DNA of 64,000 nucleotides from Haliotis cracherodii (Eukaryota), in NCBI RefSeq assembly GCF_022045235.1, contig NW_027266266.1, forward strand, positions 24,800,001 to 24,864,000, in the 5' to 3' direction. The notes beneath the pieces were generated by a model. The model was not told where the DNA came from and made no database searches. It saw only the letters and a program-made list of their open reading frames with translations. Shown piece by piece: positions 1-64,000 of the stretch (the stretch's first letter is position 1; every line of letters begins with the position of its first letter). Position numbers and translations under genes: made by a program.

Positions 1-394
1 TAGATGTAAATGTATTACAAGGCACTGTGAGTTTGGCCTCACTTGATATAAAGGTTCATATTCCAATTTGAGCGTCTTTTAGGCTCAAAATGGCAACAAT
101 TTCGCCCAAATCTTAATGGTTGGTATCTCTGAGTTAGGGATAAGAGAAATTTCAATGGCAACATCACTTTTGAAATAATGATTTTATGGTACAGGATATT
201 TTTCATGACAGAAGGCAGATATGAAACCGATGAGGGTGATGTATGTTTGGCACAAGGTAGCATTCTACTATTGTATACACTGCCTGCAAAAGCCAATAGC
301 ACAGACTATTGTAAGTCTACATAAAGCATGGGAGTTGTGACGGTCTTAGCACTAAGATCCGACCCTCAAATGCCCTTTCATGATGTGTCTCATA

Positions 395-580
395 GTGAGT
401 GAGTGAGTGAGTGAGTGAGTGAGTGAGTATTGTTTTAAGCCGCTTTCAGCAATATTCCAGCAATATCGCGGCGGGGGACACCAGATATGGGCTTCACACA
501 TTGTACCCATGTCGTGAATTAAACCCGGGTCTTCGGCGTGACGAGCGAACGCTTTAAACACTAGGCTACCTGACCACCCC
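395..580 (-). mobile_element. tRNA-derived SINE (family A) with (ACTC)n tail
   Basis: Minus strand reads GGTAGCCTAGTGTTTAAAGCGTTCGCTCGTCACGCCGAAGACCCGGGTTTAATTC (A/B-box tRNA-like head) and ends in ACTC repeats; other copies at about 18780-18920 (+, partial), 24226-24398, 35903-36081, 37479-37624. Confidence 0.8.
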
Positions 581-894
581 TGTGTCTCATAGGATGACCT
601 CAGTATCATTAATGCCACAACACAAGCTCCATTATCAACACCCTCTTCATCAACGTCCTCCAAGTATAAACACCTGTCCTTTTGTCTTATTAGTGTAGGT
701 GTCCTCCACATACTCAAGTTTCCTATTAAAATTAATGGAGGAAACGATTGAAGTGAATGTCCGTTTAAGTCACTTTTGTCAGCTATCATATATATCATAT
801 ATGAATCATATATTTTATATGAAAATACCAGTTTACTTGCCCAGAGAGGGGTATCAACACTGCCATGAATGCAATGAAGATGCTTAGAGTAGAC

Positions 895-1110
895 TAGTTT
901 GTTATTTACACCACACTCAGCAATATTCCAGCTATATGACATCAGTCACAATCGAGTCTGGCCCAGACAATCCAGTGACTGACATAATGAGCATCGATCT
1001 GCGCAACTCGAATGCGATAACCACAGAATCCACTTAGTCGCATCTTACAACAAGCATGGGTTGCTAGTTGCTGGCTGCTGGGGTCTTATATTCTCACCCA
1101 GGATCCCCAC
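895..1110 (-). mobile_element. Dispersed SINE-like repeat (family B)
   Basis: Shares CAGCAATATTCCAGCTATATGAC...TCGAGTCTGG(A/C)CCAGACAATCCAGTGA...AAGCATGGGTTGCT with copies at about 17587-17820, 23575-23820, 26857-27040, 27309-27559, 29709-29900 (opposite orientation), 34066-34295, 47775-47990, 55802-56015. Confidence 0.7.
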
Positions 1111-1395
1111 AAATCTAAGACAAGTGAACATGAATCGCAAAGCCTGAGTGTCCAACACTCAAGAGGGGAATTATGAAATCAGCAACTAGCTATTCAATAG
1201 TCATGCTGTAAGAACACACAACTGGGCCTGCCCAATATGAAGAACAGAAAGTTTCCAAATGGACTTGTGTTTGTCAAATATGTCAGTCGGCAGTCAAGCA
1301 TCCATTCTCGTAGATGCACAATCCATGATGAGGTCGTCTAGGAAGAGCACAAAGGTATCACAGCGCCATGTTGTTACTGTCAGTGATTACGCTGA

Positions 1396-4300
1396 TCAAA
1401 TGGTCGAAGCGTAATGTTCCTGCAGGAGGGCGCGCGTCACATCGGTGTCATCCGGGTACTCCGTCTGCTTCTCCTGGTTGGGGATGTAGTGTGTCCCTGT
1501 GAAGGTCTGGAAGTACCGACCCACTTCAGGGTGCTGGATCTCGCGGGGACTGTCCGTGTACAACATGTTTTCTGGAAGTAGAATCAAACAGAGCTTAATT
1601 TCCTAATTCACGCCAGACTGCATATATTTGAGGTTAGGTCAGAGACAAACAGTAGTTAAGAGTTGGGCTCCAACAAGTACTTGGATCCAGGTCCATTTAG
1701 GCCGGCCTAAGTGACATCCTGTGTAATAACTCTGCATACAGATAACTTCAATGGCAGCTCATTCTTAGAGCATAATACTAGTGAACCATGCAGTAGGGCT
1801 GGGTCGAGTCCAAATTACACCCTATTAACAGGCCCTACCCGGATACCCGCTATAGGTCTCAAGAGTTGGGTACAAAATGTCCGAATGGGAATTGTTTTAC
1901 TGCAGCCCTGGCACAAACTATTTAGATACACATATTAAACGATTTGGTCATGTTTACACTGCAGTTAATAGACGCTTTATCGAACATAGAAAAGTCAGAA
2001 CGAATGCTTGCATAGTGAGAAAGAAACTGGAACATTAGCTATACTTGTAGTGTAACCATTGAGTTTTATTGTTAATGTCATTAAACAGTATATCAAGTGA
2101 CTAACCACGGGTCCGGGTAGTCATGTGGGTACCAGCCCGACCCGAGTACCCGAGTTACCCGTCCCAGCTCGACCATGCAGCAGAACAACAATGTGAGCAG
2201 CCAGCATGTTATAATTCCTCATATAGATGATGTTACTCTGCCCCTGGAATAAATGCTGATATTAGACATACCTTGTGCAGCATATCTATTGCTGCCATCT
2301 TCCACAAGGACGCTGTAGAAAGGCTGTTTGTGTTGCTTCGTCAGATTGTGAACACCCATCTGCACTATCCACTCCTCGCTCGCCTGACAAGTCTCATCCC
2401 AGCCAAAGATCACACAAGTGTAGTCGTACCTACACAGAAACCAGTCCCCTCAAGCTCGGTAGTCCTAGCCTACATAGCCTATTGTCTCATCTTACATTAT
2501 AATATGAGATTCTGATCGGTTAAGAAGCAGGCAATTATTTTCTATGTAGCTTGCTTATATACCCTGCTGAGAAATCAATCAGAACACACCTTAGGTAACT
2601 TGCTTATCTTAGGTAACTTGTTTTAGCCCCTTAATGCAGAGCGCCAGGCATGTTAATAACAAGTACCATCTTTTAACATATTTTTGTATAAGGCTGCCAC
2701 TCTCCAGGCAGAACTCTACCACTAGACCACGGAGGTGATCCTTTTCAATCATGAAAGAGCAATGTTAATTTGACTGGACATGTAATTTCACATTGCATCA
2801 ACAAGACCGAACCAAATTTGACTAGGCTCGGGCTTCAGACTAGTGACTAATATCGCAGATTGAGATACAATACACCAGGTGATGTGACATGGGGTTTATT
2901 GTTGCATTCAAGAACATTTCACTGACACAGTGACCATAACACCCTTGATAACCAAGGATCGTGGGGGCCTCACCTCTTGTGCTTCATCACCATCCCCACA
3001 GAGAACTTCACCTCCTTGTTGTCCTTCCGCAACTTCCTCTTCGGCTGAAACAGTAGACTAGTCTCAGCTCTCCGCAAACACTGATGACTGACTTGCTATA
3101 CTAGCAGTATTTAAGTAATATCAATGCATGTCAGCTTAATGGGTGGATGAATGGAAATATATATATGTAGATAACAGGTTAGATATCAACAAGGACAGAC
3201 ATTTAACAAAAGTTGCAACAGCTATGATATTTAATTATTTCTGCATAAATACTAAGAAGAAAAAACTGTTTTGAGATGAGAAGTCAGCAGAGCCAAATAT
3301 GCATTTTAAAAGAATTTTAGAGCGTGGTTCAAACAATTATTCCAAAGAAATGTGTTAAATTATATTTTTTACTACTCATACACACCAAATTTTTATTACA
3401 TTTCGAACAAATATGGCCGAGGAAGAAATGAATACATTTTTCAATGAAGCTGCAACTTATGGCATTTTTAAAACTTTATTTTTAAATATTTGATTTCTGA
3501 TGAAAATACCTTGATCCAAATTGGTACCTAATAAGCCTACCATCTCACCCAGCTACAGGCCTCTGGTCCTGGTTACCTGGTGGCCCATCTTGAAATTCCA
3601 AAATGAGGCCTTGAACAAACTTGAACCCCCTTATAGTAACAGGTATACATGTATCCGCACAAAATTTCAGCTGAATCCATCTGGTCATTTAAGAAAAGAA
3701 CAAAGACTAGGTAAGATAAAAATGGACCAATGCCTCAGACCCCAGCCCGGACTCAAAACCTGATATCAATGGTAATGTGCCACACCTTCAACATTTGTCA
3801 AAATGGGTCCAGGCACTGTTCCACGTCTGCAACAAACACTTGCAAGGAAAAGAGAAGATTGTCTCCCCTGATCGGCAACTCAAGGCCATCTCAACCTGAC
3901 CTGTGCTTGACGATGGAACATTTACTAGTCTGGTGGAGCGCCCTGCACAGTTCTGAGAATCATTCAATCAGCTACCTTTTCTCTCTTTTCTGTGTCCTTG
4001 TTTTCCTGTATGTGAACCTGGGCCTCCTGCAGCAGGTACGCCACCAGCCCCATACGTGTAGGGTCAAGGTCAGCGACATGCTGCAAACTGTCAATCACCT
4101 GCGAGAAAAGTCAAGTCACTAAACAGACTAAAACAGCTTACAAGCTTGAACTTTGGCTTCATTTACACCATAGTTTAGTCCTAATAAATTTATATGGATC
4201 ACATGGGTCATTAGCGGGATGTACTGGATTCTAAAATTGAAATGAATAGTTGAATTATTGATCTATTTTTACGATCATGATAGTATTGCATTAGTACCCC

Positions 4301-7300
4301 ACACTATTGAATAGTATTGCAATAGTTTTAAACCAACTTTAAGGCTCGGTAATTATATTAATCAAAGCAACAGAAGTGAAGAAAGTATTGCTGACAATGT
4401 CAGACAGCCATTTTCCACCCTGTAGCGACTAAAACAAAAGGGAAGTAACTCTAAACTTAAGTTGTCAAATTCAACTGGGCCAGATTTGAAATTTGACTGA
4501 AAAATAACGTAACAAAATCGACATCTGGTTTCCAAATGGCAGTTCAGATTTCTGTTGATTGCAGGCTTTGCAAAGCATGTGTACCGCCAACACGGCTTTA
4601 ACAGATATTTTCCAAATCTTTTCATGTTTTTAGTAAAGGTGCTCAAGTGATTTGATACACTTCGTGATGTAAGATCCGTTATTATAATATAGATTTTGAT
4701 TATCGATCTAGCCACTGTCATTTTGTTTGAAACAAATGCAAGTGATTTAAGATATGGAATCTGATTGGTCAATAGGAGGGACATAGAGAGACATAACTCA
4801 TAAGAGTGACTGGTGGTGCTATGATCGAGCCCAGAAATTCCACCCTAGTTCAGCAAGGGTAGAAACTGGACTTTTACACTCATTTAACTCCTTGATGCTT
4901 GCAACTCAGAATCACCGATTATCTGTCCCTTATGAATTCCTAAGTTTGATAACCTGTTCCCGATCCTTTTGCATTTGTGAATAAAATATGTTTAAAGTAA
5001 ACTATAGTACAGAAGAGTTTTCAGGCTACCTCATTACAGCCTGTCTGTAGGCAAAGCACATGTACTCACATCTGGCAGGTTGATGTTGAGATGGAGGTTG
5101 ATGCGGACTTGGAGCAGCCTCATTTCCAGGTCATCAGGGCTGATAATAAGAAAGAGATCGAGGGCATTGCGTAAACATAGCAGTCCGTCACCAAGCTGAC
5201 TCTGATGGCGCCCGATACCGACCAGGTTCCTGGCCATCCGCTCCAAAACCTGCAACCGGTAATTAGAGTTACCATGGTAACTAGGTAACAGAAAGTAGGG
5301 TACCTGAAGCGTGTCACAAATACCATAGCAACAAAAACAAGAGACATATCCCCCCGATCTGGTACATTCAGGAATGGCTTTTCAGGTGGACAAACAGACT
5401 AGTGCACCAGAAAAATAACAAGAATTGGTCTACAAGAATTGGCTACTAAATTGCAAAATACCATATTTCCATACATTCATATTCTGTTATAAAAATCAAA
5501 TAAGAAATCTGGCATTTCAAATCTTCTTCTAGTCAGTCAGCCCACCCCAATTGTAAAATGACTGGACCTAAATAATTTTTACTAGTATCTGTTTGATAGG
5601 CCAACATTTTTTATATGCTGAACCTGGAAGGAGCTATTGAGACTCTTAGAACCACCTTTGTGAAGATGTGATGACCCATCCTCTATTATCTAGGGTATAA
5701 TATATCACCTTTCTATTATGATAAATACCATTGGCCATTCATCGACTAATCATAATCAGCATCTATCCACATTACGTAGGTTTGATCTCACACTAACACA
5801 GCCAGCTCATACCTGGGAGACCGTCTTCCTACTGGCTAGTATTTACCTTCTTTGGTGGAACAGACATGTAGTGTTCCTTCTGGAAGCCGAGTCCCTCCGG
5901 GATGCCCACTGCACGACAACACTCATCCTGCTGCAGGAAGCGCCCTCCACGGAACACATCCACGAACACATACTGCTGACTGACTGGGGCTCTGAAACAA
6001 CACACCTTAACCAGTCAATTCTAAAACGCTAAAAGGATGAACGTCTGAAAATAGTTAAGATTCAGCAGAAAGGCAAAGTATCTTTCAAAAAATGGCATAA
6101 TACCTTCACCATGTTCATGATGTTCACATTTAAAATTTGTGGTTGTATTGAGCTGCCTGTAAACAATGGAGTCTGGACCAGACAAAACCATCGGTATTAT
6201 GAGCAACAGCCACTGCAACAAGGTACAATGGCAAGGAATGAACCAAGTCGCCAAGCCTTACCACCCAATCCACGCTCTTACAACCACCATATGTTCCTGG
6301 GGACCAATTCTAACCATGCTAACCTGGAATCACTTCAGGGCTAGTCAGTAATAAAAGTAACACCCCTATCATCAAATGACCATGGCTGATGTAATAAAAT
6401 CAGATGTCAAATTAAAGAAATATTTCTAAACCCTGGAAAACCACTAGTCGCTTGGTTATGTAAAAGATATCTTTTATCGTTTGAATTTGAATGGTTCGGT
6501 TAAGATGTTGTCTCACAATTTAGACCGATTTCCTAGTTTCAGAATGTAACTCCAAGCTATAAGGCTAAAAACATGTAAAGAACAGCATGCTTGGTGCCAA
6601 GTCAGGGATTCAAACTCATGGCGAAGGGCTGCTATTCTGACACTGCAATTAGTAGTGCCTTATTCAACTGTGCTCCCATACCCTCCTGCTAAAGGACAGT
6701 TTGATCATCCCTACTGACTTACATGGGCCGCTCCAGCCATCGCAGCAGGAAGTGGGAAGGAAAGTTGATAGCTTCACACACAACCCCCAGTCTCCGCGCC
6801 ACAGCACTGTAGACAATGGACAGCGTGATCGGAATCCCCTTCTTCCTCTCCAGAACCTAAACATTGCAACTGCAGTCACTACTGTGATTCTGTACACAGA
6901 AATGGACCCTGGCTGAAATCCAAATACAGAAAGGGATCCAAGCTAGCCATTGCATAGCACTGGGCCCATTTCAATCATGAATCCCTACAATGCTGCATAA
7001 AACTGGTTTCTCTGCACACCTTCACTTAAGACTTCAGACTCTTCATTTAAGTGCCATGAAGTGGTCAGCTAGGCTACATTTACATCCGTGACTTTGGCCA
7101 GGGTACTGTCCCTTCATTCTTACTTAATATAGTTTATAGAAGGGAAATAATTATTGACAGATTGTGTCTGCTTTTGACTATAAAGAGGCACTAGGACTAT
7201 GTTGGCCACCCATCCTACTTTAGTTGCCAATGGTTACCACCCATACTACCTTAGCCTATGGTTACCACCCATCCTTCCTTAGTTGCCTATGTTGGACATC

Positions 7301-10300
7301 CATCCTAACTAAGTTGCCAATGGTTACCACCCATCCAACCTTAGTTGCCTATGGTTACCACCAATCCTACCTTAGTTGCCTATGGTGACCACTCATCCTG
7401 CCTTAGTTGCCTATGGTGACCACCCATCCTACCTTAGTCGCCTATGGTGACCACCAATCCTACCTTAGTCACCTATGGTGACCACCCATCCTACCTTAGT
7501 TGCCCATGGTGACCACCCATCCTACCTTAGTCGCCCATGGTGACCACCCATCCCACCTAAGTTGCCCATGGTGGCCACCCATCCTACCTTAGTTGCCCAT
7601 GGTGACCACCTATCTGACCTTAGTTGCCTATGGTGGCCACCCATTCCACCTTAGTTGCCCATGGTGGCCCCCATCCCACCTTAGTTGCCCATGGTGGCCA
7701 CCCATCCCACCTTAGTTGCCCATGGTGGCCACCCATCCCACCTTAGTTGCCCATGGTGGCCCCCCATCCCACCTTAGTTGCCCATGGTGGCCACCCATCC
7801 CACCTTAGTTGCCCATGGTGGCCCCCCATCCCACCTTAGTTGCCCATGGTGACCACCTATCTGACCTTAGTTGCCCATGGTGGCCACCCATCCAACCTTA
7901 GTTGCCCATGGTGGCCACCCATCCGACCTTAGATACCTATGGTGACACTTATCCTATAGTGACCACCTCAGCCCACCTTAGTCGCCCATTGTTAAAGACC
8001 AACACACCTTAGTTGCCCATGGTGACCACCCATCCTACCTTAGTTGCCCATGGTGACACCTATCCGACCTTAGTTGCCCATGGTGACACCTATCCTTTAG
8101 TGACCACCTCAGCCCACCTAAGTCGCCCATGGTTACAGACCAACACACCTTAGTTGCCTATGGTGACCACCGAGTCCGGGTCTCCATCAGCAATTTAAGT
8201 GGAGGAATATTCTGCCCTGAAATAAGCATTGTTAGTGTCTACTTTCTTACTCTATTGATGTAGGAATTCTTTGGATCGTAGTAATTCTCCTCATTGCCAC
8301 AGAATCCAAGCTTGTCAAACAGTACATAGTTTAACGTCTCCATGACAACTCGGCATAGCTGAGGAGACCACAGATGCTCTGAAATTGCTGAAAACAGATA
8401 AATTAAGAGATGATGCCAACAATTTAAATTTAATTGGGATACCAAGTTGTAGCTTGTGTACATATTTTTTTAATACCTCAGAGAAATATTTATAACATCT
8501 TACAATCCTACTACTGGTAGGACAAGTAGCATCATTATAGTTGCATTCACAGGGTTTTATACACTACATTCCTCCATAAGCCATGAATATACTGGGCCAA
8601 TAAGGTATGCTAACCAACAAGATGACCACCCAAACATCGCCTCATACAACAAGCAATAGTCCAGGCTAAATAAATCATGTATAAATACAACTGAAAACAT
8701 GGAAAATGTACTTTCAAGTAGCCATTGAATCGCTGAAAGATGAAGTGAAAATGTGAAAAACTAAAATGAAAAAGTCAAAAACAAAAGCGAAAATGTCAAA
8801 AACTAAAATGAAAATACAGAAAACTATTTCCACCACAGTGATAATATTACCACTGCTGTGATATTATTTCACCGAGGCGTAAATAGTTTTCACCGGGGTG
8901 GAAATAGTTTTCTGTATTATCATTTTCATGCAACAGAATTAGTTTCACAATGCATTCCTACAAGGTAAAAAGAACAACATACAAAAAGTCCCAAACAATC
9001 CAAGTTTGGGAAATAAATCTAATTTGCATAATCCAATATGGCCGCCAATTATCAATATATCTTCCATATTTCAGATGAGGTTCAATCTGCTGGGCTGCTG
9101 GGGACCTATCCTCAATGGAATCCCAATGTGATTCACTATTACTAGATGAGCTTACAAGACCAAGACATATCATCTAGATTCTTGCTTCAGTGGCTGTTAT
9201 CGCAGACTGATAAATGTGTGCATGTACAAGATTCAGCTCACCCCCTGCATTGTGGTCCATATTGCATGCTGGGTGGTCCGACGACCTCTGACACAGCTCC
9301 CGTCTCACCATCCGCGCTATCTCATCCAGCTGGTCATTGATGGAGTTCTGGGTAACACTGATAGTTGGGTGGCACCACTGGGCAATCATCACAGCACCTG
9401 GGGGACAGAGAGGAGGTGACATTGATGGAGTTCTGGGTAACACTGATAGTTGGGTGGCACCACTGGGCGATCATCACAGCACCTGGGAGACAGAGAGGGG
9501 GTGACATTGATGGAGTTCTGGGTAACACTGATAGTTGGGTGGCACCACTGGGCGATCATCACAGCACCTGGGAGACAGAGAGGGGGTGACATTGATGGAG
9601 TTCTGGGTAACACTGATAGTTGGGTGGCACCACTGGGCGATCATCACAGCACCTGGGAGACAGAGAGGGGGTGACATTGATGGAGTTCTGGGTAACACTG
9701 ATAGTTGGGTGGCACCACTGGGCAATCATCACAGCACCTGGGGGACAGAGAGGGGGTGACATTTATGGAGTTCTGGGTAACACTGATAGTTGGGTGGCAC
9801 CACTGGGCAATCATCACAGCACCTGGGGGACAGAGAGGAGGTGACACTGATTGAGTTCTGGGTAACACTGATACCCGATCTTCACGGTATCAGTAGCCGG
9901 ATGATAAGTAGCTGATTGATTGGCTCCATCTTCCTCTTTGAGCTTAATAACATCCAATTCAGTTTCAAATCCCCAGGTTTATTTTATGAATCATACTGTG
10001 AATTACATTATATATAATATACATTATCACAAGGAATATTTTCATAAATTATGATTTCTAATTGTGACCCTCAGGCACCAGGAATTTATCAAAGCTGTGC
10101 CATTGTTCATCTAACTGTATATGGCACTCTCATACAAGGACGTTCACACCCTGAAGTACCTACCCAACTCCAGATTCTGGTCGGCCTCCGGTAACTGGAG
10201 GTACTGCTGCCATTTGGTTGCCAGGTGGATCTGACTTAAATGTCTTAAGACCTTCTCTGCATAGTATTTCTCTGTCAGGTTGTGGCACCTATTGAAACAG

Positions 10301-13300
10301 AAATGTCAGACATTGTTCAGTTCCTCAGAATTATGTCTGCAAACATCAAAATAAGCCTCTTTAACAGCCTCTGTGGTGCAATGGATAGATAGTCTGAACA
10401 GAGAGCAGAAGGTCAGTGGTTCAACTGAGAGACTGATTCATAAGAAAAGACGTTAAAAGATGGTACCTACCTACCTGTCTGGCTCGGCATTAAGACACTG
10501 GAATGTTGAGACTCATGAATGATATGAATATGGACATATGCTTGGCTACGTGGAGCACCTTTCATATGCCTAAGGGACAATTATGCTGACACAACATTTT
10601 CAGACTGATCACTCTGTGACTTACCTCTAACATGTCTTAAGGAAGAAAATGTGCGGGGGTTTAGATTCTCAATTTAAGGCGACAAACCTAACATTTTAAC
10701 ATTTACCCACCTACCTTCCCTACTACTAATCTTAAGTTTGTTTGTTGTTTGACGTCAAACTCTGCAACACTTCATCTATATGACATCAACTTGAAAATAA
10801 TCAAGTCTGGACCAGACAATCCAGTGGTTGATATTGTGAGCAACACTCCAAGCCGTCAGGATACAATGACACAACATCAACCAAGTCACCAGGCCTGTCC
10901 ATTTTGTCACCAAACACAACCAGTATGGGACATGATAGGACGCAGACGGTAATGTTCATAACAGTCAAGCAACGATTACACTTTCAAAAATCCTTTACTC
11001 ACTTCTTCCCATCATGCACTATGTTCATGAGTTCATCCATGATGTAATTCCCTGACTCCTCATGTTCCTCGAGGAGTACAATAAACTGCGAGAAGCCTTC
11101 CTTTGATATCTCCTGAGTGTTGAAGTACTCGGCCGACAGCCCTGACACCACATTCCTCGTTCTGAGTCCATACAGCACACGTCCCTTGTACACTTCCCGC
11201 CAACACTTGTGCACTCCTCGGTCATAATGGTCGTACAGGTCTGGAAAACTGCACAGCACAGAACAAAAGAAATATTATTAGTCAAAAGAATATTGGTTCC
11301 CATTTTGTGACTGACCCTAATCTAAATCCCCTTACCCTTCACATTATTGTGGGTTTTTTCCTAGTTGCACCACTGCTGTTATCATCATCCCAGTGTTGTT
11401 CATATTTTATGCCACTAACACAAATTTGTTGCATTTTACTGTAGATAAACCAGTAACTTAAAGATGGAAAACCTGCCTATTCCAATTTTATTCATCTTCC
11501 CATGGCAAAGGAGTTAACTGACTGTAAAAGACCAGTTTCCAACCTTGCCGAACTAGGCTGGAATTTTTGGGCTCAATAGTAGCACCATCAGCAAGATCAG
11601 TGGCAAATACGAGTTACCATAATCCACGTAATAAGCGCCCCACTCTAATAAGCGCCCACGGTGATATTTGCTAATATATTGGCAAGTGAACAATCCCAAT
11701 TAGCACTCCTTCCTATTGATCAGTGTACACAAGACATATTTATTCGTGTATAATACGCACTCGTGTGTTATATGCACCCTTAATTATGGGCAATTAAATT
11801 CTGGAAAAATGTATCTGTCCCATATAAACATTTCAGTGTGTCAGCATATACCACGAAATTTATCTTTCAGCTCTCTTTTTTCCACCAAAATAATATTCTA
11901 ATAGGAGCTCCCTATTTTTAATTTTGAAAGTGCCCTGGGCGCTTATTACGTCGAATATGGTATGTCCCTTCTATGTCCCTCCTATTGACCAATCAGATTC
12001 CACCTCTCATATCATTTGCATTTGCTTCAAACAAAACGGCAGTGCCCAGTCAAGAAGATCTGATAGAGCATCAAAATCTATTTTATATTAGAAATGTCTT
12101 ACTTCGCGAAGTGCATCCAATCACATGAGCACCTTAATATAAAAATATGAAAAGATTTGGAAAATATCTATTGATGCCCAGTTGGCGGTACACATGTTTT
12201 GCAAAACCTGCAATCGACCGAAATCAGCACGACAGTTTACAAACCAGATGTCAATTTTGTTACACGATTTTGATACGACTATGCATAGACTTGTTAGTCC
12301 AGCCAAAATAAAACTTCATAATTCCAACCTCGTTCAGCAAGGGTGGATACTGGACTTTTATTGCTTATAGTCAGTTAACTCCCTTGCCTCGGGAAAATGT
12401 TTTCACTGTGCTGAAAAAAGAAACGCACGTATGTTTTTAGAGGGGCTTAGGTTAGACCCTTTTCAAAATGTGGACACCATGGATACAGCTGCCCCAAAAA
12501 CTAATCTTCTTCCCACTAACAAAGTGTTGCCTAGACTAACATAAGTCCCAGAAATAAAGTTAGTTTATTTAAAAATATATATCTACAAAATAATTAACAT
12601 AAAATCCAAACTGAACCCAGCACATTGCTTAATTTCAGGAGATGAGCGACCTAGACTTGCCCAGTCATTCTACACTTGAACTGGACTCCTTTTCTTATTT
12701 ATTCTCTAGGGTCTTGTTGAGGGTTGCATAATCAATCATGTTATCAGGTTGACCAACCATGTAGATGGTACGGACTCGAAGGTGACCGATCAGCACCTGC
12801 CATCGGGCTCAAGTTTGAAAAGAGTGAGTACCAAACAAGATGGTGGGCGCTACAAGCATGCATGAAAATATGCATGTATAGCGTGAGATTCAGACCATGA
12901 CCAGTCACTGGGTGGAAGTGATAGCTCTTCCAAATCTGGTAGAATTTTAAACTTGAGGAAAATATCCTTGAAGCTTGCTGGGGCGCCTTCAAAGACAGAG
13001 CTATTCTTGGCAGAGGAGAGAGTCGTTGACAGTCCACCCAAGGTAGGGGAGGACATCCTGGCCGCAACAGTAGGACGTCCCACAACAGGTGGGTTAGACA
13101 ACAACACTGTCTCTTTGGCGTGAGCCGGTTCGCAGGAAATCCTGGTTTACCTGTAATTCTAAACCTAAGCCTACAAATAAGTACTCCACCAGGAGCTATG
13201 ATGGGAGGAAGATTGGTTCACATTTTCAAAAATTGTAAAAGAAATTACTCTGGCCCCTTGGGTTCTACAGTCAGTAGAAGGATTTGACCTGCTGTCTCTA

Positions 13301-15794
13301 CCAGTCCTAACAGTATACCCCGTTCACATCTGCCTCAACCAGAGCAACTTGAACTGAGCAAGGAAATTCAAAAGATGCTCACAAAGAAAGTCATAGAGAG
13401 GGTTCCCGTTATTTCACCAGAACAAGGCCAATTTCTAAGCACAATGTTCGTGGTACCAAAGAAAGATGGCGGTCACAGACCTTTCATAAACCTGAAAGCC
13501 CTAAATGCTTGTATCCCGTACAAGCACTACAAGATGGAAGGCTTGCACCTCCTGAGAGATTTTCTCAAGGAAGATTACATGTGCAAACTCGACCACAAAG
13601 ACCCTTACTCAGACCTCAAAGTTGCGACCAAAACTGTCGCCAATGTGACCTAAATGTCAATTTGTCTGCTATAAAATATTCATAGGTCGCCAAATGACTA
13701 CCTTGAAAAATCTTGTAGTGACTAAATTCTATTGCTTCAAATATATAGATACAAAAATAAATAACTTGATTGACATTTGCTACGCAGTTTTCTCGACTGT
13801 CAGGTTTTTTCTGATTGCAATGGAAGTCACATAACCATACTCATTATCTGTTTCAATGAACATCTCAATAACTTAATGCAGCATACGAGGATTCGGTTAC
13901 GCTAAATAATTGCCCTGTGTGCAGAGCATCGGGTTTTCAAACTTCTGACGTGCGTAGAACATTCTGTTCCACTTGACAACATCATGGCAAAAGTACTTTG
14001 CCTTTTTGAGCAAAAAAAACCCAAACCACCAAAAGTTGAGAGTTAAAAGAGTATGAGTGTAACTTTAACTAGTAATAGTGATGTTGAAAGTGACAGATAA
14101 ATTTCAATTTTGGAATGACAACAAAACAAAAAATAAATAGATATACCTACAACCCTTTCTCCATAATAATATACAAAATTCAGATCACAAACAATCATAT
14201 TTTAGATGATATTCACCTAGTCTTCAGTTTAGACGGCACTGGTGGTAGAGTTTTCATGAACATACATCTTCTGCAAGAATGTCCACTCTGTGCAGATTAT
14301 GAATTTTGAACTTTTTCTAGTGGTCAAACATCAAGTTGAATTTAAGAGTTTAGAATATGCTACAATATAATTGCTGCCAGATTTGTCCATAAAAATTGAA
14401 AATGTGACTGAATAAATCATATGTAACCCATAAACATCATGAATGTCAACATGGCCAACAGTGTTTCAGAGCTCCAGATAAGCTTTTGGTGTTGTGGGTA
14501 TTTTACCCATGCATTATAAAATCATTGGGTTTCAGTAATTCTATCTTGGTATTCAAATATTCTAAATATTGAAAAACACTATTCATCTAGTCCCTGCAAA
14601 CTGGTGTCGTGTGGGTTCGAGAGCTTTATAGGACTCAAAAATACCACGATACTTCCACAAGAAAGTGTGATGGCAAATGATCATGATGTAACTGTCATCG
14701 TGGAGTTTGGCAAGGTTGACGGAATGCCCCTTTATAATTTCAAAATAAGTTGCTGATTTGCTAATATTTTGATGTTACGCACAAGTTTTATTTTTGTAGC
14801 GCATCTGTAATGTTCGTTGCATATTTGATACGCTTGGATTTCATTTTACTGCGTATTTCTGCATTTCTGATGCGTATTTTACGCAGATACGCAGCTTACC
14901 TGGAGCTCTGCTATCAATAAATGAAATAAATCTTATATGGATTTGTGTTAGTTGTGTTTCTCAGAAAACTTGTGTCCATTTTCTCTAAACACTTATGGCC
15001 ATTTTCTCAAAATCATCTGGGGCCATTGTCTCCATAACCCCTGAACATGCATACACTGAAGTTGACAGAGGCTTTATCTTTATCTTTTCTCAATACACGT
15101 CAAAAAGAATGAATGCAGTCAGAAAGAAATGCGAACATTAGCGACCTAGTAGTGTAACCATGGAGTTTTATTGTTATTGTCTGTCGGCAGCCCGAGCCAA
15201 TAAGAACCATATTTGTGCCTGGTATTTATTTAACCACATTGTTACCTTGTCCATAACAGTATCACATGATTTACCATTGGTCCAGGTAGTCCTGTGGGTA
15301 TCCACGGGTCACCCTCAGGACCCACTCATCTCAGACTACCCGTCCTAGCCTTAGGATAATCGAGGATGCCCCTCCCTACCCAGGGACAAATACTATTGAG
15401 AAGCAACTTTACAAGAATCTTTATTTAGCTGGCCTAAACAGAATTTTTGTTAGTATGTCTGGCACAAGGCATGTCTGCTAGCAGCACTAGCTGAAATCCG
15501 AAAAGTGTGGCATATAAAGTGCATTACTCTCCTGCATCTGAGCAACAATAAACATGACGAATTTCGTGAAGAAAGGGAAAAGTAGGACAAATGACGATAA
15601 ACTTACCTTTGTTGTAGTTTCTTTCGCCATAACTCGTTGCTCTTGCAAATTTTCTGAAAATATTTGCATGTAACGGAAACACTTGTCAGATCGACGTGAT
15701 CTAACACAAATGACATAAAAATATGTTCCCATATTTCCTCTGGAATGCCAAGTATCCACGGTTGACAGTCGTGCGATCCATGTGTGACCGCCAT
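1396..15794 (-). CDS. FBXO21: F-box only protein 21, 12 coding exons, 612 aa
   Basis: Minus-strand exons with GT-AG borders and consistent phases: 15794-15607, 11248-11003, 10288-10164, 9397-9242, 8387-8251, 6856-6723, 5991-5847, 5249-5070, 4098-3976, 3044-2974, 2429-2272, 1571-1396 (1839 nt including stop). Contains an N-terminal F-box (ILGIPEEIWEHIF...SVTCKYF...NELWR), LTEKYYAEKVL, GNEENYYDPKNSYINRVLERKKGIPITLSIVY...INFPSHFLLRW (transglutaminase-like core) and a YccV-like domain (FSVGMVMKHKRYDYTCVIFGWD...QPFYSVLVEDGSNRYAAQEN...HPEVGRYF), which is the FBXO21 architecture. Confidence 0.93.
1794..2172. mobile_element. hAT-like MITE with TAGGGCTGGG termini
   Basis: Termini TAGGGCTGGGTCG / CGTCCCAGCTCGA flanked by exact 8-bp TSD CCATGCAG; same family at 48238, 50236, 56264, 58260 and a partial copy near 15050-15350. 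Confidence 0.8.
7196..8171. repeat. 31-bp minisatellite, about 30 units, FBXO21 intron 5
   Basis: Consensus CCTTAGTTGCCCATGGTG(A/G)CCACCCATCC(T/C)A tandemly repeated. Confidence 0.95.
9335..9873. repeat. 85-bp tandem repeat (about 6.3 units) spanning the FBXO21 intron 3/exon 4 junction
   Basis: Unit on minus strand = 23-nt GTCACC...TCTCTGTCYCCCAG plus the first 62 nt of exon 4; CAG|GTGCTG junctions at 9822, 9737, 9652, 9567, 9482, 9397. Confidence 0.95.
12900..13610 (+). mobile_element. Degenerate DIRS-like retrotransposon fragment (reverse transcriptase N-terminus)
   Basis: ORF 13375-13653 has FLSTMFVVPKKDGGHRPFINLKALN...HYKMEG...MCKLDHKDPY, preceded by frameshifted GGRL...PWVLQSVEG; typical of DIRS-type RT; truncated at about 13610. 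5' boundary approximate. Confidence 0.75.
14467..14910. mobile_element. MITE with 17-bp terminal inverted repeats
   Basis: CAGAGCTCCAGATAAGC ... GCTTACCTGGAGCTCTG (1 mismatch); no clear TSD. Confidence 0.6.
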
Positions 15795-17129
15795 GTTTGT
15801 TTACGATCTGAGGGAGCGGTTATTGTGGTAAATGGTACTATTTTTGTTCTTTCATTTTTGTAGGTTGGCTACCGGTTTGTTTTCACTAAAATTGTCGCAT
15901 GATCAGTTTGAATATATTTACGCTTGTGAATGTATAACTGTAGAGATAATTCCCAGTTATATACAACCCATTTAATCGGCATAACTAAAGCAAGGTCTGC
16001 ACGTGTTATGATTGTTTACATCGGATCCCTTGTCACGTGTGACTTTCGTTGTTCCAAGGACTTACATAACCGTATTATATATACGTTTGGTGCACGTGTA
16101 CGTGCCTGCTCCATGTGATAGTGTGACAGGGCAATCTCAAGTAAATGTCACGAGGCTCTCATATATGTGTATATACATCCAATGATTTAAACGTATGTCA
16201 TGCAACGCATTTTCTCAAAATGTGTTTCGGTGTGATTTTAACACAGCGATATGGGTCAGCTCACTGGCACTTTTTACTGGCACATGTGCCGATCAGTGGC
16301 ACGAGTCTTCCCCATATGTTTTATAGTTATCATCATAGGAATCACAATTACAAAAATAACCACGTCTCTCTCCACGCAATTATATCAACAACGTTGGGCT
16401 TAATTCCGGCTATGGGGTCTTTAATTGCGTACTGCGCATATGTATGTGCGAACCTGACAGGGAATTCTTCCCTCCCCTTGGCTATGGATGTCTCACAGTC
16501 CCTGAACCATAAGATTTTCTTTTCCGTCCAGCCCTTTCTGTAATGCAAAAGCCCTAAATGAAGCAAGTCTAGATTTTCACCAGGTTCAGGCTCCCATCTC
16601 ACTGTGGCTCCTTTTCAATTTAAATGGATATTTTTTTTCAGTCAAAATTACATATGTTTTTATACTAAGCGTTAGTGTACCCTAGATATTGACGATAGCG
16701 CAGATAATTTTCTCAAGAGACGTTCTCGTAGCAATAAGGGGTGCACTAGAAACGTAGAGTTGTATGTGTGGTCCTATTAGAATGGTGTTCTCAAGCTGGC
16801 CAAATCAAAGCGAAAGAAGTGGCGCTCGCATTGCTGTACCATAATGCATGAAATACAAGAACAGTGTTATCATAAATTTCAGATAGCCCAAACCTGTAAG
16901 AACTAATACAATTCCGATGAAGCTTTAAGGCTAATCCATTTCACTTCATTGTTTATCCGTTTACGGCGCAGCATAGTTTCCGTGCAACTTCCCCTTCGCG
17001 TTAAATTATGCAATTATCATGTATCATCTATCTGTAGAATAGTCAAGCAGTATGCACACCTATATTAAGAAATGTGCACCGTGTAACTTTACCTAGCGTA
17101 TTGTACCTGTAACAAATGGTCTCTGACTA

Positions 17130-17405
17130 GAGTGGGTGAGTTGGGTTTAACGCCGCTTTAAACAGTATTCCAGTTATATCACGGCGTGTCAGCTTAATGT
17201 GGGAGGAAAGCCCGAAGTGATGCAGGTCTTGGACGTTTACCCCTTTGATGGAACCCACGAGAACGTGTGTAGTGCCGACAAACCAAGAAACAAAATCGGA
17301 GTGAGTCGGTATTCGAACCCACGATCATATGTTTCTGGCGTGCCCAAGGGACGTAACTCTGCATAGCAAATTGCGGCGCCTCAGACGACTGGGCCCCCGG
17401 CGTGC
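17130..17405 (-). mobile_element. tRNA-derived SINE (family C)
   Basis: Reverse complement of the copy at about 27675-27925 (GGTCCAGTCGTTTAAGGCGCCG...GGTTCGAATCCC...GGCTTTCCTCC...AAACCCAACTCACTC). Confidence 0.7.
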
Positions 17406-19070
17406 CACCTTTAGAGCGTTACATTATAATGATATAGTGCACGAATTATGTATTTTGTGCAAGTACACAAGCGGCATCTGATTTGCAGCTTCACGTAATG
17501 GATACTATATAAGGATAACCTCTTGGTTTCTTGCAATGAGTGAATATCAATAGAATATTTATCCCTACGCTTATGGACATGGTCATGTTTGTTTGTTGTT
17601 TAACGCCGCACTCAGCAAAATACCAGCTATATGATGGCAGTCTGTAAATAATCGAGTCTGGACCAGACAATCCAGTGATTGATATCATGAGCATCGATCC
17701 ACGCATTTGGGATCGATGACATGCATCAGCCAAGTCAGCGAGCATGACCAGCCGATCCCGTTATTCGCCTCTTACGACAAGCATAGTCGCCTTTTACGGC
17801 AGGTATGGGTTGCTGAAGACATAAGCATGATAGACAGTATGCCTGTCACTCTTATTTATTACTAATCATTTCAAATCTTCCATTTCAAGATACCCTATCA
17901 CGCAAGTCACTCTGTTGTATCCTTGGACAAGGTTATTGACTCCACTTGTCCTGCTGTGATATATGACGTGGACGAGAAATGCCTGTTTATCATTTTACCC
18001 TTACTTGGAAAACAACATAAACATATGTATAAATACAAATTGTTTATTGCAATAACCTAAACTGACGAACAAAAGAAACATTACCAACCAACTTTGTTTG
18101 TTCCTAAAAACAGTACCAATGTCACGGAAGATGCTTGTATTGTTTAAAGACATAACCTATCAACATCATTACAACATATATGCCGTGAATGAAAACAAAA
18201 ATCAAGGTATTGTGTCCACAGTTTGGAGGATTGGGTCAGTTGTTCGGTAATAGATCTACCATCACGACTGAAGTCAGCACATGGGATTCCATTTATCCTT
18301 CAAAATGTCAAAGTTGCCACCAACTTGTCAGTCAGTCAGAACTCAACGACGGGCAGAAGATGTTTGACGTCTGGCCACAAGAAATGGGATTCAACGCTAT
18401 TCTTCTCGGAGGGCCTGTGCTAACTGAGCCTTGTTATAAAGAGCGACCTGGTCAAGGTCATCCCAAAAGTGTTTTCTATGGGCGATAAGTCTGCTGATTG
18501 TGATGGCCAAGGCAAGTTGTTGTATGAGGTCTTGTGTCACATAGTTGAAACCCCACTTCAAACTCTCAAGTTCCACGGATCTGGGTACTGTAGCACGTGC
18601 ATTACTCACCAAATTGTTTTAGATGTGTTTGGGCGAATGATTCTCAACCATTTCGTAACACTTTGTGGTTTGGACCTAACGTGTACAGATTTGAGTTGGG
18701 TAACGATTCATTGTCAATTTACGTCAAACGTTATGTTATTTATGTTGATCATTCACAATCTTAGACAAGTACATTCTTCCGAGTAGCCTAGGGGTTAAAG
18801 CGTTCGTTCGTCGGTCGTTCCCCACATGCCATAATGTACAGATCGAAGCCCATTTCTAGTATCTCCAGACGCGATAAATTACTGGAATATTGCTAAAAGC
18901 GGCGTAAAACCATACCCGCTAGATTTTGATGAACTGAGTCGTCACCTTATCTTACCCAATAGCCCTTATTCATACATTTACAACTCGCTCGTTTTGAACC
19001 ACCAAACATCAGAAAAAATGACTGTGATCCTGACTTGCGTAGAGCAGGAAGAAAACTGTCCTGCCGTAAC

Positions 19071-19147
19071 GTCACGTGATTCTTTGACAGTCTCGCGAGA
19101 GTTATGACGTCGCCATGACGACACTTTACTACTGATGTCGCCATTTT
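19071..19147 (+). promoter_or_regulatory. Conserved promoter cassette of tandem gene copy 1
   Basis: GTCACGTGAT (E-box, 19071), palindrome TCTCGCGAGA (19091), TGACGTC overlapping GTCGCCATGACGAC (X-box-like, 19109) and CGCCATTTT (YY1-like), 80-160 bp upstream of the ATG; same order in all five copies. Confidence 0.7.
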
Positions 19148-19229
19148 TGTGACAATCATACTGTTATCATCTTGCTAATATTTTGCCGCTGTTTGCCTCG
19201 TGTTGTGCATATCTTCGTCTGTGAACACT

Positions 19230-22200
19230 ATGAGTTCCTACGCCCAAGGTATGTCATTATTTCTGAATTAATCAATTCTGCTTTTTTTTCTTTTATGACT
19301 TATTTACTTGTATGATCTGAAGTAGATCTAGCCTGAGGAAAAGAGGAAACTTTCAGAAGATAACGCCATCAAAGATAATCATTTGTCCACTGTTAAGATC
19401 TTTTCAGCGTTAATTAAGGCCGATTTTTCAACTCTTTCAATCTGTTAATAAACATATTCGTGTTTCATTATTTCATTTTTTCAATTTTATATATTTTATC
19501 TACTCGTTCTCTCGACCTGGGTACCATCGATGTGATGGGGACCGACTAGATACGAGAAGAGATACGCAGGATACAAAAATATATTAACAGAACATTCAGG
19601 GTACATTCCGATAGATCAAATTGTGCAGACACCGATGGTACCCGGGTCGAGAACATTCTCATCAGTGTCCCTAACGCCACTGTCACAGCTGATGGCGTGA
19701 GGCTAAAAACGTTTTTGGAGGCGAATGTACCATTGGTCCTTGATTACCCTCACATCACATTCAAGTTTTGGATTCACTGATTCTTTCTTGTTTGTAATGT
19801 AATAAAAAAAGGGAAATCCCACAAGAGGAATTTGTCATTTCTTAAACTCTTAGTGATTCGTTTTCCTGTCCAAAATGTAGGTTATTTGCCTCTTTGTCTT
19901 ATTAACAGTGTCTTTACTAGGCCCTTTTCAGTAGTCTACTGTAGTTTACCCTCCATTTGCACTGATGAGGTTTTCTGTAAGTGTTAGCCAGCAGGCATAG
20001 GTCAGCTATTAGTAGCCCTATATAGATATAGTTTACATGTCATTAATAATTGAGGTAGTGTTGGTTTCCAAGGCTGTTTCTCCTAATCGGATGTTGGTTT
20101 CTACTATGATTTATAGAGCTGTTAAATACATAGACACAACAATCAAATACCAATGATTATACAATTCATTAATATAGCCCAATGTCAACATACTGAGTTG
20201 AATTATGATTGAAATGTGTACTCACCCAAAAAAGAAATTATTATTCTACCCATTAACTCCTAGACTGACTACACTGTTACCTATACACGTACTCTTAAAT
20301 ACAAGAACTTTGGTGTTCAAAAAGACTTCATGTACTTGTGTTCGCTTTTCTATATAGAAAAGACTTCATGTACTTGTGTTCGCTTTTCTATATAGAAAAG
20401 CGAACACAAGTACATGAAGTCTTTTTGAACACCAAAGTTCTTGTATTTAAGAGTACGTGTATAGGTAACAGTGTAGTCAGTCTAGGAGTTAATGGGTAGA
20501 ATAATAATTTCTTTTTTGGGTGAGTACACATTTCAATCATAATTCAACTCAGTATGTTGACATTGGGCTATATTAATGAATTGTATAATCATTGGTATTT
20601 GATTGTTGTGTCTATGTATTTAACAGCTCTATAAATCATAGTAGAAACCAACATCCGATTAGGAGAAACAGCCTTGGAAACCAACACTACCTCAATTATT
20701 AATGACATGTAAACTATATCTATATAGGGCTACTAATAGCTGACCTATGCCTGCTGGCTAACACTTACAGAAAACCTCATCAGTGCAAATGGAGGGTAAA
20801 CTACAGTAGACTACTGAAAAGGGCCTAGTAAAGACACTGTTAATAAGACAAAGAGGCAAATAATCTAAACAAACACATTTATATCACTGCTTTATGAACA
20901 CACACAGCCTTAGACTAGTCCTATAGTCCTTGCCACACTGCCCAATATGTATCATAAGCAGCGTTAGAAATTGGCACTAGTCCTGTAGTCCTTGCCGAAC
21001 TGCCCAATAGTTACACAAGGACTAGTAGAAATTTGCCATTTTTAAGGGTTTTGCTATATGTTATCATTATAAGGACTAGTGGACTAAAACTGTACGTTTC
21101 TACCGCTGATAAGGACAGTAGAAATTTGCCCTTTTTAAGGGTTTTGCTATATGTATTCATTAAAAGGACTCTAGTCGACTAAAACTGTTAGTTTCTGTCG
21201 CTGACATGCTGTTATTTTCTGTCCAGTCTACACCAATACTCATTATATTTCTGCTTTTAGCCCAACCTGTAGTAAGCAGTCCCTTCATCAATCACACACG
21301 TCTCGAATAATTCTCTTGCAATTCTAAATGTCCCAAATCAGTTAACTTTATAATAAAATGATTGTGTATTGTCTATCAAAGATGTGTGTAGTTTTATGTT
21401 ATTCTACCTTGTTATTGACAGAGTAGTTTGTACCTACCGAGATCTGTATGTCCTGATTTTCAAAACATTACCTAAGTAATTTGTATTGATGAGTAATCGT
21501 TTTTGCATGGAGTGTTAAGACTGCATCCAGTGATGTGATTACCACCCTTCACTTTTCAGTGTGTAATATATTTATTCCGAATACAATGGGTCAACAGAAT
21601 AGCTGTAAAACATTTTTCTAAATCTCGCTTATGTACTGTGCAGTTGATCCTGTCTTGTTTACCCTTATTTAAGACTCTCATTCCTTCTTACTTGACAGCT
21701 GTTGACCTCGTGATCAGGTTCCCCTTGAACTTTGACATCTGGGCCCCTCCTCGCCAAGTGGGTGTCTTAGGAATCAGTACTTTACTAGAGTTGTTGTAAA
21801 ACTGAAATTGTGTGTCTTGGGAGATCATCAATGCATGGCCTTAGCCATATAATCTATAACTAACACATCAACACATGTGCTGTTGACTTGCAATCTAATA
21901 TATATGTTCCATAGTAACCACATATCATTGACTTCTTCTTTTGTTCTTGTTATTGTTAAATTGAAATTGAGTGTCTTGTACTTCATGGGCTTAACCAGAT
22001 AATCCATACTATTAACTTGCAAAGTAATTTATATGAGAGGTAATAACCGCACATCTTAATCACTGACATCATGCATCATAAGTATCCCTTAGTCAGTTCA
22101 TTTCCAGCATCTACACCTGTCGTTCTCTACTTTCTACTTCAATCTTCTGTCACTCTCTACATGTCTTTCTCTCCCTCCCTGTCAGCGTCGTCCAGGGAGA

Positions 22201-22413
22201 TACATGACCATCCTTGACCCCCTGTCAGAGCTGCCCACCCCTCCCACCTCTCTCCCTGCCCCCCTCTCTACCCCCGTCCTCCGTGATGCCCCTCACTTCG
22301 TCGATATCGACCTCGATGATGACGACACCCCGACCCAGTCCCCAGTTCGAGTCATCCTGTCACGTGTGTCTGGATTCTTGAGGAGAGTATTCCGTGTCAA
22401 GATGGACGCTTAG
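19230..22413 (+). CDS. Uncharacterised 101-aa protein, tandem copy 1 (3 exons)
   Basis: Exons 19230-19248 (donor GTATGT), 21699-21757 (acceptor TTGACAG, donor GTGGGT), 22186-22413 (acceptor CTGTCAG) join in frame: MSSYAQAVDLVIRFPLNFDIWAPPRQRRPGRYMTILDPLSELPTPPTSLPAPLSTPVLRDAPHFVDIDLDDDDTPTQSPVRVILSRVSGFLRRVFRVKMDA*. Exons are much better conserved than introns among the five copies. Confidence 0.8.
19882..20863. repeat. Long inverted repeat (two 472-bp arms, 38-bp spacer)
   Basis: 20392-20863 is the reverse complement of 19882-20353; the spacer is largely a direct duplicate of the arm end (AAAAGACTTCATGTACTTGTGTTCGCTTTTCTAT). Confidence 0.93.
20959..21108. mobile_element. 150-bp MITE with CAGCG(T/G)TAGAAA termini and 5-bp TSD, nested in an older copy of the same family
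   Basis: CAGCGTTAGAAA ... TTTCTACCGCTG flanked by ATAAG/ATAAG; absent at the paralogous site in copies 2 and 3. Confidence 0.8.
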
Positions 22414-24225
22414 AGTGACATCTTGCTACCTCTTGGACGATGTGTCAAATAATAATTAATCATATTGAATCACAAACACAAGATAGTTTGTGCTTTTGGT
22501 ATTTTTGGTCATTTCAGAAATGTTTGTTTTTTTACTTTTCTGACCTTACGGACATTTTGTGCTTTTGGCTTTTTTTTTAAATTGTACTATATTAGTATTT
22601 ATAACACCTTTAAATACGTATATGTTGATTGACACATTTTGGCCCTTCCGAGTGTTCCGTGTCAAGATGGACGCTTAGAGTGACATCTTACTAACTCTTG
22701 GACGCTGTGTCATATAATACATTGATTCAATCATAAATACAAGATATATTGTGCTTTTGGCATTTTTCGACCTTTCGGGCGTTTTTCTACTTTTTGGACC
22801 TTTCGGACACTTTGTGCTTTTGGTTGTTTTTTTCTCCAGAAATATACGCTATTTGTATTATACGTTTAAAGACGTATAGTTTGATTTACACATTTAGGAA
22901 CTTTCGGACAAGGTTTTAACTTCTATTTTATTTGATTAAATCGATTACCAATCAATATTAACTATTAAAGATTGTCTTTAGTTTTTAGCCCCTTTGTTTT
23001 GTCTTAAATTGTTAAATAACACACGATCTTGAAAATCAATCAAGCAACGCGTGGTATGTGCAGAAACTGCGTATAACGTTTATAGCATCATATATTGTTC
23101 GTGTGGACTCATCACAACAGATGGTGACAGAATCTGACTCGATTCTTTGCATCCCTCTCAGCATATTTGCTGTAACATTTAACATTGACTTACAATACTA
23201 AGGGTGCCAGGTGCCCTTTTGGCACGCGGGATTCGGAGTCTATTTAGAGGATTTTCGGGACTCAGCAGTGTTGTACGCGGGACGCAAATTAAATCGTATT
23301 TGAGATCCAAGATTCGAACCCCCAGTCATAGGGGTCAAGGTACGGTGAACAACGCGACTGCACAGCTTCCAATCCCTTGGTCACCCGCACCTCCTTGAAA
23401 TGTAATGTCGGAGTAGTTGGTCCTATGTCCTAGAGTTCCTTGATGTCCTATGTTACTGTACAAAGCTGGAGGTGCATTCATCCTCAACGGACGAGATTTA
23501 GAAATATTCCGGCCCTGTCACGACGATGGACATCAAGATACTGCCCGATACTGTAGTCTCTCTTTGAATATACTTTGTTGTTTGTTTGTTTGCTGTTTAA
23601 CGCTGCACTCAGCAATATTCCAGCTATATGACGGCGGTCTGGACCAGACAATCCAGTCATTTACATCATGAGCATCGATCCACGTAATTGGGATCGATGT
23701 GATGCATCAACCAAGTCAGCAAGCCTGTCCCCGTCCCCGTTAGTCGCCTCTTACGACAAGCAGTCGCCTTTGACGGCAAGCATGGGTTTCTGAAGACCTA
23801 TTCTACCCCGGATATTCATGTTCATGTATTCTATGTGACAATCCCAGTGTAATTTAATTGTACCAGTTTTGCACACTGATATGTCTCACGAGTTCTTACA
23901 TTGGACTCGAAGACAGTCGGAGTGTGTGGAGGAGGTTTTCAGTGAGCTAGACATGAGCACTTATTACAGATCCTCATGACACCAGAACAGCCATTCTTTC
24001 AGTTTCGACAACGCCGACAGTACTCACGTGAGTTCATTAAGACTGAATTGCAGATATATTTATGTATCCATTACATTGCTTGCGAAAGGTTGATTTGTGA
24101 TATGAATGAGTGCATGTGGCGAGTCCAGTGGGGAACAGGTACAATATCCTAGTACTATGTCCTAGAGTTCCTTGATGTCCTACATAACTGTACAAAGCTG
24201 GAGGCGCATTCATCGACTCTACGGA

Positions 24226-24398
24226 GTGAGTGAGTGAGTGAGTATGGTTTTACGCCGCTTTGAGCAATATTCCAGCAATATCACGGCGGGGGACACCAGA
24301 AATGGGCTTCACACATTGTACTCATGTCGGGAATCGAACCCGGGTCTTCGGCGTGACGAGCGAACGCTTTAACCACTAGGCTACCCGACCGCCTCCGG
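24226..24398 (-). mobile_element. tRNA-derived SINE (family A) with TSD
   Basis: Full-length copy flanked by the direct repeat CTCTACGGA. Confidence 0.85.
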
Positions 24399-38043: not shown

Positions 38044-40631
38044 ATGAACTCCTACGCCCAAGGTATGCCTTTACTTCTGAATGAGTTAATTTGGCTTTTT
38101 TTCCCCTTTCTTTTATGACTTATTTACTTAATTGGATCTGAAGTAAGCCTAGATCTAGCTGATGGAAAAAGAAGAAAGTTCCAGAAAAAAATGCCATCAA
38201 AGATGATCACTTGTCCAGTGTTCAGATCTTTTCCGCGTTAATTGAGGCCAATTTTTCAGCCCTTTGGATCTAAACACATTCGGGTTTTTTTTAAATTTTA
38301 TCTAGCGATATCTACTCGACTTCAGGCTAATGGAGGCGTTCTCGACACGGATACCATCGATTTTATGGGGACTGATGAGGGGATACCAAAAGAGATACGC
38401 TGGATCCAAAACATTTAACAATATATTCAGGGTACATTTCGATAGATCTAATTGTACCCCAGGCACATGTCGATGGTACCCAGGTCGAGAACATTCTCAT
38501 CACTTAGGCCACTGTCAGAGCTGATGGTGTGAGGCTAAAAACGTTTTAGGAGGCGAATGTTCCATTGGTCCTTGATTACCCTCACATCACATTTAAGTTT
38601 GGGATTCACTGATTCTTACTTGTTTTTGTGTAATTAAATATGGGAAATCAGCGGTAGAAACTAACAGTTTCAGTCCACTAGTCCTTATAATGAAAACATA
38701 TAGCAAAATTCCTAAAAATGGCAAATTTCTACTAGTCCTTATGATACCTTTACTATTGGGCAGTTGGCAAGGACAACAGGACTAGTGCCAATTTCTAACG
38801 CTGGAAATCACACAAGAAGAATTTGTCATTTCTTAAACTCTTAGTGATTCGTTTTCCTGTCCAAAATGTAGGTTATTTGCCTCTTTGTCTTATTAGCAGT
38901 GTCTTTACTAGGCCATTTTCAGTAGTCTACTGCAGTTTACCTTCAATTTGCACAAATGAGGTTTTCTGTAAGTGTTAGCCAGCAGGCATAGGTCAGCTAT
39001 TAGTAGCCCTATATACATATAGTTTATACGTCATTAATAAGTGAGGTAGTGTTGGTTTCCAAGGCTGTTTCTAATAAACGGATATTGGTTTCTTCTATGG
39101 TTTATAGAGCTGTTCAACACATAGATACAACAAACAAATACCAATGAGTATACAATTCATTGATAGCCTAATATCAGCATACTGAGTTGAATTGTGATTG
39201 AAATAAGAATAAGAATAAGAAATCATTTTTCTACCTTTTAACTCCTAGACTGACTACACTGTTACCTATACACGTACTCTTAAATACAAGAACTTTGGTG
39301 TACAAAAACACTTCATGTACATGTGTTCGCTTGTTTTATATATCTAAACAAACACTTTGAGTTAAGATAATTTCATTTACATCACTGCTTTATGAACACA
39401 CACAGCCTTAGACAAGTCCTATAGTCCTTGCCCCACTGCCCAATAGGTAAGGACAGTAGAAATTTGCCCTTTTTAAGGGTTTTGCTATGTGTATTCAGTA
39501 TAATGACTATTATAGTGGACTAAAACTATCGCTGACATGGCCAGTACTTTTAGTTCAGTCTACACCAATACACCAATACACATTATATTTCTGATATAAC
39601 CCTAAAAAATGCCATATTTCTACTAGTCCTTATGATACCTTAAGTATTGTGCAGTTTGGCAAGGACTATAGGACTAGTGCCAATGTCTAACGCTGACATA
39701 TATCTTTAACAATGTTTTTGCAACTCTACATGTCCCATAGCAGTTTACCTAATAATATAGTGATGTATATATCTGCCAAAAATTTGTGTATTTTATGTTG
39801 TTCCACCACCTCATCATTGACAGAGTAGCTTGTATCTTCCACAATCTGTGTATCCTGTGAGTGTTAAGACTTCATCCAGTGATGTAATCATCGTCCTTCA
39901 CTTTTTAGAGTGTAATATTATTTGACTATGATGACAATGGATCAACAGAAAAACTGTAAACATTCTAAAACTCGTTTGTGTACTGTACAGTTGATCCTGT
40001 CTTGTTTATCCCTATTTAAGACTCCCATTCCTTCTTACTTGACAGCTGTTGACCTCGTGATCAGGTTCCCCTTGAACTTTGACATCTGGGCCCCTCCTCG
40101 CCAAGTGGGTGTCTTAGGAATTATTAATTTACTAGTTGTTCTAAAACTGAAACTATGTCTTGTATTTGATGAGTGTATGGACTTTTCTATATGATCTTTA
40201 ACTAACACACATACTATTGACTTGCAAACTAATGTACATGTGGAGTAATAAACACACATCTTTATCACTAACGTTCTCCTGACATTATGCATCATGAGTA
40301 TCCCTTAAATTCAATCCATTTCCATCATCTACCTTCACCTTTCTCTACTTTCTACTTAAATCTTCTGTCACTCTCCACATGTCCTTCTCTCCCTCCCTGT
40401 CAGCATCGTCCTGGGAGATACATGACCATCCTTGACCCCTTGTCTGAGCTGCCCACCCTTCCCACCTCTCTCCCTGCCCCTCTCTCTACCCCCGTCCTCA
40501 GTGATGCCCCTCACTTCGTCGATATCAACCTCCATGATGACGACACCCCGACCCAGTCCCCAGTTCGAGTCTTCCTGTCACGTGTGTCTGGATTCTTGAG
40601 GAGAGTGTTCCGTGTCAAGATGGACGCTTAG
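38044..40631 (+). CDS. Uncharacterised 101-aa protein, tandem copy 3
   Basis: Exons 38044-38062 (MNSYAQ), 40046-40104, 40404-40631; open frame, canonical splice sites. Confidence 0.8.
38649..38803. mobile_element. CAGCG-terminus MITE with 5-bp TSD
   Basis: CAGCGGTAGAAA ... TTTCTAACGCTG flanked by GAAAT/GAAAT; empty site GGGAAATCCCACAAG in copy 1 (about 19811). Confidence 0.8.
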
Positions 40632-41451
40632 AGTGACATCTTGCTACCTCTTGGACCATGTGTCATATAATGATTAATTACATTCAATCATAAATACCAG
40701 ATATATTGTGCTTTTGGCAATTTTGGACCTTTCGGACGTTTTTCTACTTTTCGTACCTTTCAAACACTTTGTGCTTTTGGTTGTTTTTTTCCCCCAGAAA
40801 TGTACGCTATTTGTATTATACGTTTAAAGACGTATATTTTGATTTACACATTTTGGCACTTTCGGACAAGGTTTTAACTTCTATTTTATTTGATTAAATC
40901 GATTACCAATCAATATCAACTATTAAAGATTGTCTTTAGTTTTTAGCTCTTTTGTTTTGTCTTTTGTTAAATAACACACGATCTTGAAAATCAATCAAGC
41001 CACGCGTGGTATGTGCAGAAACCTGAATCGGTGCAAAGTCATGGTTAAAACGACTGGTTAAAATTACTGTGGCGTCTGTGCCATGTACCCGAACTAGGGC
41101 GCTATTTATCTTCAATATTGCACGGGGAGAATCAAGACAACTACATTGTTCGACACCATCGTTTATTCTCCCCAAGGGAAGCAACTCTCATCGGTACAAC
41201 ATCTTCGGTAAAGGCCAACGGGATTATCTCCCTTAAAAATACAACTATAACCGTCAGATACGGAACAAAGTTACAGCAATTGACCTCTCCGTCGAATTTT
41301 ATTGACAGCTGACTTGACCAATCAGCGAGTCGCTCTGACAGTCTGCGCACGCATACTTTGACTGTAGTCACTTCCTTAGACAAACAAGCTTGTCTAAGTT
41401 GGGCCGGCGCGCTTTACGCAATCGTTCTATCGGCCAACATATCCAGAAAAA

Positions 41452-44400
41452 ATGGTAAAGAGGTGCAGTCACGGTCTGTGCAATAGTGATGACAGGTATC
41501 CTGAACGACTTGAAGGCGGTGTCAAGTTCATACCGTTTCCAAAACCGAAGACTGACTACGAGAAGTGCCTACGGTGGATAAAACTTTGTGGGCGACCGCA
41601 TAATCAGCTCAATCCGTCAAACATCAACTGCAATAGATATGTTTGCACAAAGGTACATTTCCCGTACATTTAATCAATTTTATAGTTGGATACGTCATTT
41701 TGTTTGGCAGCGATCAGTTTTCCTATTACCATTGGCCAAGTAGTGAATATAAATTAGCTGGGTTGGTAATCGTCGAACAGATGTATAAAGATCTATGTAT
41801 ATAAAGATTTCACAAACTTATTGAAAACTTTTGAATTCATTGTGTTTATATACATTATACATCGGTTTATCCACATAATAGAGGTTTTTATGTTAAATTT
41901 GATTTTCAGCACTTCGTCAACAATTTTCCATGTGAGCAACATCCAGACCCATTACCTGCCAATCACTTTGACAAGGCTGGACTGACTAGGAAGCCCCCTA
42001 CAAAAAGAAAGCCCACTGATGATGGAACTCAGAGGTTTGTGTACACTGTAAGAAGCCATTGATTGGTTTTTTACAATTTGTTTATCAATTTACATGATCA
42101 AATACTTTGTAAAATTTCTACAGTTGATTCAGTTGTTCCATCTTGTTCACATAAGTTCGTAAATAAGATTTTCTGATCTTGTAATGAATACTGCCCAGGG
42201 GAAATGTATGTTGTTAATTTGGATGAAATAAAAATAAATGAGTTCTGCATGGAACAAACAATAAATAGGGTAGGTAGGTATGGCTTTTGTTCTTTAAATT
42301 GTTTGTTCATTTAATAAAAGTTTGATAACGAGATTGGCTAATGTGAAAATTCAGTGTTAGCCAAAAAGTTGGAGAGATTAGAAGGTAATACAGGTTGAGA
42401 TAGCACATGAGGAAATTTATTAGATGTGTTGAGTGTCTCATTAACACCCAGTATGATGTGAAATTGTTTGATAAGGTAATGTATGCATCCAGTCAGCACC
42501 TATATGGGTCACACTTTATCCTCTTTTGCTATTAAACATTGTTATATGACACTCATGCACATTATACTGTATGAACTCAAATAACAGACACACAAATATT
42601 TGATATTGGTTTAATTTTATCTTCTCAAACAACAATCAATAGTAACTTTGTAAAAGTTTATAGTTTCAAATATTATTGCAGATTGGAGCCAACAGAAAAG
42701 ATAGCTAAATCTGACAACCCATCTTTACCTTCTGCCACTGCTGTTCATACAAGTTCAAACGTGACAACAGATTGTCAGACTGACTCATGCTGTAAGTGTA
42801 CACACATTCTGAGAACTTGGCAAACACAGTACTGGTTTAACATGCTGAAAGTAAAAAGCACTCAATTCATCCAACATTTGTTGCATAAACACAGGAAGAG
42901 GAAAAATTCTTTGTATGAACAGGTCTTTTTTTGTGAAAACAACAAAGTCACAAAAGGCAGCACCTGAAATCATGAGTTGTCCTTGAACTTGATAAAAATA
43001 TTCATGATTATGGGGAGCTTTCTTGATTGAAATTATCCCATCTGTATTTTGCAAGCAGAACTTTGGCAATAAACAGCAGGCATCACTGATGGACATGTCT
43101 CGGGCTGAGTATGGACATTTTACTTCTATGATGCCTGTAATACCATCTTCACACACCTTCCCATCTGGTGTAGCTCCTAGAAATGGAAACTTTCTGTTCA
43201 CTACAAGACCACAATCATGAACATGATTACCTGACTGCTTAATGTATTTTTCAATAGCTTGTCTTTCATTACTTTTGCCATAGCTGGTTGCAGCAGATGT
43301 GAAAGCCTTTTCATTTATGATATTGTTGATGAACTTTTCTGTGATGGTTTTTCTTTTGAGTATGATCCCAAATGTGGATGCTGTCAGCCTGTGTTTCCTG
43401 GCTTGAAACCACATCTGACTGTTGGTCTGGTCCCTTGTTAGTTGCTCTAACTGTTCACATTGCTCCTGTTTCATATCCTCGATGTGGTACTCTGCTCCAA
43501 GGGTCACTGTGGCGGCCTGGGGAAAAGCTAGATTGCCACATCTAGTGCCAACAGATTTTATTGGCTCAGTCTCAAAAAACTTTGCCTGAAATAAAAAGCA
43601 AACTGACATGAGATCAAATTAACAATGTTTATTTGTCATTACATTATAACATCAATTTGTATTTGGCAGAATTGATTTCCTTTTACTTTTAAATGTTTCA
43701 GGGATCGACCCAATGGATATGATAGCACTTATTGCAGAGAATGAGAGCCTGAAGAGAGATCTGTCAACATGCAGTTTGGAGCTTATAGATGTCATGAGAA
43801 AGCTGAAAGATACTGAAGAGGAATGTGAACATCTAAAAAAGCAAAAAACATTTACTTTTTCGATTGATGTTATATTGGAAGATGCTAAGCTTATTAAGTA
43901 CTACACAGGCTTTAACAAAGAAACCTTCATTGCCATATATAGGTATTTAGTTCCAGATCCTCAATCATGTCCTCTTAGGTATCTTGGGAAAGGAAAATTG
44001 TCCAAAATTAGGAAACTTTCCCTTGAAAATCAGTTGTTTTTGACGCTTTGCAAACTGAGGAATAATTTTCACTTGCAGGATTTGGCTTTTAGATTTGCAA
44101 TTACTCAGCAAGTTGCAGGGGTTATCTTCAATTCCTGGATAAATTACATGTTTCTCAGGTTTGGTGAGGTAAGCATCTGGCCCCACAGAGATGTCTTGTA
44201 TGAAAGGATGCCAGAGGACTATAGGAAAGATTTTCCAAGTACATTTCCTATTGTTGACTGCACAGAAATTAGAATTCAAAAACCATCTTCACTAAATACC
44301 CAAACTCAAACGTACAGCAATTACAAGTCCACTAACACATTGAAGGCATTAGTGGCTGTAGATCCGAGAGGCTCAGTTATTTTTATTTCTATGCTGTTCT

Positions 44401-44789
44401 CAGGGGCAATGTCAGACAAAGAAATATTTAAGCAGTCAGGTTTTCAGTCAACACTGATTGATCTTATTGAGATTGGTTATCTGGAGGAGGGAGATGGAAT
44501 TATGGCAGATAAGGGGTTTGATATTGAAGCAGAAGTAGAGAAAACAGGGCTTCGACTGAATATACCACCATTTGCTAAGTCTGGTGTACAGATGAGCCAA
44601 AAAGATGTCACCTTCACTCAGAAGATTGCTGGGCACAGAGTACATGTCGAAAGAGCTATACGCAGAATCAAAAGTTTCAAGATTCTCAGTGGCCGCATTC
44701 AGCTATCAATGTTGTCTTCAATTGATCAAATTTGGTATGTTTGCTCTTTTCTGACAAATTTCATGCCTCCTTGTATCAGAAAGAAGTAA
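41452..44789 (+). CDS. THAP-domain Harbinger/ISL2EU DDE transposase, 4 exons, 507 aa
   Basis: Exons 41452-41652, 41910-42034, 42682-42791, 43702-44789 join in frame (1524 nt). THAP: C-x4-C...FP...W...C-T-K|H-F; then a coiled coil, an HTH region (QLFLTLCKLR...DLAFRF) and the triad VDCTE / MADKGF / RVHVERAIRRIK. Confidence 0.9.
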
Positions 44790-46927
44790 ATTGAGACACA
44801 GTACATGTAGTTGTTTTTGCAACACTGCAAAATTCTTTTTAGACCTATCATGTTATCAGGCTAAATTTGTGTTTGTACTGCATACCAAGGTTCTGCTGTC
44901 ACATGTTTGTTAGCATTGTTTGAGCTTGGGCCAAAGGTCAGATTCACAGGTAGCAATGTAAAATTACATCATTTACATAATAATAACAGTACCATATTAA
45001 ATTCAAACATAATCATGATAATACTTTTGTCAAAACTGAACCACTTGAACTATAATTTTATGTGACCTGTCACCTATTCAATTACATGAAGTGATTTTAA
45101 TCCAAACTTCCTTTCGCCCAAACACATGAAGTAATCTTAATTCCAGCTTTTCTTTGCTAGATAGGATATTGTCCCTGATTTGACCTGAGCTTATAAACAT
45201 GTAGCTTTAGCCCTATTTACCATGTCTTACTGTTACTATAGTGTTAAAACATGACAGTGTACAATGGGACCTTGATAATGGTCACACCATGTGAAAAACA
45301 TCCTCCAGTAATAATGATATAGAGTAAAATTACTGTACAAAATTCTGAATTGCTGTATAAGGAGTTTCACTATAATAGCATCCTCAATATCTATGGTGGC
45401 TACCCCTTAACAAACATGTTAAGGTTGGATATATCCAGTCATTTCCCATTGAGTTACAACATGCTTGGCAGGTAAAGGCTGTGGTCAAATTCTAACAAAC
45501 ACTAAAACCATTGCTAAACTTACATGCGTTGACAAGCCACTGCCAACAGGGACTGGTCCCACATGAGCGTGCACAGTTTTAGAGGGGTTGCAGACGAGGT
45601 ATCCAATGGGAAGGTGTTTTAGGCCTTGAAGATGTTCAACATCTGCTTCCTCGACCCGTACATTTCTGTAAAATGTAATTGTCTATCTCACTTTCTTAAT
45701 CCAGAGAACTTATTGTGAAAACGTGAAAGCTCACTTCCTTGTTGAAGTTTATCCTGTTGATGAATTCAAATGTGTCTTGTTGAAATGTAATACATTTAAG
45801 AGTGATAAACATGATAATTATGGCATCTATTTCCATTGAACATGATGATTATCATTTAGTTTATATCAATGTATATTTAGTTATGTTAATGTTTATGATA
45901 CATGTGATACCAGTGAACTTTATGTATACATTTGTTTGCTTTGAGTGAAATAAGGAAAGCATAATTCATGAAATAAATCAGTATAAATCAAGTACCTGCA
46001 TTCTGTCAATGTATTAGTAACTGGTTTCTTTTTCCTGTCTGGTTTGGGGTTGACAAAAACTAAATGTGGTACATCGCCTGCTTCAACTTTGGTACACCGA
46101 GGTTTGCTCCACTGTTCTGGAAGTGATGTACTGGACAGCTTTGATGGAACCTCAGTGAAACCCATCAACTGCCATTGCTGCAGTGCTATGATGAATCCAA
46201 TGACATGGGAACATGATCCACTAGCTCTGAAAAATTTAGTGAAATTCAAAATTGATGCTAAATCAAATTGCAAGTTTTTATAATCCATACAAATAAAACA
46301 TTAAAAAGTTCGTTGCATATTTGACAAATATATCAGATGTTAATATTGATCTTTTTTTAACAGGTGATAAGGTGTTTTTGGTATGGAGTCCAGTACTGTA
46401 AATTAACACACAATAACTTTTCTTTCGTCAGGAGATTTGAGTGAAATGTCTTTACATAAATTTATTATCATGATCATTACCTCTGGATGTAACTATTATC
46501 CTGTTAGCCTCAGTATATTGAACGAATGTATCACGAAATTAGGGAACATGATACGTTTGTATCAACAATAAATATTACGGGATAATGCATCTTGTCAACA
46601 GTAATGAGACAAACCTGGTTGTCAACGGTCAACTTACCCTGCTTGACATGAACAATAGGCATAGGAAATTTCTTCAGGCTTGATGTCAACATGAACAGCA
46701 TGGGGCGGCTCGTTTTTCTTCATACTGCGATAGCACTTGGCACTACTGACGATGGTGTCATTCTCTCCGTAAGTCATGCTTACTGAATGGAAGTACCCCT
46801 CACTAAAAAACTTAAACCCTTGCTGTTTACTTTTCATTGAAAATGACACCTGTTTCATAAAAGAAGTCGACAAATCAACCTGTAAATCCGCCAACGAAGC
46901 TCTCCGAGTTTGACAAGAGGCAGCCAT
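42785..46927 (-). CDS. SWIM zinc finger + YqaJ/lambda-exonuclease protein, 4 exons, 487 aa
   Basis: Exons 46927-46638, 46226-45996, 45665-45524, 43585-42785 join in frame (1464 nt). SWIM CSCQAG|ASGSCSH spans exons 1-2; LPEQWSKPR; YqaJ motifs WFQARKHRLTAS, FLGATPDG, IEVKCPY, YFYQVQGQL, CDFVVFT. Confidence 0.9.
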
Positions 46928-48237
46928 GTTGTTTATAAGTTTGTCTAAGGAAGTGGCGGAAAGGTCGTGACCTCTTTGAAGGCGTGGCTTAAGGTGCCAT
47001 ACGGAGAGGTCAATTGTAACCAAACTACTCGCCACATCAACCTTATCTTTTCAAAGTGAGACCACTTGAACAAAACACATTTTGAAACATTTTTATATGA
47101 ACGGGACGGACAGCACCTATTCCTATTCCTGGCGGGGAACAAAAACAACGAAACAAATGGTCTTATTATTTAAATCTTACACTGTAATAATACCGTTTTA
47201 TAAACACAAAACACTAAAACACTATGGCAATACATTGTGTGGCTCCAGAATATGTAGTGAAATGAAACTAACAGATGCAAGACTGTTTTCTTCAAAATAA
47301 ATGCTACGAACATTCATCATAAATACCTTGCACACATTTGAAGCTAAATTATAACCACCGTAATAAAACAACACCCGTGACACATGTGCTTACCTGACGT
47401 TAATGTTTTGTTGCTACCAGAGAAATATGATGCATTATCTTTAAAGTACAACAGATACATTCCCCTGAATATCCTTAAAATGGACACACAAGGATGAAGT
47501 TCCTCAACAAAATGGAACTGTTACATTTAGAAACAAGTACTAGTACTTATACTGGTAAACCTACAGTCAGTTTATGACATTCATACAATTGTATCAACCT
47601 GCAAGTTGAACTTGAAACAAGAGAACTGACACGCGACAACAAAATTGTTACTTAAATCTGAAAATACCAAAATACAAGTAGTAACCATGATAATACAATC
47701 TACAGAACAATTAATAAAATCAGAGTCTTGGATTGAATATGTCCATATCTTTGAGTGAGTGTCTTCACCCATTTGTTGTTTGTTTATTTGTTGTTTAACG
47801 CAACACTCTGCAATATTCCAACTATATACGACGGCGGTTTGTAAATAATGGAGTCTGGACCTGACAATCCAGTGATGGATATCATGAGCATCAACCAAGT
47901 CAACGAGCCAGACAACCGACAACAAGCATATTCATCTTACGTCAAGCATAGGTTGCTGAAGACCTATTCTCACCGTGATATTTACGAGTTTCAACTAGTT
48001 TTTGACACAATTGGATGAGGAAGAGACTATATGGATGTCAACTACTTCATTATGAGGATCACAACGTTTCGGAGTATATGCTTTCTCCTTCATCAGGTGT
48101 AGCAGCAGTTGAACCAGTTTACGGTACACCATCATATCATCGGTAATCAAGGTCAACTGGATTATCTCCCCTTAATTATTAACATAAATAATGAAATACG
48201 ACTATAACCATCAGAACAAAGTTGCGTCAATTATGAC

Positions 48238-48639
48238 TAGGGCTGGGGCGAGATCAAATTTACTACCCGGGTACCCACCCCCCTGTTACCCGGCCCTACC
48301 CCGGTATCTGCTGTAGGTCTCAAGAGATTGGTCCAAATGTCCGATTGGGAATAGTTTGACCGTATTTAGATACTCGTATAAAAGGAACTTGTCATGCACA
48401 CACTGAAGTTGACGGAAGTTTTATCTTTATTCAAACACATAAAGTCAGAAGGAATGCGTGGCTAGTCAGAAGGAAATGTGAACATTTGTGACTAGTAGTG
48501 TTACCATTGTGTTCTAGATAATTTTGCCATTAAACAATATATCACGTGACTAACCAAGGGTCCGGGTAGTCCTGTGAGTACCCGGTTCCTACACAGTACC
48601 CACCCGACCTGAGTACGCGAGTTACCCGTCCCAGCCCTA
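48238..48639. mobile_element. hAT-like MITE
   Basis: TAGGGCTGGG ... CCCAGCCCTA, degenerate 8-bp TSD ATTATGAC/ACTATGTC. Confidence 0.8.
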
Positions 48640-49522
48640 ACTATGTCTAAACTTCTCCTCGCCCCATTACCCAAACAGTAACAGGCTCCTTACTTCTTTG
48701 GTGTAGACACAAAATGCACTATACCTTCTTCGTGTGCATAATTAATATCCAGAAAGTTGAATAGTCTTGCAATTTGTGCCAGCAAAGTAGTAAAACTGAA
48801 AAAAAACATACATTACTGAATAGCAAAAGGCACAGGTTCAGTATTTGTTTGGTGAGTATACAAAGTTTTATCTTAATGTCACCATTTATCAATGTTTATG
48901 ATTAATGTTCTGGAAAAGAACTCTACCATGAACAAAGTCATGAATAGAAAATGGCACTTTCCTGCTCTGTTTGCCGGGGCTGACTACTGTTGTGCTAACA
49001 ATTACTTTGGAAGGTGCCCATTGCTGTTATTTAACCAGTTCACTTTTCCTTCACTTCCAAAGCCTCTATGTGAAGGTCGATAGTTTACAGTTCTGAAGAG
49101 TGTGTCCAGTCAAGTCCACAACGACCGTTTCAATTATTTATTTTCCTGTATTCCAAAGATTGTTAACATCATATCTTATACAGAAGCCTATTGCCTGCTG
49201 GATTTTGATGCTCTGCGTCGTCGCTATTGTCTTGTCTGATATGCATACAATCTATACAACTCAGCAGCGAGAGAAACTAACAGTTTTAGTCAACTAGTCC
49301 TTATAATGGTAACATATAGCAAAGCCCTTTAAAAGTGCAAATTTCTACTTGTAATAATGATACTTTAACAACTGGGTCCCAGTCTGGCAAGGACTAACCT
49401 ACTAGAGCCAATGTCTAACGCTGCTCAGTGTGAACTCACTCGTTTTTAACCACCCAACAACTGAAAACATTACTGGGATCCTGACTTGCGTAGAGCATAA
49501 AGAAAACCAGTCAAGCTGTCAC

Positions 49523-49574
49523 GTCACGTGATACTATGACCGTCTCGCGAGATTGATGACGTCGCCATGACGAC
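49523..49574 (+). promoter_or_regulatory. Promoter cassette, copy 4
   Basis: GTCACGTGAT...TCTCGCGAGA...GTCGCCATGACGAC. Confidence 0.65.
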
Positions 49575-49681
49575 ACTTCACTACTGATATCGCCATTGCT
49601 GTGATCATCATACTGCTATCATCTTGCTACTATTTTGCTGCCATTTGCCTCGTATTTCGCTCATCTTCGTCTGCTTACGAC

Positions 49682-52138
49682 ATGAGCTCCTATGCCCAAG
49701 GTATGTCATTACTTCTACATTAGTAAGTTTGGCTTTTTTTTCTTTCTTTAATGACTTATTTACTTACTTGACTCTGAAGTAGGCCTAGATCTAGCCGATG
49801 GAAAAGAAGAAACTTCCAGAACAAACTGCCATGAAAGATGATCACTTGTCCAGTGTTCAAATCTTTTCCACGTTAATTGAGGCCAATTTTTCTGCCTTTT
49901 CCACAAACACATTCGTGTTTTAGTATATAAGTGAAGTTTCTGTAAATGTTTTCCAGCAGGCATGGTCAAATATTAGTAGCCATATATGAATATAGGTTAC
50001 CTGTCATTAATAGTTGAGGTAGTGTTGGTTGCCAGGCTGTTTCTGCTAATAGGATGTTGGACTTCTACAATTGTTTATAGAACTGTTCAATACGTAAACA
50101 CAAACGTATTGTAAATTATTTGTAGCCTTGAACTTCAGTCCTCTCCCAACTGCCCAATAGTTAAGGCATTATAAAAGAAAGAAATTTGCCATTTTTAAAG
50201 TTTTGTTATATGTTATCATTATAAGGACTAGTGAATAGGGCTGGGACGAGTCCAAATTTATTACCCGGGTACCCATCCCCCTATTACTCGATTGTCGGTA
50301 CAGATTGTCCGATTGGGAATAGTTTGCCCTGCCAAAATGTATTTAGATACACATTAAAAACGATCTGGTCAACACCGAAGTTGACTGACGTTTTATCTTT
50401 ATTCAAACATATGAAAGTCCCCAGAAGGAATGCGTGCATAGTCCGAAAGAAATGCGAACATTAGTGACTTGTAGTGTAACCATAGAGTTCTAACCACTGA
50501 GCTTTTTATCATTAAACAATATATGACGTGACTAACCACGGGTCTGGGTAGTCCTGTGGGTACCCGGGTCCAACTCAGCACCCACCCGACCCGAGTTACC
50601 GTCCCAGCCCTACTAGTGGACTACAATGTTTCTACCTGCCTTAGATATAGTTTACATGCCATTAATCAGTGAGTTGGTGTTTGGTTTCCAATGATGTTTC
50701 CAATCCAGTTTATTGTCGGTCTCTACAATGGTTTATTGAATTGTTCAACAGGTATTCACAACAATCAAATACCAATGATCATACAGTTCAGTAGTAGCTC
50801 AATATCAACATACTGTGTAAAATTGTGACTGAAATGTGTACTCTCCGAAGAATAAGAAATCACTTTTCTAAACTTTAACTCCAACACTGACAACATCATC
50901 GGTAATGTTCAATTACTATTTGATACAAGGACTTTCCACTGGTCTGTATCCTGTAACATTGGGGATAAAGCACATTGTCTTGCAGTTGCAGTGACTCACT
51001 GACAATGGTGTACAAAAAATAGGACATGTACTTATGTTCGTTCGTGCCATAATCTAAAAAACACTTGACAGTTGAAGAAAGGAAATATAATCCAGGTCAC
51101 TGCTTTTTTAACACATACCTTTTCTCCAGTCTACACCAATACAAATATATTTCTACTTTTAGCCCAACCTGTAGTAAGTAGTTCATTCATATGTTTATGT
51201 TATCACATATCGTAAATATTCTCTTACATCTCTAAATGTCCCAAAGCTGTTTACCTAATAATACAATGATTGTGTATTGTGTACCAAAGGTTTGTGTATT
51301 TTTATGTTATTCTATCTAATAATTGGCAGTGTAACTTGTATTTACCACAATCTGTATATCCTAGCTGTTTTGCAAAAAAATACTAAGTAATCATCACCTT
51401 CACATTTTAGTGTGTAATACATTTACTCCAATGACTATGGATCAACAGAATAACTGTAAACATTTTTTTTAAATTTGTTCATATACTGTTCAATTGATTC
51501 TGTCTTTAAGACTCTCATTCCTTCTTACTTGACAGCTGTTGACCTCGTGATCAGGTTCCCCTTGAACTTTGACATCTGGGCCCCTCCTCGCCAAGTGGGT
51601 GTCTTAGGAATCAGTTGTTGTAAAATTGAAATTGGTTCTTGTATTTCTGACTATTTCATGAGTGTATGGACTATATAATCTATATGTAAATAGTATCTAT
51701 ATAATCTTCAACTAAGACACATAATATTGACTTGCAAACTAATGTAAATGTGGAGTAATAACCACACATCTTTGTCACTAACGTTCTCCTGACATTATGC
51801 ATGAGTATCCCTTAAATTCAATCAATTTCCAGCATCTACCCTCATCTTTCTCTACTTGCTACTTTAATCTTCTGTCACTCTCTACATGTCCTTCTCTCCC
51901 TCCCTGTCAGCATCGTCCTGGGAGATACATGACCATCCTTGACCCCCTGTCAGAGCTGCCCACCCCTCCCACCTCTCTCCCTGCCCCTCTCTCTACCCCT
52001 GTCCTCAGTGATGTCCCTCACTTCGTCGAAATCAACCTCGATGATGACGACACCCCGACCCAGTCCCCAGTTCGAGTCTTCCTGTCACGTGTGTCTGGAT
52101 TCTTGAAGAGAGTGTTCCGTGTCAAGATGGACGCTTAG
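49682..52138 (+). CDS. Uncharacterised 101-aa protein, tandem copy 4
   Basis: Exons 49682-49700, 51536-51594, 51911-52138; open frame, canonical splice sites. Confidence 0.8.
50236..50612. mobile_element. hAT-like MITE nested in an old CAGCG-family MITE
   Basis: TAGGGCTGGGACG ... CGTCCCAGCCCTA; TSD CTAGTGAA/CTAGTGGA. Confidence 0.8.
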
Positions 52139-55100
52139 AGTGACATCTTGCTACCTCTTGGACGATTTGTCAAATAATAATTAATTATATTGAATCATAA
52201 ATACAAGATGTTTTGTGCTTTTGGCAATTTTGGACACTTTGGAACATTTTTTTTTACTTTTCGTACCTTTCGGACATTTTGTGCTTTTGGCTTTTTTCAA
52301 GTACACATTCAGGCCCTTTCGAGTGTTCCGTGTCAAGATGGACGCTTGGAGTGACATCTTACTAATTCTTGGACGCTGTGTCATATAATAATTAATTACA
52401 TTCAATCATAAATACAAGATATTTTGTGCTTTTGGCAGTTTTTCTACTTTTTGGACCTTTCGGACACTTTTCACGCTTTTGGTTGTTTTTTTCCCCAGAA
52501 ATATACGCTATTTGTATTATACATTTAAAGACGTAAAGTTTGATTTACACATTTAGGCACTTTCGGACAAGGTATTAACGTCTATTTTATTTGATTAAAT
52601 CGTTACAAATCAATATTAACTATTAAAGATTGTCTTTGGCTTTTAGCCCCTTTGCTTTGTCTTTTGTTAAATAGCACACGATCTTGAAAATCAATCAAGC
52701 AACGCGTGGTATGTGCAGAAACTGCATATAACGTTTATAGCATCATATATTGTTCGTGTGGACTCATCACAACAGATAGTGACAGATTCTGACTCGATTC
52801 TTTGCATCTCTCTCAACATATTTGCTACAGCATATAACATAGACTTACAATACTAAGAGTGCCAGGTGCCCTGTTGGTACGCGGGATTCGGGGTCTATTT
52901 ACAGGGTATTCAGCAGTGTGGTACGCGGGACGCAAATAAAATCGTTTTTGATACGCAGATTCAAAATCTCTAAAATAAAAGGTGTAGGTTACAAAATCCT
53001 TTACATATCATATTTTTTTTCTGCGATTGAAGTTTAATTGCACCCTTTTCTCAATGCTTTTGAGTGTTGCAGTAAGTAGTATTCGGGATTCAGAGGTGAG
53101 CAATTGCACCCTCAATACTTGTACCACTTAGATCAATTTGTGCATACAGTCCCTGGAGTCTGTACTGAACTCCGCTAACGAAGTCACATGACTCAAATTA
53201 GATCCCAGATTAGTTCTGTCCTACTACTGCTGAACACTGGATTTGATTAAAATGGTACATAAATGACAATCATACTTTAGAGACCGTAGTGAGTAAGTTT
53301 GGTTTGACGCAGGTTACGGGCGGATACCACTAGCTCGGGTAGAGTGCTGACAGAGCAGGGGTCAATACTAAGGAGAATCCAAGATTCGAACCCACGATCA
53401 TTTGGTCCTGGTACAGTGACCGACGCAACTGCACAGATACCAAACATCCCTTGGCCACCCTGCCCCTTTGCATATTCGAAATAATGCTAGAGTAGCTGGT
53501 CCTATGTCCTAGAGTTCCTTGATGTCCTATGTAGCTGTACTAAAGAGGAGGCGCATTCATCGACTATTGGCACGAGTTTATAGAAATCTTCCGGCCATAT
53601 CACGACGATGGACATCAAGTCACTAGCTTCAAATGTAGTCTGTCTTTGAATATACGAAAGTGTGTGAATGAGTGAATGTTCTTCAGTAATATTTCAGCTA
53701 TATCAAAGAAGTCTGTAAAGTAATCGAGTCTGGACCAGGGAAACCAGTGGTTGACTGCATTAGCAACGACCCACACGGTCGAAGCACGGTCGAGTGGGGA
53801 GATTATTCCTCCCAGCAATCTCCAAATGGGGTTAGTAACTCAGGTTCCCCGTTTTATTTCTACACGATTCCATTTCAATCGCCACTGAATTGGCAGCCAA
53901 AGTTGAGACCAGTTGTTATGTTACGATATGCAAATTCGTGTAAAACGTCATAACATGTTAGGTGTATCAATATTGGATCAGACACGTGCCCTGTGTCAAA
54001 CGCTGCGTTAAATAGATAATATTGATAATGTCGCTGATTCATTTCCAGTGTGCTCAGAGAGATCGGATGACCTCGAGTTGATATACAACAGGTGAAACAC
54101 CGATTACAGATAAAGAATTTCGTCAAAAAATACTGTGTCAAATGTTGTTGGCTCATTATTGTATCACAGTAAACTTTGTTCATATATTTTTGCCGTCTGT
54201 TCACAGGAAGATCCGAAGCCAACCCCTCCACTCGCTAGTGGTGTATCACTGAGAAGCCTTCGTCCCCATCTGATGTGTATCGCGCCTGTTATAAACACGT
54301 ATCAGTGAAACGTTTAATAAAATTCTGCTGTGAATGTTAATCTGTTGTGTGCTTCTTTGTAGCTATGTTCAAATTCTTATGGTGTTATTATCACTTGAGT
54401 GAGTGGGTGAATTGGGTCTTAAGCTGCGTTTGCAAAGTGTGGAATGCAGGTCTTGAGCGCAAACAGTTTAAGTGAAACCCACGGGATTCGAACCCATGGT
54501 CATAGGATTCTTACACGCCAAAGGCGACGAACATTTGGACGTGTTGTATCCTTGGTGAATGTAAGTAAATACCAGTGGAAAGAAGGTACCTAACATTCTT
54601 TAACCAGTGATAATATAGGATTATTTTGTCAGAACATCCATCACAGCAAGTGTTCTAAAACCCGAGGACATTATTTGTTTTCAGGACACAGAATGTCAGA
54701 AAAATAATAAAAACAGTCCTTTCATATTGGAATACACTCTTCGATAAGTTAATCAGACTCGTCATTCATATAAGAGACAACTTAAATCAGTGGAAAGTCA
54801 AGGTGAAACAAATTGGTTAAAGTTGCTGTGGCGTCTGTGCCATGTACCCGTATAAGGGCGCTATTTATCTCTAATATTGCACGAGGAGAATCAAGACAAC
54901 TACATTGTTCGACACCATCGATTATTCTCCCCAAGGGAAGTAACTCTCATCGGTACACCATCTTCGGTAAAGGCCAACGGGATTATCTCCCTTAAAAATA
55001 CAACTATAACCGTCATATACGGAACAAAGTTACAGCAATTGTAACCAAACTACTCGCCACATCAACCTTATCTTTTCAAAGTGAGACCACTCGAACAAAA

Positions 55101-56263
55101 CACATTTTGAAACATTTTTATATGAACGGGACGGACAGCATCTATTCCTATTCGTGGCAGGGAATAAAATCAACTAAACAAATTATCATTTTATTTAAAT
55201 TTTACACTGTAATAATACCGTGTTATAAACACAAAACACTAAAACATTATGGCAATACATTGTGTGGCTCCAGAATATGTAGTGAAATGAAAACTAACAG
55301 AAGCAAGACTGTTTTCTTCAAAATAAATGCTACGAACATTCATCATAAATACCTTGCACACATTTGATGCTAAATAATAACCACCGTAATAAAACAACAC
55401 CCGTGGCACATGTGCTTACCTGACGTTAATGTTTTGTTGCTACCAGAGAAATATGATGCATTATCATTAAAGTACAACAAATACATTCCCGTGAATATCC
55501 TTAAAATGGACACACAAGGATGAAGTTCCTCAACAAAATGGAACTGTTACATTTAGAAACAAGTACTAGTACTTATACTGGTAAACCTACAGTCCGTTTC
55601 TGACATTCATACAATTGTATCAACCTGCAAGTTGAACTTGAAACAAGAGAACTGACACGCGACAACAAAATTGTTACTTAAATCTGAAAATACCATAATA
55701 CATGTAGTAACCATGATAATACAGTCTACAGAACAATTAATAAAATCAGAGTCTTGGATTGAATATGTCCATATCTTTGAGTGAGTGTCTTCACCCATTT
55801 GTTGTTTGTTTATTTGTTGTTTAACGCAACACTCTGCAATATTCCAACTATATACGACGGCGGTTTGTAAATAATCGAGTCTGGACCAGACAATCCAGTG
55901 ATGGATATCATGAGCATCAACCAAGTCAACGAGCCTGACAACCGACAACAAGCATATTCATCTTACGTCAAGCATAGGTTGCTGAAGACCTATTCTCACC
56001 GGGATATTTACGAGTTTCAACTAGTTTTTGACACAATTGGGTGAGGAAGAGAATATATGGATTTCAACTACTTTATTATGAGGATCACAACGTTTCGGAG
56101 TATATACTTTCTCCTTCATCAGGTGTAGCAGCAGTTGAACCAGTTTATGGTACACCATCATAACATCGGTAATCAAGGTCAACTGGATTATCTCCCCTTA
56201 ATTATTAACATAAATAATGAAATACGACTATAACCATCAGAACAAAGTTGCATCAATTATGAC

Positions 56264-56665
56264 TAGGGCTGGGGCGAGATCAAATTTACTACCCGGGTAC
56301 CCACCCCCCTGTTACCCGGCCCTACCCCGGTATCTGCTGTAGGTCTCAAGAGATTGGTCCAAATGTCCGATTGGGAATAGTTTGACCGTATTTAGATACT
56401 CGTATAAAAGGAACTTGTCATGCACACACTGAAGTTGATGGAAGTTTTATCTTTATTCAAACACATAAAGTCAGAAGGAATGCGTGGCTAGTCAGAAAGA
56501 AATGTGAACATTTGTGACTAGTAGTGTTACCATGGTGTTCTAGATAATTTTGCCATTAAACAATATATCACGTGACTAACCAAGGGTCCGGGTAGTCCTG
56601 TGAGTACCTGGTTCCTATACAGTACCCACCCGACCTGAGTACGCGAGTTACCCGTCCCAGCCCTA
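56264..56665. mobile_element. hAT-like MITE (duplicate of 48238-48639)
   Basis: Same termini; TSD ATTATGAC/ACTATGAC. Confidence 0.8.
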
Positions 56666-57547
56666 ACTATGACTTAACTTCTCCTCGCCCCGTTACCCAA
56701 ACAGTAACAGGCTCCTTACTTCTTTGGTGTAGACACAAAATGCACTATACCTTCTTCGTGTGCATAATTAATGTCCAGAAAGTTGAATAGTCTTGCAATT
56801 TGTGCCACCAAAGTAGTAAAACTGAAAAAAAACATACATTACTGAATAGCAAAAGGCACAGGTTCAGTATTTGTTTGGTGAGTATACAAAGTTTTATCTT
56901 AATGTCACCATTTATCAATGGTTTATGATTAATGTTCTGGAAAAGAACTCTACCATGAACAAAGTCATGAATAGAAAATGGCACTTTCCTGCTCTGTTTG
57001 CCGGGGCTGACTACTGTTGTGCTAACAATTACTTGGGAAGGAGTCCATTGCTGTTATTTAACCAGTTCACATCTCCTTCACTTTCAAAGCCTATACATGA
57101 AGGTCGAGAGTTATCAGTTCTGAAGAGTGTGTCCAGTCAAGTGCACAACGTCCGTTTCAATTATTTATTTTCCTGTATTCCAAAGATTTGTAACATCATA
57201 TCTTATACAGGAGCCTATTGGCTGCTGGATTTTGATGCTCTGCGTCGTCGCTATTGTCTTGTCTGATATGCATACAATCTATACAACTCAGCAGCGAGAG
57301 AAAATAACAGTTTTAGTCAACTAGTCCTTATAATGGTAACATATAGCAAAGACCTTTAAAAGGACAAATTTCTACTTGTAATAATGATACTTTAACAACT
57401 GGGTCCCAGTCTTGCAAGGACTAACCTACTGTCTAACCCAATGTCTAACGTTGCTCAGTGTGAACTCACTCGTTTTGAACCACCCAACAACTGAAAACTG
57501 GGATCCTGACCTGCGTAGAGCAAAAAGAAAACCAGTCAAGCTGTCAC

Positions 57548-57599
57548 GTCACGTGATACTATGACCGTCTCGCGAGATTTATGACGTCGCCATGACGAC
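57548..57599 (+). promoter_or_regulatory. Promoter cassette, copy 5
   Basis: GTCACGTGAT...TCTCGCGAGA...GTCGCCATGACGAC. Confidence 0.65.
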
Positions 57600-57706
57600 A
57601 CTTCACTACTGATATCGCCATTGCTGTGATCATCATACTGCTATCATCTTGCTGCTATTTGGCTGCCATTTGCCTCGTATTTCGCTCATCTTCGTCTGCT
57701 TACGAC

Positions 57707-60196
57707 ATGAGCTCCTACGCCCAAGGTATGTCATTACTTCTACATTAGTAAGTTTGGCTTTTTTTCTTTCTTTAATGACTTATTTACTTAATTGACTCTG
57801 AAGCAGGCCTAGATCTAGCCGATGGAAAAGAAGAAACTTCCAGAACATACTGCCATGAAAGATGATCACTTGTCCAGTGTTCAGATCTTTTCCACGTTAA
57901 TTGAGGCCAATTTTTCTGCCTTTTCAACAAACACATTCGTGTTTTAGTATATAAGTGAGGTTTCTGTAAATGTTTTCCAGCAGGCATGGTCAAATATTAG
58001 TAGCCATATATGAATATAGGTTACCTGTCATTAATAGTTGAGGTAGTGTTGGTTGCCAGGCCGTTTCTGCAAATAGGATGTTGGACTTCTACAATTGTTT
58101 ATAGAACTGTTCAATACGTAAACACAAACCTATTGTAAACTATTTGTAGCCTTGAACTTCAGTCCTCTCCCAACTGCCCAATAGTTAAGGCACCATTAAA
58201 GAAAGAAATTTGCCATTTTTAAAGTTTTGTTATATGTTATCATTATAAGGACTAGTGAATAGGGCTGGGACGATTCCAAATTTACTACCCGGGTACCCAT
58301 CCCCCTATTACTCGATTGTCGGTACAGATTGTCCGATTGGGAATAGTTTGCCCTGCCAAAATGTATTTAGATACACATTTAAAACGATCTGGTCAACACC
58401 GAAGTTGACTGACGTTTTATCTTTATTCAAACATATGAAAGTCAGAAGGAATGCGTGCATAGTCCGAAAGAAATGCGAACATTAGTGACTTGTAGTGTAA
58501 CAATAGAGTTCTAACCACTGAGCTTTTTATCATTAAACAATATATGACGTGACTAACCACGGGTCTGGGTAGTCCTGTGGGTACCCGGGTCCAACTCAGC
58601 ACCCACCCGATCCGAGTTACCGTCCCAGCCCTACTAGTGGACTACAATGTTTCTACCTGCCTTAAATATAGTTTACATGCCATTAATCAGTGAGTTGGTG
58701 TTTGGTTTCCAATGATGTTTCCAATCCAGTTTATTGTCGGTCTCTACAATGGTTTATTGAATTGTTCAATGGGTATTCACAAAATTCAAATACCAATGAT
58801 CATACAGTTCAGTAGTAGCTCAATATCAACATACTGTGTAAAATTGTGACTGAAATGTGTACTCTCCGAAGAATAAGAAATCACTTTTCTAAACTTTAAC
58901 TCCAACACTGACAACATCATCGGTAATGTTCAATTACTATTTGATACAAGGACTTTCCACTGGTCTGTATCCTGTAACATTGGTGATGAAGCACATTGTC
59001 TTCCAGTTGCAGTGACTGACTGACAATGGTGTACAAAAAACAGGACATGTACTTATGTTCGTTTGAGCTGTTATCTAAAAAAACACTTGACAGTTGAAGA
59101 AAGGAAATAAAATCCTGGTCACTGCTTTCTGAACACATGCAACTCGTACCTTTTCTCCAGTCTACACCAATACAAATATATTTCTACTTTTAGCCCAACC
59201 TGTAGTAAGCAGTTCCTTCATATGTTCATGTTATCACATATCGTAGATATTCTCTTACATCTCTTAATGTCCCAAAGCTGTTTACCTAATAATACAATGA
59301 TTGTGTATTGTGTACCAAAGGTTTGTGTATTTTTATGTTATTCTATCTAATAATTGGCAGTGTAACTTGTATTTACCACAATCTGTATATCCTAGCTGTT
59401 TTGCAAAAAAATACTAAGTAATCACCACCTTCACATTTTAGTGTGTAATACATTTACTCCAATGACAATGGATGAACAGAATAACTGTAAACATTTTTTA
59501 AAATTTGTTCATATACTGTTCAATTGATTCTGTCTTGTTTATCCCTATTTAAGACTCTCATTCCTTCTTACTTGACAGCTGTTGACCTCGTGATCAGGTT
59601 CCCCTTGAACTTTGACATCTGGGCCCCTCCTCGCCAAGTGGGTGTCCTTTAGGAATCAGTACTTTGCTAGAGTTGTTGTAAAATTGAAATTGGTTCTTGT
59701 ATTTCTGACTATTTCATGAGTGTATGGACTATATAATCTATATATAAAAATTATCTATATAATCTTCAACTAACACACATAATATTGACTTGCAAACTAA
59801 TGTAAATGTGGAGTAATAACCACACATCTTTGTCAATAACGTTATCCTGACATTATGCATGAGCATCCCTTAAATTCAATCAATTTCCAGCATCTACTCT
59901 CATCTTTCTCTACTTGCTATTTAAATCTTCTGTCACTCTCTACATGTCCTTCTCTCCCTCCCTGTCAGCATCGTCCTGGGAGATACATGACCATCCTTGA
60001 CCCCCTGTCAGAGCTGCCCACCCCTCCCACCTCTCTCCCTGCCCCTCTCTCTACCCCCGTCCTCAGTGATGCTCCTCACTTCGTCGAAATCAACCTCGAT
60101 GATGACGACACCCCTACCCAGTCCCCAGTTCGAGTCATCCTGTCACGTGTGTCTGGATTCTTGAGGAGAGTGTTCCGTGTCAAGGTGGACGCTTAG
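57707..60196 (+). CDS. Uncharacterised 101-aa protein, tandem copy 5
   Basis: Exons 57707-57725, 59579-59637, 59969-60196; open frame, canonical splice sites; ends KVDA*. Confidence 0.8.
58260..58633. mobile_element. hAT-like MITE (duplicate of 50236-50612)
   Basis: Same termini and TSD. Confidence 0.8.
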
Positions 60197-63080
60197 AGTG
60201 ACATCTTGCTACCTCTTGGACGATGTGTCATATGATAATTAATTATATTGAATCATAAATACAAGATATTTTGTGCTTTTGGCAGTTTTGGACACTTTGG
60301 AACATTTTTTTTACTTTTCGTACCTTTCGGACATTTTGTGCTTTTGGCTTTTTTCAATTACACATTCAGGCCCTTTTGAGTGTTCCCTGTCAAGATGGAC
60401 GCTTGGAGTGACATCTTACTAATTCTTGGATGCTGTGTCATATAATAATTAATTACATTCAATCATAAATACAAGATATTTTGTGCTTTTGGCAGTTTTT
60501 CTACTTTTCGGACCTTTCGGACATTTTTCAGGCTTTTGGTTGTTTTTTTTCCCAGAAATATACGCTATTTGTATTATACGTTTAAAGACGTAAAGTTTGA
60601 TTTACACATTTAGGCACTTTTGGACAAGGTATTAACGTCTATTTTATTTGATTAAATCGATTACCAATCAATATTAACTATTAAAGATTGTCTTTAGTTT
60701 TTAGCCCCTTTACTTTGTCTTTTGTTAAATAACACACGATCTTGAAAATCAATCAAGCAACGCGTGGTATGTGCAGAAACTGCATATAACGTTTATAGCA
60801 TCATATATTGTTCGTGTGGACTCATCACAACAGATAGTGATAGATTCTGACTCGATTCTTTGCATCTCTCTCAACATATTTGCTACAGCATATAACATAG
60901 ACTTACAATACTAAGAGTGCCAGGTGCCCTCTTGGTACGCGGGTTTCGGGTTCTATGTAAAGGGTATTCAGCAGTGTGGTACGCAGGACGCAAATAAAAT
61001 CGTATTTGATACGCAGATTCAACATCTCTAAAATAAAAGGTGTAGGTTACAAAATCCTTTACATATCATATTTTTTTCTGTGATTAGTTCTTTAATTGCA
61101 CCCTTTTCTCAATGCTTTTGACTGTTGCGGTAAGTAGTATTCGAGATTCAGGGGTGAGCAATTGCACCCTCAATACTTGTACCACTAAGATCAATTTGTG
61201 CATACAGTCCTTGGAGTCTGTACTGAACTCCGCTAACGAAGTCACATGACTCAAATTAGATCCCAGATTAGTTCTGTCCTACTACTGCTGAACACTGGAT
61301 TTGATTAAAATGGTACATAAATGACAATCATAATTTAGAGACCGTAGTGAGTAAGTTTGGTTAAATGCGGCTTTGACGCAGGTTACAGGCGGATACCACT
61401 AGCACGGGTAGAGTGCTGACAGAGCAGGGGTCAATACCAAGGAGAATCCAAGATTCGAACCCACGATCATTTGGTCCTGGTACAGTGACCGACGCAAATG
61501 CACAGATACCAAACATCCCTTGGCCACCCTGCCCCTTTGCATATTCGAAATAATGCTAGAGTAGCTGTTTCTAAGTCTTAGAGTTCCTTGATTTCCTATG
61601 TAGCTGTACTAAAGAGGAGGCGCATTCATCGACTATTAGGATGAGTTTATAGAAATCTTCCGGCCATATCACGACGATGGACATCAAGTCACTAGCTTCA
61701 AATGTAGTCTGTCTTTGAATATACGAAAGTGTGTGAGTGAGTGAATGTTCTTCAGTAATATTTCAGCTATATCAAAGAAGTCTGTAAAGTAATCGAGTCT
61801 GGACCAGGGAAACCAGTGGTTGACTGCATTAGCAACGACCCACACGGTCGAAGCACGGTCGAGTGGGGGGGATTATTCTACCCAGCAATCTCCAAGTGGG
61901 GTTAGTAACTCAGGTTCCCAGTTTTATTTCTACACGATTCCATTTGAATTGCCACTGAATTGGCAGCCAAAGTTGAGACCAGTTTTTATGTTACGATATG
62001 CAAATTCGTGTAAAACGTCACAACATGTCAGTTAGTGTATCAATATTGGATCAGATATGTGTCCTGTGTCAAACGCTGCGTTAAATAGATAATATTGATA
62101 ATGTCGCTGATTCATTTCCAGTGTGTTCAGAGAGATCGGATGACCTCGAGTTGATATACAACAGGCGAAACACCGATTACAGATAAAGAATTTCGTCAAA
62201 AAATACTGTGTCAAATGTTGTCGGCTCACTATTGTATCACAGTTAACTTTGTTCATATATTTTTGCCGTCTGTTCACAGGAAGATCCGAAGCCAACCCCT
62301 CCACTCGCTAGTGGTGTATCACTGAGAAGCCTTCGTCCCCATCTGATGTGTATCGCGCCTGTTATAAACACGTATCAGTGAAACGTTTAATAAAATTCTG
62401 CTGTGAATGTTAATCTGTTGTGTGCTTCTTTGTAGCTCTGTTCAAATTCTTATGGTGTTATTATCACTTGAGTGAGTGGGTGAATTGGGTCTTAAGCTGC
62501 GTTTGCAAAGTGTGGAATGCAGGTCTTGGGCGCTAACAGTTTAAGTGAAACCCACGGGATTCGAACCCATGGTCATAGGATTCTTACACGCCAAAGGCGA
62601 CGAATATTTGGACGTGTTGTATCCTTGTTGAATGTAAGTAAATACCAGTGGAAAGAAGGTACCTAACATTCTTTAACCAGTGATAATATAGGATTATTTT
62701 GTCAGAACATCCATCACAGCAAGTGTTCTAAAACCCGAGGACATTATTTGTTTTCAGGACACAGAATGTCAGAAAAATAATAAAAACAGTCCTTTCATAT
62801 TGGAATACACTCTTCGATAAGTTAATCAGACTCGTCATTCATATAAGAGACAACTTAAATCGGTGGAAAGTCATGGTGAAACAAACTGGTTAAAGTTGCT
62901 GAGGCGTCTGTGTCATGTACCCGTATTAGGACGCTTTTTATCTCTAATATTGCACGAGGAGAATCAAGACAACTACATTGTTCGACACCATCGATTATTC
63001 TCCCCAAGGGAAGTAACTCTCATCGGTACACCATCTTCGGTAAAGGCCAACGGGATTATCTCCCTTAAAAATACAACTAT

Positions 63081-64000
63081 CAAGCTCCTTCCCAGCGCGT
63101 GACACCTTCGTTACACTCTCAGTAACATCGCTGCCACCAGTGTGGGCGCGGCCATTACAGGAATCTTGAAATTTGCCCTCTAACCCCAAATGTACTCAAT
63201 ATATATATATTTGTGGTGTCTTTGTGTCGAGTCAAGTGATTTATTTTGTAAAATTGTTCGTAAGAAATTGCTGTGGTATTGCGCATGAAACATATCGACA
63301 TTTGTCAGATGCAAAATTGGTTCGAGATGTCATATGAAATCAATGTTTGTTAATAGCTATATTGAAAAAAATTAACTATGAAAAATGTTAACAGTGGATA
63401 TCGAGCAAAAAACACAAAACAGAAACCACATTTGTATAAAATTTATACCCCTTGTCATGGACTATTTTGTTTACGTAGATTTTTTCTATTTACCAATGTT
63501 GTGAACAAAATATATTACTACGCTGTCACGAATTCGTCTGCTATGGACGCCTTGAGTATTTTCTATTTTGGCAATAGTCATGACAAATTTAAACCAAAAC
63601 AGCTAGAAGCATTAGAGAAAATTGCCAATTTTTCAAAAGATAAAAGAGACCTTATTGTTAATTTACCTGTTGGCTATGGTAAAAGTATTTTGTACCATTT
63701 AGCACCGTACATACTTGCCGGTATTGTAATCGTTGTCAGTCCTCTGAACATTATCCAAAATGATCAGCTTCTTCATCTGCAGAAACTCAACATACCGGCT
63801 TGCCGAATTGACGTTGAGGGCAAGGTGACTGTCTATTGTGAATGTCTTTTGTGATAGATATTGGCTAAATGAACTAGCGATTGGTGAAGTAATTATTCTA
63901 CGAAGAACCTGCCTCCGCCTCCGGTCCCGCCCACGGTCCCGCCCACGGCCCCGCCCCCAACCTCCTACCAATATCTAATAAAATCAATTTAACAAAAATA
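63081..64000 (+). mobile_element. Left end of a probable Academ (helicase-carrying) DNA transposon
   Basis: Homology to the tandem unit stops abruptly after ACAACTAT. The new sequence starts CAAGCTCCTTCCCAG, resembling Academ-type termini as I recall them, and carries a RecQ-like ORF; the right end is outside the window. Confidence 0.5.
63543..63854 (+). CDS. RecQ-like SF2 helicase N-terminal fragment (first exon or pseudogene)
   Basis: FKPKQLEAL (Q motif), LPVGYGKS (motif I), IVVSPLNIIQNDQ (motif Ia); possible donor AAG|GTGACT at 63824/63825 before the stop. Confidence 0.7.
   Translation: MDALSIFYFGNSHDKFKPKQLEALEKIANFSKDKRDLIVNLPVGYGKSILYHLAPYILAGIVIVVSPLNIIQNDQLLHLQKLNIPACRIDVEGKVTVYCECLL

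What the first reader, a model, noticed from the sequence alone, without database searches (positions are those of the whole stretch)
41281..47012. Intact transposon with two mutually nested (interdigitated) antisense genes
Seen: the transposase (+) and the SWIM-YqaJ exonuclease (-) are transcribed inward from opposite ends and cross over. The whole YqaJ catalytic exon (43585-42785) lies in transposase intron 3 (42792-43701), with its last 7 nt overlapping transposase exon 3. The whole DDE catalytic exon (43702-44789) lies in YqaJ intron 3 (45523-43586). The two final acceptors sit back to back in a 116-bp gap. Both spliced frames are open. Established: ISL2EU elements pair a Harbinger-like transposase with a YqaJ exonuclease. 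Inference: each pre-mRNA or excised intron is a 0.8-1.1 kb antisense to the other gene's catalytic exon while the mature coding sequences barely overlap. This could be a built-in mutual-exclusion or self-silencing switch (polymerase collision, dsRNA), and it links the two genes against separate deletion. I cannot tell whether this layout is already described.
Basis: partly seen in the sequence, partly recalled or inferred. Interest (0 to 1): 0.8.

Follow-up and report, generated by a model that had tools for sequence, protein, structure and literature searches.

The report
Transposon with two interleaved antisense genes
This is an intact, recently active ISL2EU "jumping gene" of an abalone-like genome whose two genes run towards each other and have swapped last exons, so each must be spliced across the other; transcripts confirm it, and a whole branch of this transposon group shares the layout, but no regulatory role is shown.

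Summary
Window 41281-47012 is a 5732-bp ISL2EU transposon. It has 12-nt terminal inverted repeats, an AT target duplication and an empty paralogous site in the same window. At least eight copies in this genome are 99.4-99.6% identical. Transcript contigs from three organisms show all six predicted GT..AG junctions. The THAP-HTH-DDE transposase (+, 507 aa) and the SWIM-like/YqaJ nuclease (-, 487 aa) are therefore truly interleaved. Each catalytic last exon lies in the other gene's last intron, and the two acceptors sit back to back 116 bp apart.

New here: the layout is not peculiar to this family. Every informative relative fetched from metagenomes (15 contigs, 40-54% DDE identity) has the same crossed order, and a scallop gene model contains an antisense-YqaJ exon. 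All of these fall in one DDE clade with 100/99 support. At least nine other ISL2EU lineages in this same genome (57 gene pairs) keep the plain tail-to-tail order.

Both spliced mRNAs occur in the same libraries. Conservation can be explained by inheritance alone. The "protection against separate deletion" argument is weak. I found no description of this gene order in the searchable literature.

The parts
41279..41280 (.). left copy of the AT target-site duplication
   Evidence: filled versus empty site; flanks of 9 copies
41281..41292 (+). left terminal inverted repeat TGACCTCTCCGT
   Evidence: I19, 16 nt perfect including the flank; copy boundaries
41369..41385 (.). 17-nt subterminal repeat, a perfect inverted partner of 46939-46955; it lies in the 5' region of the transposase gene
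   Evidence: I13, 100% complementary
41452..41652 (+). transposase exon 1 (start codon, THAP zinc finger)
   Evidence: Pfam THAP; junction 41652/41910 in runs X1 and X2
41910..42034 (+). transposase exon 2 (end of THAP, basic linker)
   Evidence: junctions; frame
42682..42791 (+). transposase exon 3 (linker); its last 7 nt overlap the end of the YqaJ coding sequence, and the whole exon probably lies under the YqaJ 3'UTR
   Evidence: junction 42034/42682 (X1, X2, X5) and 42791/43702 (X7); P0001 model
43702..44789 (+). transposase exon 4 (coiled linker, HTH_Tnp_4, DDE_Tnp_4 catalytic domain, stop); lies inside YqaJ intron 3
   Evidence: intact in 8 copies
44996..45001 (+). candidate poly(A) signal ATTAAA of the transposase mRNA, inside YqaJ intron 3
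   Evidence: motif only; the 3' end was not mapped
46638..46927 (-). nuclease gene exon 1 (start codon; first half of the CxC...CxH SWIM-like motif)
   Evidence: junction 46638/46226 in 4 runs; frame
45996..46226 (-). nuclease gene exon 2 (second half of the SWIM-like motif)
   Evidence: the motif is contiguous in the intron-less homologue L044
45524..45665 (-). nuclease gene exon 3
   Evidence: junctions 45996/45665 and 45524/43585
42785..43585 (-). nuclease gene exon 4 (YqaJ/alkaline-exonuclease domain, stop); lies inside transposase intron 3
   Evidence: intact in 8 copies
42610..42615 (-). candidate poly(A) signal ATTAAA of the nuclease mRNA, inside transposase intron 2
   Evidence: depth step at about 42600
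43586..43701 (.). 116-bp spacer holding the two 3' splice sites back to back (CTG...CAG)
   Evidence: the same arrangement with 30-130 bp spacers in L015, L016, L017, L020 and L025
46939..46955 (.). 17-nt subterminal repeat, partner of 41369-41385, just upstream of the nuclease start codon
   Evidence: I13
47001..47012 (-). right terminal inverted repeat
47013..47014 (.). right copy of the AT target-site duplication
55037..55040 (.). paralogous empty target site A|AT|T in a neighbouring repeat unit

Best explanation
What it is. This is an autonomous, recently active ISL2EU (PHIS superfamily) cut-and-paste DNA transposon. Its two genes are transcribed inward from the two ends and are interleaved.

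How it is expressed. The transposase pre-mRNA (+) reads through the antisense of the nuclease's YqaJ exon and removes it as part of intron 3. The nuclease pre-mRNA (-) reads through the antisense of the DDE exon and removes it as part of its own intron 3. The two final 3' splice sites face away from each other across a short spacer. These points are shown by spliced transcript contigs.

Where the layout comes from. It is an inherited architecture of one ISL2EU clade. It most probably arose once, from the plain tail-to-tail order, by a swap of the two central exon blocks. The polarity and the mechanism of that swap are inferred.

Its certain consequence. The two primary transcripts share about 2.4-2.9 kb of obligatory sense/antisense overlap. 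The mature mRNAs probably share about 110-190 nt.

My most likely reading of function. The layout is a tolerated, frozen rearrangement. It does not prevent expression or transposition. Any regulatory use of the antisense overlap is possible but not shown.
For: Transposon identity:
- Terminal inverted repeats, AT duplication, A|AT|T target and an empty site.
- At least 8 full copies on different contigs, 99.4-99.6% identical, with both catalytic exons open.
- Domain set THAP+HTH+DDE_Tnp_4 and YqaJ, which matches the published ISL2EU definition (PMC4482050, PMC4122938).

Interleaving:
- All six canonical junctions are present in contigs of runs X1, X2, X5 and X7.
- The H. rufescens model P0001 uses the exon 3/4 junction.

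Clade-wide conservation:
- YqaJ(-) lies directly upstream of DDE(+) in L015, L016, L017, L020, L021, L025 and L029.
- SWIM exons (-) lie directly downstream of DDE in 12 contigs.
- The scallop model P0034 carries a translated antisense-YqaJ segment.
- A second, degenerate crossed family is present in this genome (L049).
- Back-to-back acceptors are conserved.
- All crossed rows fall in one clade with 100/99 support, and all uncrossed rows fall outside it.

Contrast: 57 DDE/YqaJ pairs of other families in this genome are uncrossed.
Against: - The runs are only guessed to be RNA. Contigs give no strand or level, and unspliced contigs are also present.
- The tree is midpoint-rooted only. An outgroup could not be fetched, so 'crossed is derived' is an inference.
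- No relics of a duplication intermediate were found.
- The metagenome loci were found with patterns taken from close relatives, so they sample mainly this clade.
- Long conservation of the short acceptor spacer could also mean selection for the layout. That would favour a functional reading.
Confidence: 0.85

Rival explanations
1. The crossed layout is a built-in regulatory device. Convergent transcription over the two catalytic exons causes polymerase collision and/or double-stranded RNA. The element then either expresses the two genes in a mutually exclusive way or silences itself through siRNA or piRNA.
For: - Obligatory antisense overlap of about 2.4-2.9 kb at the pre-mRNA level, and of transposase exon 3 with the nuclease 3'UTR at the mRNA level.
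- The layout and the tight back-to-back acceptor spacer are kept over 40-54% protein divergence.
- Nuclease exons show several-fold higher contig depth than transposase exons (a weak measure).
Against: - There is no direct evidence.
- Both spliced mRNAs are present in the same libraries.
- The family is highly successful, with 8 near-identical copies.
- A rare rearrangement persists by descent without any selection.
- The 7-nt coding overlap is not conserved.
- Uncrossed ISL2EU families thrive in the same genome.
Confidence: 0.2
2. The two catalytic ORFs are separate single-exon genes with internal promoters, and the distal THAP and SWIM exons are unrelated. Under this reading there is no true interleaving.
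For: Each catalytic exon has an in-frame ATG near its start (43713 on the + strand; 43609 on the - strand). Many database proteins consist of the DDE part alone.
Against: - Spliced contigs join the distal exons to the catalytic exons on both strands, with canonical sites.
- Frames stay open across the junctions.
- Full-length THAP-DDE proteins exist in relatives (P0014, P0025, P0043).
- The SWIM-like motif is contiguous with YqaJ in the intron-less homologue L044.
Confidence: 0.04
3. The crossed order is an assembly or annotation artefact, or belongs to one rearranged dead copy.
For: None beyond general caution.
Against: - The same order is seen in 8 near-identical copies on 7 contigs and in older copies 90-96% identical.
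- It is seen in contigs of three coded organisms.
- It is seen in 15 independent metagenome contigs.
Confidence: 0.01

Closest known systems
[quoted passage not shown] 2014, PMC4122938; Han et al. 2015, PMC4482050)
   Same: THAP-HTH-DDE transposase, a second gene with a YqaJ exonuclease domain, A|AT|T target with an AT duplication, short terminal inverted repeats, length about 5 kb, animal host.
   Different: The papers describe 'two ORFs' and give no relative order, orientation or exon structure. Here the two genes are interleaved. The inverted repeat starts with TG, not the 'usual' GG.
Uncrossed ISL2EU families of the same genome (for example L036, L039, L044)
   Same: The same two genes, convergent, with the same domains.
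   Different: The order is THAP > DDE > < YqaJ < SWIM. The catalytic parts sit tail to tail, 650-3000 bp apart. The nuclease is often one long ORF (690 aa in L044). No exon of one gene lies inside the other gene.
MuDR of maize (mudrA and mudrB transcribed convergently from the two terminal repeats); cited from my own knowledge, not checked here
   Same: A DNA transposon with two genes transcribed inward from promoters at the two ends.
   Different: The MuDR genes lie side by side and are not interleaved, and the second gene is unrelated to YqaJ.
Nested and 'interleaved' host gene pairs of animal genomes (for example Drosophila nested genes, PMC3814207, PMC5174743)
   Same: Exons of one gene lie in introns of another on the opposite strand, and transcriptional interference has been discussed for such pairs.
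   Different: Those are host gene pairs, mostly one-way nesting of a young gene in a long intron. Here the nesting is mutual, it sits inside a 5.7-kb mobile element, and it joins two proteins of one transposition system.

Membership tests
ISL2EU (PHIS superfamily) | DDE transposase of the IS5/Harbinger type (DDE_Tnp_4) with an HTH | tested here: met
   PF13359 E 2.2e-47 and PF13613 E 3e-14 on 43713-44789
ISL2EU (PHIS superfamily) | THAP zinc finger at the N-terminus of the transposase | tested here: met
   PF05485, 26.1 bits against a cut-off of 23.9, on exon 1; joined to the DDE exon by three spliced junctions
ISL2EU (PHIS superfamily) | [quoted passage not shown] | tested here: met
   PF09588 E 5e-16 on 43609-42785, - strand
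ISL2EU (PHIS superfamily) | 2-bp AT target-site duplication within an A|AT|T target | tested here: met
   Empty versus filled site. Seven of the eight copies with both flanks shown have aAT...ATt. Copy L003 does not match.
ISL2EU (PHIS superfamily) | terminal inverted repeats, 'usually' starting with GG | tested here: not met
   Inverted repeats are present (12 nt) but start with TG. The published feature is only 'usual', so this does not exclude membership.
ISL2EU (PHIS superfamily) | transposase groups with reference ISL2EU transposases (Repbase) in a phylogeny | not testable with these tools
   No Repbase or Dfam sequences were available. Relatives found are unnamed or 'uncharacterized'.
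Spy group (PHIS) | insertion between AAA and TTT without a target duplication; a single ORF | tested here: not met
   There are two genes. The flanks are aAT/ATt, not AAA/TTT. A zero-duplication reading of the palindromic site cannot be excluded from L001 alone, but the domain set argues for ISL2EU.
Interleaved (mutually nested) gene pair | each gene has at least one exon inside an intron of the other, shown by transcripts | tested here: met
   Junctions 42791/43702 (+) and 45524/43585 (-) bracket each other's last exon

The most novel reading that the evidence does not exclude
The crossed gene order is a selected, self-limiting control circuit of one ISL2EU clade. Convergent transcription through both catalytic exons would produce nuclear double-stranded RNA, or polymerase interference, that sets the ratio of transposase to nuclease or feeds the host's small-RNA silencing. 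That would explain why the order and the tight back-to-back acceptor module have been kept across phyla.
Probability: 0.2. Interest if true: 0.75.

Novelty: new variant of a known kind. Interest (0 to 1): 0.5.

Why it matters
ISL2EU elements are known, but the role of their YqaJ nuclease and the control of their two genes are open questions (PMC4482050). This work gives three things.

- A transcript-verified case of two transposon genes that are mutually nested on opposite strands.
- Evidence that this is the conserved architecture of a whole clade found in molluscs and other marine animals.
- A natural control. The same genome carries crossed and uncrossed ISL2EU families, so the effect of the layout on expression, small RNAs and copy number can be tested directly.

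It also has a practical side for annotation. Gene predictors can mistake the antisense of the YqaJ exon for a transposase exon, as in the scallop model P0034.

Tried and rejected
I could not fetch the loci of the named relatives: pipefish P0006, Pinctada P0011, Argopecten P0014, Glandiceps P0025, Dreissena P0043.
- The viral-contig scan found no relative.
The polarity of the rearrangement is therefore inferred.
- I looked for relics of a tandem-duplication intermediate by running blastx of all non-exonic segments against the exon proteins. Only chance hits came back, all at E above 0.2.
- I tested whether the 7-nt stop/donor overlap is conserved. It is not in L015, L016, L017, L020 and L025.
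- Pfam does not call a SWIM domain, either in the single exons or in the intron-less homologue. Only the CxCx7CxH motif supports the name.
- I never joined the exons into a spliced protein for any search or fold. Only the four split codons were read, one at a time.
- The Spy reading (no target duplication) was considered because the site CAATTG is palindromic. I rejected it on the gene content and on the flanks of the other copies.
- Literature searches for the gene order found nothing. Repbase and Dfam could not be consulted.
Full report
**The element**

Window 41281-47012 (5732 bp) carries ORFs with these Pfam domains:
- + strand: THAP (41452-41673), and HTH_Tnp_4 plus DDE_Tnp_4 (43713-44789, E 2e-47).
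- - strand: YqaJ (43609-42785, E 5e-16).

It ends in perfect inverted repeats, TGACCTCTCCGT / ACGGAGAGGTCA.

A search of the window's own genome found seven more full-length copies plus one lacking its first 130 bp, on seven contigs. They are 99.4-99.6% identical to this copy. In all eight copies, this one included, both catalytic exons are free of stops. Older copies 90-96% identical also exist.

The flanks of this copy lie next to each other, without the element, in neighbouring units of a tandem array on the same chromosome. One such empty site is in the window itself (GTTACAGCAATTGTAACC, target at 55037-55040).

The flanks of the other copies read aAT|TGACC...GGTCA|ATt. This is the A|AT|T target and AT duplication published for ISL2EU (PMC4482050). 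The published ISL2EU definition is a THAP-HTH-DDE transposase plus a second gene with a YqaJ domain (PMC4482050, PMC4122938). It is met on every point except the 'usual' GG start of the inverted repeats.

The best protein hit of the DDE exon is a Haliotis rufescens protein at 97% identity. The genome is therefore an abalone or a close relative. This is an inference.

**The interleaving is real**

I laid the contigs of four public runs on 41200-47100. The runs are coded as organisms A, B and C and are only guessed to be RNA. They show joints at exactly the six predicted introns, each with canonical ends:
- 41653-41909, 42035-42681 and 42792-43701: GT..AG.
- 46637-46227, 45995-45666 and 45523-43586: CT..AC on the + strand, so GT..AG on the - strand.

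Six canonical introns on two strands cannot come from genomic DNA of the collinear copies seen. These contigs therefore derive from spliced RNA.

The exon phases give open frames:
- Transposase, 507 aa: exons 41452-41652, 41910-42034, 42682-42791, 43702-44789.
- Nuclease, 487 aa: exons 46927-46638, 46226-45996, 45665-45524, 43585-42785.
- The split codons read R, W, G and R.

Two independent checks agree:
- The NCBI model P0001 of H. rufescens reads ...TDCQTDSC-W-IDPMDM..., the same exon 3/4 junction.
- The motif CxCx7CxH spans the nuclease exon 1/2 junction here. It is contiguous (CDCKAGLGESCSH) in an intron-less homologue of the same genome (L044).

So the YqaJ exon lies in transposase intron 3, and the DDE exon lies in nuclease intron 3. 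The two 3' splice sites face away from each other across 116 bp (43586-43701).

The nuclease poly(A) signal (ATTAAA at 42615) and the step in contig depth near 42600 suggest this UTR covers the whole of transposase exon 3. The mature mRNAs would then overlap by about 110 nt or more, not only by the 7 coding nucleotides.

**The layout is not routine for ISL2EU, but it is the rule for one clade**

In the same genome I paired all DDE-exon and YqaJ-exon matches:
- In the 12 copies or fragments of this family, the YqaJ exon lies upstream of the DDE exon on the opposite strand (crossed).
- In 57 pairs from other families (27-50% identity), it lies downstream, tail to tail, 650-3000 bp away.
- Two apparent exceptions were resolved. 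One is a neighbouring element. The other, L049, is a degenerate member of a second crossed family.

Mapping single exons on 20 fetched loci confirmed the plain order SWIM > YqaJ > < DDE < THAP in at least nine distinct lineages. Some of these have a single 690-aa nuclease ORF.

Outside this genome, a metagenome scan with an alignment of relatives gave 22 contigs. Every informative one is crossed:
- YqaJ(-) lies directly upstream of DDE(+) in L015, L016, L017, L020, L021, L025 and L029.
- SWIM exons (-) lie directly downstream of DDE, with no room for a YqaJ exon between, in L014, L019, L023, L026, L027, L028, L030 and L031.
- L017 holds the whole set within 4.8 kb, with Pfam domains confirmed.

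A Gnomon model from the scallop Ylistrum balloti (P0034) contains a segment just before its DDE part that is the translation of the antisense of a YqaJ exon. It is 49% identical to the window's + strand ORF 43023-43220, pairwise E 2e-11. That element is therefore crossed too.

The back-to-back acceptor module (CTG...CAG) is conserved. Its spacers are as short as about 30-35 bp in L016 and L017, where the two polypyrimidine tracts are each other's complement.

**Phylogeny**

I built a maximum-likelihood tree of 28 DDE sequences. All crossed rows fall in one clade with 100/99 support, together with relatives of unknown layout: pipefish, Pinctada, Argopecten, Glandiceps, Dreissena and L013. Every uncrossed row lies outside it.

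The simplest reading is a single origin of the crossed order. The root is a midpoint only, because an outgroup could not be fetched. 'Derived from the uncrossed order' is therefore an inference, resting on the uncrossed order being simpler and present in several deep lineages.

A swap of two adjacent blocks without a change of strand could come from two routes. One is a tandem duplication of [DDE> <YqaJ] followed by reciprocal loss. The other is aberrant gap repair. I found no relics of such an intermediate, which is expected at this divergence.

**How it works, and what is not shown**

Shown:
- Both genes are transcribed inward and spliced across each other.
- Both spliced forms occur in the same libraries.

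Follows from the geometry:
- The two primary transcripts are complementary over roughly 42600-45000 or beyond.
- Each gene's poly(A) signal lies in an intron of the other.

Not shown: any regulatory effect. Three points weigh against a functional reading.
- Conservation of a rare rearrangement needs no selection.
- The family is thriving.
- Uncrossed families thrive in the same genome.

One point weighs the other way. The tight conserved acceptor spacer, and the persistence of the layout over 40-54% protein identity, leave room for function.

Its 'linkage against separate deletion' argument is weak. Each catalytic exon sits in an intron of the other gene and could be lost alone.

**Novelty**

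The element is a new member of a known group. The interleaved architecture and its clade-wide conservation are not described in any paper I could search. Repbase curators and RefSeq models have probably seen it without describing it.

**Limits**

- Only one reads call was available, so there are no stranded, small-RNA or transcript-end data.

Noticed in passing
window 26020-26179, 54959-55125, 63032-63080, and further units downstream on the same chromosome: The element sits in one unit of a tandem array with units roughly 8-17 kb apart. Its two flanks are adjacent, without the element, in at least eight other units, which gives several paralogous empty sites.
   Followed up: partly
L003 (G000:C12:15993333-15999067): One of the 99.5%-identical copies lacks the matching AT duplication. 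Its flanks read ...gtatt|TGACC and GGTCA|aagaaac. It may have arisen by recombination between copies, by a flank deletion, or by an aberrant insertion.
   Followed up: no
P0006 (Syngnathoides biaculeatus, pipefish); A fish protein is 68% identical to the abalone DDE exon and is its sister in the tree (99/96), closer than the bivalve relatives. This may reflect horizontal transfer of this ISL2EU lineage between marine animals.
   Followed up: no
window 41369-41385 and 46939-46955: A perfect 17-nt inverted pair (CACTTCCTTAGACAAAC) lies about 90 bp from the left end and about 60 bp from the right end, just upstream of both start codons. It is a candidate shared promoter element or transposase-binding site.
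   Followed up: no
P0034 (Ylistrum balloti gene model), residues 165-218: An automatic gene model has taken the antisense of a YqaJ exon as a coding exon of the transposase. This is an annotation hazard for crossed ISL2EU elements.
   Followed up: yes
P0001 (Haliotis rufescens isoform X2); corresponds to window about 42018-42049: The model starts at an ATG inside exon 2 in another frame, and uses a donor 15 nt downstream of the main one. The result is a transposase without the THAP domain. If real, it could be a truncated, non-DNA-binding isoform.
   Followed up: no
L049 (G000:C12:59874000-59883999): A degenerate element of a second family (37% DDE and 36% YqaJ identity, with stops) shows the same crossed order: THAP, YqaJ antisense, DDE, SWIM antisense.
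   Followed up: partly
window 43581/45520, run X2: A minor alternative joint with non-canonical ends (TT..AC) is shifted by 3 nt from the main nuclease intron 3 junction. It may be a variant copy or an assembly effect.
   Followed up: no
L031 1905-2106: A THAP exon on the minus strand lies about 300 bp beyond the SWIM exon 1 of a crossed element. This suggests a second element abutting it in inverted orientation.
   Followed up: no
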